DNA of 64,000 bases. Source: Myxococcota bacterium (GTDB lineage Bacteria > Myxococcota_A > UBA9160 > JAFDDA01). The DNA lies in assembly GCA_965228475.1 (NCBI GenBank), contig OZ245817.1, positions 3,360,001-3,424,000 on the forward strand, written 5' to 3'. Below the pieces are notes generated by a model that was not told the DNA's origin, did no database searches, and worked only from the letters and a program-made list of their open reading frames with translations. A program made the position numbers and the translations under genes. This document shows positions 1 to 64,000 of this stretch, one piece after another; the first letter of the stretch is position 1; every line of letters starts with the position of its first letter.

Positions 1-2
1 TC

Positions 3-1064
3 TTCCCGGTCGTCGCGGGCCTCGCTTCGGCGCTGTTCGCCGGCGCCCTCGTCCGGCGCCTCGCGCCCGGGGAACCGCTCCTCGCCGCTGCGAGCACCCT
101 TGTGGCAGGCCTCCTGCCCATCAACGTGCTGCTCGGCAGCCTGGTCTCGAACGAGGCCGTGAACGCGGGCCTCGTCGGCCTCGTCCTGCTCCTGGCCGCG
201 GACGCGATGGTCCGTGAGCGGGCGACGCCCCGGGCCCTCGCGGGCCTCGCCCTGGCCGGCTCGGCGGCCCTGCTCGCGAAGACGACGAGCCTGCCCGTCG
301 TCGCCGCGGCCTTCGCCGGGGTCGGCCTGAAGCTCTGGCTCGTCGAAGGCCGGTCCTTCGCCCGCAGCGCGGCGGCCGTGGCCGGCGTGCTGGCCGGCGT
401 CGGCGTCCTCGCCGGCTGGTTCTACGCGCGCAACGTGCTCCTCTTCGGGAACCCCTTCGTCACGAACTACGACCTGCCGGACGCCACCTACTGGCTCGCG
501 CCCGGCTTCCACACGCCCGCCTGGTACGCGAGCTTCGGCGCCGTCCTCGAGCACCCCTTCTTCGCGAGCTACGCCGGCTTCTGGGATGGGCTCTACTCGA
601 CCTTCTTCGGCGACGGCCAGGCCTCCGGCATGCTCGGCATCGCGCACCCGAGCCCGTTCTGGGACTACGAAGCCATGGCCGCCGGGTATTGGCTGGCCGC
701 GCCCGCCGTGGCCCTGCTGGGGCTCGGCTTCTTCGTGATGGGCGCGCGGGCGGTGCGCGCGGAGCCGGGGCCGCGCCTCGCCTGGAGCCTGCTCCTGGCC
801 ACGGGGTACGGCATGAGCTTCCTCGTTCTGCTCACGACGCTCCGCTACCCGCACTACGCGCTGCCGAAGGCGTTCTACGCGCTGCCGGCACTCGCCGCCT
901 TCGCCGCGGCGCTCGCCCTCGGCATCGTCGCCCTCGACGCCGCCCTGCGCGAACGCGCCGGCGGTGTGACGGGCCGGACGCTGCGGAGCCTCCTCCACGG
1001 CTGGCTCGGCGCCCTCGCGTGCGCGTGGCTGCTCGCCTATCTCGGACGCGGCCTCGCGGCGTGA
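3..1064 (+). CDS. Polytopic membrane protein, probable GT-C/PMT/ArnT-like glycosyltransferase (5'-partial)
   Basis: Frame is open back to the window start; many hydrophobic helices; SNEA and LLAKT segments and a WFYARN..FGNP segment typical of GT-C-like proteins. Confidence 0.55.
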   Translation, partial: FPVVAGLASALFAGALVRRLAPGEPLLAAASTLVAGLLPINVLLGSLVSNEAVNAGLVGLVLLLAADAMVRERATPRALAGLALAGSAALLAKTTSLPVVAAAFAGVGLKLWLVEGRSFARSAAAVAGVLAGVGVLAGWFYARNVLLFGNPFVTNYDLPDATYWLAPGFHTPAWYASFGAVLEHPFFASYAGFWDGLYSTFFGDGQASGMLGIAHPSPFWDYEAMAAGYWLAAPAVALLGLGFFVMGARAVRAEPGPRLAWSLLLATGYGMSFLVLLTTLRYPHYALPKAFYALPALAAFAAALALGIVALDAALRERAGGVTGRTLRSLLHGWLGALACAWLLAYLGRGLAA

Positions 1065-1094
1065 CCCGGAAGCTCGCGCGGAGGGTCCGGACAT

Positions 1095-1123
1095 TTGACC
1101 GTCGCTGGGGCCCCCGGTAGAGT
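1095..1123 (+). promoter_or_regulatory. Sigma70-type promoter for SRP RNA/dnaX
   Basis: TTGACC (1095-1100), 17-bp spacer, TAGAGT (1118-1123). Confidence 0.75.
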
Positions 1124-1147
1124 CGGCTCGGTCCCGCGGCGCAACGC

Positions 1148-1251
1148 GATCGCAGGGTCCCGCTCGGGCGCGAGCCTCGTGAACCCCGTCAGATCCGGAA
1201 GGAAGCAGCGGCAGCGGGTGTTCGGGTTGCGGGCGGGGGTGCCCTGCGATC
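1148..1251 (+). ncRNA. ffs: Signal recognition particle RNA (small bacterial 4.5S type); the helix may extend to about 1131-1268
   Basis: Domain IV motif GTCAGATCCGGAAGGAAGCAGC; terminal helix GATCGCAGGG (1148-1157) / CCCTGCGATC (1242-1251); common position upstream of dnaX. Confidence 0.93.
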
Positions 1252-1291
1252 CCGTGCGCGGCGGGGTCGCGAAGCCCGAGGTATCCCCCGC

Positions 1292-3127
1292 TTGAGCTAT
1301 CAGGTCCTCGCACGCAAGTGGCGGCCGCAGACGTTCGACGACGTCCGCGGGCAGGAGCACGTCACCACCGCCCTGCGCAACGCGATCCGGCTCGACCGCG
1401 TGCACCATGCGATCCTCCTGTGCGGCCCGCGCGGCGTCGGCAAGACGACGCTGGCGCGCATCCTGGCCCGCTGCTTGAACTGCGACAAGGGCCCGACGGA
1501 CGCCCCCTGCGGCGTCTGCCCGGCCTGTAGCGAGATCTCGGCCGGCACCTCGACGGACGTCCAGGAGATCGACGCCGCGAGCCGCACCAGCGTCGACGAC
1601 ATCCGGGACGTGATCGAGTCCATCCGCTACGCGCCCTCGCCGGGCAAGCACCGCATCTACATCGTGGACGAGGTCCACATGCTCTCGAAGCCGGCCTTCA
1701 ACGCGTTCCTGAAGACGCTCGAGGAGCCGCCGCCGCGGAGCCTGTTCATCTTCGCCACGACCGACCCGGAGAAGATCCCGTTCACCGTGGTCTCGCGCTG
1801 CCAGCGCCACGACCTGAAGCGCATCACCACGAGCGAGATCGTGGCGCGGCTCCAGGAGCTCGCCGGAAGCGAAGGGATCGAGATCTCCGAAGCGAGCCTG
1901 CTCGCCATCGCACGCGAGGGCGACGGCTCCCTGCGCGATTCGCTCACCCTCTTCGATCAGATCATCGCCTCGGGCGGAACCGAGATCGACGACGCGCGGG
2001 TCGCCGAGGTGCTCGACCTGATCGACCGGCGCCTCCTGCTCGCGATCCTCGAAGCCTGCGTCGACGGCGACGCCGCCGAGGCGCTCGCCGCCTGCGGGCG
2101 GGCCGAGGAAGCGGGCATCGACGCGCGGCGACTCTCGGCGGCGCTGCTCGCGAGCCTGCGCGACCTCGTCGTGCTGCGCATGGCACCGGACTCGCCGGAA
2201 CTCGTCGACGGCAGCGACTCCGAACTCGAAGAGCTCCGCACGATCGCCACCCGCAGCGACGGCCTCCGCCTGCGCCGGATGTTCCGCGCGCTCGTGAAGG
2301 AACAGGAAGATCTGGCTCACGCGCCCGAGCCCTTCCCCGTGGTCGAGATGGCCATCGTCCGCCTCGCGACGATGGCGCCCGGCGACGACGTGGCGAGGCT
2401 CCTGACCCGCCTCGACGCGCTCGAGAAGCGCCTCGCCGGCGGCGCTCCGCCCGCGCCGCGTGGCGGCGGAGGCGGTGGCGGCGCGCCCGCCGGGCGGCCC
2501 ACCGGCCCCGCCCGGGAACGGGGCGGACCGAGCGCTCCCGCCGCGCAGCGCGCGGCCGCGCCCGAGCCGGCGGCACCACGCGCCGAGGCCGGCCCGGCGC
2601 CGGAGCCGAGCCCGCCGGTCGATGCCGGCCCGCCCTTCGAGATGACCCCGCCGCCCTCCGAAACCCATGCGCCGCCGGAAACACCCGCACCGCAGGCATT
2701 GCCCCCGGCGACGGCCTCCGAAGAAGCCCCCCTGAACGTCGTCTTCGACCGGATCCGCGCCGCGGCCCAGGAGGAGAACCGCGGCCTGTTCTCCGTCCTC
2801 GATGAAGGGCGGCTCCTCTCGAAGAACGAGGGCAAGCTCGAGATCGCTCTCCCGGAGGGCTTCCCCGCGCGGCGGGTGGCGAACCGGATCACGGACCTCG
2901 AGGCCATCGCCGAGCGCATCTTCGGCCGGCCGACGCGCATCGAACTCGTGGCGGGAGGCGGCGGCGACGTCGCGAAGCCGGCACCGGCCGAGAAGCCCCA
3001 GCGCGCGCCCGAAGACAGCGACCTCGCCCGCGCCCGGCGCCAGGAGGCGCTCCGGCATCCCGGCATCAACGACGCCCTCGACGTCCTCGGCGGCGAAATT
3101 CTGGACATCCGCCCGATCTCCTCGTGA
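1292..3127 (+). CDS. dnaX: DNA polymerase III subunit gamma/tau
   Basis: MSYQVLARKWRPQTF, Walker A GPRGVGKT, Cys4 zinc module, DEVHML, SRC motif, Pro/Ala-rich linker; TTG start. Confidence 0.97.
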   Translation: MSYQVLARKWRPQTFDDVRGQEHVTTALRNAIRLDRVHHAILLCGPRGVGKTTLARILARCLNCDKGPTDAPCGVCPACSEISAGTSTDVQEIDAASRTSVDDIRDVIESIRYAPSPGKHRIYIVDEVHMLSKPAFNAFLKTLEEPPPRSLFIFATTDPEKIPFTVVSRCQRHDLKRITTSEIVARLQELAGSEGIEISEASLLAIAREGDGSLRDSLTLFDQIIASGGTEIDDARVAEVLDLIDRRLLLAILEACVDGDAAEALAACGRAEEAGIDARRLSAALLASLRDLVVLRMAPDSPELVDGSDSELEELRTIATRSDGLRLRRMFRALVKEQEDLAHAPEPFPVVEMAIVRLATMAPGDDVARLLTRLDALEKRLAGGAPPAPRGGGGGGGAPAGRPTGPARERGGPSAPAAQRAAAPEPAAPRAEAGPAPEPSPPVDAGPPFEMTPPPSETHAPPETPAPQALPPATASEEAPLNVVFDRIRAAAQEENRGLFSVLDEGRLLSKNEGKLEIALPEGFPARRVANRITDLEAIAERIFGRPTRIELVAGGGGDVAKPAPAEKPQRAPEDSDLARARRQEALRHPGINDALDVLGGEILDIRPISS

Positions 3128-3152
3128 GCTCGGGCCGGGAGGAGAAGCAGGC

Positions 3153-3500
3153 GTGAGCCAGGACTTCGCCGAGCTCATGAAGAAGGCCCAGGAGGTGCAG
3201 AACCGGATGCGCGAGGTCCAGCAGGACCTCGCGCGCCGCACCATCGAGGGCAGCGCCGGCGGCGGCATGGTCACCGCCGTCGCCACCGGGGAGCTGCGCA
3301 TCCGCGAGATCAAGATCGAGCCTTCGCTGCTCGAGCCCGGAAGCGACCACCAGATGATGCAGGACCTCGTCGCCGCCGCCGTGAACGCCGCCCTCGGCAA
3401 CGCCCAGCGCATGGTCCAGGAAGAGCTCCAGCGCGTGGCCGCCCAGAACCCGATCGCCTTCGGCCAGCCCGTCGGCCCCGGCCAGGGTCAGGGCCAGTAG
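3153..3500 (+). CDS. ybaB: YbaB/EbfC nucleoid-associated protein
   Basis: MKKAQEVQ...GSAGGGMV...DLVAAAVNAA; GTG start after GGAGGAG; dnaX-ybaB-recR synteny. Confidence 0.93.
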   Translation: MSQDFAELMKKAQEVQNRMREVQQDLARRTIEGSAGGGMVTAVATGELRIREIKIEPSLLEPGSDHQMMQDLVAAAVNAALGNAQRMVQEELQRVAAQNPIAFGQPVGPGQGQGQ

Positions 3501-3507
3501 GCCCGCC

Positions 3508-4107
3508 GTGCGCTCCTCCCCGCCCATCGACCGCGTGATCGGCGCCTTGAAGCGGCTGCCGGGCATCGGCGAGAAGTCCGCCACGCGGCTGGCCTTCCAC
3601 CTGCTCTCGGCCGCCGACGCCCAGGTTCAGGAGCTCGCGGAATCGATCGTGCGACTGAAGAAGGAGATCGTGCTCTGCGCCGAGTGCTTCGATCTCACCG
3701 ACGCCTCGCCCTGCGCGGTCTGCCGCAACCCCGAGCGCGATGCGGGCATCGTGTGCGTGGTCGAAGAGCCCGCGGACCTCGCCGCGATCGAGGAGACCCG
3801 GAGCTTCCGCGGCCGCTACCACGTGCTCGGCGGCGCCCTCGCGCCGATCGACGGCGTCGGCCCCGAGGAGCTCCGCATCGCGGACCTCGAGACCCGCGTG
3901 CGCGGCGGCGGCGTCCGCGAAGTCATCCTCGCCACCAACCCGAACGCCGAGGGCGAAGCCACCGCCCACTACATCGCCGACCGCCTGCGCGACGCCGAAG
4001 CCCGCGTCACCCGCATCGCCTACGGCATGCCCATGGGCGGCGACCTCGAATACGCCGACCGCGTCACCGTAGAACGCTCCCTACAAAACCGAAGCGACCT
4101 CTCCTAG
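3508..4107 (+). CDS. recR: Recombination mediator RecR
   Basis: LPGIGEKSATRLAFHLL HhH, C4 zinc finger, TOPRIM segment EVILATNPNAEGEATA. Confidence 0.97.
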   Translation: MRSSPPIDRVIGALKRLPGIGEKSATRLAFHLLSAADAQVQELAESIVRLKKEIVLCAECFDLTDASPCAVCRNPERDAGIVCVVEEPADLAAIEETRSFRGRYHVLGGALAPIDGVGPEELRIADLETRVRGGGVREVILATNPNAEGEATAHYIADRLRDAEARVTRIAYGMPMGGDLEYADRVTVERSLQNRSDLS

Positions 4108-4116
4108 CTCCGCCCG

Positions 4117-4139
4117 GGGTGTGCCGCAGGCACACCCCC
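4117..4139. repeat. Perfect 10-bp-stem hairpin just after the recR stop
   Basis: GGGGTGTGCC-GCA-GGCACACCCC; no U-tract follows. Confidence 0.7.
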
Positions 4140-4184
4140 GTACCCCCCAGTGCGAGCGGTGGGCCGCCCCGAGCCCACCGAGTA

Positions 4185-4291
4185 GCGCGGACAGGGAGGG
4201 AGGCCTGCCGGACCGTAAACCCATCCTGGATGCCCGTCCCCACCGAGCCTGACGTGACGTCGGTCCGGCAGGCCTCCCTCCCTGCCCGCGC
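4185..4291. repeat. 31-bp inverted repeat with 45-nt spacer (REP/MITE-like or structured RNA)
   Basis: GCGCGGACAGGGAGGGAGGCCTGCCGGACCG (4185-4215) vs CGGTCCGGCAGGCCTCCCTCCCTGCCCGCGC (4261-4291), one mismatch. Confidence 0.85.
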
Positions 4292-4514
4292 GCCCCCGCC
4301 CAACTCGGCAAAAACCCCGACACCCAGAATCAGCCACCCGCCGATCCCCGAAGAATGATCTCCCTCACAAGACCTAAAGCCCCCCGCCCAGCGCGCCGAT
4401 TGCACCCCAAGAACCGTTTCGCTTGATCGAAGCTGCTGCGGAAGGTTAGATTGCAAGCGAATTCCCGTTTGGTTCGGGGCGGTTACAGGGACGGCTGCGG
4501 ATGATGGACCGGTC

Positions 4515-5000
4515 ATGAACAGCACGCTCGTCATGTACGACGAGGACCACCGGAAGCTCCTGGCGATCATCCAGCGCTTGTCGCAGGACGCCACGGCGAA
4601 GGGCGTGTTCCTCGTCGACACGAACGGCCAGATGGTCGCCGAGGCGGGTCAGATGCAGGGCATCGACACCACGAGCCTCGCGTCGCTCACCGCCGGCAAC
4701 ATCGCCGCCTCGACCGGCCTCGCAAAGATCATCGGGGAAGAAGAGTTCCCGACGCACTTCCACCAGGGCCAGCGCGACAACCTCTTCATCACGTTGTGCG
4801 CGAGCCGCATCATTCTCGTCGTCGTGTTCGACGAGCACAGTTCTCTCGGCCTGGTTCGCCTGCGGGTGAAGAAGGCCAGTGCGCAGATCGCGCAGGTGTT
4901 CGAGGAGATCCGCAAGAAGGCCGAACAGGAGCAGAGCTCCGGCGGCAGCCCGTTCTCCGAGATCACCGACGACGACATCGACAACCTGTTCTCCGAGTAG
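4515..5000 (+). CDS. mglB: MglB, roadblock/LC7 GTPase-activating protein
   Basis: LVMYDED N-terminus, [28 protein letters not shown] and [15 protein letters not shown] tail, as in Myxococcus MglB. Confidence 0.95.
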
Positions 5001-5007
5001 CCACCCC

Positions 5008-5601
5008 ATGTCTTTCATCAACTACAGCGCTCGCGAGATCAACTGCAAGATCGTCTACTACGGCCCGGGCCTCTGCGGGAAGACGACGAACCTCCAGTTC
5101 ATCTACAACCGCACCAACCCCGAGGTGAAGGGGAAGATGATCTCCCTCGCCACGGAGACCGAGCGGACGCTCTTCTTCGACTTCCTGCCGCTGGCGCTCG
5201 GCGAGATCCGCGGCTTCAAGACGCGCTTCCACCTGTATACGGTGCCCGGCCAGGTCTTCTACGACGCCAGCCGCAAGCTCATCCTGAAGGGCGTGGACGG
5301 CGTGGTGTTCGTGGCCGACAGCCAGGTCGAGCGCATGGAGGCGAACCTCGAGAGCCTCGACAACCTGCGGGTGAACCTCGCCGAGCAGGGCTACGACCTC
5401 GACAAGATTCCCTTCGTCATGCAGTACAACAAGCGCGACGTCCCGAACGCCGCGCCCCTCGAGGACCTGCGCAAGCAGCTGAATCCCGACGGGAAGATCC
5501 TCGACTTCGAGGCCTGCGCGACGACCGGCCAGGGCGTCTTCGAAACGCTCAAGGCCTCCGCCAAGATGATCCTGAAGGATCTGCGGAGCATGAGCCGCTA
5601 G
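5008..5601 (+). CDS. mglA: MglA small GTPase (motility/polarity)
   Basis: [49 protein letters not shown]. Confidence 0.98.
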
Positions 5602-5634
5602 CGCTTCCTCGCCGAAGCGTCCGACCGGAACGCC

Positions 5635-6333
5635 TCAGAACCCGTTGATGCGAAGCCGAGGCAGGGTCTCGGCCAGCAGCGGCTCCGCGCGCACGGCCGC
5701 CCGCAGCGCCCGCGCCGCGAGCGCCGACGGCCCTGCCACGAGCACCTGGTTGTCGTAGCCCTCGATGCGGATCCGCACGCGTGCGGGGGCGATCGTGCGC
5801 AGCTCGCGGGCCAGCGCCGGGGCCTCGTCGAGGCTGTTCGTGACGAGCAGGCCTCCTCGGGCGACGCGCGCCCAGGCGTTGTGCAACCCCGGCTCGGGGT
5901 ACCACTCCGGCTTTCGCACGCCGTCGCCCTCGCCGACGAAGACGTCGTCGATCACCAGGTCGAAGCGGCGGCGCGTGGTGCGGACGTACTCGCGGGCGTC
6001 GTCGCAGACGGTGTCGATGCCGAGCTTCGCGAGACCCAGGTGCTTGCGCGCGGCGGCCAGCACCTCGCGGTCGAGCTCCACGCCGACGATCTGCGCCGCG
6101 GGAGCCAGCGCCCGCACGAGCCGCGCGGCGCTCCCACCCCCGAGGCCGAGAATGAGCACGCGGCGTCGGCGCGCCGGCGGCAGGGCGAGGATCGGGAGCG
6201 CGAGCGCGTCCCACACCGAGCCCGTCGTCACCCGGCCCGGCCGGAGGAGCGAGGCGTAGGTGTCGTCGACGCGGAGTTCGAGCCCGCCCGCCCGTTCGAC
6301 GACGCGCACCCGCGCGCTTCGAGACCGCTTCAC
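5635..6333 (-). CDS. Spermidine-synthase-like SAM-dependent methyltransferase
   Basis: VLILGLGGGS SAM motif, VGVELD, DDARE, FDLVIDD; GTG start inferred. Confidence 0.8.
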   Translation of the reverse strand: MKRSRSARVRVVERAGGLELRVDDTYASLLRPGRVTTGSVWDALALPILALPPARRRRVLILGLGGGSAARLVRALAPAAQIVGVELDREVLAAARKHLGLAKLGIDTVCDDAREYVRTTRRRFDLVIDDVFVGEGDGVRKPEWYPEPGLHNAWARVARGGLLVTNSLDEAPALARELRTIAPARVRIRIEGYDNQVLVAGPSALAARALRAAVRAEPLLAETLPRLRINGF

Positions 6334-6351
6334 CTCGTCTACACTCCCGCC

Positions 6352-8817
6352 ATGGATCTCTTCGACCAGGCGCGCCCCGCGCGCGCCGGCGTCGTTCGTG
6401 TCGCCCTGCCCGTCCCGGAAGATCGCCTCTTCGACTACGCGGTGCCGCCCGCGCTGGCCGAGGACGCCGAGCCCGGGCGGCGCGCCCTCGTCCCCTTCGG
6501 CCGCCGCCGCCTGACGGGCGTGATCGTCGAGACCGCCGAGGCGCCGAGCCCGGAAGCCCGCGGGAAGTTGCGCTCCCTCGAGCAGATCGTCGACCCCGAA
6601 CCCGCCCTGCCGGCCGAACTGCTCGAGATCCTGCGCGCCGAGGCGGAGTCCGTCCTCTGCCCGCTCGGCATCGCCCTGGCGGCGGCCCTGCCCGCGGGCT
6701 CGGTGCCGAAGACCGTCGAGCAGCTCGAAATCACCGAGCGCGGACGGCGCGCCCTCGCGGCGCGCGCCGCGAGCGGAGAACTCGGTGCGTTCCTCGAAGC
6801 CCTCCGCGAGCGGCCGATGGCCCGCCGGGAAGCCACACGCCGCTTCCCGGCCTCCGCCGATCGACTCGCGGGCTGGGAGCAGGAAGGGCTCGTCCGCCGG
6901 AGCCACGGACTCCGGCGCGCCACCGCGCGCGAGGCGACCCGGCGCACCGTGGCCGTGGCGCCGGGCGTCGACGTCGCGGCCGCCTGTGAGGGTCCGCTCG
7001 CGCGCGCGCATCGACGCGCGGACCTCCTGCGCCACCTGGCCGACGTCGGGCCGAGCGACGTCCTCGGCCTGCGCGACGTCTTCCCGACCGCCCCGACGCT
7101 CGTCCGCGAACTCGCCCGGGGCGGCTTCGTCGAGCTCGGCACCCGGCGTGCCCCGCGCTCGGTCCTCGAAGGCACGCCCGAAGCGGACCAACGCGTCACC
7201 CTGACCCCGGAGCAGGAGGACGCCCTCGGCCACATCAACGGCGCGGTCCGCGCGAACCGCTTCGAACGCTTCCTCCTGCACGGCGTCACCGGGAGCGGCA
7301 AGACCGAGGTCTACCTCCGGGCCGTCGCCGCCACGCTCGCGGCGAAGCGGCAGGCGCTCATTCTCGTCCCCGAGATCACCCTCACGCACCAGATCGTCGC
7401 GCGCCTGCGCGGCCGCTTCGGCGACCGCATGGCGGTGCTGCACAGCGGCCTGTCCCCGAGTGAACGGCTCGAACAGTGGCAGCGGCTGCGGCGCGGCGAG
7501 GTCCCGATCGCCGTCGGCGCGCGCTCCGCGATCTTCGCGCCCCTCGAACGGCTCGGCCTCATCGTGATCGACGAGGAGCACGACGGCGCCTACAAGAACG
7601 ACGAAGGCTTCCGCTACCACGCGCGAAGCATCGCGGCCCGGCGCGGAGAACGCGCCGGCTGCCCGGTCGTGCTCGGCAGCGCCACGCCCGCCCTCGAGAC
7701 GCGCCACGCCGCCGACACCGGCGAGTGGCGACGCCTCGCCCTCCCCCGCCGCATCGGCGGGCGGCCCCTGCCGGCCGTCGAGATCGTGGACCTCGCCGCC
7801 GAGCGCGCCGCGGCGCCGCGCGGCCGCAAGCTCATCCTCTCGGCCCCGCTCCGCCGCGCCCTGCGCAGCACGCTGGACGAAGGCGGCCAGACGATCCTCT
7901 TCCTGAACCGCCGCGGCTTCTCGACCAAGGTCCTGTGCTTCGATTGCGGCCATGCCGAGCACTGCAAGCACTGCGACATCTCGCTCGTCTTCCACGCCGC
8001 GGCGGACACCCTGCGCTGCCACTACTGCGGCTACGAGATGGCGCCGCCGCGCGCCTGCACCGGATGCGGCGCCCCGGAGACGGCGCTCCTCGGGCTCGGC
8101 ACCGAGCGCCTCGAGGAAGAGGTCCGCGCGGAGTTCCCGGACGCCCGGGTCGCGCGCCTCGACCGCGACGTGGCCCGCCGCAAGGGCGCCATCCAGGAGA
8201 GGCTCCGCTCCCTGCGCGAGAACGAGCTCGACGTGCTGATCGGGACGCAGATGGTCGCCAAGGGGCACGACTACCCGGGCGTGCGGCTCGTCGGGGTCGT
8301 CGCCGCCGACCTCGCGCTCCACCTTCCGGACTTCCGTGCGGCCGAGCGGACCTTCCAGCTGCTGACCCAGGTGGCCGGCCGCGCCGGGCGCGGCAGCTCC
8401 CCCGGGCGCGTCGTGCTCCAGACCTTCGTCCCGGACCACTTCGCCATCGAGCCCGTGCGCACCCACGACTACGAGCGCTTCTACGCCACCGAGCTCGAGA
8501 CCCGCCGCAGCCTCGGCTACCCGCCCTTCGGCCACCTCGCACACACCGTCGTGTCGGGCCCGGCCGACGAGGAAACCCGGCAGTGCGCCGAGAAGCTCGC
8601 GGAGCTCGCGCGGGCGGCGGCACCTGCGGCGGAGGTACTCGGCCCGGCGCCGGCCCCCCTGGCCCGCCTGCGGGACCGCTATCGCCACCAGATCCTGGTG
8701 AAGAGTGGCGATGCGGAGGCCGTGCGCCTCGCGGCGCAAGCGCTGCTCGAAGGCGCCCGCCGGCTGCGATCTCCGCTCGCCGCGCACGTCGACCTCCATC
8801 CGATCAACATGCTATAG
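6352..8817 (+). CDS. priA: Primosomal protein N' (replication restart helicase)
   Basis: LFDYAVP N-terminus, GVTGSGKTEVY, DEEHD, GSATP, 8-Cys zinc region, QVAGRAGR. Confidence 0.97.
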   Translation: MDLFDQARPARAGVVRVALPVPEDRLFDYAVPPALAEDAEPGRRALVPFGRRRLTGVIVETAEAPSPEARGKLRSLEQIVDPEPALPAELLEILRAEAESVLCPLGIALAAALPAGSVPKTVEQLEITERGRRALAARAASGELGAFLEALRERPMARREATRRFPASADRLAGWEQEGLVRRSHGLRRATAREATRRTVAVAPGVDVAAACEGPLARAHRRADLLRHLADVGPSDVLGLRDVFPTAPTLVRELARGGFVELGTRRAPRSVLEGTPEADQRVTLTPEQEDALGHINGAVRANRFERFLLHGVTGSGKTEVYLRAVAATLAAKRQALILVPEITLTHQIVARLRGRFGDRMAVLHSGLSPSERLEQWQRLRRGEVPIAVGARSAIFAPLERLGLIVIDEEHDGAYKNDEGFRYHARSIAARRGERAGCPVVLGSATPALETRHAADTGEWRRLALPRRIGGRPLPAVEIVDLAAERAAAPRGRKLILSAPLRRALRSTLDEGGQTILFLNRRGFSTKVLCFDCGHAEHCKHCDISLVFHAAADTLRCHYCGYEMAPPRACTGCGAPETALLGLGTERLEEEVRAEFPDARVARLDRDVARRKGAIQERLRSLRENELDVLIGTQMVAKGHDYPGVRLVGVVAADLALHLPDFRAAERTFQLLTQVAGRAGRGSSPGRVVLQTFVPDHFAIEPVRTHDYERFYATELETRRSLGYPPFGHLAHTVVSGPADEETRQCAEKLAELARAAAPAAEVLGPAPAPLARLRDRYRHQILVKSGDAEAVRLAAQALLEGARRLRSPLAAHVDLHPINML

Positions 8818-8826
8818 ACCTCGGCG

Positions 8827-9357
8827 ATGGCCCTTCGCGAAGTCCTGCAGTTCCCCGACCCGCGCTTGAAGCGCATCTCGGAGCCCGTCGGCGAGATCAC
8901 CGACGAGATCCGCGAGCTCGCCGCCGACATGTGCGAGGTGATGTACGACGAGCCGGGCATCGGACTCGCCGCACCCCAGGTCGGCGAAGCGATCCGGCTC
9001 GTGGTCGTCGATACCGAGTGGACCGAGGACGGCGCGGACCGCAACCCGCTCGTGCTGGTGAACCCGGAGATCGTCGAGAAGGAAGGGCGCATCACCTGGA
9101 CGGAAGGCTGCCTCTCCGTCCCGGACTACACGGCGGACGTCGAACGCGCCTCGCGCGTGAAGCTCAAGGCAACGGACCTCGAAGGCAACCCGGTCGAGAT
9201 CGACGCCGAGGAGCTCCAGGCCGTCTGCTTCCAGCACGAACTCGACCATCTCGACGGCGTCCTGTTCATCGACCGCATCAGCCGCCTCAAGCGGAGCCTC
9301 TACGTGCAGAAGCGCAAGAAGGCCCTGCGCGAGGAGGCCGAGGCGAACGCGCTCTGA
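8827..9357 (+). CDS. def: Peptide deformylase
   Basis: GIGLAAPQ, EGCLS and QHELDHLDG motifs. Confidence 0.98.
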   Translation: MALREVLQFPDPRLKRISEPVGEITDEIRELAADMCEVMYDEPGIGLAAPQVGEAIRLVVVDTEWTEDGADRNPLVLVNPEIVEKEGRITWTEGCLSVPDYTADVERASRVKLKATDLEGNPVEIDAEELQAVCFQHELDHLDGVLFIDRISRLKRSLYVQKRKKALREEAEANAL

Positions 9358-10382
9358 CCGCCGCGCCCCGCCCGCTGCGGCTCGTCTTCTTCGGCACGCC
9401 GGACTTCGCCGTCCCGACCCTCCGGCGCCTCCTCGAAGGCCCGCACGAGGTCGTCGCCGTCGTGAGCCAGCCCGACCGAGGACGCGGCCGGGGCCGCAAG
9501 CGCACGCCGAGCCCGGTGGCCGCCGTCGCGCTCGAGCACGGCCTGCCGCTCTACCGGCCGGAGCGGGTCGGCGAGCCGGAGATGGCCGAGACGCTCCGGG
9601 GCCACGCGCCCGACGTCGGCGTGGTCGTGGCCTTCGGCCAGTTCCTGCCCAAGCGCATCCGCGAACTTCCGGCGCAGGGCTTCCTCGTGAACGCCCACGC
9701 GAGCCTCCTCCCCCGGCACCGGGGCGCCGCGCCCATCGCCCACGCGATCCTGGCCGGCGACGCGACGACCGGCGTCTGTGCCATGCGCGTCGACAAGGAG
9801 ATGGACGCGGGCCCGGTCTGCGCGCGGCGCGAGACGCCGATCGGACCGGAAGAGAACACGGGCGAGCTCACGGAACGGCTCTCCCACCTGGCTGCCGACG
9901 TGATCGGGGAAGCCCTCGATGCCGCGGCGCGCGGGCCCCTCGAGTGGGTCGAGCAGGACGCGGCGCGCGCCACCCACGCCCCGCGCATCGAACGCGACGA
10001 CGCCCGGCTCGATTGGAGCGAAGACGCCGAAGGGCTCGTCCGCCGGATCCGCGCCATGGCCCCGAAGCCCGGGGCCTTCACCGAGCGCGCGACGGACTCT
10101 GGCCACGAGCCGCTCCGCATCCTCGCGGCCGCGGCCGAAGCCAGCGACGGCGGCTCGGGTGCGTCGGACGAACCGGGGACCGTCTCGCTCCTCGAAGGCC
10201 GGCCCCGCATCGCCACCGGGCGCGGCTGGCTCGTTCCCTCGATCCTTCAGCGGGCCGGGGCACGAGCCCTCGACGTCGACGACTTCCAGCGAGGCCGCGG
10301 CCTCGAGCCCGGCGAGCGGCTCGGTGAGCAACCCGGCGGGAAGCCGGGCGAGCCGCTCGGTTCGCCGGCGAAGCTCGGTTAG
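9354..10382 (+). CDS. fmt: Methionyl-tRNA formyltransferase (probable CTG start at 9354 or 9375)
   Basis: RLVFFGTPDFA, NAHASLLPRHRGAAPI, MDAGP; def-fmt-rsmB synteny; start codon uncertain. Confidence 0.92.
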   Translation: MTAAPRPLRLVFFGTPDFAVPTLRRLLEGPHEVVAVVSQPDRGRGRGRKRTPSPVAAVALEHGLPLYRPERVGEPEMAETLRGHAPDVGVVVAFGQFLPKRIRELPAQGFLVNAHASLLPRHRGAAPIAHAILAGDATTGVCAMRVDKEMDAGPVCARRETPIGPEENTGELTERLSHLAADVIGEALDAAARGPLEWVEQDAARATHAPRIERDDARLDWSEDAEGLVRRIRAMAPKPGAFTERATDSGHEPLRILAAAAEASDGGSGASDEPGTVSLLEGRPRIATGRGWLVPSILQRAGARALDVDDFQRGRGLEPGERLGEQPGGKPGEPLGSPAKLG

Positions 10383-10391
10383 CATCCGGCC

Positions 10392-11837
10392 ATGGCGGGA
10401 CGAGACGGCAACGGCGGCGGCAAGCGCGGCGGCGGGAGACCCCACCGCGGACGCCCCCGCGACCGCGACAGCGGCGGGCGGCGCCGCGCGACGCCCACCC
10501 GCGCCCGCCTGCTCGCCGTGCGCGTCCTCGAACGCATCGAGCGCACGCGCGCCTACGCGGACCTCGCCCTCCACGGCGCCCTCGCCCGAAGCGACCTCCC
10601 GGCCCAGGACCGCGCCCTCGCGACGGAGCTCGTCTACGGCACCTTGCGCTGGCGCGGGAGCCTCGACTACCGGCTCTCGAACGTGCTCGACCGCGACCTC
10701 GGCAAGCTCGAGCCCGTCGTCCTCTCGATCCTGCGCACGGCGGCCTACCAGATCACCCGCACCCGCATCCCGGTCTCGGCGGCCGTCGACCAGGCTGTGC
10801 GCTGCTCGCGCGCGGCCGGCGCTTCGCGGGCTTCGGGGCTCGTGAATGCCGTCCTCCGCCGGCTCGCCGAAGCCAAGGATTCGATGGTCTGGCCCGACCC
10901 CGCCGACGACCCGGTCGGCCACATGACCCACGCCCTCTCGATGCCGGGCTGGATCGCCGAGCGCTGGATCGAACACTTCGGCGCCGAGGAAGCCATCGCG
11001 GTCGCGGCCGCCTCGAACGAAGTTCCGCCCCGGACGGTGCGCGTGAACCGCCAGAAGAGCGACCCCGAGACGCTGCTCGAAGCCCTCCGCCCCCACCACC
11101 CGGGCGCGCGCCGCTGCCGCTTCGCTCCCGACGGCCTCGTGCTCGACCAGCGCGGCCACCCGGGGAGCGACCCGCTCTTCCTCGAAGGCGCCTACACCGT
11201 GCAGGACGAAGCGTCCCAGCTCGTGGTGGAGCTGCTCGACCCGCAGCCCGGGGAGAGCGTCCTCGACGCCTGCTCGGCACCGGGCGCCAAGGCCACGGCC
11301 ATCGCCGAGCGCGTCGGCGAAGAGGGCCGCGTGATGGCCCTCGACCGACACCCGCGACGCCTCGGCCTCGTGCGCCGCGACGCCCGCCGGCTCGGCCTCG
11401 CCACCCGCATCGAAACCCTCGAGCGCGACGCCTCGAAGCCCCTCGGCGACCTCGGGAGCTTCGACCGCGTGCTCGTCGACGCGCCCTGCTCGGGGCTCGG
11501 CACGCTCCGCCGCAACCCGGACGCGCGCTGGCGCATCCAGCCCAAGGACATCGACCGCCTCGCCGCGGTCCAGACCGCGATCCTCCGCCAGGCGGCGGCC
11601 CAGGTCGTTGCGGGCGGCACCCTCGTCTACAGTACGTGCACGATCCTCCCAGAGGAGAACGAAGCCGTGATCGATGCCTTCCTGAGCGTGGAGACGGGCT
11701 TCCGGCGCGTCCCGGCCGCGGACGTCTCCCCCGCCGTCGCACCCGTGCTGGGCGAAGACGGCGCCCTGCGAACCCTGCCCCATCAGTACGAGACCGACGG
11801 CTTCTTCGCCGCGCGGCTCGTTCGGGAGCCCTCATGA
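10392..11837 (+). CDS. rsmB: 16S rRNA m5C967 methyltransferase RsmB/Sun
   Basis: NusB-like N-domain (LVNAVLRR), VQDEASQ, DACSAPGAK, VDAPCSG, YSTCT, DGFF. Confidence 0.95.
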   Translation: MAGRDGNGGGKRGGGRPHRGRPRDRDSGGRRRATPTRARLLAVRVLERIERTRAYADLALHGALARSDLPAQDRALATELVYGTLRWRGSLDYRLSNVLDRDLGKLEPVVLSILRTAAYQITRTRIPVSAAVDQAVRCSRAAGASRASGLVNAVLRRLAEAKDSMVWPDPADDPVGHMTHALSMPGWIAERWIEHFGAEEAIAVAAASNEVPPRTVRVNRQKSDPETLLEALRPHHPGARRCRFAPDGLVLDQRGHPGSDPLFLEGAYTVQDEASQLVVELLDPQPGESVLDACSAPGAKATAIAERVGEEGRVMALDRHPRRLGLVRRDARRLGLATRIETLERDASKPLGDLGSFDRVLVDAPCSGLGTLRRNPDARWRIQPKDIDRLAAVQTAILRQAAAQVVAGGTLVYSTCTILPEENEAVIDAFLSVETGFRRVPAADVSPAVAPVLGEDGALRTLPHQYETDGFFAARLVREPS

Positions 11838-12499
11838 GCCGCGTCCTGATCGCCCCTTCGATCCTCGCCGCCGACTTCGGCCACCTCGCGGACGAGATCG
11901 CCGCCGTCGAGGCGGGGGGCGCCGACTGGATCCACGTCGACGTCATGGACGGCCGCTTCGTGCCGAACATCACCCTCGGCCCGGTGGTGGTGGAAGCCGC
12001 CCGGCGCGCCACCGACCTCCCGCTCGACGTCCACCTGATGATCGAGGAGCCGGAGCGCTACATCGGGGATTTCGTCAAAGCGGGCGCGGCGACCGTCGGC
12101 GTCCACGTCGAGACCTGCCCGCACCTGCACCGGACCGTGGCCCAGATCCGCGAGGCCGGCGCCCGCGCCTGCGTCGTGCTGAACCCGGGAACGCCGGCGG
12201 AGCTCGTGCGGCCGGTCCTGCCCGAGGCGGACCAGGTCCTCGTGATGAGCGTGAACCCGGGCTTCGGCGGCCAGCGCTTCATCGAGGCTTCGCTCGACAA
12301 GATCGCCACCTTGCGCGGCTGGATCGACGAGTCCGGGCTCGAGGTCGACCTCGAGGTCGACGGCGGGATCGCGCGCGGCACCGCGGGCCGGGCCGCCGCG
12401 GCGGGCGCCAACGTGCTCGTCGCCGGAAGCGCCGTCTTCTCCGAGAAGGACTACGGCGCCGCGATCGAAGGCCTTCGAAAAGAGGCCGAAAGCGCCTGA
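11834..12499 (+). CDS. rpe: Ribulose-phosphate 3-epimerase
   Basis: IAPSILAADF, HVDVMDG, DVHLM, MSVNPGFGGQ, VDGG; ATGA overlap with rsmB. Confidence 0.97.
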   Translation: MSRVLIAPSILAADFGHLADEIAAVEAGGADWIHVDVMDGRFVPNITLGPVVVEAARRATDLPLDVHLMIEEPERYIGDFVKAGAATVGVHVETCPHLHRTVAQIREAGARACVVLNPGTPAELVRPVLPEADQVLVMSVNPGFGGQRFIEASLDKIATLRGWIDESGLEVDLEVDGGIARGTAGRAAAAGANVLVAGSAVFSEKDYGAAIEGLRKEAESA

Positions 12500-12548
12500 A
12501 CCGCGCGCTCCCTAGGAAAAGACCCGCCGCTCTGGTAGAAGGATCCCC

Positions 12549-13415
12549 ATGAATCCTTCGCCGCGCCGGTCCTCTGCCTTCCTTCTCCCCCTGCTGTTCG
12601 CGCTGCTCGTCCCCGCCGCCCCCGGCCCGGCCCGCGCGGATGCCGTCCCGGGCGCCTTCCCGGAAGATGCCCTGCCCGAAGACGCGCTCCTCTCCGGGGA
12701 GGAGATCTACCGGCGCGTCCTGAAGAACCGCCTGCGCTCGTACGAGCAGCGCACCCGCGTCGTCTCCGGCGACCGCGGCGGCTCGGAGCAGGAAAGCCAG
12801 ATGACGGTCCAGTACATGAGCTTCCGCAACGATGCGGACGAGGCCGTCGGGGGCATCCACTCGAAGACGCGGCTCGAGTACGAGAAGCCCTTCGACCTGC
12901 GCTTCACGTCCTACCTGGTGATCGACAAGGAAGGCGCGACGAACGATCAGTTCGTCTACCTGCCGACCTACCGGCGCGTGCGCCGCGTGAACCTGCGCGG
13001 CGAGGCCGTCTTCGGCTCGGACTTCAGCTTCGAAGACGTGCTCCCGCGTGAGCTCGAGGACGCCACCTACGACCGCCTGCCCGATCGCAACATCGACGGC
13101 GTGCCCTGCTTCGTGGTCGAGGCGATCCCCCAGGCGACCGCCAACTCCGAATACTCGCGCTTCATCTTCGCCGTGGAGAAGGAGCGCTACGTGCCGCTCC
13201 ACATCCGCTACTGGAACGAGGCCGGCGTCTTCTTCAAGGAGCTCCACGCGGACTACGACTCGATCACCCGGTTCGACACGGCGTGGATCCCGATGCGTTC
13301 GACCATGAAGAACCTGCTCCAGGACAGCTGGTCGCGGCTCTTCATCGACGAGCTTCAGCCGAACCCGAAGTTCTCGAAGGCGATCTTCTCGCTGCGAGGC
13401 CTCGAGGGGCGCTAG
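12549..13415 (+). CDS. Secreted LolA-like outer-membrane lipoprotein-sorting family protein
   Basis: Signal peptide ending ARA; DQFVYLPTYRRVRRV and FGSDFSFED motifs; converges on an MMPL gene. Confidence 0.8.
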   Translation: MNPSPRRSSAFLLPLLFALLVPAAPGPARADAVPGAFPEDALPEDALLSGEEIYRRVLKNRLRSYEQRTRVVSGDRGGSEQESQMTVQYMSFRNDADEAVGGIHSKTRLEYEKPFDLRFTSYLVIDKEGATNDQFVYLPTYRRVRRVNLRGEAVFGSDFSFEDVLPRELEDATYDRLPDRNIDGVPCFVVEAIPQATANSEYSRFIFAVEKERYVPLHIRYWNEAGVFFKELHADYDSITRFDTAWIPMRSTMKNLLQDSWSRLFIDELQPNPKFSKAIFSLRGLEGR

Positions 13416-13422
13416 GCGGCGT

Positions 13423-15792
13423 TCAGCGCCGGAATCGCACGAGAAGCGCCGGGAGCAGGACCAGGTCCGAGAGCATGCAGATGGCCATGGTCGTGGCGGC
13501 GAGCAGGCCGAACTGGCGGAGCGTGGCGAAGCCCGAGAGCGCGACGACCCCGAAGCCGACGCACAGCATGACGGTCGCGATCGCCACCGGCCGCCCGACC
13601 GTCCGCGTCGCCGTCTCGATCGCGGCTTCGACCGGCACCCCGGCGTCGCGCTCGCGGCGGTAGCGCACGACGTAGTGCACGGTCCCGTCGATGGCGATGC
13701 CGAGGACGATGCTCCCGATGAGGCTCGTCGGCAGCGAGAGCGGGGCGACCCCCGCTCCGAGCAGGCCGAAGAAGAGCGCGACGGGCACGAGGTTCGGGAT
13801 CATCACCAGCCAGCCGAGCCGGAACGAACGGAAGGTCCACCAGACGACGGCGAAGATCGCGAGCCCCGCGGCGGCGACCGTGCGCGGCTGGGCCTCGGCC
13901 ACACCGTCCGCGCTGCGCGCGATCAGGACCGTGTTGCCCGTGACCGCCGTGGCGGCCACGCCCGGCAGCGGGACCTCCGCGACCACGGCCTCGATTCGCG
14001 CCACGAGGTCCCGCACCGCCGCCGAGCCGATCTCACCCGTGCGCACGACGAGGTTCGCCCGCGAGTGGTCGAGGTTCACGAAGCGGGCGAGGTCGCCCTT
14101 CGGGACGAGGAAGAGGAGCTCCATCACGCCGGGGCGGCTGTCGGGCAGGACCTCGGCGGCCGGGTCGCCGCCCGAGAACGCGCGGTTCAGGCGGCGCAGG
14201 GTGTCGACGAAGGTCGTGGCGTGACTCACGCCCGGCAGCTCCGCCAGGCGGTGCTGCAACGTCTCGAGGGCGGCCAGCGTCGCCGGCTCCCGGAAGGTGC
14301 CCTTCCCTTCGCCCTCGAGGGTCACGTAAACCGGGATGGCGCCGGCCAGGAGCCGGTTCACCGCCTCGAAGTCCGTCCGCACCGGCGCGCGCTCCGAGAA
14401 GAAGGAGAGGAAGTCCGTGTCGACCGCGATGCGCGGCAGCATGGCCAGGGCCAGCGCCGTGGAGAGGGCCCAGGCGGCGAGAAGGGGCGAGGGCCGGCGC
14501 GCCACCGCCCGGCCAAGGCGGCCGAGGGCGCCGTCGAGCCAGCGCTCGATGCGCTTCGCCCGGGGGGCCGCGACCGCCCGCGTCGGGCGCGCCAGCCAGG
14601 CCGGGACGAAGGTCAGCGAGAGCACCGTGATCGCGGCGACGCCGAGCACCGAGAACGCGCCGAGTTCGCGCACGGCCGGGACGTCCGAGATGCCGAGGGC
14701 CGCGAAGCCGACCCCGGTGGTGAGCCCGGCGATGCTGACCGGAAGCCTCACGTGTTCGAGGCAGCGCCGGGCCCGCTCGGGCGCCGGCGCTTCGGGCGCG
14801 GCCTCGCACTCCTCGTCGAAGCGCGTCAGCACGTGGACGCCGTAGACGCTTCCGACGGCGATCAGCACCGGCGCGAGCAGCGTGGTCAGGACGGTCAGCG
14901 GTTTGCCGAGCGCCGCCATCGCGCCGAAGGTCCAGAGCGTCGCCAGCACGACGGTGCCGAGCGGAAGGAAGACGCCGCGCGCCGTTCCCGTCAGGACGAA
15001 GAGCACGGCTGCGAGCGCGAGCAGTCCGCCCGGGATCAGCACGGTCAGGTCGCGCAGCATCCAGTGGTAGACGCGCGCCTTCACGTGGGGACGGCCCGCG
15101 ATGTAGAAGCGCCGGTCCGGCGCCGCCTCGGCCGCCACCACCGCCGCGATCGCTTCGTCGATGCCCGAAGCGATGAAGTCCGCGTCGCTCATCTTGCGGA
15201 AGGCCACGTTCAAGGCGGCCGTCCGCGCGTCCGCGGAGACGAGCGTCTTGCGGTAGAGCGGGTTCGCGAGCGCACGCTCGCGCAGCTCGGCGAGCGCCGC
15301 GGGCTCGGCCGGGACGTCCTCGATGAACGGCCGGACCTCGATCCAATCCTCTTCTTCGACGTAGCGGAAGGAGGTGACGTCGGCGAGATGCGTCACCCCG
15401 GTCACCCCGGGCAGGCGGGCCACGGCGTGACCGATGCGGCGGAGCGTCTCGAGGTGGCGCGGCTCGAAGACGCCTTCCGTCTCCATCGCGATCACGAAGA
15501 CCTCGTCGTCCCCGAAGTCGCGCACGGCCCGTTGGTAGTGCTCCCGGCCCGGGTCGCCGAGCGGGAGCATCGGCTCGGTCGAGGGGTCGATGCGAAGGCG
15601 CAGGCCCGGGCCCTCGGGCCCGAGCTCGACGATGGCGCCGACGGCGGCGAGGGTCGGCAGCGCGGCCGCCAGGAGCACCCAGCGCCGCCCGCGGACGAGG
15701 GCCCCCGGAAAGCGGACGGCGAAGGCCCACGCCGCCCCGAGCAGGACCGCCGCGGCGAGGGCGAACGTCGCGATCTCGGAGTCTCCCCCCAC
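13423..15792 (-). CDS. MMPL/RND-family transporter
   Basis: Two repeats of large periplasmic domain plus TM bundle; AVGSVYGVH and [10 protein letters not shown] motifs. Confidence 0.88.
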
Positions 15793-15868
15793 GCAGGCGA
15801 TTCTACGCGATGGGGCGGCTGCCCGAGGCGACCCGTGGCATACTCCCGCCGCTCGCGGGAATGCGTGA

Positions 15869-15945
<77 letters not shown>

Positions 15946-15961
15946 TTCCGCCCGCGGGCCA

Positions 15962-15998
15962 GAACCCCGGTCACCTTGGTGGCCGGGGTTCGTCGTTT
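15962..15998 (+). terminator. Probable intrinsic terminator after tRNA-Pro
   Basis: GAACCCCGGTCAC-CTTG-GTGGCCGGGGTTC followed by GTCGTTT. Confidence 0.7.
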
Positions 15999-16221
15999 CG
16001 GCCTCGCGACACCCCGTTCCCGTCGCTGTGTGACCCGGGCGGCCCGACCCAGCGAAAAAAAATCACCGGCAAGCCGTGCCCCGGATCACGAGTGGGCGAT
16101 GAGCAACTCACGCCGCGAACGCCCGCGCGCGCTCGGCTTCGGGCGTTCGCAAAAACACCGTCTCACGCGCCGCGCGGACCCGCCCGAGAGGCTAAAACCC
16201 GTTTGATCTTCGTGGTTTACG

Positions 16222-16250
16222 TTGACAAGGCCGACCCCCGCTGTCAGCAT
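16222..16250 (+). promoter_or_regulatory. Sigma70-type promoter
   Basis: Consensus TTGACA (16222-16227), 17-bp spacer, extended -10 TG-T-CAGCAT. Confidence 0.65.
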
Positions 16251-16332
16251 CCAGCCGGTCCGCAAGGGTCTGCGCAACGCGGGTCCGGAAGCCCGCGCAA
16301 CGCGGGTTCCCCAGGTGGCGACGGAGCGTTCG

Positions 16333-16593
16333 ATGACTCATTCGGAGATGGCGTGGGAGTTCGCGGGGCTGTTCCACGACCTCAAGATCGAAGAGATCAA
16401 CGAGGTGCTCGCGAAGAACGTCCCGATCGGCATGCTCGAGTTCTTCGACTGCTACGGCGCCGACGTCGCGAAGGCCGAGGGTCTCGAGGGCGATACCGCC
16501 AAGCGCGTCCCGAACCTGCTCCTGCTCGGCTACCTCCTGCGCGTGCTCGAAGAGCGCCTGATCCCCGAGGAACCGGGCGACCTCCCCTCCTGA
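16333..16593 (+). CDS. Small acidic helical hypothetical protein (86 aa)
   Basis: GGAG SD, ATG, host-like GC3 codon usage, own promoter upstream. Confidence 0.75.
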   Translation: MTHSEMAWEFAGLFHDLKIEEINEVLAKNVPIGMLEFFDCYGADVAKAEGLEGDTAKRVPNLLLLGYLLRVLEERLIPEEPGDLPS

Positions 16594-16645
16594 CCTTCCG
16601 ACCGACCTCCTGACGCCCGGCCCATCCTGAGCGATCCTCACGCCC

Positions 16646-17047
16646 GTGAGTGATCTCAAGCGCGAAGTCCGAACCGAGAATGCCCCCGACCCCGTCGGGC
16701 CCTACTCCCAGGCGATCGCCGCCGGCGGCCTGCTCTTCGCGAGCGGCCAGATCCCCCTCGACCCGAAGACGGGAGAGATCGTCGGCGACGAGATCGAGGA
16801 GCAGACCCGCCAGGTCCTGCGAAACCTCACCGCCGTCCTGCAGGCGGGCGGCGCGAGCCTCGCGGACGTCGTGAAGGCGACGGTCTACGTGGTGGACCTC
16901 TCGCTCTTCCCGCGCATCAACGCCGTCTACGCCGAGTTCTTCAACGTCGAACCGGCCCCGGCCCGCGCCACCGTCGAGGTGGCCGCCCTGCCCCTGGGCG
17001 CCCAGGTGGAGATCGACGCCGTCGCCGTGCTCTCCGGCCAGGCCTAG
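16646..17047 (+). CDS. RidA/YjgF family enamine/imine deaminase
   Basis: APDPVGPYSQA, SGQIPLDP, PARATVEVAALP, VEID. Confidence 0.95.
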   Translation: MSDLKREVRTENAPDPVGPYSQAIAAGGLLFASGQIPLDPKTGEIVGDEIEEQTRQVLRNLTAVLQAGGASLADVVKATVYVVDLSLFPRINAVYAEFFNVEPAPARATVEVAALPLGAQVEIDAVAVLSGQA

Positions 17048-17703
17048 CGCGGCGCCGGGGGCTCCTCGGGCGCCCCGTCGGAAGGGCCGTCGTCGCCGTA
17101 GCGGCGCACCAGCAGCGAGAGGTTCACGGCGTTGATCCCCGCGTGGGCGACGACGGGCGCCACCAGGTTGCCCGTGGCCTCGAAGAGGAACCCCAGCAGG
17201 AAGCCCGCGGCCACCGAGAAGAACGTCCACAGCCGGAACTCGGGCCGCGGCACATAGTGGACCAGGCCGAAGATCACGCTCGCCCAGGGGAGCCCGACCC
17301 GGGGCTGGAGGGCGCCCCGGAAGAAGAGCTCCTCGGCGAGGCCGCTCGTGGCCGCCAGGACCAGGATCGCCCCCGGGCCGACCGGGCCGATCATCTTCGC
17401 GAGCCCGCGCGCGAGTTCCTTCCCGGCCCGCGTGTTCTCCGTGAGCTGGTGGGAGACGAGCACGACCAGGGCCGCCGCCATCCCCCCGACCAGGAGCCCG
17501 CGGCCGAGGTCGATCCCCGCGCGGGCCGCATCGGCCGAGGCGTAGAGGAGGGGCTCGCCGTACCAGGCCGTGCGCCAGAGCCACGCCAGGGCCGCCAGCA
17601 CGGCGTAGAAGACCAGGGCCGAGCGCACCAAGCGCCCAGGCGGCATCGGCTCGAGATCGCCCGGTTCGGGGGCGCTCCGGGGCTCGGGCTCCATCTCGCT
17701 CAT
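17044..17703 (-). CDS. CPBP/Abi (CAAX-like) intramembrane metalloprotease
   Basis: EELFFRG, FGLVH and HAGIN motifs. Confidence 0.9.
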   Translation of the reverse strand: MSEMEPEPRSAPEPGDLEPMPPGRLVRSALVFYAVLAALAWLWRTAWYGEPLLYASADAARAGIDLGRGLLVGGMAAALVVLVSHQLTENTRAGKELARGLAKMIGPVGPGAILVLAATSGLAEELFFRGALQPRVGLPWASVIFGLVHYVPRPEFRLWTFFSVAAGFLLGFLFEATGNLVAPVVAHAGINAVNLSLLVRRYGDDGPSDGAPEEPPAPR

Positions 17704-17776
17704 GGGCGCGGGTCCGCCATCACCGCTGGTCTGTAGCCCACTCCCCCCGCGCGGAGCCCGAAAAACCGCCGCCTGC

Positions 17777-17805
17777 TTGCCGGCCTCCGGGCCGCCCGGT
17801 AGCCT
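17777..17805 (+). promoter_or_regulatory. greA promoter
   Basis: TTGCCG (17777-17782), 17-bp spacer, TAGCCT (17800-17805). Confidence 0.7.
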
Positions 17806-17815
17806 TCCGGGGTCC

Positions 17816-17848
17816 GGCGTCCCCTCTTGGGGACGTCGTTTTTCGTTT
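17816..17848 (+). terminator. Intrinsic terminator within the greA 5' leader
   Basis: GGCGTCCCC-TCTT-GGGGACGTC followed by GTTTTTCGTTT, between the promoter and the greA start. Confidence 0.75.
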
Positions 17849-17883
17849 CCAGCCCGCCCCCCGGGCCCAGCCCAGGATCGTTC

Positions 17884-18360
17884 GTGAGCGACCGGATTCC
17901 CATCACCCGCAGCGGCTTCGAGAAGCTCAAGGAAGACCTCGAGCGGCTGAAGTTCGTCGAGCGGCCCCACAACGTCCAGGAGATCGCCGAGGCCCGCGCC
18001 CACGGCGACATCAGCGAAAACGCCGAGTTCCACGCCGCCAAGGAGCGCCAGGGCCAGATCGAGGCCCGCATCGTGATGGTCGAGGACCGCATCGCCCGGG
18101 CCCAGGTGATCGAGCCCGGCGACGAGCCCCCGGACGCCGTCCGCTTCGGCACGACCGTCGTCCTCGAGGACACGGACACCGGGGAAGAGGTCAAGTACAC
18201 GCTGGTCGGCGAGGACGAATCCGACGCCTCGGCCGGCCGGATCTCCGTCACCTCCCCCGTGGCCCGGGCCCTGCTCGGCAAGGCGGAGGGAGACGAGGTG
18301 AAGGTCAAGGTGCCCAAGGGCACCCGCGAGTTCGAGGTCCTCGACATCCGCTACGACTGA
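17884..18360 (+). CDS. greA: Transcription elongation factor GreA
   Basis: EARAHGDISENAEFHAAKE, ISVTSPVARALLGK; GTG start. Confidence 0.97.
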   Translation: MSDRIPITRSGFEKLKEDLERLKFVERPHNVQEIAEARAHGDISENAEFHAAKERQGQIEARIVMVEDRIARAQVIEPGDEPPDAVRFGTTVVLEDTDTGEEVKYTLVGEDESDASAGRISVTSPVARALLGKAEGDEVKVKVPKGTREFEVLDIRYD

Positions 18361-18449
18361 TCGCCAGGACCGCGGCCCCGAGCCTGGGGGACGCGTTGCA
18401 AACCGTGGCCGTCCTTCTAGAATCGGGCCGGTCCGAGTCAAGGGATCGT

Positions 18450-18525
18450 TCCCCGGTAGCTCAGTTGGCAGAGCAAGCGGCTGTTAACCGCTGGGTCGTA
18501 GGTTCGAGTCCTACCCGGGGAGCCA
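18450..18525 (+). tRNA. tRNA-Asn (anticodon GTT)
   Basis: TCCCCGG acceptor stem, GCGG-CT-GTT-AA-CCGC anticodon arm, GGTTCGAGTCC, CCA; promoter TTGCAA-16-TAGAAT at 18396-18423. Confidence 0.98.
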
Positions 18526-18568
18526 CCTTGAAGGCGCAGGGACGCGCCTTCGGGGCCGAAGGGGAAGA

Positions 18569-19150
18569 ATGGTCCACCGAATCGTGGCGCTCGGAAGGAT
18601 CCGGGCCATGGCCCTCGCCGTGTTGCTCGCCGTCGTCGGGAGCGCGCCCCAGGCTCTCGCCCAGGAAGTCTGGGTGAAGGACGAGGTGAACCTCAACCTC
18701 CGCACGGGCCCGGGCAACCAGTACCGCATCGTCGGCCTGCTCAAGACGGGCGACTCCGTCCGCATCGTGAAGCGCGGCGACGGCTGGACCCAGGTGCGCA
18801 TCTCCGACGGCAAGCAGGGCTGGGTGCCGGCAGGCTTCCTGATGGCGGACCCGCCCGCCGCGACGCGCGTCGAGCGCATGGAACACGAGACGCGCGAACT
18901 GCGCGAAACCGTCGAGAGCCTGCGCGAGAGGCTCGGCTCGGTGACGTCCGAACGCAGCGACCTCGAATCGAGCGAGAGCGAAGCGCGCACGCGCGCGGCG
19001 GAGCTCGAAGCCGAGAACATGGAGCTGAAGGCCGGCGCGCGCTGGCCCGAGTGGATCACCGGCGCGGGAATCCTCGCGAGCGGGATGCTCGTCGGCTCCA
19101 TCCTGCAGACCTGGGCCTCGCGCCGCCCGCGCTCCCGGATCCGTCTCTAA
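18569..19150 (+). CDS. SH3b-domain protein with coiled coil and C-terminal TM (TIGR04211/YgiM-like)
   Basis: Signal peptide, LRTGPGNQYRIV...GWV SH3b, heptad region, C-terminal TM with basic tail. Confidence 0.85.
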   Translation: MVHRIVALGRIRAMALAVLLAVVGSAPQALAQEVWVKDEVNLNLRTGPGNQYRIVGLLKTGDSVRIVKRGDGWTQVRISDGKQGWVPAGFLMADPPAATRVERMEHETRELRETVESLRERLGSVTSERSDLESSESEARTRAAELEAENMELKAGARWPEWITGAGILASGMLVGSILQTWASRRPRSRIRL

Positions 19151-19165
19151 CCGAATCTCATCCCG

Positions 19166-20554
19166 CTACGCGAGCGTCACGCCGGGCAGGTAGTTGGCGT
19201 GGAAGCCGTGCGGCAGGCGGTGCGGGAGCTTCACCCGGGCCAGCGGCCCATCGGCGAGGTTCTCGGCGTCGAGAACGGCGAGCTCGCCGTGATCCGTCTC
19301 GGGGTTCCACAGGCTGACGAGGACGAAGCCCTCCCCTTCCGGTGCCTCCGGCGAGCGCGCGGCGAAGACGGCCTCGCCGGTGTAGCCCCCGAGGCGGGCT
19401 TCGCTGCGGGTGCCGCGATCGAAGTCGTAGCGGGCCACGCCGTCGAACAGGCCGAGGGCCTTGCTTCCCTCCGTGTAGAGGCTCGAGATGCCGAAGCGGC
19501 AACCGTCCATCGCGAAGCGGTCGTCGATGCGCGGGAACTCGCAGGGGTTGTCGTCGAGGGTCTCCTCCTTCACGCCGCCGGCCGCGAGATCGATCGTCCA
19601 GCGCGTGAGGTAGGGCGGCGTGCCGCCTTCGAGGCCCGCCTCGGGGTCGTCGAAGAGCGCGAGGGATTCCATGCGGCACACGTCGGCCACGATCTGCGAG
19701 CCCTCGCTCGCGGCGTTCATCACGTGGAAGACGTAGCAGGCGGGGATCTCGAACCAGCGGACGTCGGCGGCCCCGCCCTCGCGCGGCATCACGCCGAGGC
19801 GCGTTCCGAGCTCGGGTTCCCAGCGGATCGGCTGCTCCGAGAGCAGGTTCTCCGTGCGGAAGGTCGCCGGGCAGACCATGAACACCACGTGGTCCCGGGT
19901 CACGATCACGTCGTGCATCATCGTGGCGACGGGCACGTCGATGGCCTCGCTCCGGACGAGCGTGCCGTCCGCGGCGACGACGTGGTAGCGGAGGAAGGGC
20001 GGCACGGGGGAGTAGCCGAAGAAGAGCATTTCCCCGCTCACCGGGTCGACGTGCGGGTGGGCCGTCATCGGGCCCTCGAGCGCGCCGCCGAAGTCGTGCA
20101 CGCCGCGGGTCTCGAGCGTCCGCGGGTCGACCTCCGTCGGCGCGGCCGCCTCGAACAGGGCGAGGAAGCGCCCCGCGTGCTCGACCAGATGCGTGTTGGC
20201 GGCGTTGAAGGAGACGCCGAGGGCGCGCGGGTCGTTGTTGGTGATGTCGAGCAGGCCGCCGAAGAGGCTCTCGCCCGCCGCCTGCTCGGCCAGGAACTTC
20301 TCCGTCCGCAGCCAGCGGTTCTTGTAGCGGCACTTGCCGCCCGAGAACGAGAAGGCGTGGACCATCGCGTCGCCGTCGAACCAGTGGTAGCGGGTCCGCG
20401 GCGGGAACTGCGGGTTCGGACCGTTTCGGTAGAACGTCCCCTCGAGCGCTTCGGGGATCTCCCCCTCGACCTCGCATTCGGCGATGTCGACCTCGTGGGG
20501 CCACGGGGCGTAGTTGTCGCGCAGGTACGGATTGTCCTTGGGGAACTGACTCAC
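19166..20554 (-). CDS. Carotenoid oxygenase / lignostilbene dioxygenase family protein
   Basis: RNGPNP, HWFDGD, four Fe-binding His (TAHP, MHD, FHV, GFHA), EFPRID; GTGA overlap with the TetR stop. Confidence 0.93.
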   Translation of the reverse strand: MSQFPKDNPYLRDNYAPWPHEVDIAECEVEGEIPEALEGTFYRNGPNPQFPPRTRYHWFDGDAMVHAFSFSGGKCRYKNRWLRTEKFLAEQAAGESLFGGLLDITNNDPRALGVSFNAANTHLVEHAGRFLALFEAAAPTEVDPRTLETRGVHDFGGALEGPMTAHPHVDPVSGEMLFFGYSPVPPFLRYHVVAADGTLVRSEAIDVPVATMMHDVIVTRDHVVFMVCPATFRTENLLSEQPIRWEPELGTRLGVMPREGGAADVRWFEIPACYVFHVMNAASEGSQIVADVCRMESLALFDDPEAGLEGGTPPYLTRWTIDLAAGGVKEETLDDNPCEFPRIDDRFAMDGCRFGISSLYTEGSKALGLFDGVARYDFDRGTRSEARLGGYTGEAVFAARSPEAPEGEGFVLVSLWNPETDHGELAVLDAENLADGPLARVKLPHRLPHGFHANYLPGVTLA

Positions 20555-21195
20555 GGAAGACTCCCAGGCAGCCCGCCCTTCCGGGCGACCGCCGCATGAA
20601 CGCAACGCACGGTTTCTTGCAGCCACTCAGTCTCGCGGCTTCCGTCCTCGTCGACGAAGCAGCCGGTCAGGCCGGCGGTGACGATCCCGAAGACGAGCCG
20701 CGCGACGATCTCCGGACGCATCGGGCGCACGCGTCCGGCGTCCTCCTGGCGAACGAGCAGGTCCGCCAGCGCGGCCTCGATGCGCTCGCGCACGGCGGAC
20801 TCGGCGAGGTCGCGGTGCTCGCCGTTCGAGAGACGGGCGAAGGCGCGGACGAGCGCGCGGTTCTCCCGGGCGAAGGCGAAGACCGAAGCGAGCATGGCCT
20901 CGGCGCCGTCCGCCGCGGCGCCACCTTCCACTGCGGTTCCGGAGAAGGCGGACTCGAAGGCACCTTCCCCGAGCTGCCCGGCCACGGCGGCGAGGATCCC
21001 CCGCTTCGAACCGAAGTGGTGGTAGAGGAGCCCCTCGGAGACCCCGGCCTTCCGAGCCACGCGGGCGGAGGTCATGGCCTCGTAGCCCTCGTTGCCGAGA
21101 AAGGAGGCGGCGGCCCCGAGGATCCGGTCCCGGCTCTCGGCGGGATCCCGGCGCACGGGGCGGCGCTTGCGGGCGGCGGCGGGCGGGCGGGCCAT
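20551..21195 (-). CDS. TetR/AcrR family regulator
   Basis: RDRILGAA...GY..MT..VARKAGVSEGLLYHHFGSK HTH. Confidence 0.92.
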   Translation of the reverse strand: MARPPAAARKRRPVRRDPAESRDRILGAAASFLGNEGYEAMTSARVARKAGVSEGLLYHHFGSKRGILAAVAGQLGEGAFESAFSGTAVEGGAAADGAEAMLASVFAFARENRALVRAFARLSNGEHRDLAESAVRERIEAALADLLVRQEDAGRVRPMRPEIVARLVFGIVTAGLTGCFVDEDGSRETEWLQETVRCVHAAVARKGGLPGSLP

Positions 21196-21200
21196 GGCCC

Positions 21201-21230
21201 AACCTAACTGAGCGGCACTCAGTCCCTCAA
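21201..21230 (-). promoter_or_regulatory. TetR promoter with palindromic operator
   Basis: Minus strand TTGAGG-18-TAGGTT; the spacer is filled by ACTGAG-N5-CTCAGT (21207-21223). Confidence 0.75.
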
Positions 21231-21270
21231 GCGGATCTTTCACCGCCCGGCCTGCCCAGGGGCGCCCGAA

Positions 21271-22623
21271 TCAGGAAACCGAGAGGTATTGCGCGACCTT
21301 GGGCGCCTGGTCCGTGGTGGTGATGATGAGCACCAGGTCCCCGACCTCGACCGTGTCCTCGCCCGAGGGCAGGAGCAGGTCGTCGCCCCGCCGCAGGGCG
21401 GCGATCAGGACGCCCCGCGGCAGGCCCACCTCCGAGATCGGCGCCCGGGTGATCGGACTCCCGCGGACCGCCTCGGCCTCGACGACCTCGACGCGGTCTT
21501 CGAGCAGCGGCGCGACGCTGCGCACCCCGGCCCCGTGGATGTGCTGGAGCGTCAGGCCGATCGCCAGCAGGCGCGGGCTGATGATCGCGTCGATGCCGAC
21601 GTCGCCCATCAGGTTCACGAGCGCCGGGTTGTCGACCAGGGCGAAGGCCCGCGCGGCTCCGAGGCGCTTCGCGAGCAGACCGGCCACGAGGTTGATCTCG
21701 TGGTCGGGGGTCGCGGCGATGAAGGTCGCGACGCGGTCGACGTCCTCCTCGAGCAGGAGCCCCCGGTCGGTCGCGTGGCCCATCACGACGAGCGTATCGC
21801 CGAGCTGGTCGGCGGCGGCCTGGGCGAGGTCCGGATCCGGCTCGACGAGCACGACGCGGCCCTCGTGCCCCTCGAGGCGGCGCGCGAGGTCGAGGCCGAT
21901 CCGGCTCGCGCCGGCGATCATGATCGTCTTGCGCCGCTCCTCCTGGGCCCCGACGAGGGAGACGACGTCGTCGAGGTGCCGGCGCGCGATCGCGAAGTAG
22001 ACGATGTCCTGGGCGCGGATCTCCTCCTCGCCGTGCGGCACGATCCAGTTGCCGTTGCGGTCGATGGCCGCGACCACCGAGGGCGTCCCGGCGAAGGCGA
22101 GGCGCATGAACGAGACGGGCTGGTCCACGAAGTCCGAGCTCTCGCCGATCTTGAAGGCGACCATCATCAGGCGCCCGCCCATGAACTCGACGACGTCGAG
22201 GGCCGAGGGCACCTCGAGGAGCTTCGCGATGCGGTCGACCGCAGCCGCCTCCGGGTCGACGCACACGTGCTCGAAGGGGTGGTCGCGGCTGACGAGCGAG
22301 AAGCCTTCCATGTGGTCCGGGTCCCGCAGCCGCACGACGATGTGCGAAACGCGGAAGAGCGACGCCGCGAGCAGGCCGACGATCATGTTCGTCTCGTCGG
22401 AGTTCGACATGCCGACGATCAGCTCGGCATTCTCGATGCCGGCGGCGCGCAGCACCGGCGCCTTGGCTCCGTTGCCCTGGACCACCTGGACGTCGAGCCG
22501 CTCGTCGAGGGCGCGGGCCGTCGCCGGGTCCTGCTCGATCAGGGTGATGTCGTGGCCGTCGTGGCTGAGCTTGTCCGCGAGGGTCTCGCCCACCAGGCCA
22601 CCGCCGACGATCAGGATTCGCAT
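21271..22623 (-). CDS. trkA: Trk potassium uptake protein TrkA
   Basis: Two RCK_N (GGGLVG; GASRIG) plus RCK_C repeats, 450 aa. Confidence 0.92.
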   Translation of the reverse strand: MRILIVGGGLVGETLADKLSHDGHDITLIEQDPATARALDERLDVQVVQGNGAKAPVLRAAGIENAELIVGMSNSDETNMIVGLLAASLFRVSHIVVRLRDPDHMEGFSLVSRDHPFEHVCVDPEAAAVDRIAKLLEVPSALDVVEFMGGRLMMVAFKIGESSDFVDQPVSFMRLAFAGTPSVVAAIDRNGNWIVPHGEEEIRAQDIVYFAIARRHLDDVVSLVGAQEERRKTIMIAGASRIGLDLARRLEGHEGRVVLVEPDPDLAQAAADQLGDTLVVMGHATDRGLLLEEDVDRVATFIAATPDHEINLVAGLLAKRLGAARAFALVDNPALVNLMGDVGIDAIISPRLLAIGLTLQHIHGAGVRSVAPLLEDRVEVVEAEAVRGSPITRAPISEVGLPRGVLIAALRRGDDLLLPSGEDTVEVGDLVLIITTTDQAPKVAQYLSVS

Positions 22624-22686
22624 GCGGCCCGGAATCTAGGCTTTCGCGTACCGGGCGGCTAGCGGCCTCTCGCGGCGCGGGGCGGC

Positions 22687-24072
22687 CTACAGCCGCGCGG
22701 GGATGAGCAACATCGCCACCACGTTCACGGCCGTGACCGCGAGCGCCACCAGGAACGTGTACCCGACGACGTCGCCGAAGCGCAGTCGCATGACCGTGAG
22801 GATCGGGATGGCGAAGAAGGGCTGGATCAGGTTCGTCGTGCTGTCTCCGTAGGCGTAGGCGAGCACGAGGGTGCGGATGGAGATGCCGAGTTCCTCCCCC
22901 GCCGGCACGAGGAACGGCGCCTCGATCAGCCACTTCGAGCCGGCCGAGGGGACGAAGAGGTTCATGAAGCCCGAGTAGAGGTAGACGAGCAGCGGGAAGG
23001 TCTCGGTGCTCGCGATGCGCGCGAAGCCGTCGCCGAGCCAGTCCCCGAGGCCCGTGTGGATCATCAGCCCGAAGATCCCCGCGTAGAACGGGAACTGCAG
23101 GACGATCCCCCACGCGGCGTCGACGCCGCGCCGGCAGGCCTCGAGGAACGAGGGCGCGCGCCCGTGCAGGAGCAGCGCGGTCACGAGGAACACGACGTTG
23201 TAGGCGTTGATCGTCCACGACGTGCCGAAGCCCTTCGTGACGATCGAGTGCCCGAGCGGGTAGGCCATGAGCGCGGCCGCGAGGAGCACCCAGCCGCGGA
23301 AGCGGTCCATGCTGCCCGCGGGCGTATCGGGCACCGGCGGCTCCGCGGGCGGCTCGGGGAGGATGGCGTCGAGCTGCTCGGGCGTGAGCGTCACGCGGCC
23401 TTCCTTCGGGTGGAGCGCGAGCACGGTCGCCATCCCGACCGCACCGATCAGCACCAGGTAGACGAGGTTGAAGGTCGAGAAGAGCGTCTCGGTGACGGGC
23501 ACCAGGACGTCGACGACCGGCTCGCCCACCGCCGGGGCCACGAGCGGGTTGCCCGGGGTCGCAAGGATCAGCGGCGCCGAGCCCGAGAGCCCGCCGTGCC
23601 AGACCGTGCCCATCCCGACGTAGCAGCCGACGATCAAGAGGCGTACGTCGGCGTTCGGGTTGCGGCGGCAGAGGAACGGCACGAAGAGCGCGCAGCCGAC
23701 CAGGCAGAGCGCCCAGTTCAGATACGCCGTACCGAGCGAGACCGCGGCGGCCAGAGCGACGGCCTGGAGCGGCTTCTCCGGGTCCGGGAGGCCGGCCAGG
23801 CGGTCGAGCCCGCGATAGACGGGCCGGGACGTCACGCAGGCGTGGGCGGCGACCATGGCGATCGTGAACTGCATGGCCAGGGTCAGCAGATTCCACATGC
23901 CGGCCCCCCAGGCGAGCACCGCCTCCTCGGGGCCGACCCCGGCCCCTGCGATCGCCAGGACCAGGGCGAGTGCCGTCAGGATCATGCAGATCACCCAGGA
24001 ATCGGGGACCCAGCGTTCCGTCGCCCGGGAGAGGGCCGCGCCGCCAGCGCGAAATGCGTCGAGAAGCTTCAT
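22687..24072 (-). CDS. Short-chain fatty acid transporter (AtoE/TIGR00366 family)
   Basis: ERWVPDS, WHGGLSGSAPL, QFPFYAGIFG, NLFVPSAG, TNLIQPF. Confidence 0.9.
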   Translation of the reverse strand: MKLLDAFRAGGAALSRATERWVPDSWVICMILTALALVLAIAGAGVGPEEAVLAWGAGMWNLLTLAMQFTIAMVAAHACVTSRPVYRGLDRLAGLPDPEKPLQAVALAAAVSLGTAYLNWALCLVGCALFVPFLCRRNPNADVRLLIVGCYVGMGTVWHGGLSGSAPLILATPGNPLVAPAVGEPVVDVLVPVTETLFSTFNLVYLVLIGAVGMATVLALHPKEGRVTLTPEQLDAILPEPPAEPPVPDTPAGSMDRFRGWVLLAAALMAYPLGHSIVTKGFGTSWTINAYNVVFLVTALLLHGRAPSFLEACRRGVDAAWGIVLQFPFYAGIFGLMIHTGLGDWLGDGFARIASTETFPLLVYLYSGFMNLFVPSAGSKWLIEAPFLVPAGEELGISIRTLVLAYAYGDSTTNLIQPFFAIPILTVMRLRFGDVVGYTFLVALAVTAVNVVAMLLIPARL

Positions 24073-24226
24073 CGCTGGCCCCTCCCGGCTCGGGCGCGGT
24101 TACCCTATCGGGCAGGCCGCGCCCAGCCAAGTCCGAAAGAGGATGCATCACCGTTGACCGACGACTCGAGCGCGGACCCTTCTTCGCGAGCCACGGACCG
24201 TTGAGCCCCCGGCCGAGGAGCGCCCG

Positions 24227-26170
24227 GTGACGGCCGGCCCGAACGCCGCGGCCGAACGCCGCGAGGCCCTCCAGCGCCTGGGCGAGGGGAGCAGCCAGGA
24301 CCGGCTGGGCTTCCGGCTCGTGCTCCAGATCTTCGCGCGCTGCCTCACCCTGCTGCGCGGCGTGCGCCGCCACGTCGTGGCCCTCGTGCTCGGCTGGACG
24401 ATCTTCCTGACCGTCGCGATCGCACCGGGCCTCGTGCTCTCGGACCTCTTCCTCACCCGCGTCCTGCTCGGAGAACCGCTGACGGAGCTCCAGGCGACCC
24501 TGGTGCGCATGGACCCGGCGGAGACCGTCGAGGTCGAGGCGCTCACCCAGGAGCAGCGCCGCACCGTCGCGCGGCGCGGGCTGCTCGTCGTCCCGATGGC
24601 GCTGCCGCTCGTCCTCGCCGTGCTCGGCCTCTCCTACTACTACATCTGGATCCTGCAGCGCGTGAACCAGGTGCTGCGGCTCGAAATGCTCGCACGGCTG
24701 CAGACGCTCTCGCTCCGCTTCCACTCCGGGACGCGCGTCGGCGATGCCATCTACCGCGTCTATCAGGACAGCGCGATGGCGACGCAGCTCATCGAGGTGA
24801 TGATCCTCGTCCCCCTGCGCGGCCTCGCCTTCTTCGCGATCGGGTGCGTCGCGGTGGCGATGCTGGCGCCCAAGTTCGGCTGGCTCCTGCTGGCCGTCGT
24901 CCCGCTCCAGCTTCTCGTGGGCGCGCTGTTCTCGAAGCCCCTCCGGGTCCGCTTCCGCAGCGCCCGCGAGGCGAACAGCCGGCTCACCTCACGCATCCAG
25001 GAGACCGTCTCGGGCATCCGCGTGCTCAAGGCCTTCGGCGCCGAGCGGCGCGAGCAGGAGCGGTTCGAGGAAGCGTCGACGGAAGCCTTCCAGGCCGCCT
25101 ATCGCGCGCGCAGCGTCCTCGCGATCTACGGCGTGCTCCTGTTCCTGACGCTCGGCTTCGTCGCCATCAGCGGCATCGCCCTCGCCGCCGTCGAGACGGC
25201 CAGGGGCTCGGGTCTACGCGCCGAGTGGATCGCCGTCTACCTCGGCATCAATGTCTGGACGCTCGGCGTGTACCAGTTCTTCAAGGATCGCTTCAGCTCC
25301 GGCGGCCGGGGCTTCCGCATGCTGCTTCGCATGTGGGGCAAGGGCCAGGACATCGCCGTCGGCCTCGACCGCGTGTTCGAGCTGCTCGACCTCGAGCCCG
25401 AGGTCGAGGACGCCCCTCATGCAAAGCCCCTCGCGCCGCTTCGCCAGGGCGTCCGCTTCCGCGACGTCTCCTTCCGGTACCAGCCGGACCGTCCGTGCCT
25501 CGAATCCGTCGATCTCGAAGCGGGCACGGGCACCATCACCGCGCTCGTCGGCCCGACGGGCTCGGGCAAGAGCACGCTCGTCACCCTCCTGCTTCGGCTC
25601 TTCGACCCGGACGGCGGCCGCATCGAGATCGACGGCGTCGACCTGAAGGACGTCCAGCTCGAGAGCCTGCGCGAGAACGTCTCGATCGCCCTGCAGGAGA
25701 ACCTGCTCTTCGGAACGACCATCCGCGAGAACATCCGCTTCGCGGTGCCCGACGCCAGCGACGAGGCCGTGCGCGCGGCGGCGCGGGTCGCCTGCGCGGA
25801 CGAGTTCATCGAACGTCTGCCCGAGGGCTACGACACCCTGCTCGGCGAGCGCGGCGCCAAGCTCTCGACGGGGCAGCGCCAGCGCATCTCGATCGCCCGG
25901 GCGATCCTCAAGGACGCGCCGATCCTCGTCCTCGACGAGCCCACCGCCTCCCTCGACGCGGCGACCGAGCTCGAGGTGCTGAAGCGCCTCGCCGCCTGGG
26001 GCGAGGGGCGCGTGATCTTCCTCGTGACCCACCGGCTCAGCACGATCCGCCGGGCCGACCAGATCGTGGTGCTGCGCGACGGCCGGATCGTCGAGCGCGG
26101 AACCCACGACGACCTCCTCCGCGAAGAGGGCAGCTACCGGCGGCACGTCGAGCTCGAGGCCGCATCGTGA
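24227..26170 (+). CDS. ABC exporter, fused permease/ATPase (half transporter 1)
   Basis: TM domain, Walker A GPTGSGKST, LSTGQ signature, ILVLDE, THRLS. Confidence 0.92.
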   Translation: MTAGPNAAAERREALQRLGEGSSQDRLGFRLVLQIFARCLTLLRGVRRHVVALVLGWTIFLTVAIAPGLVLSDLFLTRVLLGEPLTELQATLVRMDPAETVEVEALTQEQRRTVARRGLLVVPMALPLVLAVLGLSYYYIWILQRVNQVLRLEMLARLQTLSLRFHSGTRVGDAIYRVYQDSAMATQLIEVMILVPLRGLAFFAIGCVAVAMLAPKFGWLLLAVVPLQLLVGALFSKPLRVRFRSAREANSRLTSRIQETVSGIRVLKAFGAERREQERFEEASTEAFQAAYRARSVLAIYGVLLFLTLGFVAISGIALAAVETARGSGLRAEWIAVYLGINVWTLGVYQFFKDRFSSGGRGFRMLLRMWGKGQDIAVGLDRVFELLDLEPEVEDAPHAKPLAPLRQGVRFRDVSFRYQPDRPCLESVDLEAGTGTITALVGPTGSGKSTLVTLLLRLFDPDGGRIEIDGVDLKDVQLESLRENVSIALQENLLFGTTIRENIRFAVPDASDEAVRAAARVACADEFIERLPEGYDTLLGERGAKLSTGQRQRISIARAILKDAPILVLDEPTASLDAATELEVLKRLAAWGEGRVIFLVTHRLSTIRRADQIVVLRDGRIVERGTHDDLLREEGSYRRHVELEAAS

Positions 26171-28158
26171 GCGAACCGACGGCGACGGCCCGGCCGGGCC
26201 TCCAGGAGAGCACGCAGATCAGCGCCGGGGAGACCGTTCGCCTCTTCCGCGAAGCGATCTCCTGGGTGCGCCCCCTGCGCGGGCGGTTCCTGTTCAAGGC
26301 GCTGGTCGTCGTGATCTCCGTCCTGCCGATGCTCTTCCTGCCCTTCCCGATCAAGATCTTCACGGACCACGTCATCCTGGCGATGCCGATCGCCGGCGCG
26401 CTCGACCAGTACCCGCCGTTCCTGCACGGCATCGTCTCCTGGATGGCCGCGGGGGCGCCCGCCGAGATCGCGATGCGCACCGCGGGGGTCCAGCTCGTCA
26501 CCCTGGTCCTGTTCGGTGCCTTCGGCGTGACCCTTCGCGAGCGCGACACCGCCGACGCGAACGTCGCCCAGGGCCAGGACACGGCGACGCAGACCGAGAA
26601 CGACGCCAACGTCGGCTTCACGCTCGGAGGCGGCCTGCTCGGGCTGCTCGACTACCACTTCACCCTGCGGCTCAGCCAGGACCTGAACCACCTCTACCGA
26701 TCGCGGCTGTTCGAGCGCATCCAGACGCTCCCGATGCGCGCCTTCGACGACGAGCGCATCGGCGACGCGGTCTACCGCGTCATGTACGACACGCCCGCGA
26801 TCACCCAGGTCTGCTACCGGATGATCCTCACGCCGATCGCCGCGCCAATCGGCATCCTCCTCATGGCGTGGATGCTCGCGACGCTCTTCGGGGACGACCC
26901 GTGGATCGTGTGGTCGGCGATGGCCGTGCTGCCGCTCACCCTGCTCGTGACGATCCCGTTCTCGGCGGTCTACCGGAACCGCGGTGAGCGCAGCCGCCTC
27001 GCCGGCTCCGGAACGACCTCGACCCTCGAGGAGGGCGTCCAGAACATCCTCGCCGTCCAGAGCCTCGGCGCCGAAGCGCTGCAGCGGAAGCGCTTCGACG
27101 CGGACTCGGATCGCTCCTTCGCCGAGTACCGCGGCATGGTCCGCGTCGTCATGGGCGCGATCTTCGTCGCCGTCCTGGCCGGTGGCGCGGCGGGCATCGT
27201 CCTCTTCCTGCACATGATCGACGAGGTGATCGCCGGAAACCTCACACCGGGCGACCTGACGCTGCTCACGACCTTCTACACCCAGATGGCGTTCATGGCC
27301 TTCGAGCTCGGCGGAGCGTGGTTCCTCTCCCAGAGCTCCGCCTCGGGCCTCCACCGCGTCTCCTTCCTGATGAAGCTCGCGGGCGAAGAGGATCCGCAGG
27401 GCATGCCGCCCCTCGCACCCCTCCGGGAGGGGCTTCGCTTCGAAGGCGTGGGGTTCCGCTACGGAAACGCGCAGGCGCTCGAGAACGTCGACTTCGAAGC
27501 GCCGCTCGGCTCCTTCACCGCCTTCGTCGGGCCGGCGGGCGCCGGCAAGACGACCCTCGCCTACATGATCCCGCGCTTCCTCGAGCCGGATGCGGGGCGC
27601 ATCCTCGCCGACGGCGTCGACGTGCGCGAAGCCACGCGGGCCTCCCTGCGCGACCAGGTCGCGTTCGTGTTCCAGGAGACCCAGCTCTTCGATGCGACGG
27701 TCGAGGAGAACCTCCGCATCGGCAACCCCGAGGCGAGCGATGCGGAACTGCGACGCGCCGCGCGCGTCGCTGGAGCGGACCGGTTCATCGAAGCGCTCCC
27801 GGAGGGCTACCGGACGCCCCTCGGCCGCGGCGGCGGGCGGCTCTCGACGGGCCAGAAGCAGCGGCTCGCCATCGCGCGCGCGCTCCTGCGCGACGCCCCG
27901 ATCCTGATCCTCGACGAGCCGACCTCGGCCCTCGACCCGGAGACCGAGCACGCGCTCGTCGCCGCGCTGCGCGAAGCCAGCCGGACGAAGCTCGTGATCG
28001 TGATCGCGCACCGGCTGTCTTCGATCCGCGCGGCCGACCAGATCCTCTTCCTGGAAGAGGGCCGCATCCTCGAACGCGGGAGCCACGAAGAGCTCATCGC
28101 GCGCGAGGGCGGCGCCTACCGGCGCTTCGTCGACCTCCAGACCCGCGGCGCGGCCTGA
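26167..28158 (+). CDS. ABC exporter, fused permease/ATPase (half transporter 2)
   Basis: GTGA overlap; GPAGAGKTT, LSTGQ, ILILDE, AHRLS; shares the GDAxYRVxxD motif with its partner. Confidence 0.92.
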   Translation: MSEPTATARPGLQESTQISAGETVRLFREAISWVRPLRGRFLFKALVVVISVLPMLFLPFPIKIFTDHVILAMPIAGALDQYPPFLHGIVSWMAAGAPAEIAMRTAGVQLVTLVLFGAFGVTLRERDTADANVAQGQDTATQTENDANVGFTLGGGLLGLLDYHFTLRLSQDLNHLYRSRLFERIQTLPMRAFDDERIGDAVYRVMYDTPAITQVCYRMILTPIAAPIGILLMAWMLATLFGDDPWIVWSAMAVLPLTLLVTIPFSAVYRNRGERSRLAGSGTTSTLEEGVQNILAVQSLGAEALQRKRFDADSDRSFAEYRGMVRVVMGAIFVAVLAGGAAGIVLFLHMIDEVIAGNLTPGDLTLLTTFYTQMAFMAFELGGAWFLSQSSASGLHRVSFLMKLAGEEDPQGMPPLAPLREGLRFEGVGFRYGNAQALENVDFEAPLGSFTAFVGPAGAGKTTLAYMIPRFLEPDAGRILADGVDVREATRASLRDQVAFVFQETQLFDATVEENLRIGNPEASDAELRRAARVAGADRFIEALPEGYRTPLGRGGGRLSTGQKQRLAIARALLRDAPILILDEPTSALDPETEHALVAALREASRTKLVIVIAHRLSSIRAADQILFLEEGRILERGSHEELIAREGGAYRRFVDLQTRGAA

Positions 28159-28165
28159 TCGAGGG

Positions 28166-28864
28166 CTACTCGATCCGCCGCAGGCGCCAGACGAAGTGCT
28201 GTGCCAAGAGCGTCTCGAGCGGCGGCGGCACGACGTAGCGGACCTTCTTACGCCCACCGGAGGTGAGGCGCGAGAGCCGCGTCAGCAGGGCCTGCTTCCC
28301 GAAGGAGGTGCGCGCCTCGAGCGCGAAGCCGCGTTCGCGCAGGAGCTTCTCGAGCTTCTTCTGGGTGAAGAAGCGGTAGTGGTAGCCCTCCTGCTTCGGC
28401 GGGTGGCCCGTGAGCGTGCGCCAGCGGTAGGTCCAGTGGACGACGTTCGGCGTCGTGAGCACGAGCCAGCCGCCGGGCCGTACGACGCGCGCCATCTCCT
28501 CCACCAGCGCTTCCGCGCGCACGATGTGCTCGATCACCTCGACGAGCGTGATGCCGTCGAGGCTCGCGTCGCGAAAGGGCAGCGGGTGGTTCAGGTCGCC
28601 CGCGACGGCCGGGTGCCCGGCCCTCGCCGCACCGGCGGCGTTGCGTGCGTAGAAGTCGAGGCCGAAGCCGCGGTGGCCGCCCTCCCCCATCCGCTCGAGG
28701 AACTCGCCGACGCCGCAGCCGAGGTCGACCCAGCGCCCGGCGTCCTTCGGCTCGGGGACGAGGCGCGAGGCGTAGGCGTACCACGGGCGGTCGGGCTTTC
28801 GGGCGCGCGTCGCGTCGGAAACGTGGGCGGAGGTCTCGATCGGCGCCCCGGGAGCGTTCGACAT
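28166..28864 (-). CDS. Class I SAM-dependent methyltransferase
   Basis: DLGCGVG, LPFRDASLD, EVIEH, RVVRPGG, TPN. Confidence 0.9.
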   Translation of the reverse strand: MSNAPGAPIETSAHVSDATRARKPDRPWYAYASRLVPEPKDAGRWVDLGCGVGEFLERMGEGGHRGFGLDFYARNAAGAARAGHPAVAGDLNHPLPFRDASLDGITLVEVIEHIVRAEALVEEMARVVRPGGWLVLTTPNVVHWTYRWRTLTGHPPKQEGYHYRFFTQKKLEKLLRERGFALEARTSFGKQALLTRLSRLTSGGRKKVRYVVPPPLETLLAQHFVWRLRRIE

Positions 28865-28905
28865 GGCCTCATGCTAGCAGCCCGCCGCCGGACGCTCTGC
28901 GGCGT

Positions 28906-30195
28906 CTAGATCTCCTCGAGCTCCCGACTGCGGGTCTCGGGGAGGAAGAGCAGGATTCCCGAGACGAGGAGCGTCGCGCAGGCGAGGTAGGGAATGCTCT
29001 GGGCGAGGTCACCCTCGTTCGCGACGAACGGCGCCAGGGCGAACAGGCCGAGGGCGGAGGAGAGCACCTCGACGAGCAGCAGCCAACCCCCGGCCGTCGC
29101 GCGGTGCGCCGTCGGAAAGAGCTCCGTCGAGAACGCCCGGAGGATCATGCGGCCGCCCGAGGAAGTGAAGACGAACCCGACCCAGGCAAAGGGCACGACG
29201 TTCGCGGGCCCCCAGTAGAAGAGCGCCACCCAGGCCGGGAACAGGGCGTAGCAGACGCCTCCGACCCAGCGGCGCCCGAATCGGTCTCCGAGATGTCCGG
29301 CGACGACGTTCCCGACGATGCCGATCGCGCCACCGATGATGAACATGGCCGCGTACTCGCCCTTGGTCCAACCGAGGTACTTGATCGTGTGATAGGCGGT
29401 GAACTGGAAGGCGGCGACGCCCGCGAAACCCTGGATCGCCATCCCCGCGGCGACCGTCGCCAGCCGCCCCGAACTCTCCGCGAGCAGCCGGCGCATGGGC
29501 TCGAACCAACTCTCCGCGACGGCCCCGGAGGCGTCCTGGGCCTCGAAGCGCTCCGTCTCCGGGATCCGTCGGGCGAACACGCCGAGCAGGAGCAGCGGGA
29601 TCACGCCCACCCAATAGAGCGCCCGCCACTCGTAGGGCAGATGGTGCATCTGCGAGAAGAGCAGCGCCTCGATCGCGTAGCCCGTGGCCCCGACGGCCGC
29701 GAGCACCCCCATCCCCCAGCCCCGGCGTTCGGCCGGGAACTCCTCGGCCACGAGCACGTAGGCGACGGAGACGCCCGCCACGAAGGTCACGCGCACGAGC
29801 ATCTGGAAGAAGACGAAGCTCTCCATGCTCCAGGCGAAGCCGGTCGCGACGGTGGCCGCGGCGCTCGCCGCGAGGCTCGCGAGGAACGTCCGGCGGCGGC
29901 CGATCCGATCGCCGTAGACCACGAGCGGGAAGGCCAGGATCGCGCCGACCCGCACGACGCCGAGATAGGTCGGCAGGCTGCTCTCGGGAACTCCGAAGTA
30001 GGTCGCGATGAAGGGCAGGACCGAGGTGATCAGCGCGAGGTCGTACTCCTCGAAGATCAGCGCGGCGGCGACGGCGCCCAGCAGGGAGAGATGCTTGCGC
30101 TCGACGCCGGGCGGGATCTTCCCGAGGAAGGGCGGGATCCACCAGGGATTGGGCAGGGACTCGGGCGGGGCCGGCGTTGTCTGGCTGGCGGCCAA
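28906..30195 (-). CDS. MFS transporter
   Basis: GDRIGRR and GDRFGRR motif A, EEFPAERRG, ELFPTAHRA, LPET. Confidence 0.92.
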   Translation of the reverse strand: MAASQTTPAPPESLPNPWWIPPFLGKIPPGVERKHLSLLGAVAAALIFEEYDLALITSVLPFIATYFGVPESSLPTYLGVVRVGAILAFPLVVYGDRIGRRRTFLASLAASAAATVATGFAWSMESFVFFQMLVRVTFVAGVSVAYVLVAEEFPAERRGWGMGVLAAVGATGYAIEALLFSQMHHLPYEWRALYWVGVIPLLLLGVFARRIPETERFEAQDASGAVAESWFEPMRRLLAESSGRLATVAAGMAIQGFAGVAAFQFTAYHTIKYLGWTKGEYAAMFIIGGAIGIVGNVVAGHLGDRFGRRWVGGVCYALFPAWVALFYWGPANVVPFAWVGFVFTSSGGRMILRAFSTELFPTAHRATAGGWLLLVEVLSSALGLFALAPFVANEGDLAQSIPYLACATLLVSGILLFLPETRSRELEEI

Positions 30196-31428
30196 CTAGG
30201 CGAGGTCGCCGAAGCGCTGCCGCGTCTCGTCCTCGGAGAGGCCCGCAGCCTCGGCCAGCTTGGCGAGCGACGCCGGATCCGAAAGATCCGTCGCCTCGAT
30301 CCGGGTCTGCAGGGCCCGCGCGTTCGCGTAGGCATCCTCGCCCGTGTCGACCTCGCGGACCTGGGTCCGGCCGGTCGCCTCGTCGACGATCTCGCGGAAC
30401 GGGACCGGCACGATCGTGCCGTTCTGCCGGGTGATCATGGCGTCGCTCGTTCCGGCGAGGAGCGCCCGGACGGCGCCCACGCCGAGGTCGCGCGTGTAGT
30501 CGCGATCGAAGGCCGTCGGCGAGACGCAGCGCAGCTCGTAGCCGACGTCCTTCTCGCCGATCGCGACGGTGATCCCGCGCGAGGCCAGGGCTTCGGCGAC
30601 GGCAGTGCGCAGCACCTTGCCGAGCGGCACCTCGGCCAGCCGCACGTGGCCGTGCTCGTCGCGGGGGACGTCCTTCAGGATCGGATCCTCCGGGTCGAAG
30701 CGCTCGACGACGCCCTCGGCGACCACGGCGACGCCGTCGCGGTGGCCCTGAGCGAGCCGCTTCACGATCGAGCCCTCGAGCACGCGCACGACCTGATCGA
30801 TGCGGATGTGGCCCTCGGGGAACTCCTCGGGGATGACGGTGACGGTCGACCCGCCGGACTTCCCGGCGCCGAGCGCCAGATGCCCTGCGGTCCGCCCCAT
30901 CATGATCACGAAGAACCAGCGCCCGGTGGTCCGGCAGTCTTCGCCGATGGCCTCGACCACGGTCGCGGCGTGCTCGCGCGCGGTCTCGAAGCCGAAGGTC
31001 GGGACGCCCGGGGGCAGCGGCAGGTCGTTGTCGATGGTCTTCGGGACGTGGACCACGCGGATGCGGCCCCCGGCCACCTCGGCGACGCGGCGCGCCGAGA
31101 AGGAGGTGTCGTCGCCGCCGATCGTGATCAGGTGGTCGATGCCGAGCGCATCGAGGGATTCGACGACCCGGGCGAGGTCCGCCTCGTCCTTCGTCGGGTT
31201 GGCGCGCGACGTGTGGAGGATCGAGCCCCCGCGCAGGTGGATCTGGGAGACCTCGCCCGCCGAGAGCTCCCGGACGTGGCTCGTATCGCCGGCCATCAGC
31301 CAGCGGAAGCCATCGAGCAGGCCGATCACGCGGGCGCCGCTCGCCAGGGCGTGCTGCGCGGCCGAGCCGATCACCCCGTTGATTCCGGGGGCCGGCCCGC
31401 CGCCGACGACGATTCCGAACGTGGCCAT
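30196..31428 (-). CDS. pfp: Pyrophosphate-dependent phosphofructokinase
   Basis: GGPAPGIN, GGDD plus PKTIDND (Asp/Lys pair diagnostic of PPi use), MGRTAG, GYELRC. Confidence 0.88.
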   Translation of the reverse strand: MATFGIVVGGGPAPGINGVIGSAAQHALASGARVIGLLDGFRWLMAGDTSHVRELSAGEVSQIHLRGGSILHTSRANPTKDEADLARVVESLDALGIDHLITIGGDDTSFSARRVAEVAGGRIRVVHVPKTIDNDLPLPPGVPTFGFETAREHAATVVEAIGEDCRTTGRWFFVIMMGRTAGHLALGAGKSGGSTVTVIPEEFPEGHIRIDQVVRVLEGSIVKRLAQGHRDGVAVVAEGVVERFDPEDPILKDVPRDEHGHVRLAEVPLGKVLRTAVAEALASRGITVAIGEKDVGYELRCVSPTAFDRDYTRDLGVGAVRALLAGTSDAMITRQNGTIVPVPFREIVDEATGRTQVREVDTGEDAYANARALQTRIEATDLSDPASLAKLAEAAGLSEDETRQRFGDLA

Positions 31429-31474
31429 GGACACTCCTTCTCTGCGCCGGGCGAGGACTGTACCATGCCCCGTG

Positions 31475-32218
31475 ATGAACGCCGTCGGCCTGATCCCCGC
31501 GCGCTACGCAGCCCAGCGCTTCCCCGGAAAGCCCCTCGCGCCGATCGCCGGCAAGCCGATGCTCCAGCACGTCTACGAGGGCGCACGGCAGGCGAAGCGG
31601 CTGCGCGAGGTGGTCGTGGCCACCGACGACGAGCGGATCGCCGCGGCCTGCAGCGAATTCGGCGCACCCTGTGTGATGACCTCTCCCGACCACCCGACCG
31701 GGACGGACCGCCTGGCCGAAGCGGCCGCCGCCCTCGAAGGCGACGTGATCGTGAACATCCAGGGCGACGAGCCGCTGATCGAGGGCTTCGTGATCGACGC
31801 CGCCGTCGAGGCGCTCGCCGCCGACCCCGGTGCCGTGATGTCGACCCTCGTCCACGAAGCCGAGCCGAGCGCCCTGGCCGACCCGAACCGCGTGAAGGTC
31901 GTCCTCGACCAGCGGGGCCGGGCGCTCTGGTTCTCGCGAGCCTGCATCCCGCTCCTGCGCGAGACGAACGACCCGGCGGCGGAGCCCGTCTGGTGGCAGC
32001 ACGTCGGCCTCTACGTCTACCGCCGCGAGTTCCTGCTCGAGTTCGTGACGCTCGCCCAGACCCCGGCCGAACGGGCCGAAGGGCTCGAACAGCTGCGCGC
32101 CCTCGAACACGGCCACGCCATCCGCGCCGCGATCCTCGAAGGCTGGCAGAGCCGCGCCGTCGACGTGCCGGGCGACGTCGACGAGGTCGAGCGGGCGCTC
32201 CGGGAACGCGGCGCGTGA
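31475..32218 (+). CDS. kdsB: 3-deoxy-manno-octulosonate cytidylyltransferase
   Basis: IPARYAAQRFPGKPLA, TGTDR, NIQGDEP, HVGLYVY, LEQLRALE; start GTG 31472 or ATG 31475. Confidence 0.96.
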   Translation: MNAVGLIPARYAAQRFPGKPLAPIAGKPMLQHVYEGARQAKRLREVVVATDDERIAAACSEFGAPCVMTSPDHPTGTDRLAEAAAALEGDVIVNIQGDEPLIEGFVIDAAVEALAADPGAVMSTLVHEAEPSALADPNRVKVVLDQRGRALWFSRACIPLLRETNDPAAEPVWWQHVGLYVYRREFLLEFVTLAQTPAERAEGLEQLRALEHGHAIRAAILEGWQSRAVDVPGDVDEVERALRERGA

Positions 32219-33150
32219 GCGAGGAGAAGCTCGATGCGAGGACCGTCCGCGAGCTCGGGCGGCGCTACTCGAACTGGGGCCGCTGGGGCCCGGACGACGA
32301 GTTCGGCACGCTGAACCATCTGACCCCGGAGCGGGTGCTCGCCGCGACGAAGCTCCCGCGCAGCGGCGAGGTGTTCTCCCTCGGCCTGCCCTTCGAGGCG
32401 GACGGCCCGGCCCGCGGCCGCCGCTTCAATCCGATCCACACCATGCTCGTGGACGGCGGCGACGCCCAGGAGCACCCGGGCGGCTTTGGCTACGCAGACG
32501 ACGCCATCCACATGCCGACCCAGTGCGCGACCCAGTGGGACGCGCTCTCCCACGTCTTCTACGACGGGAAGATGTACAACGATCGCGACGCGGCGCTCGT
32601 CTCGAGCAGCGGCGCGGCCGCCAACGGCATCGAGAAGCTCGCCCGGGGCGTCGTCGGGCGCGGCGTGCTGCTCGACGTCGCGCGGCATCGCCGGGTCGGC
32701 CATCTCGAGGATGGGGAAGCCATCCTCCCGGAGGAGCTCGACGCCTGCGCCGAGGACCAGGGCGTGACGGTCGGGCCGGGCGACGTCGTTCTCGTCCGGA
32801 CGGGCAAGCTCGGACGGCATCGGAGCCAGGGTTCCTGGGACGGCTACGTCGGCCCGTCACCGGGGCTCTCGCTCCGCTGCGCGCGATGGCTCTTCGAGCG
32901 AGAGATCGCGGCGGTCGCCACCGATACGTTCTGCGTGGAGGTCCACCCCGCCGAGACACCGGACTGTGTCATGCCGCTCCACATGGTGAGCCTGCGCAAC
33001 ACCGGGCTCCTGCTCGGCGAGATGTTCGTGCTCGACGCCCTCGCCGAGGCCTGCGCGGCCGACGGCGACCACGCGTTCCTCTTCACCGCCCCGCCGCTCC
33101 CGATCACCGGCGGCGTCGGCTCGCCGATCAACCCCCTGGCGATCAAGTAG
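32215..33150 (+). CDS. Cyclase family (kynurenine formamidase-like) hydrolase
   Basis: SNWGRWGPDDEFGTLN, QCATQWDALSH, GRGVLLD, GSPINPLAIK. Confidence 0.9.
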   Translation: MSEEKLDARTVRELGRRYSNWGRWGPDDEFGTLNHLTPERVLAATKLPRSGEVFSLGLPFEADGPARGRRFNPIHTMLVDGGDAQEHPGGFGYADDAIHMPTQCATQWDALSHVFYDGKMYNDRDAALVSSSGAAANGIEKLARGVVGRGVLLDVARHRRVGHLEDGEAILPEELDACAEDQGVTVGPGDVVLVRTGKLGRHRSQGSWDGYVGPSPGLSLRCARWLFEREIAAVATDTFCVEVHPAETPDCVMPLHMVSLRNTGLLLGEMFVLDALAEACAADGDHAFLFTAPPLPITGGVGSPINPLAIK

Positions 33151-33221
33151 TGGCCGCCCGCCGACCTTCTCGCGGACGGGCCGCGGGCGCCGAGCCCCCT
33201 GCCCCGCCGGCGCCCCCGGAC

Positions 33222-35726
33222 ATGGGGCGCCTCCTCCAGCTCGCGCCGCTCTTCCTGCTCTCCGGGGCCAGCGCCCTGCTCGCCGAGACGGTCTGGCTGC
33301 GCTGGCTGCGCGATCTCCTCGGGGCAACGGCCCCGGCCGCCTCTGCGACCCTGCTCGCCTTCTTCGCGGGCCACGCCCTCGGCGCGCTCGTGGCGGCGCG
33401 CCTCGCACGCCGCTGGCGACGCCCGCTCCGCGCCTACGCGATCATCGAAGCGCTCGCGACGCTCGGCGTCCTCGCCGTCCCGGTCCTCCTCGGAATCGGC
33501 GAGGGCCTCATGGATGGCTCCTACGACGCCCTGCGCACGCAGCCGACGCTGCTCGTCGCCCTGCGCTTCGGCGTCGCACTCCTGGCCACGCTCCCGGCGT
33601 CGATCGCGTTCGGCGCGAGCTTCCCGGCCATCGGCGGCGCCGCGGCCCGGGAAGGCGGCCGGATCGGACGCGCCGGATCGATTCTCTACGCGGTGAACCT
33701 GCTCGGCGCCGCCGCGGGCGCCGCCGCGGGCGCGTTCTGGATCCCGGACGCCTTCGGCGTACGCGCCGCCTGGCTCTGCGGCGCCGTCCTCTCCGCCCTC
33801 GCGGCCGTCGGCGCGTTCGTGATCTCTGCGCGGGACGAACCCCGGGAACCGATCGCGGAGGGGGCCGACGCGGGATCGCTCGGGGCGGGCCCGCCCGCCC
33901 TCGCCGCCCTCTCGGGTTTCGGAACGCTGGCGAGCCAGGTCCTGCTCGTCCAGGCCTTCGCCCAGGTCATGAACCAATCCGTCTACGCGTTCGGGACGGT
34001 GCTGGTCGTCGTGCTCGGCGCCCTGGCCCTCGGCGCGGCCGCCGCCGCGGCCCTCGTACGGCGCGTCCATCCCGCTCCGCGGGCGGCGGGCTTCGTCGCG
34101 GTCGCCGCCGCGCTGACCCTCGTCGCCTTCCCCGGCTCGTTCTACGCGCTGAGCGACGGGCTCGAGTTCGCGGGCGTCGGTGCGCCCTGGCCCCGCTACC
34201 TCTTCGAGTGCCTCGGCATGGCGGCCCTCGGCGCCGGTCCGCTGCTCTTCGCGGGCGGCATGATCTTTCCGCTCTCGCTCTCCTGGGCGGCCGAGCGGCG
34301 GCCCGAGGCGGCGAGCGGCGACCTGCTCGGCAGGCTCGTCGTCGCGAACACGGCCGGGGCCATGGCGGGCGCACTCGCGGCACCCTACTGGCTGCTCCCG
34401 ACGCTCGGCCTCTGGGGCGCCTTCGCCGGCGTCGCGGGGGGCTACCTCGCCGCCGTGTTCCTGATCCCGGACCCGAACGACGGCGTGCGCCGCCTCCGGG
34501 TACTGGCCCTCGTCGCGGGCTGGGCCAGCTGCTTCTCCCTCGCTTCGCCCCTCGAAGTGCCCCAGATGCGCCTGGCCGAGGGGGAGACGGCAATCGAGGC
34601 GCGCACCACGCCGGGCGGCATCGTCGCGGTCATCGAGAGCCGCGGCGAGCGGCTCATCCGCACGGACAACCACTACTCCCTCGGCGGCACGGCGGAGATC
34701 GTCCACCAGGAACGCCAGGGGCACCTGCCCCTGCTCCTGCACCCGACCGCGCGCTCGGCGGTCCATGCCGGCTCGGCGAGCGGCATCAGCGCCGGCGCCC
34801 TGCTGGCCCACCCGCTCGAGCGGATCCACCTGGTGGAGATCCTCCCGGAGGTCGCCCGTGCCGGCGCGCGCCACTTCGCCGACGCCAACCGCGGCGTCCA
34901 CACGGACCCGCGCGTCGAGGTCGTCGTCGACGACGCGCGCAACTTCCTCGCGCGCACGAGCGAGCGCTTCGACGTCGTGATCGCGGACCTCTACGTCCCC
35001 TGGCGATCGGGAACCGCCGCGCTCTACACGCGCGAGCACTTCGAGGCGGTCCGGGAGCGGCTCGCACCGGGCGGGCTCTTCTGCCAGTGGCTCCCGCTCT
35101 ACCAGCTCGGGGGCGAGGAGTTCCACGTCATCCTCGCCACCTTCCTCGACGCCTTCCCGAACGCGGGCCTCTTCCGCGGGGATTTCTACGGCCGCTTCCC
35201 GATCGTCGCCCTGGTGGGCTGGCGGGATGCGCTGGCGAGCGCGGCGGCCGTCGAGGCCGCGGTGCGCCGACTCGCGGCGCGGGGCGAACGCGACCGCTGG
35301 GTGACCGACCCGGCCGGCTTCTGGAGCCTCTACGCGGGGGCCCTCGGCCCACTCGTGCCGTCCCTCGTCCCGACGCCGCGCAACACGACCGATCACCCGG
35401 CCCTGCAGTACCTCGCGGCCCGCAACCACCGCGGCGGAAGGGCCGGCCTCGCCGATCCCTACGTCGCGATCGAATGGCAGCGCTTCGTCGACGGCGTGCG
35501 CACGGCCTCGCTCACGGGAGACCCGCTCTTCCCGGGCCTCGGGCCCGAGGCCAAGCGCGCCTCGGCAGCGGGCGCGGCGCTCCAGATGGCCGGGGCGCTC
35601 TGGGTGGAGGGCCGGTCCGGGGAGGCGGCGCGGGCGCTCACCGTCGCTGCGGAGCTTCTTCCCCCGCACCTGCTCGCCCAGGCGGAAGCCGACCCGACGG
35701 CCGCGGAACTCTGGCCCGACGAATGA
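33222..35726 (+). CDS. Fused MFS-like membrane domain / spermidine-synthase-like methyltransferase
   Basis: LSGASALLAETVW, LYAVNLLGA, VEILPEV, DDARNFL, FDVVIAD, LAPGGLFCQWLP; alternative GTG start at 33150. Confidence 0.85.
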   Translation: MGRLLQLAPLFLLSGASALLAETVWLRWLRDLLGATAPAASATLLAFFAGHALGALVAARLARRWRRPLRAYAIIEALATLGVLAVPVLLGIGEGLMDGSYDALRTQPTLLVALRFGVALLATLPASIAFGASFPAIGGAAAREGGRIGRAGSILYAVNLLGAAAGAAAGAFWIPDAFGVRAAWLCGAVLSALAAVGAFVISARDEPREPIAEGADAGSLGAGPPALAALSGFGTLASQVLLVQAFAQVMNQSVYAFGTVLVVVLGALALGAAAAAALVRRVHPAPRAAGFVAVAAALTLVAFPGSFYALSDGLEFAGVGAPWPRYLFECLGMAALGAGPLLFAGGMIFPLSLSWAAERRPEAASGDLLGRLVVANTAGAMAGALAAPYWLLPTLGLWGAFAGVAGGYLAAVFLIPDPNDGVRRLRVLALVAGWASCFSLASPLEVPQMRLAEGETAIEARTTPGGIVAVIESRGERLIRTDNHYSLGGTAEIVHQERQGHLPLLLHPTARSAVHAGSASGISAGALLAHPLERIHLVEILPEVARAGARHFADANRGVHTDPRVEVVVDDARNFLARTSERFDVVIADLYVPWRSGTAALYTREHFEAVRERLAPGGLFCQWLPLYQLGGEEFHVILATFLDAFPNAGLFRGDFYGRFPIVALVGWRDALASAAAVEAAVRRLAARGERDRWVTDPAGFWSLYAGALGPLVPSLVPTPRNTTDHPALQYLAARNHRGGRAGLADPYVAIEWQRFVDGVRTASLTGDPLFPGLGPEAKRASAAGAALQMAGALWVEGRSGEAARALTVAAELLPPHLLAQAEADPTAAELWPDE

Positions 35727-35753
35727 CCGGGGCGCGGTTCCGCGCCGAAGCCC

Positions 35754-37355
35754 TCAGCCCTTGATCCGGCTCGTCTCGCTCGCCCACTCCTTCTCGCGCA
35801 GGCGGAACTTCTGGATCTTGCCGGTGCTCGTCTTCGGCAGCTCGCCGAACTCGATGGCCTTCGGGCACTTGAAGTGGGCGAGGCGGTCGCGCGTGAACTC
35901 GATCAGCTCCGCCTCCGACAGGCTCGCGCCCTCGCGCAGGGTCACGAAAGCCTTGGGCACCTCGCCCCACTTCTCGTGGGGCATCGCGATCACCGCCGCT
36001 TCCAGGACGTCCGGGTGCTGCACGACGGTGTGCTCGACCTCGATCGTCGAGATGTTCTCCCCGCCGCTGATGATGATGTCCTTCTTGCGGTCGCGCAGCT
36101 CGATGTAGCCGTCGGGGTGGAGGACGCCGATGTCGCCCGAGTGGAACCAGCCGCCGCGGAAGGCCTCCTCGGTGGCCGGCTCGTCCTCGAAGTAGCCCTT
36201 CATCACGTTGTTCCCGCGCATGACCACCTCGCCCATGGTCTCCGCGTCGGCCGGCACGTCGTTCATCTCGGCGTCGACGACGCGCAGATGCGTGGCGTGG
36301 TGGAAGGGCACGCCCTGGCGCGCCAGGTACTGGGCCTTGGTCGGGATGTCGAGGGTCTCCCACTCGGGCTGGAGTTCACAGTAGACGTGGGGCCCGTAGG
36401 TCTCGGTGAGCCCGTAGAGGTGACAGATGCGGACGCCCATCTCTTCCATGCGCGCCAGCAGCGTCGGCGAAGGCGGTGCGCCGCCCGTGGCGACGCGGAT
36501 CTCGGGGTCGAAACGGATCCCCTCCGCTTCGGGTGCCTCGGCGAGCATGAGGAGCACCGTTGGCGCCCCGTTGAAGTGGGTGACCCGCTCCGCCTCGACG
36601 AGTTCGAGGATGCGCGGCGGGTCGACGGCCCGCAGCATCACGTGCTTGCCGCCGGCGCCGGTCACGGCCCACGGAAAGCACCAGCCGTTGCAGTGGAAGA
36701 GTGGCAGCGTCCACAGGAAGGTCGAGTCCCGCTCCAGCCGGTGGACGACCATCTCGCCGAGAGCGTTCAGCATGGCGCCGCGGTGGGTGTACATGACGCC
36801 CTTCGGGCGCCCCGTCGTTCCCGACGTGTAGTTGATCGAGAGGACGCGCTCCTCGTCGTCGAGGTCGTTCTGGATCGGGAGGACCTCGGCGCCTTCGACG
36901 AACTCGGTGTAGCGGGGGCCGTCGAGCGGCGTCCCGAGCACGCCCGCCTCCGGGTCCTCCACGTTCACGAGGGTCGGCCGCGCCGCCAGCGGCTCCGGGC
37001 CGTCGCTCACGCGGTCCGCGAGCTCCGGGTCCGCGAAGACGATCTTCGCGCCGGAGTGGTTCAGGATGTAGTTCACCTCGGCCGGGTTCAGCCGGGTATT
37101 GATCGCGACGAGCACGCCGCGCACCAGGGGCACGGCGAAGTGGGCGGCCAGCAGGGCCGGAACGTTCGGCGCCAGGAAGGCCACGCGGTCGCCCGGCTCG
37201 ACGCCAGCGCGAACGAGCGCACCCGCCAGCCGGCCGACCTCCCGGGCGAAGTCTTCGTAGCTCCAACGCAGGTCACCGTGGACGACCGCCGTCTTCTTCG
37301 GGAAGACGCGCAGGGTCCGCTCGAGCAGCACGATCGGGGAGAGTTCGTCTCGCAT
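35754..37355 (-). CDS. Acyl-CoA synthetase / AMP-binding protein
   Basis: YTSGTTGRPKG, FHCNGW, YGLTE, SGD, DRKKDIIISGGEN, PKTSTGKIQK. Confidence 0.95.
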   Translation of the reverse strand: MRDELSPIVLLERTLRVFPKKTAVVHGDLRWSYEDFAREVGRLAGALVRAGVEPGDRVAFLAPNVPALLAAHFAVPLVRGVLVAINTRLNPAEVNYILNHSGAKIVFADPELADRVSDGPEPLAARPTLVNVEDPEAGVLGTPLDGPRYTEFVEGAEVLPIQNDLDDEERVLSINYTSGTTGRPKGVMYTHRGAMLNALGEMVVHRLERDSTFLWTLPLFHCNGWCFPWAVTGAGGKHVMLRAVDPPRILELVEAERVTHFNGAPTVLLMLAEAPEAEGIRFDPEIRVATGGAPPSPTLLARMEEMGVRICHLYGLTETYGPHVYCELQPEWETLDIPTKAQYLARQGVPFHHATHLRVVDAEMNDVPADAETMGEVVMRGNNVMKGYFEDEPATEEAFRGGWFHSGDIGVLHPDGYIELRDRKKDIIISGGENISTIEVEHTVVQHPDVLEAAVIAMPHEKWGEVPKAFVTLREGASLSEAELIEFTRDRLAHFKCPKAIEFGELPKTSTGKIQKFRLREKEWASETSRIKG

Positions 37356-37391
37356 GCCGGGATCCTAGACTCTTGAGGGGGAGAGCCGGGC

Positions 37392-37446
37392 AAAAGAAAG
37401 CCCCGGAGGCGGTTTCAGCGGCTACGACGTCCGCACCTCCGGGGCC
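37392..37446 (-). terminator. Intrinsic terminator on the minus strand
   Basis: Minus strand GCCCCGGAGG...CCTCCGGGGC followed by TTTCTTTT. Confidence 0.8.
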
Positions 37447-37501
37447 GGTAGACTGGGAACAGCGTCCCAACCACACCTGGATCAAGGATTCGATGTGGCG
37501 T

Positions 37502-37546
37502 CTAGGACGCGTCCACCTCACTCGCCGTAGTTCTACATTGAGACAC
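37502..37546 (-). CDS. Putative 14-aa small ORF / leader peptide MSQCRTTASEVDAS
   Basis: GGAGGTGA SD (37551-37558), 4 nt, GTG; TAG within a hairpin; terminator downstream. Confidence 0.5.
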   Translation of the reverse strand: MSQCRTTASEVDAS

Positions 37547-37766
37547 CGAATCACCTCCATCCCGGCGTGGTCATTTTCCAGCGAGGCCCAGACCTCGCGT
37601 CGGAACCCGGGTGCGGGGCGGTCGCCGAGCCCGCCCCTCCGAGCTGCCCCGACCCGGCCCGCCCACTGCGAACCGTCCGGGACTCGGGGGTGAGTGAACC
37701 CCCTCACACGGCAACTTATCGGACGACCGGGGGAGGCGCGAGAACGGAATGCTAGACTGCGGCGCC

Positions 37767-38639
37767 ATGACGCAGCGCACCGAACCCTCTAACACCGCGA
37801 TTCTGCTGGTTTCTTGCCCCGATCGGCCGGGCATCGTCGCCGCCCTGGCACAGCTTCTTTACGGGCACGGCGCGAACATCCTGGCCGCCGATCAGCACAC
37901 GGACGCCGCCGCGGGCATGTTCTTCCAGCGCATCCGCTTCGACTACGCCGGTCTCCACACCGACCGGCAGACCCTCGAACGCGCCATCGCCGAGGTCGCG
38001 GAGCGCTTCGAGATGGACTTCGAGCTCTCCTACACGGGCCAGCCCAAGCGGGTGGCGATCTTCGTTTCGAAGTACGAGCACTGCCTCTACGACCTCCTCC
38101 TGCGTCACCGCTCCGGGGAGCTCGCCTGCGAGATCCCGCTGATCGTGAGCAACCATCCGGACCTCGCCCCCGTGGCCGAGGACTTCGGGCTCCCCTACCA
38201 CGTCTTCCCGATCACGCGGGAGACCAAGCGCGATCAGGAGAAGGCCGAGCTCGAACTCCTGCGCGAGCACGACGTCGACCTCGTGGTCATGGCCCGCTAC
38301 ATGCAGATCCTCTCCTCGGAATTCATCGACGAGATGCCGGGGCGCATCATCAACATCCATCACTCGTTCCTGCCCGCCTTCCAGGGCGGGAAGCCCTACC
38401 ACCAGGCGCTCGAGCGCGGCGTGAAGCTGATCGGCGCCACCGCCCACTACGCGACCACCGATCTCGACGAGGGCCCGATCATCGCCCAGGACGTCGTGCG
38501 GACCTCCCACCGCGATTCGGTGAAGGACCTGATCCGCAAGGGGCGCGACGTCGAGCGCACGGCCCTGGCGAGCGCCGTGCGCTGGCACCTCGAAGACCGG
38601 GTGATCGTCTTCCAGAACAAGACCGTCGTCTTCGCGTGA
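37767..38639 (+). CDS. purU: Formyltetrahydrofolate deformylase
   Basis: ACT domain CPDRPGIV, ARYMQILS, INIHHSFLPAF, DLDEGPII, NKTVVF. Confidence 0.97.
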   Translation: MTQRTEPSNTAILLVSCPDRPGIVAALAQLLYGHGANILAADQHTDAAAGMFFQRIRFDYAGLHTDRQTLERAIAEVAERFEMDFELSYTGQPKRVAIFVSKYEHCLYDLLLRHRSGELACEIPLIVSNHPDLAPVAEDFGLPYHVFPITRETKRDQEKAELELLREHDVDLVVMARYMQILSSEFIDEMPGRIINIHHSFLPAFQGGKPYHQALERGVKLIGATAHYATTDLDEGPIIAQDVVRTSHRDSVKDLIRKGRDVERTALASAVRWHLEDRVIVFQNKTVVFA

Positions 38640-38649
38640 GGAGCCTGCG

Positions 38650-39615
38650 TTGAAGCTCCGCGTCTTTGCCATCTTCCTCGCGATCGGCGTGACCATCGCG
38701 AGCTGGGGCACCCACTACATCGCCACCCAGTTCAAGGCCATGGCCGAGGACCTGCAGTGGCTCGAGCCGCGCGAGTTCGACGGACTGACCATCGTCACCG
38801 TCGGCACGGGCACGATCTACGAGAACCCGAACCGCCTCGGCCCGGCGACCCTGCTCGGCACCGGCACCCGCGCGGTGCTCGTCGACGCGGGGCGCGGCGT
38901 CGCCGAGGCGCTGCGCACAGCGCGCATTCCGCTCACCCAGCCCGATACGGTCTTCCTGACCCGGCTCTCCCCCGAGACGACGGTCGGCCTCGACGACCTC
39001 CTGCTCACCGGCTGGCTCAACTCCCGGGAGACGCCCCTGCGCCTCGTCGGCCCGCCGGGAACCCGCGCGCTCGCCGAGGGCCTCACCGCCGCCCACCGGG
39101 CCGGCGTCTCCGCGCGAGGCGCCTCCTTCGACCTGCCGGGCGCCGGCGCGACCTTCGAGGTCGTGGAGATCGCCGACGGGTGGAACGCGCAATCCGCGGG
39201 GCTCTCGGTGCGTGCGGCCGAGCTTCCGGGCGGACCGGCCCAGGCCTTCGCCTATCGCTTCGAGGCCGCCGGTCGCGCCGTCGTGGTCGGCACGTCGGGC
39301 TGGGGGCAGGAGCAGCTCGTCGCCCTCGCGAGCGGCGCGGACGCGCTCGTCCACGACGCCTACTGGAGTGGCTCCCTCGAGCAGGCGATCGAAGCGGGCG
39401 CCGACGACCCGGAACGCCTCCGCGTGGAGGCCACCTGGCTGACGCCCCTCGAAGAGGTCGGCGGCATCGCAACGCGCGCCGGCGTCGACTCCCTCGTGCT
39501 GACGCGGCTGCGCCCGCCGCCGCTCTACGACTTCATGTTCAGCCGGGTGGTCGACGAGTCCTACGACGGCCACGTGCTCGTCGCCGAAGACGGCGAGGAG
39601 CTCGTCCTCCCCTAG
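38650..39615 (+). CDS. Membrane-anchored MBL-fold (RNase Z/AtsA-like) protein with degenerate metal ligands
   Basis: VGTG, LVDAGRG, GPPGT, AYRF and ADALVHDA scaffold; THLHSDH replaced by TRLSPET. Confidence 0.8.
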   Translation: MKLRVFAIFLAIGVTIASWGTHYIATQFKAMAEDLQWLEPREFDGLTIVTVGTGTIYENPNRLGPATLLGTGTRAVLVDAGRGVAEALRTARIPLTQPDTVFLTRLSPETTVGLDDLLLTGWLNSRETPLRLVGPPGTRALAEGLTAAHRAGVSARGASFDLPGAGATFEVVEIADGWNAQSAGLSVRAAELPGGPAQAFAYRFEAAGRAVVVGTSGWGQEQLVALASGADALVHDAYWSGSLEQAIEAGADDPERLRVEATWLTPLEEVGGIATRAGVDSLVLTRLRPPPLYDFMFSRVVDESYDGHVLVAEDGEELVLP

Positions 39616-39630
39616 ATCGGGAACGCGGCC

Positions 39631-41046
39631 CTAGATCGGGAACTCGGGCGCCGTCGGGTCGAGCGGACCGCTCCGGGGCGGGCCCTGCGGCAGGCTCGGC
39701 GGGTCGGGGCGATCCTCACGCCGGCCGAGGAAGCGGTCGCGCTGGCCGCGGTAGTAGCCCTCCGTCGGGTCGAGCTGCATCGCCTCCTCGATCACCGCGA
39801 TCGCCTCCTCCGTCTGCCCGAGCTGGAAGAGCACCTCGGCCAGGGTGTCGAGGATGTTCGGCTGCCGGCGCGCGGTCTCGTCGACGGCGCGCTCGGCCAG
39901 GGAGAGCGCCGCGTCGAGCTCCTCCCCGCTCGGGTCTTCCCCGGTCGCCATCAACCAGGCGAGGTTGTTCAGCGCCTGGGGCGGGACGCGCTCGCGCTCG
40001 AGGAGGAGGTCCGCCTGCCGGATCAGGTCGGGCCCGCGGGCGTAGGTCTGCCCGACGTTCACGACGGCCAGCAGCACGACCGCGGCGGCCACGGCGTTGG
40101 CCGCGCGCAGGCGGCCCGAGACGGGCTCCCGGTACAGGCCCGCACGGCCGACCACGGCGCAGGTCGCGAACCCCGAGACGAAGCCGCCCACGTGGGCCCC
40201 GGTCGCGATGATCGGGAAGAACGCCCAGGCCACGATCTCGAGGGCCGCCTGGAGCGCGATCCCGGCCCAGATCACCGCACGCGGGAGCCGCCAGTGCGCC
40301 GGAAGCTCCCCGCCGTGGCGAAGCTCGAGGAAGACCAGCGCGCCGAAGACGCCCATCACGATGCCCGAGGCACCGACGGCCTGCTCGTACTGCACGAGCC
40401 ACCCGGCGCTCATGGCGCCGATTCCCGAGGTGAACAGGATCAACGCCGTGCGGGCCGTCCCGATCGTCCACTCGAGGAGCGCTCCGAGCGCGAGGAGGCC
40501 GAGGGCGTTCAAGACGAAGTGCACGGGAACGAACGGCACGGCGTGGAGCAGGTTCGCGGTGACGATCCGCCAGTACTCGCCGGCCGAGACCCAGGCCGTG
40601 CTGAACTCCCCCGCCGCCTCCCAGCGCCCGGGGTCCCAGAGCTGGAGGATCTGGACGAAGGCACACAGGGCGACGAGGCCCCAGGTCGCCCACTGCTTGC
40701 CCGCGAGGGCCGAGCGGCGATCGATCTCGTGCATGGCGGCGACGCGCGCCTCGCCCCCCGGCGCCGCGGCGACCCGGCGCGCCAGCTCGCCGACGAAGGC
40801 CTCGGCCTCTTCGGGGCGGCGGAAGGCGCTGCGGTTCAGGATGTAGACGGAGCTGCGGCTGCCGATCCGGATGCTGCGGCCGGAGACGGCCACGTGCGTG
40901 ACGTCCTCGTAGCGGGTGACGACGGGGTCGAGCCGCTCGAGGGCCGCGGGGTGCCGGAAGCCGGTCTCGCTGAACACGAGCCGTTCTCCCTCCCGGAGGG
41001 AGAACTCGACGGTCTCGCGCGGAGAAGGTCCGAAATCCGACGTCAC
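39631..41046 (-). CDS. Rhomboid intramembrane serine protease with C-terminal TPR
   Basis: WRIVTANLLH, HFVLN, GASG (Ser), AHVGG (His); LNNLAW...LDTLAEV TPR. Confidence 0.9.
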   Translation of the reverse strand: MTSDFGPSPRETVEFSLREGERLVFSETGFRHPAALERLDPVVTRYEDVTHVAVSGRSIRIGSRSSVYILNRSAFRRPEEAEAFVGELARRVAAAPGGEARVAAMHEIDRRSALAGKQWATWGLVALCAFVQILQLWDPGRWEAAGEFSTAWVSAGEYWRIVTANLLHAVPFVPVHFVLNALGLLALGALLEWTIGTARTALILFTSGIGAMSAGWLVQYEQAVGASGIVMGVFGALVFLELRHGGELPAHWRLPRAVIWAGIALQAALEIVAWAFFPIIATGAHVGGFVSGFATCAVVGRAGLYREPVSGRLRAANAVAAAVVLLAVVNVGQTYARGPDLIRQADLLLERERVPPQALNNLAWLMATGEDPSGEELDAALSLAERAVDETARRQPNILDTLAEVLFQLGQTEEAIAVIEEAMQLDPTEGYYRGQRDRFLGRREDRPDPPSLPQGPPRSGPLDPTAPEFPI

Positions 41047-41085
41047 GCTTCGACGGTAGCGCGCCCCGGCGCGGCGTCCCGTCCG

Positions 41086-42351
41086 CTAGGAGCGCTCGGG
41101 CAGTGCGATCGAGGGGAAGACCCGCGAGTAGTAGAGGTAGACCAGGCCGAACGCGCCCACGAAGCCCAGGGCCACGCCGATCTGGATCGCCCCGAACCAC
41201 GAACCGCCCTGCCCCGGCGCCAGCGAGGGCCAGACCAGCACGTTCTGGAGCAGCCACTGTCCGAAGAGCAGGATCGCCGCCACGGTGCCGAGGATCTGCG
41301 GGGTCTTCTTCGCGGCCTGACCGAGCAGCACGACGAAGGGAATGATCCAGCAGCAGGCCCAGGTGGCGAGGCTCAGCTTCACGTAGGGCTCGGAGATCCG
41401 GTCCCAGACGAAGTAGCGCGTGTCCTGGAGGAACTGCGAACCGAGGCGGTCCTTCAGGAAGAACGTCTCCTCGGGCATGTTGCCGTACCAGATCACCAGG
41501 TACTGGGCGAAGAACAGGTACATCCAGAAGATCGAGAAGGCGAAGATCATCTTCCCGAGGTCGTGCAGCCGATCCTTCGTGACCGCCCCTTCGAACCCCG
41601 GCGAGTTGCGCACCAGCACCGTGATGAGCGTCGTCGCACAGACCGCGGAGAGGAACCCGCCCCAGGACCACCAGGCCGGGAACAGGTTCGAGAACCACGT
41701 CGGGGACAGCGACATGACCTGGTCGATGCCGATGAAGGAGTAGCCGAAGGCGAACAGGAGGCAGACGATCGGCGCGAGCACCCGCAGGCGGTCGGCGGTG
41801 GCGGCCTGCTCTTCCTCGTCGCCGCGCCAGCCGGAGGTCCAGCTCGCGAACATCCCGCCCCGGCTCTCGGCGCTCTTCAGCACCGGGCGGAGCGAGCTGC
41901 GCAGGAAGATCATGGTCACGATCGTCATCACCGCGAGGATCGCGAGGTCCATCACGTAGAGACGCCCGATGCTCAGGTAGGCCGCCTTCGCGGGCGGCGG
42001 ACCGTCGATCCAGGTCGTGTAGATGTGCTCCCGGCCGAAGAACTGCACGCAGGCGAGCACGAAGGTGATCGGCACCCAGGCCGCGAGGCCCTCGGCGATG
42101 CGGCGGATCGGCCCGGGCCAGCGGGCGCCCACGATCACGAAGATCGCGGCGATCACGAGGCCGCCCTGGGAGAGGCCGGCGAAGTACAGGAAGTTCACGT
42201 GGAAGGCGCGCCAGGCGGTCTCCGCGTCGCTCGCGAGGCCGCCGAGGAAGGCGAGAACGCCCACGGCCGCCAGGCCGGCGAAGACCATCGTGAGCGGCTG
42301 CGGCAGGTCCCGCGGCTGGGCCTGCTCGAGGGTGGGTGCATGCGCGCTCAC
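41086..42351 (-). CDS. actF: Alternative complex III subunit ActF
   Basis: Polytopic NrfD-like protein with DQVMSLSPTWFS, HDLGK, QYLVIWYGNMPEE; last gene of the operon. Confidence 0.88.
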   Translation of the reverse strand: MSAHAPTLEQAQPRDLPQPLTMVFAGLAAVGVLAFLGGLASDAETAWRAFHVNFLYFAGLSQGGLVIAAIFVIVGARWPGPIRRIAEGLAAWVPITFVLACVQFFGREHIYTTWIDGPPPAKAAYLSIGRLYVMDLAILAVMTIVTMIFLRSSLRPVLKSAESRGGMFASWTSGWRGDEEEQAATADRLRVLAPIVCLLFAFGYSFIGIDQVMSLSPTWFSNLFPAWWSWGGFLSAVCATTLITVLVRNSPGFEGAVTKDRLHDLGKMIFAFSIFWMYLFFAQYLVIWYGNMPEETFFLKDRLGSQFLQDTRYFVWDRISEPYVKLSLATWACCWIIPFVVLLGQAAKKTPQILGTVAAILLFGQWLLQNVLVWPSLAPGQGGSWFGAIQIGVALGFVGAFGLVYLYYSRVFPSIALPERS

Positions 42352-42929
42352 AGCTGGCCTCCCATGGCATCGAGGAACCGCACGTAGTTCACGATGTCCC
42401 AGCGGTCCTGCTCGGGGATGCGGCCGTAGCCGGGCATTCGCAGGCCGGGCTGACCGCCGCCCCCGATGCGGATCACGTTGTAGATGTACCCGTCGCTGCG
42501 GCCGGTGGTGAGGCCGACGAGCGGGAAGACGCCGGCGAAGGGGCCGGCCTTGGCGCCGGCGAGGCTCACCGGGCCGTCGCCCATGCCGCCCGCGCCGTGG
42601 CAGGTCGCGCAGTAGATGTCGTACTGAACGCGGCCGTTCTCGAGGGAGCGGTAGTCCTTCGGATCGCGCGGGTTCACCAGGGCATCGGCGGCCGCGAGAT
42701 CCATGCGGGCGACGTCCTTCTGGCGGCCGCTGACCGGGACGGTGCCCTCGGCCGGGGCGAAGCCCACGACCTGGCCCTCGTGCTCGACGGACTCGAAGGC
42801 CTGCACGGCCTTCTGCCACTTCATCTGCGGGAACCAGTCCTCGCTCCACTGCTCCCAGCAGCCGGTGGTCGTCACGAGGATGAAGACCGTCGCGACGATG
42901 CCGCGCAGGGGGGTGCCGAGACTACGCAT
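42348..42929 (-). CDS. actE: Alternative complex III monoheme cytochrome c lipoprotein ActE
   Basis: Lipobox TTGC, single CATCH, MPGY distal Met, DRWDIVNYVR. Confidence 0.88.
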   Translation of the reverse strand: MRSLGTPLRGIVATVFILVTTTGCWEQWSEDWFPQMKWQKAVQAFESVEHEGQVVGFAPAEGTVPVSGRQKDVARMDLAAADALVNPRDPKDYRSLENGRVQYDIYCATCHGAGGMGDGPVSLAGAKAGPFAGVFPLVGLTTGRSDGYIYNVIRIGGGGQPGLRMPGYGRIPEQDRWDIVNYVRFLDAMGGQL

Positions 42930-43434
42930 CGACAAGGGTCACCTCCTTCGCGGAGTGGGCGCGTAGGAGCGAATCGACCTCGGCGACGTCGCGATCCCCG
43001 CAGCCGACGACGAGCCCGAACTCCTCGGCGGAGAAGCGCGCGTCGTAGCCCGGATCGTGGGTGCCGGGGGTGCCCTTGGGCAGGCCGCCGACGATGAACA
43101 GGCCGAGCGCCGTCAGGAGGCCGCCGAAGAGGATGGTCAGCTCGAAGGCGATGATGATGTAGGGCGGGATCGAGGAGAAGGGCTTGCCGCCGACGATGAT
43201 CTGCCAGTCGTTCGACATCCAGATCGTGAGCAGGAAGCCCGTGAACGCGCCGAGCAGGCCGCCGATCAGGGTGAACACCCGAACGCCCGACGGCTTCTCC
43301 TTGATCGCGTCGTCGATCTCCGCGAACGGCGCCGGCGAGAAGACTTCGAGCTCGCCGAAGCCGCGGTGCCGGAGCTTGGTCGCGACGTCGGCGACGTCAC
43401 CGGGTGCGTCGAATACGCCGAGGACGGTCGGCAT
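42922..43434 (-). CDS. actD: Alternative complex III subunit ActD (DUF3341)
   Basis: EVFSPAP, VGGKP, AFELTILFG; TGATG overlap with actC. Confidence 0.9.
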   Translation of the reverse strand: MPTVLGVFDAPGDVADVATKLRHRGFGELEVFSPAPFAEIDDAIKEKPSGVRVFTLIGGLLGAFTGFLLTIWMSNDWQIIVGGKPFSSIPPYIIIAFELTILFGGLLTALGLFIVGGLPKGTPGTHDPGYDARFSAEEFGLVVGCGDRDVAEVDSLLRAHSAKEVTLVDA

Positions 43435-44789
43435 CAGTGCGCCCCCCCGTGGGTCTTTTCGTGAATCTCGAGCTCCTTCACCTCGGCGATGGCGATCACC
43501 GGGAAGAGCTTGATGAAGAGCAGGAAGGCGAAGCCGAAGAGGCCGAAGCTGCCTGCCAGGACGATCAGCTCGGGGATGCTGGGCGTGTAGATGCCCCAGA
43601 CGCTCGGCACGTATTCCCGCGAGAGGCTCGTGATGATGATGACGTACCGCTCGAACCACATGCCGATGTTCACGAACACGCTCACCACGAACAGGATCGG
43701 GATGCTCTGTCTCGCCCACTTGAACCAGAAGATTTGTGGGATCAAGACGTTCGGGATGATCATGCTCCATGTACTGAGCCAGTAGGGCCCGAAGGCGCGC
43801 AGCCAGAAGGAACTCTGCTCCGCCTCGACGCCGGAGTACCAGGCGATGAAGTACTCCATCCCGTAGCTGTACCCGACGATCAGCGACGTCAGCAGGATGA
43901 AGCGGGCCATCATGTCGAAGTGGTAGAGCGTGAGGTAGCGCTCGAGGCCGTAGATCCGGCGGACCGGGATCAGCACCGTCAGCACCATCGCGAAGCCCGA
44001 GAAGATGGCGCCGGCGACGAAGTACGGAGCGAAGATCGTCGCGTGCCAGCCGGGCACGATGGACATGGCGAAGTCCCAGGAAACCACCGAGTGCACCGAG
44101 AGCACGAGGGGCGTGGCGAGACCCGAGAGGTGGAGCGTGGTGCGGCTGTGCGCCTTCCACTGCTGCGCCGTGCCCTGCCAGCCGAGGGCCAGCATCGTGT
44201 AGAGGGGCTTTCGCCAGCCGGTGGCGCGGTCCCGCGCGATCGCGAGGTCCGGGATCATGCCGACGAAGAGGAACACCGCGGAGATCGTCCCGTAGGTCGA
44301 GATCGCGAAGGTGTCCCACATGAGCGGGCTCTTGAAGTTCACCCAGAGCCCGCGCTGATTCGGATACGGCAGGATGAAGTAGGACTTCCAGACGCGGCCG
44401 ACGTGGATGCCGAGGAACTGCATCGCCGTGATGACCGCGATCACCGTCATCGCTTCCGCGCTGCGGTTGATGGCGTTGCGCCACTTCGCGCGGAAGAGGT
44501 AGAGGATCGCCGAAATCAGCGTTCCGGCGTGGGCGATGCCGACCCAGAACACGAAGGTGACGATGTAGACGCCCCAGAAGATCGGCTGGGTGTAGCCCGC
44601 GATCCCGAGGCCCTTGTAGACCTGGTAGAAGACCGTCACGACCGCGGCGTTCAACACCAGGAACGTGATCGCCACGAGAGCCACCCACCCGAGAGTGGTG
44701 TTCTCCATCACGCGCAGGATGTCGCGGTTCGCGCGGCTGTCGCTGCTGGCGGGCGGGCTTGCGGAAGTCGTCATGTCGGCGGCAGCCAT
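43434..44789 (-). CDS. actC: Alternative complex III quinol-binding subunit ActC (NrfD/PsrC family)
   Basis: FVFWVGIAHAGTLISAIL, INRSAEAMT, SPLMWD, PLVLSVHSVVSWDFA, GMWFER. Confidence 0.95.
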   Translation of the reverse strand: MAAADMTTSASPPASSDSRANRDILRVMENTTLGWVALVAITFLVLNAAVVTVFYQVYKGLGIAGYTQPIFWGVYIVTFVFWVGIAHAGTLISAILYLFRAKWRNAINRSAEAMTVIAVITAMQFLGIHVGRVWKSYFILPYPNQRGLWVNFKSPLMWDTFAISTYGTISAVFLFVGMIPDLAIARDRATGWRKPLYTMLALGWQGTAQQWKAHSRTTLHLSGLATPLVLSVHSVVSWDFAMSIVPGWHATIFAPYFVAGAIFSGFAMVLTVLIPVRRIYGLERYLTLYHFDMMARFILLTSLIVGYSYGMEYFIAWYSGVEAEQSSFWLRAFGPYWLSTWSMIIPNVLIPQIFWFKWARQSIPILFVVSVFVNIGMWFERYVIIITSLSREYVPSVWGIYTPSIPELIVLAGSFGLFGFAFLLFIKLFPVIAIAEVKELEIHEKTHGGAH

Positions 44790-44792
44790 CGG

Positions 44793-47700
44793 TTAACCCT
44801 CGACCTTTCCGCGATCGACCTGCGCCAGGTAGGTGACGGCGGGCCGGGTGTTGAGCTGGTGCAGCGAGATGTAGCCGCGCACCGGGTCGTCCCCGAGCTT
44901 GGAAACCTCACTGCTGGGGTCCTTCAGGTTGCCGAAGGCGATGGCGCCGGAGCCGCAGGCCTGCTGGCACGCGGTCTGGACTTCGCCGTCGGCGATCAGC
45001 CGGCCCTCGTCCTTCGCTCCCTGGCGGGCATCCTGGATGCGCTGCACGCAGAACGTGCACTTCTCCATGACGCCCTGGCCGCGGACGGTGACGTCCGGGT
45101 TCAGCATCAGGGGCATCGGATCCGGCCAGGTCTCGATCTGGTAGTCGTAGTAGTTGAAGCGGCGGACCTTGTAAGAGCAGTTGTTGGCGCAATACCGCGT
45201 GCCGATGCAGCGGTTGTACACCATGCCGTTCAGGCCCTCTTCGTTGTGGTACGTCGCGAAGACCGGGCAGACGGGCTCGCAGGGCGCCGCACCACACTGC
45301 TGGCAGAGCATCGGTGAGTGGCGCACGTCGCTTTCGCCGAGCACCTCGTTGCTCTTGATCGAGGGGCGGCCGGCCACGAGAGTGGGCTCGCCGTCGCCGA
45401 TGTAGCGCTCGATGCGAATCCAGGGCATCTCGCGTCCGAGTGCCGTCTGGCGCTCGCCGACGATCGGAATGTTGTTCTCGATGAAGCAGGCCGTGACGCA
45501 GTCACTGCAGCCGGTGCAGCGATCGAGATCGACGGTCATTCCCCAGCGATAGTCTTCGCTCTCCGAGTCGTTCGCCGGGTCGAAGGGGGCGTAGAGATGC
45601 GGGTCGGGCTTCTCGCCTCCTGCGCCGGCACCGCCGCGGAAGACGCCGTCGGCATCGGCCGCATGCTCGTCGTGGTGGCCGTCGGAGGCCGGCCCGTGAT
45701 CGTCCGGGTAGGCGGCGCCCTTCTCTCCGGAAGCGAGGGCGACGAGCGAGATCTGCTGACCCAGCAGCCGGCCGCGCTTGTTGTCGTTGGTCTGCCACAT
45801 CGGCATCTTGCGGAAGCCGCCGGTCGCGCTGACCTTGGCTCGCACCGTCAGGTAGGCAGGCCCACCGTTCTCGTCGGCGCGCGCGGGAAGCAGATCGAGC
45901 ACGTTCACGCCGCGGGCTTCGCCGTCCTGGCCGTCCATCGCGGCCGAGGCGTACCAGCCGACGGTCTGGCCTCGGCCCATCGCGATGGCCACGACGTCCT
46001 TGCGAACGCCGCCGCGCGGGACGACGGGAACCTCCACACGGCCAGCCGGCGTCTCGACGGCGACGACGTCGCCGTGTTCGACGCCGAGCTTCTCGGCCGT
46101 CTCGTTGTGGATCTCCGCCCAGGAGATCCAAGCGACCTTGGTGACCGGGTCTGCGACTTCCTGCAGCCAGGGCAGGTTCGCGCCGCGCCCATCCCCCAGT
46201 AGCGGGTGCGGGTGCGCGAAGAGCACGAGCTCGCCGTCGCCTTCGAGGGGCGGCTCGCCCGCCTCGAGGCTGCCGGCGCCTGCGGCGAGGGGGCGGCCTC
46301 CGCCGTTGCCCGCGTCCGTGAAGACGCCACCCGCCTGGAGGGCGGCGTGGAAGTCGGTATCGGCCCAGGCTTCGGCGAGAACTTCGCGGAACGAGCCGGC
46401 CGGGAGCGAAGCGCCGAGCGTGCGGCCCGTCTCGAGCAGCACGTCCTCGAGAGCCTTCGTGTCGTAGATCGGCGCCACGGCAGGCTGCACCACCGAGCGA
46501 ACGCCGTCGCGCGGAGCGCGGTCGCCCCAGCTCTCGAGGGGCGAGTGGTCGGGCAGCACGAGGTTCGCCGCCGCCGAGGTCTCGTCCGCCATGGAGGCGA
46601 AGGACACGACGAAGGGCACCTTCGCGAGCGCGTTCTGGAAGCCGAGCTCGGCCGGGAGGCCGTGCAGCGGGTTGGCGTCGTGCACCAGGAGGACCGAGAC
46701 GCGGCCGGCCTTCATGGCGTCGATCAGGGTCGAAAGTTCCCGGTGGCTCGCCGCGGCGCCCGCATCGGCCGGGACGTGCATCGTCTTGCCCTGGGCCCCG
46801 GCGACGTGGTTCAGCAGCAGCACGGCAGCGGAGTTCGCGACCGCGCGACGGGTGGCGAGACCGACCCCGGGCGGAAGCGCCGCAGGCGCCTTCGCCTTGG
46901 CCACGGCGCGGCCGAGCCGGATGATCGTCTGCGCGTCCACGCCGGTCTTCTCGGCGGCGCTCTGGGCGTCGTACTTGGCGAGCGCCGTCAGCGCTTCGCC
47001 GCCCGCACCGGCCTCGACCGCCGCGCGCGCGATGGCGAGGGCCAGGATGCCCTCGGTGCCGGGCCTGGCCGGGATCCACTCGTCGGCGTTCGAGCCGGTC
47101 TGCGAAAGCCGCGGACCGACGTAGACGAAGCGGGCACCGCCGTCGCCGTGCTCGCGCACCGAGCGCGCTTCCGCGAGCTGGCGGCTGTGCTCGACGCTCG
47201 AGCCCTGCTCGAGGAAGTCGCTGCCGAAGTCGATGACCAGGTCGGCCTGGGAGAGGTCGAAGCGCGGCGCGCTCGCGACGCCGAAGACCTGGCGCGTCGC
47301 CGCGCGCAGGGCCTCGCCACCGGCCGGATCGTAGAGAACGCGGCCGCCAGCGCCGGTGCCGGAGACGAATCCGTCGACGACCGAATCCGCGGTCGGTCCG
47401 CGGGAGCGGCCGAGCACGTACACGCCGGCCGGGTTCGCGCGCACCTTCTCGGCGAGCGTCGCGAGACCCTTCTCCCAGGTGATGACCTCGCCGTCCATCT
47501 GCGGCGCCTTGTATCGGTCCGGGCTGTAGGTCCGGCCGATCGAGGCCTGGCCGCGCGAGCACAGTGCGCCCTCGTTGACCGGATGCTCCGGGTTGCCCTC
47601 GAGCTTGATCGGACGGCCTTCGCGCGTCTTCACGTGCAGGCCGCAGGCGGCCTCACACTCGGTACACGTCGAGGCGTAGTAGAGCGGAACGCCCGGCGTG

Positions 47701-47834
47701 ATCTCCTCCGGCTGCACGACGTAGGGGATCAGCTTCTGGGGGATCTCCGAGTAGCGGTAGCAACCCGTCGCGACGGCCCCCGCCGCAGCGGAGCCAGTCA
47801 CCTTCAGAAAGCTTCGTCGATTCAAGTCCGGCAT
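44793..47834 (-). CDS. actB: Alternative complex III subunit ActB (molybdopterin-oxidoreductase-like plus Fe-S fusion)
   Basis: Tat motif NRRSFLK with lipobox ATGC; GRPIKLEGNPEHP; CTGCSDCVTAC, CQQC..PCEPVC, CIGTRYCANNC, KCTFC. Confidence 0.93.
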   Translation of the reverse strand: MPDLNRRSFLKVTGSAAAGAVATGCYRYSEIPQKLIPYVVQPEEITPGVPLYYASTCTECEAACGLHVKTREGRPIKLEGNPEHPVNEGALCSRGQASIGRTYSPDRYKAPQMDGEVITWEKGLATLAEKVRANPAGVYVLGRSRGPTADSVVDGFVSGTGAGGRVLYDPAGGEALRAATRQVFGVASAPRFDLSQADLVIDFGSDFLEQGSSVEHSRQLAEARSVREHGDGGARFVYVGPRLSQTGSNADEWIPARPGTEGILALAIARAAVEAGAGGEALTALAKYDAQSAAEKTGVDAQTIIRLGRAVAKAKAPAALPPGVGLATRRAVANSAAVLLLNHVAGAQGKTMHVPADAGAAASHRELSTLIDAMKAGRVSVLLVHDANPLHGLPAELGFQNALAKVPFVVSFASMADETSAAANLVLPDHSPLESWGDRAPRDGVRSVVQPAVAPIYDTKALEDVLLETGRTLGASLPAGSFREVLAEAWADTDFHAALQAGGVFTDAGNGGGRPLAAGAGSLEAGEPPLEGDGELVLFAHPHPLLGDGRGANLPWLQEVADPVTKVAWISWAEIHNETAEKLGVEHGDVVAVETPAGRVEVPVVPRGGVRKDVVAIAMGRGQTVGWYASAAMDGQDGEARGVNVLDLLPARADENGGPAYLTVRAKVSATGGFRKMPMWQTNDNKRGRLLGQQISLVALASGEKGAAYPDDHGPASDGHHDEHAADADGVFRGGAGAGGEKPDPHLYAPFDPANDSESEDYRWGMTVDLDRCTGCSDCVTACFIENNIPIVGERQTALGREMPWIRIERYIGDGEPTLVAGRPSIKSNEVLGESDVRHSPMLCQQCGAAPCEPVCPVFATYHNEEGLNGMVYNRCIGTRYCANNCSYKVRRFNYYDYQIETWPDPMPLMLNPDVTVRGQGVMEKCTFCVQRIQDARQGAKDEGRLIADGEVQTACQQACGSGAIAFGNLKDPSSEVSKLGDDPVRGYISLHQLNTRPAVTYLAQVDRGKVEG

Positions 47835-47849
47835 TGAGTCGTCCCGTGC

Positions 47850-48680
47850 CTAGTAGTGGCAGACGAGGCAGTCCTGGCTTGCCCCGTTCTGGCGATGGCA
47901 CTTGATGCACCAACCCATTTCGAGTTTCTGCGTCGGCAGTCCGTAGGCCCACCACTTCGTGTCGGGGACCATGCGCAGCTTGTGCGCCTCCTCGACCGGC
48001 TCGGCGGCCGAGCCGTGACAGGCGTTGCAGTCCAGGCCGGCCGAGATGTGGCGGTTGTGGCGGAACTGGACGTGCTCGGGAACGCGGTGGATCTGCTCCC
48101 ACTCGATGGGCTCCCGGTTCTTCCAGGCATCCTTCAGGATCTGGATGCCCTCGAGCTCGTCGTACTCGGCGGGGAAGTGCTCGTGGCAGCCCATGCAGAG
48201 CTCGACGGAGGGCATGCCCGCCACGGCGGAGCGGTCCGTGCCGCTGTGGCAGTAGAGGCAGTCGATCTCGAACTCACCGGCGTGGTGCGCGTGGCTGAAA
48301 GGGATGGGCTGCTTCGGGCCGTCCGCGTTCTCGTCCCAGGCGAGGTCGTGGGATTCGCAGGCGGACAGCGACGGGAACGGCCGATCGAACTCGGCCGGGA
48401 TCTCGATCTGGAGCGACGGGTTCTCCGCCTTCGCGGCCTTCAGGCGCTGGGCGTCACAGACGCTCTCGGCAACCTGAACTTCGCCGTGGGCCCCCGCGAA
48501 GGGGGCCGCCGTTCGGGATCGGTCGATTCCCGTCATGGCGGAGGCTTCGATGGCGTGGTCGTCGCCGACAGAATCGGCCTGGGCAGGCAAGATGGCGGAG
48601 CCGCCCCATGCCGACAGCGCAACGACCGCCACCCCAGAAAGAAGCACGAAGGCTCGTCCTGTAGAGCGATTGCGGCTCAT
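47850..48680 (-). CDS. actA: Alternative complex III pentaheme cytochrome c ActA
   Basis: QPIPFSHAHHAG; five CxxCH (CLYCH, CMGCH, CNACH, CIKCH, CLVCH); MGWC; start uncertain. Confidence 0.92.
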   Translation of the reverse strand: MSRNRSTGRAFVLLSGVAVVALSAWGGSAILPAQADSVGDDHAIEASAMTGIDRSRTAAPFAGAHGEVQVAESVCDAQRLKAAKAENPSLQIEIPAEFDRPFPSLSACESHDLAWDENADGPKQPIPFSHAHHAGEFEIDCLYCHSGTDRSAVAGMPSVELCMGCHEHFPAEYDELEGIQILKDAWKNREPIEWEQIHRVPEHVQFRHNRHISAGLDCNACHGSAAEPVEEAHKLRMVPDTKWWAYGLPTQKLEMGWCIKCHRQNGASQDCLVCHY

Positions 48681-48837
48681 CCGGAGCGCCGGAATCCTTT
48701 CTAGAGCAACACTCGCGGCCGGATTCTTGGCGGGCGGGAGCGTCTCGGGTCGGTCCAAGGAGGCGCGGGACAGGGTGGCCGTCGACGTCCGGAGGAATCC
48801 GAACCTCGACGCTTCCCCGATAGCGCCGGCGGCGCAT

Positions 48838-48866
48838 TAAGTAGGATGTTCGCCGCATGGCGTCAA
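48838..48866 (-). promoter_or_regulatory. Candidate promoter of the act operon
   Basis: Minus strand TTGACG, 17-bp spacer, TACTTA. Confidence 0.55.
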
Positions 48867-49031
48867 GCGCGAGAAGGCGCAAATCCGACCATTTCCGGCG
48901 CGTTGCGGCGGAATCGACCGGTGCGGAGACGAACGCGGGTTGGCGTCGTCGGCTGTACGGAATGAGATGAAACGAACACCAATTTGGTTCCCTTTTCTTC
49001 GGCGATGACGCCGTGCGGCACCAAGGGAAGC

Positions 49032-49068
49032 TGATAACATGCGGCACCGATTCATGAATCAATGCCGC
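49032..49068 (+). promoter_or_regulatory. Extended -10 promoter with overlapping imperfect 28-bp palindrome
   Basis: TG-A-TAACAT (49032-49040) followed by GCGGCA-CC-GATTCATGAATC-AA-TGCCGC (49041-49068). Confidence 0.6.
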
Positions 49069-49101
49069 GGGCCCCGCCCCGCCCACCTCGCAGGAGCCAG
49101 G

Positions 49102-49266
49102 GTGCCCGAGGTCAGGATCATCGACGCCGTTCGAACCCCTCGCGAAGCGGGAAACGTCCCCCAGGGAACGGACGGAACGGCGGTCCGACGCCCATCGAAC
49201 CCACCGCAACCGCGCCGACCCGGCGCTGCGGGCCACGCGCCCGCGGAACGAGGAAGCCCCGAATGA
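49102..49266 (+). pseudogene. Probable thiolase 5' relic (54-codon ORF)
   Basis: AGGAG SD, GTG, MPEVRIIDAVRTPR matching the thiolase N-terminal IDAVRTP motif, then unrelated sequence; ends in an ATGA overlap with the next gene. Confidence 0.6.
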
Positions 49267-50342
49267 TCGACTTCTCCCCTTCCGAAGAACAGCAGCTCAT
49301 CATCGAGACCGTCCGGCAGTTCGCCGAGAACGAGATCCGCCCCCTCGCCCACGAGGCCGACGAGGCGAAGCGCGCTCCGGAGGCGATCCTCGCCGCGGCC
49401 CACGAGCTCGGCCTCGTCGCCAACGCCTTCCCGGAGGCCCACGGCGGCGGCGGCGAACGAAGCGCCGTGACGGGCGTGCTGATCACCGAGGAGCTCTGCG
49501 CGGGAGACGCCGGCATCGGGCTCGCCGTCCTGACGCCCTCGCTCTCGGGCTTCCCCGTGGCCGACCACGGCAGCGACGCCCAGAAGGGCGCCGTGCTCGG
49601 GAAGCTCACCGGCACGAGCTTCGTCCCGGGCTCCCTCGCCATCGTCGAGCCGCGCTTCGGTAGCGACGCCTTCCAGCCGAAGACGAACGCGAGCGCCGAC
49701 GGCGGCGACTACGTGCTGAACGGCGAGAAGTGCTTCGTGCCCTGGCTCGACGGCGGCGAGCACGTCGTCGTGGTGGCCGAGCTCGAGGGCGCCGCGCGCG
49801 CCTTCGTGGTCGAGCGCAGCGCAGCAGGCCTCTCGACCGAGCGCGAGCAGAACCTCGGCCTCCAGGCCCTCGAGACCGTGGAGCTCCGGCTCGACGGCGT
49901 CCGCGTCCCCGGCGATGCCCTGCTCGGCGAAGGCGCGGTGCGCGAGATCGTGACCCGCGGCCGGGTCGCCCTCGCGGCGGCGGCCGTCGGCGTCGCTCGG
50001 ACGGCCTTCGAGGTCTCCCGGGACTACGCGAAGGAACGCCACGCCTTCGGCGTGCCGATCGCGAGCAAGCAGGCCATCGCCTTCAAGCTCGCGGACATGT
50101 CGATCGAGATCGACGGCGCGCGGCTGCTCGCCTGGGAAGCCGCCTACCGGCTCGACCAGGGCGCCGACGGCCTGCGCGAAGCCACCCTGGCCCTGCAGCA
50201 GGCTTCCCGCATCGCCCTCCAGGTGGCCGACGGCGCCGTCCAGGTGCTCGGCGGACACGGCTACATCCGCGATTACCTTCCCGAGATGCATCTTCGCAAC
50301 GCCCGCGGCTTCAGCACGTTCGAAGCCCTGGCCCTGGTCTAG
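49263..50342 (+). CDS. Acyl-CoA dehydrogenase family protein (FadE24-like short subunit)
   Basis: MIDFSPSEEQ, LNGEKCFV, RHAFGVPIASKQAIAF, VQVLGGHGYI; short C-terminus. Confidence 0.88.
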   Translation: MIDFSPSEEQQLIIETVRQFAENEIRPLAHEADEAKRAPEAILAAAHELGLVANAFPEAHGGGGERSAVTGVLITEELCAGDAGIGLAVLTPSLSGFPVADHGSDAQKGAVLGKLTGTSFVPGSLAIVEPRFGSDAFQPKTNASADGGDYVLNGEKCFVPWLDGGEHVVVVAELEGAARAFVVERSAAGLSTEREQNLGLQALETVELRLDGVRVPGDALLGEGAVREIVTRGRVALAAAAVGVARTAFEVSRDYAKERHAFGVPIASKQAIAFKLADMSIEIDGARLLAWEAAYRLDQGADGLREATLALQQASRIALQVADGAVQVLGGHGYIRDYLPEMHLRNARGFSTFEALALV

Positions 50343-50351
50343 GAGAATCCC

Positions 50352-51584
<1,233 letters not shown>

Positions 51585-51592
51585 GAGGCGCC

Positions 51593-51844
51593 ATGAGCTC
51601 CGTCAGTCAGGAACTTCTCGACATCCTCGTCTGCCCCGAGACCAAGCAGCCCGTCGCGCCCGCCGACGAGCAGACGCTGGCTTCCGTCAACGAGAAGATC
51701 CGTGCGGGCGAGCTGCGCAACCGCGGGGGCAACCCCGTCGAGCACGAACTCGCCGAGGCGCTCCTGCGCGAAGACCGCAAGGCGCTCTACCCCGTCGACG
51801 ACGGGATCCCGGTCATGCTGATCGACGAGTCCATCGAGCTCTAG
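51593..51844 (+). CDS. Trm112/YcaR family protein
   Basis: LLDILVCP...YPVDDGIPVMLIDE; AGGAGG SD. Confidence 0.9.
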   Translation: MSSVSQELLDILVCPETKQPVAPADEQTLASVNEKIRAGELRNRGGNPVEHELAEALLREDRKALYPVDDGIPVMLIDESIEL

Positions 51845-51887
51845 CCGGACCAGCACGCCAGGCAGGAACGTCCCCGGGTCTGACGAG

Positions 51888-52664
51888 CTACTGGGCGAAT
51901 TCGCGGCGCTTGAGTTCGCGGACGTACTCGGCGAGCTCCGGGTCGCCGGCGACCATCTCGGAAACCCGCTCCTCGAAGTCCGCGGCGGTGCTCGCCAGGG
52001 GTTCGAGGTCGAGCTTCAGCTCGAGCGACTGCGCGAGGGTCTGCATGAGCGCGAGCCCGCCGCGCGGGTTGGGCGTCGCGGTGATGTAGTGCGGCAGCCC
52101 GGCCCACAGGGAAAGCACGTCGAGCTCGAGGCGGCGGAACCCTTCGCCGAGCACGCCGACGATGCCCGTCGGCCCCTCGTAGTGCGAGGGCTGCACGCCG
52201 AGCTCCGTGAGCCACTTCTCCTGGGTCGCGAAGCCGCTCACCACGACCGGGCGCGAGTACACGACGTCCGCCAGGTACGCGCCGAGCAGCACGACGCGCC
52301 GGACGCCGAGCTCCTGGGCGTATCCCTCGACGAGGCTGCAGAACTCCCGCCAGCGCAGGTGCGGCTCGGGCCCGACGCCGACGACGATGTCGTGCCCCTC
52401 CCGGAGGCTCCCGAAGTGGAACTCCACCGCGGGCCAGTCGATCTCGCGCACCCCGCCCTCTTCGATGCGCACGCGCGGCCGTTGCACCGTGAGGTCGAGG
52501 AAGGCGTCGCCTTCGATCCGCGCCAGCGGGGCCAGGCCGAGCTGCTCCGCCACGTAGCGGAGCGCCAGGCTCGCCGCCTCCCCGGCGTCGTTCCAGCCCT
52601 CGAAGGCGAGCACGAGCGTCGGGTCGGAGAGCGTCGGCTCGACGCGGCGTACGAGTTCGGTCAC
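51888..52664 (-). CDS. PAC2 (proteasome assembly chaperone 2) family protein
   Basis: AFEGWNDAGEAAS, QRP, GPEPHLRW, YEGPTGIVGVL, WAGLPHY, YVRELK; GTGA overlap with the upstream gene. Confidence 0.88.
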   Translation of the reverse strand: MTELVRRVEPTLSDPTLVLAFEGWNDAGEAASLALRYVAEQLGLAPLARIEGDAFLDLTVQRPRVRIEEGGVREIDWPAVEFHFGSLREGHDIVVGVGPEPHLRWREFCSLVEGYAQELGVRRVVLLGAYLADVVYSRPVVVSGFATQEKWLTELGVQPSHYEGPTGIVGVLGEGFRRLELDVLSLWAGLPHYITATPNPRGGLALMQTLAQSLELKLDLEPLASTAADFEERVSEMVAGDPELAEYVRELKRREFAQ

Positions 52665-53449
52665 TTCTTGCGCCCCGCGGCCACGCGGCGCACGGCGTAG
52701 TTCCCCCGCTCCTCGTCGAAGTCGAGCTCGAGCAGGCCCTGGTCCTCCGCATCCTCGAGCAGGTCCGAGAAGGAGGAGTAGCCGTGATAGCGCTCGTTGA
52801 AGCCCGGGTGCAGACGGCGGATCGCCTGCTTGATCATCGAGCCCCAGACGACGTCGTAGTCGATCGCCATGGACTCGACGACCTCGCACAGGATCTCGAG
52901 CGCCTCGCCCTTCTTCACGTCGGCGGGCTTGGTGCCCTTCTTCTTCGAGGCGGTCGCGCGCTTCTGCTGACCGGCGTCGCGGACGAGGTCGTCGTAGTAG
53001 ATGAACTCGTCGCACGCGGCGACGAGCAGGTTGCTCGTGGACTGCTTCACGCCGCAGCCGATCACGCGCTTGTCGTTTTCCTTCAGCTTCGAGACCAGCG
53101 GCGAGAAATCGCTGTCCCCGGAAACGAGGCCGAAGATGTCGATGTGGGACTTCGCCGCGCACAGATCCATCGCGTCGACCACCATGTGGATGTCCGCACT
53201 GTTCTTCCCGCTCATCTTGCTCTGCGGGATGTCGACCATCTCGACGCCGTTCTGGTGCAGCTCGAGCGCCGACGAGCGGAAGCGGCTCCAATCGCAGTAG
53301 GCGCGCTTGTAGACGATGCGGCCCTTCTCGAGCAGGCGCTTCAAGACCAGGTCGATCTTGAAGGCGGTGCCCTTCTTTCCGCCGGCGGGAATTCCGAGCG
53401 CGAGGTTTTCGAAGTCCACGAAGACGGCGATGCGAGGTTCGGTCGACAT
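52661..53449 (-). CDS. NYN-domain (LabA/DUF88) ribonuclease-like protein with OST-HTH/LOTUS domain
   Basis: VFVDFEN, KNSADI.MVVD, SGDSDF, CDEF; C-terminal PGFNE..GYSSFSDLL. Confidence 0.92.
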   Translation of the reverse strand: MSTEPRIAVFVDFENLALGIPAGGKKGTAFKIDLVLKRLLEKGRIVYKRAYCDWSRFRSSALELHQNGVEMVDIPQSKMSGKNSADIHMVVDAMDLCAAKSHIDIFGLVSGDSDFSPLVSKLKENDKRVIGCGVKQSTSNLLVAACDEFIYYDDLVRDAGQQKRATASKKKGTKPADVKKGEALEILCEVVESMAIDYDVVWGSMIKQAIRRLHPGFNERYHGYSSFSDLLEDAEDQGLLELDFDEERGNYAVRRVAAGRKK

Positions 53450-53512
53450 GGAGCAGAGTGTGGCACGTCGGGGAAGGGAGCGACAGACGGTGGCTCGCCC
53501 CGGTGCGCCTCC

Positions 53513-54208
53513 CTAGCGCACGAAACGGTAGCCGTGGCCGCGCACGGAGACGATGTGCTTCGGGCGGGAGGGGTCGCGCTCGAGATAGCGGCGCAGGCGC
53601 ACGATGAAGCTGTCGACGACGCGCGTCCGCGTGTCGGGCCGGAGGCCCCAGACCTCCTCGAGCAGATCGCCGCGCGGCACCGCCTCGCCCTCGCGCTCCA
53701 CGAGGACGCGCAGGAGCGCCGCCTCCTTGGTCGTCAGCTGGATCCGTTCGTCCCCGGCCTCGATCTCGAATCGGTCGAAGTGGATCTTGGCCGTGCCCAC
53801 GTCGATGCTCGGAAGCGCGCCGTCGCGCTGGGCCCCGTCCCAGCGCCGGCGGCGCAGGACGCTGCGCACGCGCGCGAGGAGCTCCTCCAGGCGGAACGGC
53901 TTGAAGAGGTAGTCGTCGGCGCCGTCTTCGATGCCGCGCACGACGTCCTCGGGGTCGTCCTTCGCCGTCAGGATCAGCACGGGAGTGAAGTTCCCCGCGG
54001 CACGCATCCGCTTCACGACCTCGAAGCCCGAGAGCTCCGGCAACATGAGATCGAGCACCACGAGGTCGTAGGCAGCCTCCTGGCTCACGCGCTCGATCGC
54101 GGAGCGCCCGTCGCCGACGACGTCCGTCTCGTAGCCATCGGCTTCGAGGTTGAACTTCAGACCTTCCGCGATGTGACTTTCGTCTTCGACGACGAGGATC
54201 TTCGCCAC
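53513..54208 (-). CDS. OmpR/PhoB-family response regulator
   Basis: ILVVED, LDLMLP, LTAK, GADDY.KPF, winged helix ending SVRGHGYRF; AGGAG SD. Confidence 0.95.
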   Translation of the reverse strand: MAKILVVEDESHIAEGLKFNLEADGYETDVVGDGRSAIERVSQEAAYDLVVLDLMLPELSGFEVVKRMRAAGNFTPVLILTAKDDPEDVVRGIEDGADDYLFKPFRLEELLARVRSVLRRRRWDGAQRDGALPSIDVGTAKIHFDRFEIEAGDERIQLTTKEAALLRVLVEREGEAVPRGDLLEEVWGLRPDTRTRVVDSFIVRLRRYLERDPSRPKHIVSVRGHGYRFVR

Positions 54209-54216
54209 CCGGTCTC

Positions 54217-55137
54217 CTAGGCCGCCGCGCGTAGCGTGACGACGAAACGGCTCCCCCGGCCCGCGCCCTCGCTCTGGGCCTCGACGCGACCGCCGTGACG
54301 GCGCACGAGGTCGCGCACGATGAACAGGCCGAGGCCGAGGCCCGACGCCGTGCGCTGCACGTCGCGGCCGGCCCGGTAGAAGCGCTGGAAGATCTTGCGG
54401 AGCTCGCGCTGCGGGATGCCGATGCCCTGATCCGCGATCTGCACGCGCACCCGGCGCTCCCCGGCCTCGCTGATGCCGACCCGGACGTCGACGGGCGGGT
54501 CCGAATACTTGACGGCGTTCTCGAGCAGGTTCCGGAAGACGAGGCCGAGCTCGCCCTCGTCGCCGCGCACGAGGGGGTCTTCGTCGGCGTCGAGCCGGAT
54601 CGATTCCGGGTCGAGCCCGTGGCTCTCCCGGATCTGATCGATGCACTCGGCGAGCAGCTCGCGCAGGGCGACCCGCCCCTTGTTCGGCGGCGGGGCCGCT
54701 TCCTCCGCGCGGGCCGCGGCAAGCACGTGGGCCACCGTGCGATCGAGGCGCTCGACGTCCTCGTCCATCATCCCGAGGAAGGACGCGCGACGCTCGGCGT
54801 CCGGGTCGCGGCGGCGCAGGGTGTCGACGGCGAGCCGGAGCGAAGCGATCGGCGTCTTCATCTCGTGGGTCACGGCGTCGAGGAAGGCCTGCTGCCGCTG
54901 GTTGTGCCGCATCTCGCGGATCAACCAGGCGCACAGCAGGACGAGGCCGAGGATCACGAGCCCGAAGAAGATCGAGCCGAGGATCAGGAACCACCAGTTC
55001 GCCGGCGTGAAGCCGCGCGCGACGGAACCGAAATCCGAAACGACGAGGATCTGCCAGCCGACGGCGAGCGCGACGGCGAGCACCGTCGCCACCACGCCGA
55101 TGGCGAGGCGAAACACCATCGAACGCCGGCTCCACAT
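54217..55137 (-). CDS. Sensor histidine kinase with two closely spaced TMs
   Basis: THEMKTP H-box, NLLENAVKYS, DQGIGI, FQRFYR, GLGLGL. Confidence 0.93.
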   Translation of the reverse strand: MWSRRSMVFRLAIGVVATVLAVALAVGWQILVVSDFGSVARGFTPANWWFLILGSIFFGLVILGLVLLCAWLIREMRHNQRQQAFLDAVTHEMKTPIASLRLAVDTLRRRDPDAERRASFLGMMDEDVERLDRTVAHVLAAARAEEAAPPPNKGRVALRELLAECIDQIRESHGLDPESIRLDADEDPLVRGDEGELGLVFRNLLENAVKYSDPPVDVRVGISEAGERRVRVQIADQGIGIPQRELRKIFQRFYRAGRDVQRTASGLGLGLFIVRDLVRRHGGRVEAQSEGAGRGSRFVVTLRAAA

Positions 55138-55177
55138 GCCGGGAGGGTACGATAGAATCGGCGCTCGGGAGAAACCT

Positions 55178-56653
55178 TTGCCCCAGCCGCCGCGCCTCCG
55201 CGCCCTTGCCGCCGCCCCCTTCCTGGCGATCCTCTGCGCCTCCTCCTTCGCCGCGCTTCCCGCCGCGGCCGAGCCTCCGCCCGAAGGCCGCTGCCCCTCG
55301 ATCGCGCCGGCCGGCGCCGGCGGAGCGACCACGGATGCCATCGCCATCCCGATGCGCGAGGGCATGACCCTCACGCTCAAGGACATCTACTCCCTGCACC
55401 ACCTCCTGCCGCGCGAGGTCTGGCGCAACCGCAAGATCTTCTTCCACGAGGGCATGAAGCTCGAGGTGGGGCCCTGCCACCGCCGCTACTCGCTCCCGGT
55501 CTGGTACCACGACGCCACCGAGCGTCACGCCGACGCCGTCTCCCTCGACGACGACGGCAACCTCACGGGCTACCGCGCCGGCGTGCCCTTCCCTCCCGAG
55601 AAGATCCACCCCGAGGATCCGGCCGCCGGCGCGCGCTGGGCCTGGAACCACGTCTACCGCTGGCAGGGCGCCGGCCCGCGCGGGCGTTTCCGTCTGACCG
55701 ACATGCCGAGCCGCATCGGCAGCGTCGAGGTCTACGAGGGGAGCTTCTTCCAGGTCCAGACGGCCCACCGCGCGGACCTCGGCGCGACGAACTACGAGGC
55801 CCCGGAGGCCGAGGGCTACGCCTTCGTCTCCGGCGGCCGCTTCGAGAAGCCCTTCGACGCCCGGCACCTGGCCTGGCGCCAGATGCGCCCCCTCGATTTC
55901 GAGCAGCGCTTCAAGGAGCCGGACACCACCTTCGTCTACGTCCCCTCCATGCGGAAGTCGCGCCGGGGCGCGACGGCCTGGGTCGACGGCCTCTACCTGC
56001 CGACCTACCGCGTCGGCCACATCCAGGCCGGCGGCGGCGTCCCCTTCGGCTCGACGGAGTTCGGCCCGGCGGGCGCGATCAACCCGACGGCGGGCATCTC
56101 CGCAGCCTCGAGCGAGCACATCCGCCGCGGCTTCGTCGGCGTGGCCCTGCGCGCGAACGCCTACAAGTGGCACCTGGTGACGAAGCGCGAGGTCCTCGCA
56201 CCGATCAACACGGTGAACCCCGTGTACCCCGAGAGCGAAGAGCGCAACTTCGGCGAATCCGGCCTCTCCCTCGGCAGCGACCGCTGGGACGTCCGCTACG
56301 CCGTGGTGATCGAAGGCGTCTCCCGCACCGGCAGCAACCCCGTCGGCCGGCTGACCCTCTGGATCGACCATCAGACCGGGCAGCTCCTCTACTACATCTC
56401 GCGCAAGAAGAACCGGCGCATCATCGACATCGGCGTCCTGGCCCACCGCTACAGCGGGGACATCGTCGAGTACCCGGAGTGGCCGGGTGGCGGTCAGGCG
56501 CGCGTGTTCGACCCGGTGGCCGCGTCCTTCTACGGAGAGATCGAGGGCGGCACCGGCTGGCGCCGCGAATCCTGGGACATCCTCTCCATCCCGCCCGACG
56601 CCGCCGAGATGAAGAAGATCCTCTCGACGAGCGACCTGCTGAAGGGGCGCTAG
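55178..56653 (+). CDS. DUF1329-like secreted/periplasmic protein
   Basis: Signal peptide; GYRAGVPFP...DPAAG...WN, FVYVPSMRKSRR, LWID.QT; TTG start inferred. Confidence 0.75.
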   Translation: MPQPPRLRALAAAPFLAILCASSFAALPAAAEPPPEGRCPSIAPAGAGGATTDAIAIPMREGMTLTLKDIYSLHHLLPREVWRNRKIFFHEGMKLEVGPCHRRYSLPVWYHDATERHADAVSLDDDGNLTGYRAGVPFPPEKIHPEDPAAGARWAWNHVYRWQGAGPRGRFRLTDMPSRIGSVEVYEGSFFQVQTAHRADLGATNYEAPEAEGYAFVSGGRFEKPFDARHLAWRQMRPLDFEQRFKEPDTTFVYVPSMRKSRRGATAWVDGLYLPTYRVGHIQAGGGVPFGSTEFGPAGAINPTAGISAASSEHIRRGFVGVALRANAYKWHLVTKREVLAPINTVNPVYPESEERNFGESGLSLGSDRWDVRYAVVIEGVSRTGSNPVGRLTLWIDHQTGQLLYYISRKKNRRIIDIGVLAHRYSGDIVEYPEWPGGGQARVFDPVAASFYGEIEGGTGWRRESWDILSIPPDAAEMKKILSTSDLLKGR

Positions 56654-56665
56654 GCCGAGCGCCCG

Positions 56666-59600
56666 CTAGAACGTGTACCGGAAGGTCACGAACAGCTCCT
56701 CGCGATCGGAAACCGGCGTCAGGCCGTTGAAGCGCGTCCGTGTTTCATAGTCGTTGCCCGCGGTGGACGAGAGTGCAAGGGGCACCCGTGCCTGCCTCGC
56801 CGAGCGCGGCTCGCCTCGGAAGGTCGTCAGGCCCGTCGAGACCGAGAAGTTCTCCGTCATGCGGTAGGTGTAGTTCACGATCAGCCCGCTCGAGTTCGAC
56901 TCGATCTCGTGGATCAGGGTGAAGCTCGAGATCAGTCGATCCTGCCAGAACCCCGTGAAGGCGGTCAGCGTCATCAGGGCCGAGAAGGGGCCGTCCGGGG
57001 TGAGCGCCTTGTCCGTGTAGCCATCGATCCAGCGCACGAAGAACTGGGCGTTGAAGAAGATCGTCCGGTTGGCATTGAGGAAGTTGATGAAGGTCGGGCG
57101 GTCGACGGACACGGTGAGGTTCAGCGTGTCGTTGCGCGACCAGCCGTCTTTTTCATGGGTGTTCGAGTAGGGCTCGTCCTCGAACCAGACGAACTCGATG
57201 CCCCAGTTGGTCTTGGTGCGGTCCTCCGCGAAGTCCATCGAGAAGCCGAGTACGTTGCGGCGCTTGTAGAGGAGCCTCGCCTCTCCTCCCCCGTGCCACA
57301 GGAAGTCGCGCCGGCCGAAGCGGCCGTTGCCACCCGCCGAGATGTCCGGGCGTCGTGCCCCGGCCACCGAAAAGAGCGCGGTGATCAGCGTGCAGCTCAG
57401 GAGACCCTGTTCACTGACTGCGCTGCAGTTTTCGTTGTCCGGCAGGAGCCCGGAAAGCGTCGAGAGCAGGATCATGAGGTTGTAGGAGGTCGTCTGGACT
57501 TCGCTCTGGAAGAACTGGCCGGTGCGCGGGTCGATCTGGTTCGCGGCGCCGTTGCACTGGGCGCCGAGGCCCGGGCTCTGCTGGTTGAGCGCAGCCGCGA
57601 CGGCAGGAAGGTTCACGCTCAGATCGGTCACGCAGCCGTCGATGAGGGGGTTGTAGCGGAAGCCAACGGGGTCGGTGAAGAAGGAGAACGGGCTTCGCGC
57701 CCCGGGCAACTGCACCTGCCCGACCCCTGCGATGAAGCGAGTACCGATCGGGCCGTCGAACTGCGGGAAGGCCGAGAGGATGACCGAAGCCTCGGCGGAG
57801 TAGAGGTCGACCCCACCGAACTCGAGAACGCCGTCGCCGTCGAGGTCGTAGCCCGCTCCGCAGATGTCCGTCCCGGCGGGCGCGTTCGGGTGGAAGAACC
57901 GGCCCGTGCCGAACAGGGCTTCCTGCTGATCCGTGAGGAGGCTCCCGCACGTATCCGCGAACCCGAGATCGGCGCCATCGCTCAAGGGATTCTGATGGAG
58001 GGCGACGGCGGGCACGAAGGTCGCGCCGAGCTGCGCCGCGAGCAGTCCTCCGATGCCTGTCCAGGCCACGTCGCCACCGAGCGCGAGCCCGAGCACCGAG
58101 CGGATGGCGATGTTCACGGGCACGGTGAGCGAATCGACCGTGTTGAACAGGTCGAGCGCGCAGTCGCTCTGGAGGACCGGGGCACCTCCGCCGGCCAGCG
58201 TCACGCCCGCGTTGGCCGCGAGCCCGCTGCTGGCGGAGCACAGTACGTCGAAGAATTGCCGATTGCCCGAGGTATGAGTGCCTGCGTTGGCCGGCGACAG
58301 GCAGGTCTCCTCGAACCCGGTGATGCAGGTCCCGAGCCCCGTCGCGCCGGCGATGCGCGGGCGCCCGGTGACCGGATCCGCGTTCCGGTCGTATTCGTTG
58401 AAGATGTCGATGACCGGGACGTCCGGGAAGCCGTAGAAGTTCGTGATGGCGAAGCTGAAGCGGCCGTAGCGGAACTCGAGCCGCAGGCCGGCCTCGAGGC
58501 CGCGCGTGCTGTTCCACGGGTCCTGGGGCCGCTCCTCGCCCGCGAGCCCGACGCCGGTCAGGCCGTGGCCGTAGGCTCCGAACTTCTTCAGGCACACCAG
58601 CCAGACCGTGTAGGGCTCGCCGCAGATGCCGAGGTCCGTCGGCTCGAAGTGGTCGAGGTTCGTTGCCAACTCGAGGCGCACGTCCTCGAAGGGGCCGACG
58701 TTCCAGAAGGACCAGATCGCGCGCAGGGACCACAGCGCAATCCGCGAAGACTCGAGACTCGAGAGGGTCGCCAGGGCGATGTCCTGGGGGTTGAACTGGT
58801 CCTGGGCCCGGAAGAGCTCCGTCTTGCCCCAGACCGTCGTCTGGCGCCCGACGCGCAGGAAGAGCTGGCCGTCGAGGAACTCGATGTCGAGGTAGGCCTC
58901 GCGAAGCTCCTTGACCTGCTGCTGGCTCGCACCCCGGTTCCACTGGAGTTCGTTCTCGCTGAAGTTCACGTCGAGATCGTCGAGGTCGTCGATGATCTCG
59001 CGGAGGCGAGGCGAAGGCGAGAACAGCGAGCCCTGGGCCGGTCGCAGCGGGAGGGGGATCGGGATCGTGGCCGGGCCGGCGAGCGTCGTCACCGCGGTCG
59101 GCACGTTTCGCAGCGCCCCGTTGGCCTTCACGTCCTCGGGTGTCCACGGCCCCAACGGAGCGGTGAGCGGCCCCACGGACCCCTGGATGTGTTTGACGGC
59201 GAACTTGAAGTCCGAGACCGGTCCGAGGGTACGCGCCAGAGCCAGCTCGGTCGCGGCACCGCCGATGCCGAGAATCGTGTCGAGCGGCGGGATCTCCGCG
59301 ACCCCGACCAACCGCGCCCCCGACCCGTGCACCCGTCGCGATGGGCTCGACGGGTTGCGGAACCGTCCGGTGAAACCGCTCGACCGGCCGTTCGTGAACT
59401 GGGACGGCGCCCGGTTCGCCTCGTTGCCCCAGAGGCGCTGTCCGGTGGCGATGTGGCACATGGACTGCCAGACGCAGTCGTAGCGCCCCTCGACGCGGAT
59501 GAAGCCCTGGAGGAGCGAGATCGGGCCCCAGCCGTCGGGCAGGAGGTCGAACTCCGCCTCGAGGCTCAGCGTGTGGGCCCATTGGTGCGGGTTGAAGTTG

Positions 59601-59803
59601 GTGAGCTCGAAGCTGTCCGCGATGCCGCGGAACTCCATCTGGTAGGCGCCGTGCAGCTCGACGAAGCCGTTACCGAACTCGATCGCGCGGCCGGGAGAGG
59701 AAACCAGGATCGCTGCCGCCATGGACAGCGTGAGCGAAATCAGAAAGCCGGGCTTGCGACTCTTCTTCGACGTCGAGCGCACCACACCATCCGGACGGGT
59801 CAT
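56666..59803 (-). CDS. Giant DUF1302-like outer-membrane beta-barrel protein (third copy in gene order)
   Basis: Signal peptide; ELREAYLD, RVGRQTTVWGKTE, SVDRPTFINFLN; C-terminal FRYTF beta-signal. Confidence 0.72.
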   Translation of the reverse strand: MTRPDGVVRSTSKKSRKPGFLISLTLSMAAAILVSSPGRAIEFGNGFVELHGAYQMEFRGIADSFELTNFNPHQWAHTLSLEAEFDLLPDGWGPISLLQGFIRVEGRYDCVWQSMCHIATGQRLWGNEANRAPSQFTNGRSSGFTGRFRNPSSPSRRVHGSGARLVGVAEIPPLDTILGIGGAATELALARTLGPVSDFKFAVKHIQGSVGPLTAPLGPWTPEDVKANGALRNVPTAVTTLAGPATIPIPLPLRPAQGSLFSPSPRLREIIDDLDDLDVNFSENELQWNRGASQQQVKELREAYLDIEFLDGQLFLRVGRQTTVWGKTELFRAQDQFNPQDIALATLSSLESSRIALWSLRAIWSFWNVGPFEDVRLELATNLDHFEPTDLGICGEPYTVWLVCLKKFGAYGHGLTGVGLAGEERPQDPWNSTRGLEAGLRLEFRYGRFSFAITNFYGFPDVPVIDIFNEYDRNADPVTGRPRIAGATGLGTCITGFEETCLSPANAGTHTSGNRQFFDVLCSASSGLAANAGVTLAGGGAPVLQSDCALDLFNTVDSLTVPVNIAIRSVLGLALGGDVAWTGIGGLLAAQLGATFVPAVALHQNPLSDGADLGFADTCGSLLTDQQEALFGTGRFFHPNAPAGTDICGAGYDLDGDGVLEFGGVDLYSAEASVILSAFPQFDGPIGTRFIAGVGQVQLPGARSPFSFFTDPVGFRYNPLIDGCVTDLSVNLPAVAAALNQQSPGLGAQCNGAANQIDPRTGQFFQSEVQTTSYNLMILLSTLSGLLPDNENCSAVSEQGLLSCTLITALFSVAGARRPDISAGGNGRFGRRDFLWHGGGEARLLYKRRNVLGFSMDFAEDRTKTNWGIEFVWFEDEPYSNTHEKDGWSRNDTLNLTVSVDRPTFINFLNANRTIFFNAQFFVRWIDGYTDKALTPDGPFSALMTLTAFTGFWQDRLISSFTLIHEIESNSSGLIVNYTYRMTENFSVSTGLTTFRGEPRSARQARVPLALSSTAGNDYETRTRFNGLTPVSDREELFVTFRYTF

Positions 59804-59979
59804 TTCACCCTCCTCCTGCTCGACCCCTCGCATGTGCTGCGGAATCCGGCCCGAACCGCCGGCAGCCACCGCACCTTCCCCCAGCGATCGGGCTCCGCGC
59901 ATTATGAACCGCGAAAGCGGAGGGCCTCAAGGATTTTCGCCCTCGAGGCCCTCGGAAGAATCGCGCACGCTCCTCGGAG

Positions 59980-62900
59980 CTAGAACGTCTTGCGCAGGGT
60001 GAAGAAGAGTTCGTCGCGTTCGGTCAACGGCGAGACACCCTGGTAGTTGCTGCGCTGCGTCGCGTCGCAGCACGTGAAGCGCGTGAGCGGGCTCCGCTCG
60101 AGGACGCGCGAGCGGCGCGGCGAGCCGTAGAAGGTCGAGAGGCCGACCGTCGCCGAGAAGGATTCCGAGAAGCGGTAGGAGACCGTGAAGATCTGCCCGC
60201 CCGAGTTCGACTCGACCTCGTGGATGAGCGTGAGGAAGGCGTTCAGGCGGTCCTGCCAGAACCCCGTGAAGGCCGTGAAGGTCGCCAGCGCCGCCACCGG
60301 GCCGTCGACCTCGAAGGTATCCCGGCGCTCGTAGTTCGGGATGTAGCGGAGGAAGAGCTGCGCGTTGAAGAAGATCGTGCGGTTCGCGTTCAGGAAGTTG
60401 ATGAACGTCGGGCGATCGACCGAGATCGTGAGGTTCAGCGTGTCTTCCCGCGAGAAGCCGCGGTCGGCCCGCTGGTTGATGTAGGGCGCGTCCTCGATCC
60501 AGGTGAAGTCCATGCCCCAGGCGGTCTTGCTCCAATCCTCGGTGAAGTCCACGGAGACGCCCAGCACGTTCCGTCGCTCGTAGAAGAGCTGGATCTCCGA
60601 GCCGGCGAGCCAGGTCATGTCGCGCCGGCCATAGCGGCCGTTGCCCCCCGCCCGGAACTCCGGCCGTTGGACGGCGCTCGTCTCGAACAGGCCGTTCAGG
60701 AACTCGCAACGCGTCGGGGCTGCAACGCTGCAGCCCGAGTCCGGATCGATCAGGCCGGAGATGCCGGCGAGCAGGCGAACGAGGTTCTCCGAGACGATCG
60801 CCATTTCGGTCGGGAAGAGCGTCCGGATCTGCTCGACCGTGTAGCTCGGTCCGGCGTTGTCGAAGTTGATGCGATTTCCCGGGTTTGCGCCGTCCGGAAT
60901 GGGAACCAGGTACCCGACGCCGGCGCCGTCGGCCGGATCGTCGTCACACTGGTCGGCATTCGCAGCACTGATGCCGCGGCTGATCAGATCCGCCCGGACC
61001 TGAGCCCCATAGGCACCGAGGTTCGTCAACCCGACGACGCAGCCGTCGACCGTCGGATCCCAGCGGTACCCGACCGGATCAGAGAAATAGGTGAAGACGC
61101 TGCGCGCTCCGGGAAGCTGGATGGTTCCCACGCCGGGGATGAAGCGCGTGGCGATCGCACCGTTGAGCGGGATGCCGCCGTGCTCCGATTGTGGGAAGGC
61201 TTGGTAGAGGACACTCGCCTCCAGGTTGAACAGGTCGATCCCATCGACGTTGCAGTCGGTCTGATAGAACGGGCCGCATCCGAGCAGCGCCTGCTGCTCC
61301 GGGCTGAGGAAGCCGGTGAAGGAGGTCGCGCCGGTCTGGACCGCGTCGTTTCGGCCCGGGTGCAACGGAATCGTGGCCGTCGAGGGGTCACCCCCGCCGA
61401 AGGTCTTCCCGAGGATGTTGCAGAAGACGAGACAGGCGGCGCTGCCGTTGAAGAAGTCTCCGTCCGCCAGGGTCTGGCCGAGCACGGCCGGCACGTTCCC
61501 GAGGCCCGGGATCGGGTCCGGGTTGTTGAAGATCGAGATGACGCACGACGTGATGGGAAGCAGGTTCCCGAGGTTGCCCGGGATCACGAGATTCTGGGTG
61601 GCCGAGCACGTCGTATCGTAGAGCTGCCGATTGCCGGAGTGATACGCGAGCGCGTTGCCGACGTTCAGGCAGGCCGGTTCGTTGCCAGTTACGCAGGCCC
61701 CGGTGGCGCCCGAGATCCGCGGACGCCCGGTGTTCGGGTCGACGTTGCGGTCGTATTCGTGGAAGTAGTCAGGCGTCGGGAAGTCGTCGTAGCCGTAGAA
61801 ATCGGTGATGGCGATGGAGAAGCGGCCGATGCGGAACTCGACGCGGGCGCCGAACTCGAAGCCGGTGCCGCTCTCGTAGAAGGCCGGCGGCCGCAGCTCG
61901 CCGGCGATGCCGAGGCCCGAGAAGCCGTGGGCGAACAGGCCGTACTGCTTCTGGCACACGAGGAACACGGCGTAGGGCTCGCCGCAGTCGCCGATGTCCG
62001 CCGGCTCGAAGTTGTCGAGGTTCACCGCCAGCTCGAGGCGGAGATCCTGGAACGGCCCGACGTCGTAGAACGAATAGACCGCCCGGGCCTGCCAGAGCGC
62101 GATCAGGGACTCCTCGAAGCTCGGGAGATTCGAGACCGCCACGTCCTGGGGATTCAGCTGGTCCGGCGTTCCGCTTCGGAAGAGCTCCGTCTTGCCCCAA
62201 CGCGTGATCTGCTTCCCGAGCCGGAGCTGAAGGCGCCCTTCGGCCATCACGATGTCGAGATAGGCCTCCTTGAGTTCCTTCGTCTGCTGCTGGCTCGCCC
62301 CCCGGTTCCAGGCGAGCTCGTTCTCGGTGAAGTTGACGTCGGGGTTGTCGTAGTCGTCGATGAAGCGGGTCAAGCCGGCCGAGGGAATGAAGAGCGAGGG
62401 GGTCGCGGGGCGGAAGGGCAGCGCCTTCTGGTCGGGCACGGGAACGCCAGCCAGAGAGCCCGTCGAGTCGATGTGGGTCCCGGGGTCGATCGGGCCGAGC
62501 ACCGAGACCAGCGGATGGAGCGAGCCCTTCACGTGCTTGCTCGTGAACTTCGCCTCGAGCAGCTCGTCACCGAAGGTCCGCTGGATGTCTTCCGGCGAAC
62601 CGAGCGTGAGCAGCGTGCTGAAGGGGTCGAAGTCCGCGAAGGAGGCGAGGCGGCTCGAAGGCTGCTCGCGCACGATCGGGTTGAGCGGGTTCGGGAGAAC
62701 GCCCGTCACGCCCCGCGTGCGGCCGTTCGAAATGTTCTCCGGCGCCCGCCTCGCGTCGTCGCCGAAGTAGTTCCACTGGCGCGCCATGTGGCAGGCGTGC
62801 TCGAACACGCAGTCGTACTGGACGTCGACGCGCGCGAAGGCCTCCACGATGTCGAAGGGCCCGATGCCGTCGGGGAAGAGCTCCGCCTCGAACTCGAGGG

Positions 62901-63093
62901 AGAGCTTCGTGGCCATCTTGCTCAGGAACCAGTTGTGGTCCCGGACCCGATAGCCGTCCCCGATCACGCGGATCTCTTCCGAGAGCGATCCGTGGAGCTG
63001 GAGCCGGCCGTTGAAGGCCTCGAGCGCCGGTGCGACCCCGGGCGTGGCGGCCAGCAGCGCTGCCGCCACGAGCAACGGTCGAACGAGACGCAT
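59980..63093 (-). CDS. Giant DUF1302-like outer-membrane beta-barrel protein (second copy)
   Basis: GGAGG SD, signal peptide ending APA; ELKEAYLD, RLGKQITRWGKTE, SVDRPTFINFLN; ends LRKTF. Confidence 0.72.
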   Translation of the reverse strand: MRLVRPLLVAAALLAATPGVAPALEAFNGRLQLHGSLSEEIRVIGDGYRVRDHNWFLSKMATKLSLEFEAELFPDGIGPFDIVEAFARVDVQYDCVFEHACHMARQWNYFGDDARRAPENISNGRTRGVTGVLPNPLNPIVREQPSSRLASFADFDPFSTLLTLGSPEDIQRTFGDELLEAKFTSKHVKGSLHPLVSVLGPIDPGTHIDSTGSLAGVPVPDQKALPFRPATPSLFIPSAGLTRFIDDYDNPDVNFTENELAWNRGASQQQTKELKEAYLDIVMAEGRLQLRLGKQITRWGKTELFRSGTPDQLNPQDVAVSNLPSFEESLIALWQARAVYSFYDVGPFQDLRLELAVNLDNFEPADIGDCGEPYAVFLVCQKQYGLFAHGFSGLGIAGELRPPAFYESGTGFEFGARVEFRIGRFSIAITDFYGYDDFPTPDYFHEYDRNVDPNTGRPRISGATGACVTGNEPACLNVGNALAYHSGNRQLYDTTCSATQNLVIPGNLGNLLPITSCVISIFNNPDPIPGLGNVPAVLGQTLADGDFFNGSAACLVFCNILGKTFGGGDPSTATIPLHPGRNDAVQTGATSFTGFLSPEQQALLGCGPFYQTDCNVDGIDLFNLEASVLYQAFPQSEHGGIPLNGAIATRFIPGVGTIQLPGARSVFTYFSDPVGYRWDPTVDGCVVGLTNLGAYGAQVRADLISRGISAANADQCDDDPADGAGVGYLVPIPDGANPGNRINFDNAGPSYTVEQIRTLFPTEMAIVSENLVRLLAGISGLIDPDSGCSVAAPTRCEFLNGLFETSAVQRPEFRAGGNGRYGRRDMTWLAGSEIQLFYERRNVLGVSVDFTEDWSKTAWGMDFTWIEDAPYINQRADRGFSREDTLNLTISVDRPTFINFLNANRTIFFNAQLFLRYIPNYERRDTFEVDGPVAALATFTAFTGFWQDRLNAFLTLIHEVESNSGGQIFTVSYRFSESFSATVGLSTFYGSPRRSRVLERSPLTRFTCCDATQRSNYQGVSPLTERDELFFTLRKTF

Positions 63094-63184
63094 GCGCATC
63101 CTCCGCGCCGTGGTCAGGAGCTCCGGAACCCGGTCCAGCCTCGGTCGGCGCGATGGCTGGGCGGAGCAGCGATCGATCGAACTC

Positions 63185-64000
63185 CTAGAACGTCTTGCGC
63201 AGTCGGACGAAGGCTTCGTCACGGTCGCGGACCACGCCGAGCCCGCGCTCGCTGAAGTCCCGGTAGGCGCCGCTTCCCGTGTTGTTGCCCAGGCTGATCG
63301 GATTGATGGGCATGCGGGTCGACTGCCACTTCCCGTAGAAGAGCGCCATGCCGAACTCCACCGAGAAGCTCTCGCTGAAGCGGTAGCTGATGCTCGGCAG
63401 GATGCCGCCGGACTCCGACATGAAGTCGTAGATCACGGTGAGGCTCGGGTTGAGGCGGTCCTGATAGAAGCCCGAGAAGACCGTCAGCGTGGCCAGCACG
63501 TTGAACGGGCCGTTGCGCGGCATCGACTGCTCGAAGCCCTCGGTGTACTGGAAGAACCACTGGGAGTTGATGAAGAACGTCCGGTTCTGGTTCAGGAAGT
63601 TGATGAAGGTCGGCCGGTCGACCGAGACCGTCATGTTGAAGAAGTCCACTTCCTTCACGCCGTCGAGAGCGTCGTTGTCCGCGACGATGACGTTGTGGAA
63701 CCAGGTCGACTCCACCGACCAGTTGGTCTTCGTGATGTCCTCGGCGAAGTCCATCGAGAAGCCGAGCACGTTGCGCTTCTGGTGCTTCAGCCGGTTCGAC
63801 GTGCCGCCGTGCCACACGAAGTCCGAGCGGCCGAAGCGGCTGTTGCCGCCGGCCAGCGCCGAGTTCCGGCGCTGCCCGATGATCGAGAGGAACGCCGATA
63901 CGTTCGAGCAGAACTGCGGCGCGGCCCAGGAGCAGCGGTCGGCCGCCAGCGGCGCGCGCGGGTTGAACTCGGTGACGTCGAACTCGTCGGGGTTCAGGAC
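63185..64000 (-). CDS. DUF1302-like outer-membrane protein, C-terminal part (5'-partial)
   Basis: Frame open to the window end; AGGNSRFGRSDF, RNVLGFSMDFAED, SVDRPTFINFLN; ends LRKTF. Confidence 0.72.
   Translation of the reverse strand, partial: VLNPDEFDVTEFNPRAPLAADRCSWAAPQFCSNVSAFLSIIGQRRNSALAGGNSRFGRSDFVWHGGTSNRLKHQKRNVLGFSMDFAEDITKTNWSVESTWFHNVIVADNDALDGVKEVDFFNMTVSVDRPTFINFLNQNRTFFINSQWFFQYTEGFEQSMPRNGPFNVLATLTVFSGFYQDRLNPSLTVIYDFMSESGGILPSISYRFSESFSVEFGMALFYGKWQSTRMPINPISLGNNTGSGAYRDFSERGLGVVRDRDEAFVRLRKTF

Follow-up and report, generated by a model that had tools for sequence, protein, structure and literature searches.

In dual-function RNAs such as SgrS/SgrT and RNAIII/hld, a structured regulatory RNA carries a translated small frame. 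Ms_IGR-5, Rfam family RF02471 ("Actinobacteria sRNA"), is also known as IGR-5 and as ncMSMEG15794c of Mycobacterium smegmatis; IGR-5 was reportedly first described by Li et al. in 2013. According to the available part of one study, its homologues in M. abscessus and M. smegmatis carry ribosome footprints (PMC4974804), and the available part of another describes Ms_IGR-5 of S. avermitilis as a transcription unit for an sRNA, whose ends were mapped (PMC8780764). In the literature accessible to searching, Ms_IGR-5 is detected only, and its function is nowhere explained.

Here, we analyzed an RNA of approximately 315 nt encoded on the minus strand at 37392–37707 of a 64,000-nucleotide stretch of myxococcotal DNA (the window), as delimited by conservation and alignments, its 5′ end being predicted. 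A sequence-only reading of the window had placed it in a 410-bp gap between an acyl-CoA synthetase gene and purU; this length fits a purU start at the ATG of 37767, but not at the first ATG, 37749. We consider it reasonably probable that this is a stand-alone, translated and self-pairing RNA with its own promoter and terminator, distantly akin to Ms_IGR-5 and probably engaging ribosomes. A literature search for a described equivalent of this RNA found nothing relevant.

When 4227 Rfam models were compared with 37250–37850, RF02471 was the only one with an E value below 0.9, and no known riboswitch or other catalogued cis-element was matched. Model positions 1–184 aligned untruncated to 37568–37392 with 33.5 bits (E = 6.1e-6), compared with the 45 bits required, and no Rfam match was obtained at the gathering score. 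Thus, of the match to a known Rfam family that the sequence-only reading had named as counter-evidence, the gathering-score form is absent, whereas a full-length sub-threshold form is present. Similarly, 25 of the 151 genomes of the class had RF02471 matches of 22–38 bits, all spanning 1–184, and none of the 151 rose above the cut-off. A prefiltered RF02471 search of the phylum gave 2 of 151; its filter, which passes only 16–150 candidates to scoring, missed even the window's own copy, and the tally therefore does not bear on absence. Both the score under the Rfam threshold and a phylum outside the family's name explain why standard annotation missed the RNA. We read the 3′ 177 nt as a distant member of Ms_IGR-5 (RF02471), representing an unrecognised 5′-extended branch, and the predicted extra 5′ domain of ~130 nt with four hairpins is, by alignment, present throughout the class.

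Gene layout and transcription signals

A search for homologues, which had been proposed as a check, recovered the element by BLAST in 38 of 41 related genomes, with 66–84% identity across about 290 nt. Conservation among the relatives spans positions 45–331 of the query, corresponding to 37704–37418 of the window. The RNA is present as a single copy in the genome and is kept where flanking genes change, its neighbours being different in the sister order. It is conserved over the whole class with covarying pairs, far beyond chance, and ranks among the best conserved non-coding stretches in the lineage. Every element that the sequence-only reading had listed, namely the −10 box, hairpins, Shine-Dalgarno (SD) word, ORF, stop hairpin, complementarity and terminator, was found on the minus strand at the positions it gave.

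The −10 box TAAGTT (37713–37718, minus strand) was found as described and occupies the same alignment columns across relatives, a TAnnnT word being located 12–18 nt upstream of the hairpin-1 loop in 25 of the 26 sequences scored. At the opposite end, the U-tract UUUCUUUU (37392–37399, minus strand) ends at 37392, and most aligned sequences likewise have a U-rich tail after the stem. A consensus scan of 37200–37900 called no promoter or terminator, because the −35 region is weak and the terminator loop is branched. In the proposed scheme, a sigma-70-type promoter with its −10 box at 37718–37713 would start transcription, and the RNA's own intrinsic terminator would end it at 37392. One of the two initial proposals, that of a stand-alone sRNA or micropeptide gene, is in keeping with the −10 box of its own (25/26), the terminator, the single copy, the independence from neighbours and the conserved ORF.

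Contigs from RNA libraries of three studies sit on 37418–37703. These contigs come mostly from relatives, and starts, ends and strand cannot be read from them; they are compatible with the predicted RNA ends and are no proof of them. One contig (X2, 37287–37530) crosses the terminator into the synthetase gene, as could result from read-through or from carried-over DNA. The contigs stop near 37696–37703 and none lies over purU, which is no guide to transcript ends. RNA runs with a small share (X3 and X5–X21) were left aside.

Fold and covariation

Across the aligned relatives, the 83 proposed base pairs were paired in 90.3% of cases, compared with 40–46% when the pairs were slid. Covariation, which had been suggested as a check, spoke for the fold: 32 of the 83 pairs changed on both sides, whereas shuffles gave 18.8 ± 2.3 and none of 500 reached the observed value. 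For the whole 318 nt, the folding energy was −161.4 kcal/mol (z = −2.92), a value matched by 1 of 100 shuffles.

The three GC hairpins noticed at the outset are present as hairpins 1, 3 and 4, each with both-sided changes. Hairpin 1 (37686–37703, minus strand), GGGGG-UUCACUCA-CCCCC, has a covarying stem and a near-invariant loop, (C/U)UCACUC; its helix 1 was paired in 92% of cells and changed on both sides in four of six pairs. This loop is complementary to GAGUGAG within the ORF (96.6% paired); both sides are near-invariant, hence the candidate pairing holds no covariation information, and it is broken in loci L009 and L029 (both CUAACUC) and in L027. Hairpin 2 (37646–37683, minus strand), variable in sequence and length, was defined by the minimum free energy (MFE) structure together with covariation, seven of the nine pairs of helix 3 having changed on both sides. 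Hairpin 3 (37605–37644, minus strand) is a nested stem, GGGGCGG...CCGCCCC, with the invariant loop word CGGCG, as derived from alignment, MFE and covariation (helix 4; 75.9% paired; both-sided change in 3/7 pairs). Hairpin 4 (37581–37598, minus strand), GCGAGGU-CUGG-GCCUCGC with the conserved loop word CUGGG, was obtained from covariation and folding (helix 5; both-sided change in 4/6 pairs; z = −3.2) and was also found in the sister order. Folding single elements gave no advantage over shuffles for hairpin 1 (z = −1.5), for the GGGGCGG hairpin (z = 0.07) or for the hairpin at the stop codon (z = −1.0); what backs these three is conservation and covariation.

Downstream of these hairpins, the stop codon lies within a hairpin at 37510–37498 (minus strand), as had been pointed out; this helix 10 was 87.5% paired with zero covariation. 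GCGUCCU can pair instead with GGGACGC (37462–37468), a competing helix that was 98% paired, with two pairs changed on both sides. GGGACGC, the alternative partner of the stop-codon region, is at the same time the 5′ arm of a GGGA...UCCC hairpin (37455–37468, minus strand; helix 11, 96.6% paired). The terminator stem with its inner hairpin (37399–37446, minus strand) was defined by folding and covariation, and its loop word CGUCGUAG (37422–37429) constitutes the second strand of the pseudoknot described below. As first proposed, the stem at 37446–37399 is followed by the U-tract. The terminator folded at −32 kcal/mol (z = −3.84; none of 200 shuffles as good), and 6 of the 10 pairs of its stem (helix 12) changed on both sides, the inner hairpin being helix 13.

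A helix of ACGCCGAGAC with GUCUCGGUGU and a local CCGA/UCGG hairpin share alignment columns 300–303, both with both-sided changes, and these may represent alternative folds or a loop-strand pseudoknot. A helix of GGUGAUUCGG with CCGAAUCGCC, which would hide the SD word and start codon, was 79% paired with covariation no better than that of shuffles, and it was not relied on.

The short frame and its pseudoknot

The SD word GGAGGUGAUUC (37548–37558, minus strand) was located by alignment and by its match to 16S rRNA. The strong match noticed initially, GGAGGTGA at 37558–37551, lies within it; the perfect match is 9 nt long, and 11 consecutive pairs, one of them G-U, can be formed with the 3′ end of the genome's own 16S rRNA (...GGATCACCTCCTTTCT). 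Its core, GGAGGT, was invariant in 29/29 aligned sequences, and GGAGGTGAT is unique within the window and has 70 occurrences in the 5.0-Mb genome.

A 14-codon ORF, MSQCRTTASEVDAS, extends from a GTG start at 37546 to a TAG at 37504–37502 (37502–37546, minus strand); from the second codon, it reads SQCRTTASEVDAS followed by the stop. The ORF, which the sequence-only reading had proposed along with a check of its conservation, was intact in 79/79 distinct units, these units being related to one another. Its length was 14 codons in 75 units, 15 in three and 20 in one, and the insertions (L009, L015, L019, L022) were in multiples of three. GTG (57), TTG (12) and ATG (10) served as starts, and TAG (46), TGA (25) and TAA (8) as stops. 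Of the other frames over the ORF, the +2 frame was stopped in 74/79 units and the +1 frame in 36/79. Because free variation is limited to 12 nt of the ORF, 79 open frames out of 79 are a weaker test than the count suggests.

Residues 2–5 of the peptide vary freely, and residues 6–14 are fairly constant (T-T/V-A/T-S-E-V-A/V-A/T-S). Among the 29 aligned sequences, the codons ACT ACG GCG AGT GAG GTG were almost invariant, third positions included, with exceptions in L007, L014 and L020 (GCG to GTG) and in L026 (ACG GCG to ACG ACG). The near-invariant third positions indicate selection on the RNA, so that this stretch cannot show coding selection. Codons 10–12 also contain an internal SD-like word, GAGGUGG (37513–37519, minus strand), 5 nt upstream of the last sense codon. 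GAGGTG was invariant in both orders, and GAGGTGG was kept in most sequences and is upper case in the Rfam consensus too; we infer that it functions as an SD-like word at the stop codon.

The ORF also provides one strand of a pseudoknot, CUACGGCG (37523–37530, minus strand), comprising ORF nucleotides +17 to +24 in codons 6–8. Its helix 8, with the inner loop of the terminator, was paired in 29/29 sequences, and the complementarity first noted between CTACGGCG (37530–37523) and CGTCGTAG (37429–37422) is present with one G-U pair. In 79/79 units, the ORF strand had a complementary stretch of 7 nt or more in the terminator region of the same unit, compared with 164/1954 in a cross-type control. 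In the window's order, CUACGGCG pairs with CGCCGUAG; in L026, CUACGACG pairs with CGUCGUAG; and in the sister order, CGGUGACG pairs with CGUCACCG, or CAGUGAC with GUCACUG. As judged from these sequences, the predicted pseudoknot is covarying between orders, with complementarity kept and sequence wholly different.

A non-translated regulatory RNA, in which the SD word and the "ORF" serve as structural or binding elements (for instance, as a decoy aimed at the 16S tail or at a protein) and frame openness is a by-product, would be in keeping with the 3′ half of the ORF being frozen at the nucleotide level, with the unconstrained residues 2–5, and with the conserved single-stranded words CUCACUC, CGCCGUAG and GAGGUGG, all of which are explicable at the RNA level. 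We regard this as unlikely, since the start position is fixed while its codon switches between GTG, TTG and ATG, the stop stays in frame while switching between TAG, TGA and TAA, and length changes in whole codons only. Furthermore, the frame is open in every unit when the +2 frame is nearly always stopped, and the actinobacterial homologues have ribosome footprints in the available part of the report cited above (PMC4974804).

Conversely, an ordinary small-protein gene, whose 14-residue peptide is the active product and whose RNA fold merely tunes synthesis, would be expected to have the strong SD word, the conserved frame and the fairly constant residues 6–14. However, the residues that stay constant are encoded by the very nucleotides that RNA pairing fixes, where synonymous changes are absent, and the sister-order peptide (e.g., MKKFETVTREVVTI) differs exactly where the pairing partner changed. 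The Rfam consensus frame is also different, with 12 codons, and approximately 270 of the 315 nt lie outside any coding sequence but are nonetheless conserved, with covariation. Such a gene seems to us quite unlikely.

The reading that we favor, a translated RNA that pairs with its own frame, would work as follows. Ribosomes would load on the SD word, with 11 possible pairs to the 16S tail, and an initiating ribosome would be positioned so that the pseudoknot lay at its mRNA entry channel. Reading the 14 codons would require the ribosome to unwind both the pseudoknot and the stop-region helix, and a ribosome at the stop codon would have the internal GAGGUGG at SD spacing. The working state of the RNA would thus be set by ribosome loading and transit, independently of the peptide sequence.

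Neighbouring genes and comparison with known systems

Next to the RNA, but not part of it, a −10-like word TAGGAT (37362–37367, minus strand) is located 6 nt upstream of the acyl-CoA synthetase ATG (37355), as found by comparison of orthologues. Of the 17 synthetase genes lying downstream of the RNA, 14 had such a TAnnnT-type word 6–9 nt before an ATG or GTG; it was further from the predicted synthetase start in L014 and L020, and there was none in L003. These words suggest a separate leaderless promoter for the synthetase. The synthetase was downstream of the RNA in 17/30 loci of the window's order and in 0/15 of the sister order, the downstream gene was convergent in L010, L012 and L026, and the spacing between RNA and synthetase ranged from about 24 to 500 nt.

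The other initial proposal, a ribosome-controlled attenuator or leader in which translation of the 14 codons decides whether the terminator forms and so controls the downstream synthetase, drew on a synthetase ATG on the same strand, 36 nt past the U-tract, and on an ORF complementary to a segment within the terminator; the orthologous synthetase in 17 of the 30 loci and contig X2 bridging the terminator also point that way. It was not supported. The synthetase is missing downstream in 13/30 loci of the order and in 15/15 of the sister order, the spacing is variable, some downstream genes are convergent, and most synthetase genes have a −10-like word of their own. In addition, helix 12 joins the terminator arms to each other alone, and helix 8 joins the ORF to the inner loop rather than to a terminator arm, indicating that no antiterminator is formed. 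For members of the family from elsewhere, the available part of the source describes sRNA units (PMC8780764). Taken together, we consider an attenuator highly improbable.

On the other side, purU lies on the plus strand and is thus divergent from the RNA, as it was, adjacently, in 26/30 loci of the order. The −35 region of the RNA (about 37736–37746) is ~10–30 nt from the purU −10-like word TAGACT (37753–37758) and the purU ATG, an arrangement of back-to-back promoters in which transcription of the RNA might set that of purU by promoter competition. However, purU was nearby in 0/15 sister-order loci and was not nearby in L011, L012 and L025, where the RNA is fully conserved, and promoter competition needs neither a covarying fold of 315 nt nor an ORF; we therefore give this explanation hardly any credence.

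Returning to the stand-alone translated RNA, a wider reading is possible, though doubtful: an old class of ribosome-operated RNAs extending beyond one phylum, which would meter or buffer free ribosomes or initiation capacity, and whose product would be a ribosome-dependent change of shape, not a peptide. The SD word would capture a ribosome, the pseudoknot would stand at the channel entrance, and the second SD-like word would act at the stop; a sensor role could fall to the additional four-hairpin domain at the 5′ end, whose loops are invariant. The class would comprise Myxococcota here, Actinomycetota as Ms_IGR-5 and perhaps metagenome-assembled genomes labelled Nitrospirota. PurU sets the pool of formyl-folate used in formylating initiator tRNA, and siting beside purU could reflect a link to translation initiation.

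Whatever its function, a catalogued "actinobacterial" sRNA of unexplained function now reaches uncultured Myxococcota, and so the family may have an earlier origin and a broader range than its listing implies. With its three covarying versions, the ORF-to-loop pairing offers a testable design, that of a translated mini-frame doubling as the core of a fold, and with it a direct route towards a function for Ms_IGR-5. These findings also advise caution against annotating the frame as a plain micropeptide gene, or the RNA as a synthetase leader.

Two further candidates were considered and set aside. A type I toxin mRNA would be expected to encode a small hydrophobic membrane peptide, whereas MSQCRTTASEVDAS is short and polar. 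Ms1/6S RNAs (RNA-polymerase-binding, about 180–300 nt) resemble the RNA in size, in being stand-alone genes and in the adjoining folate gene, 6S RNA being adjacent to ygfA in many bacteria according to the available part of PMC9130861. Nevertheless, the neighbours here are purU and an AMP-binding enzyme, not the HAD-IB hydrolase and oxidoreductase of Ms1, and no 6S match was obtained at the gathering score. The fold is likewise different, being a row of hairpins plus a pseudoknot with an SD word and ORF, in contrast to the 6S rod with its central bubble.

Like the trp and his leader-peptide attenuators, the RNA has a short frame that precedes an intrinsic terminator and is complementary to a segment further 3′. 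It differs in having neither a terminator/antiterminator alternative nor a run of regulatory codons, and the gene that follows it varies and has a candidate promoter of its own. In SgrS/SgrT and RNAIII/hld, a translated small frame is likewise carried by a structured RNA; here, however, the frame forms the centre of the fold, and conservation of the peptide is loose. The closest likeness is to Ms_IGR-5, which has the same order of elements: a 5′ SD word, a frame with GUGAGGUG, an in-frame stop, hairpins and a branched terminator. Its consensus also has UGGACA in the ORF against UGUCCA in the equivalent loop, a correspondence read from the consensus alone and absent from Rfam's own structure line for RF02471. 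The carriers here are mostly titled Myxococcota, and also Deltaproteobacteria, rather than Actinobacteria, and some are labelled Nitrospirae, Gemmatimonadota or Alphaproteobacteria, these titles being depositors' labels and the spread across phyla resting on them. Unlike Ms_IGR-5, whose consensus frame has 12 codons and reads differently, the element here has 14 codons, a pseudoknot of different sequence and the extra conserved 5′ domain of ~130 nt with its four hairpins.

Covariation and fold of the minus-strand RNA

The flagged stretch is located in the gap separating an AMP-binding acyl-CoA synthetase gene (35754-37355, minus strand) from purU, which encodes ACT and formyl-transferase domains and is divergent from it on the plus strand. 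The candidate -10 word, hairpins, Shine-Dalgarno (SD) word, open reading frame (ORF) and terminator listed by the sequence-only reading were all found on the minus strand where it had placed them; the ORF extends from GTG at 37546 to TAG at 37502 and reads MSQCRTTASEVDAS. The RNA is present as a single copy in its own genome. When folded against shuffles, the whole 318 nt reached -161.4 kcal/mol (z -2.92), and the terminator by itself, which is followed by UUUCUUUU, reached -32 kcal/mol (z -3.84). Three of the small hairpins, folded singly, were not better than shuffles, so the case depends on comparison with relatives.

BLAST with the whole gap detected the RNA in 38 of 41 genomes (its own and those of 40 relatives), which come from 12 families of a single order. 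Alignments of 30 copies showed four 5′ hairpins, an invariant GGAGGT, the ORF and the terminator. A TAnnnT word, a putative -10 box, was at a fixed distance in 25 of the 26 sequences scored by script; the loop pattern used for scoring missed four more, in which the word was visible by eye, and the extract of locus L025 was too short. Covariation was then analyzed in 29 trimmed copies, with L013, truncated at the end of a contig, left out. A manually built model with 83 pairs was 90.3% paired, compared to 40-46% when slid, and 32 pairs changed on both sides, compared to 18.8 +/- 2.3 in shuffles, none of 500 of which reached the observed value. Hairpins 1, 2 (variable) and 4, the SD-flanking helix ACGCCGAGAC/GUCUCGGUGU and the terminator stem are well supported by the alignment.

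At the stop codon, the local hairpin was 87.5% paired and showed no covariation; the alternative, pairing with GGGACGC 40 nt downstream, was 98% paired and showed compensatory changes in L008, L027 and L030. A local CCGA/UCGG hairpin, which competes with part of the SD-flanking helix, covaried too. No covariation was observed in the helix that would mask the SD and the start codon.

A fixed-length frame and its pairing with the terminator loop

For the ORF, 95 of 174 loci passed a filter for an SD-like word, GAGGTG 28-52 nt beyond it and terminator-like words, yielding 79 distinct units; this filter set no open-frame condition. All 79 contained an in-frame start 3-14 nt past the SD core and an in-frame stop, so the peptide-frame check proposed in the sequence-only reading found the frame intact throughout. 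The length was 14 codons in 75 units, 15 in three and 20 in one, the variants differing by whole codons. Starts were GTG (57), TTG (12) or ATG (10), and stops were TAG (46), TGA (25) or TAA (8). A stop was present in the +2 frame in 74 of the units and in the +1 frame in 36. Peptide residues 2-5 varied freely. Residues 6-14, in which hardly any synonymous change was observed, fell where either pairing or the GAGGUGG word fixes the nucleotides. From these comparisons we conclude that selection probably acts on translation of a fixed-length frame; the data do not support importance of the peptide sequence. Between the SD word and the 16S tail of the same genome, 11 consecutive pairs are possible. 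At four scanned loci (L056, L076, L086 and L153), GGGGG(A/T) replaces GGAGG in the SD core, and the 14-codon frame is still kept.

The complementarity between a coding segment and the terminator loop, also pointed out from the sequence, was found in all 29 aligned copies, where ORF nucleotides +17 to +24 (CUACGGCG) complement the loop of a small hairpin within the terminator. A compensatory change was observed in L026, and a G-U pair in the window and L018. In a sister order, the ORF word CGGUGACG occurs with the loop word CGUCACCG, or CAGUGAC with GUCACUG. A third version, UGGACA/UGUCCA, appears in the Rfam consensus, as read from the printed consensus rather than from individual sequences. 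In all 79 distinct units, the ORF word had a complement of 7 nt or more further downstream in the same unit (8 nt in 69), compared to 164 of 1954 in the cross-type control (8 nt in 46). A further candidate pairing joins the hairpin-1 loop CUCACUC to GAGUGAG in the ORF; both sides are near-invariant, and the pairing is disrupted in L009, L027 and L029.

Taken together, the comparisons showed an RNA that is conserved, covarying and self-paired, with its frame kept open and with a conserved predicted -10 box and terminator of its own, as proposed for a stand-alone gene. Ribosomes would load on the SD, and, from the general knowledge of ribosome footprint size, the pseudoknot would lie just beyond the mRNA entry channel of a ribosome at the start codon, such that translation would have to melt it. 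The internal GAGGUGG, 5 nt ahead of the last sense codon, would be at SD spacing at the stop codon. The best reading is that ribosome loading and transit may set the active shape of the RNA.

Neighboring genes and transcripts

The sequence-only reading had also proposed an attenuator of the downstream acyl-CoA synthetase. Only 17 of 30 loci of the window's order, and 0 of 15 of the sister order, have an orthologous synthetase downstream in the same orientation; in L010, L012 and L026, the gene that follows is convergent. Furthermore, 14 of the 17 synthetase genes carry a -10-like word (TATACT, TATAAT, TAGGAT etc.) 6-9 nt before ATG or GTG, in the window TAGGAT at 37367-37362 (minus strand), which suggests that the gene has its own promoter and that its mRNA is leaderless. 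The ORF also pairs with the loop and not with a terminator arm. The inconstant neighbors, the -10-like word and the loop pairing therefore led us to reject attenuation as the RNA's general role. Some read-through in the window's genome is possible, because one metatranscriptome contig of a relative, with 5 differences and 8 gapped letters, spans 37287-37530, from the RNA interior through the terminator to nucleotide 70 of the synthetase gene; either read-through or carried-over DNA could account for it.

Divergent purU is upstream in 26 of 30 loci of the window's order and in 0 of 15 of the sister order (L031-L055). There, the RNA is instead flanked on one side by a class II aldolase gene, seen in at least 9 of 15 loci, and on the other by a gene for an MGH1-like glycoside hydrolase, seen in at least 6 of 15. 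The neighborhood is conserved inside each order and different across the two. The purU start is probably ATG 37767 rather than the first ATG, 37749 (37749-37770, plus strand). Eight nucleotides before the purU ATG is the -10-like TAGACT (37753-37758), and most relatives have TAGACT, TAGAAT or TACACT in the corresponding position; the purU mRNA thus looks leaderless, its putative -10 box back to back with the promoter of the RNA. Elsewhere, a 1067-residue open frame (32523-35726, plus strand) joins an MFS transporter domain to a spermidine-synthase-like domain, and the 941-residue frame opposite it showed no family match.

RNA-library contigs from three studies, mostly of relatives' sequences, fell on 37418-37703. 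A 289-nt contig matched 37418-37696, and an identical 161-nt contig, from a run only presumed to be RNA, matched 37434-37594. These contigs are compatible with an abundant transcript, but carry no end or strand information.

Host range and relation to Ms_IGR-5

An exact scan of named genomes for the 17-nt ORF core word gave at least 119 loci. Among the matches listed, approximately 96 were read as carrying the SD-ORF unit, and the other 23 as chance matches in unrelated taxa. Most of the carriers listed are titled Myxococcota, Myxococcales or Deltaproteobacteria MAGs, as is a same-genus contig; the host lineage is thus not actinobacterial. Twelve of those listed, whose frame encodes MGSTNPTASEVAAS or a close variant, e.g. 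MGSSINPTASEVAAS, bear Nitrospirae or Nitrospirota titles (L064, L065, L067, L071, L089, L092, L099, L111, L124, L132, L150 and L167; taxonomy from depositor titles), and their SD region resembles that of the sister order. Another 13 listed are titled "uncultured Spirochaetales" or "Spirochaetaceae", a number of such labels being doubtful; the former is probably wrong for L080, L116 and L117, as judged against contigs of the window's own order (G027:C12, G002:C262 and G028:C68). Spread past Myxococcota and Actinomycetota is a lead rather than a result.

At gathering score, Rfam matches in the whole window were only an SRP RNA (1151-1251) and two tRNAs (15869-15942 and 18450-18522), all on the plus strand. 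The sequence-only reading had not recognized the RNA as tmRNA, 6S RNA, RNase P or a named riboswitch, which stood at this score; a permissive scan of 37250-37850 gave one clear match, to RF02471 (Ms_IGR-5, "Actinobacteria sRNA"), with model positions 1-184 aligned to 37568-37392 at 33.5 bits (gathering score 45; E 6.1e-6). Of 151 genomes of the class, 25 gave full-length sub-threshold matches to this model; 16 of these were among the 32 genomes of the sister order, whose copies share the 5′ domain and promoter layout with those of the window's order. The BLAST-conserved part of the gap is query 45-331 (window 37704-37418), so the conserved RNA, of ~300 nt, exceeds the Rfam model in length.

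Under the family name, accession and locus name, the searchable literature holds detection reports only, with no function assigned to Ms_IGR-5. In these reports, Ms_IGR-5 was detected in S. lividans (PMC8079986), its S. avermitilis counterpart is an sRNA unit with mapped ends (PMC8780764), and the M. smegmatis locus ncMSMEG15794c is longer than first reported (PMC10454040). Ribosome footprints on Ms_IGR-5 are described in M. abscessus and M. smegmatis (PMC4974804).
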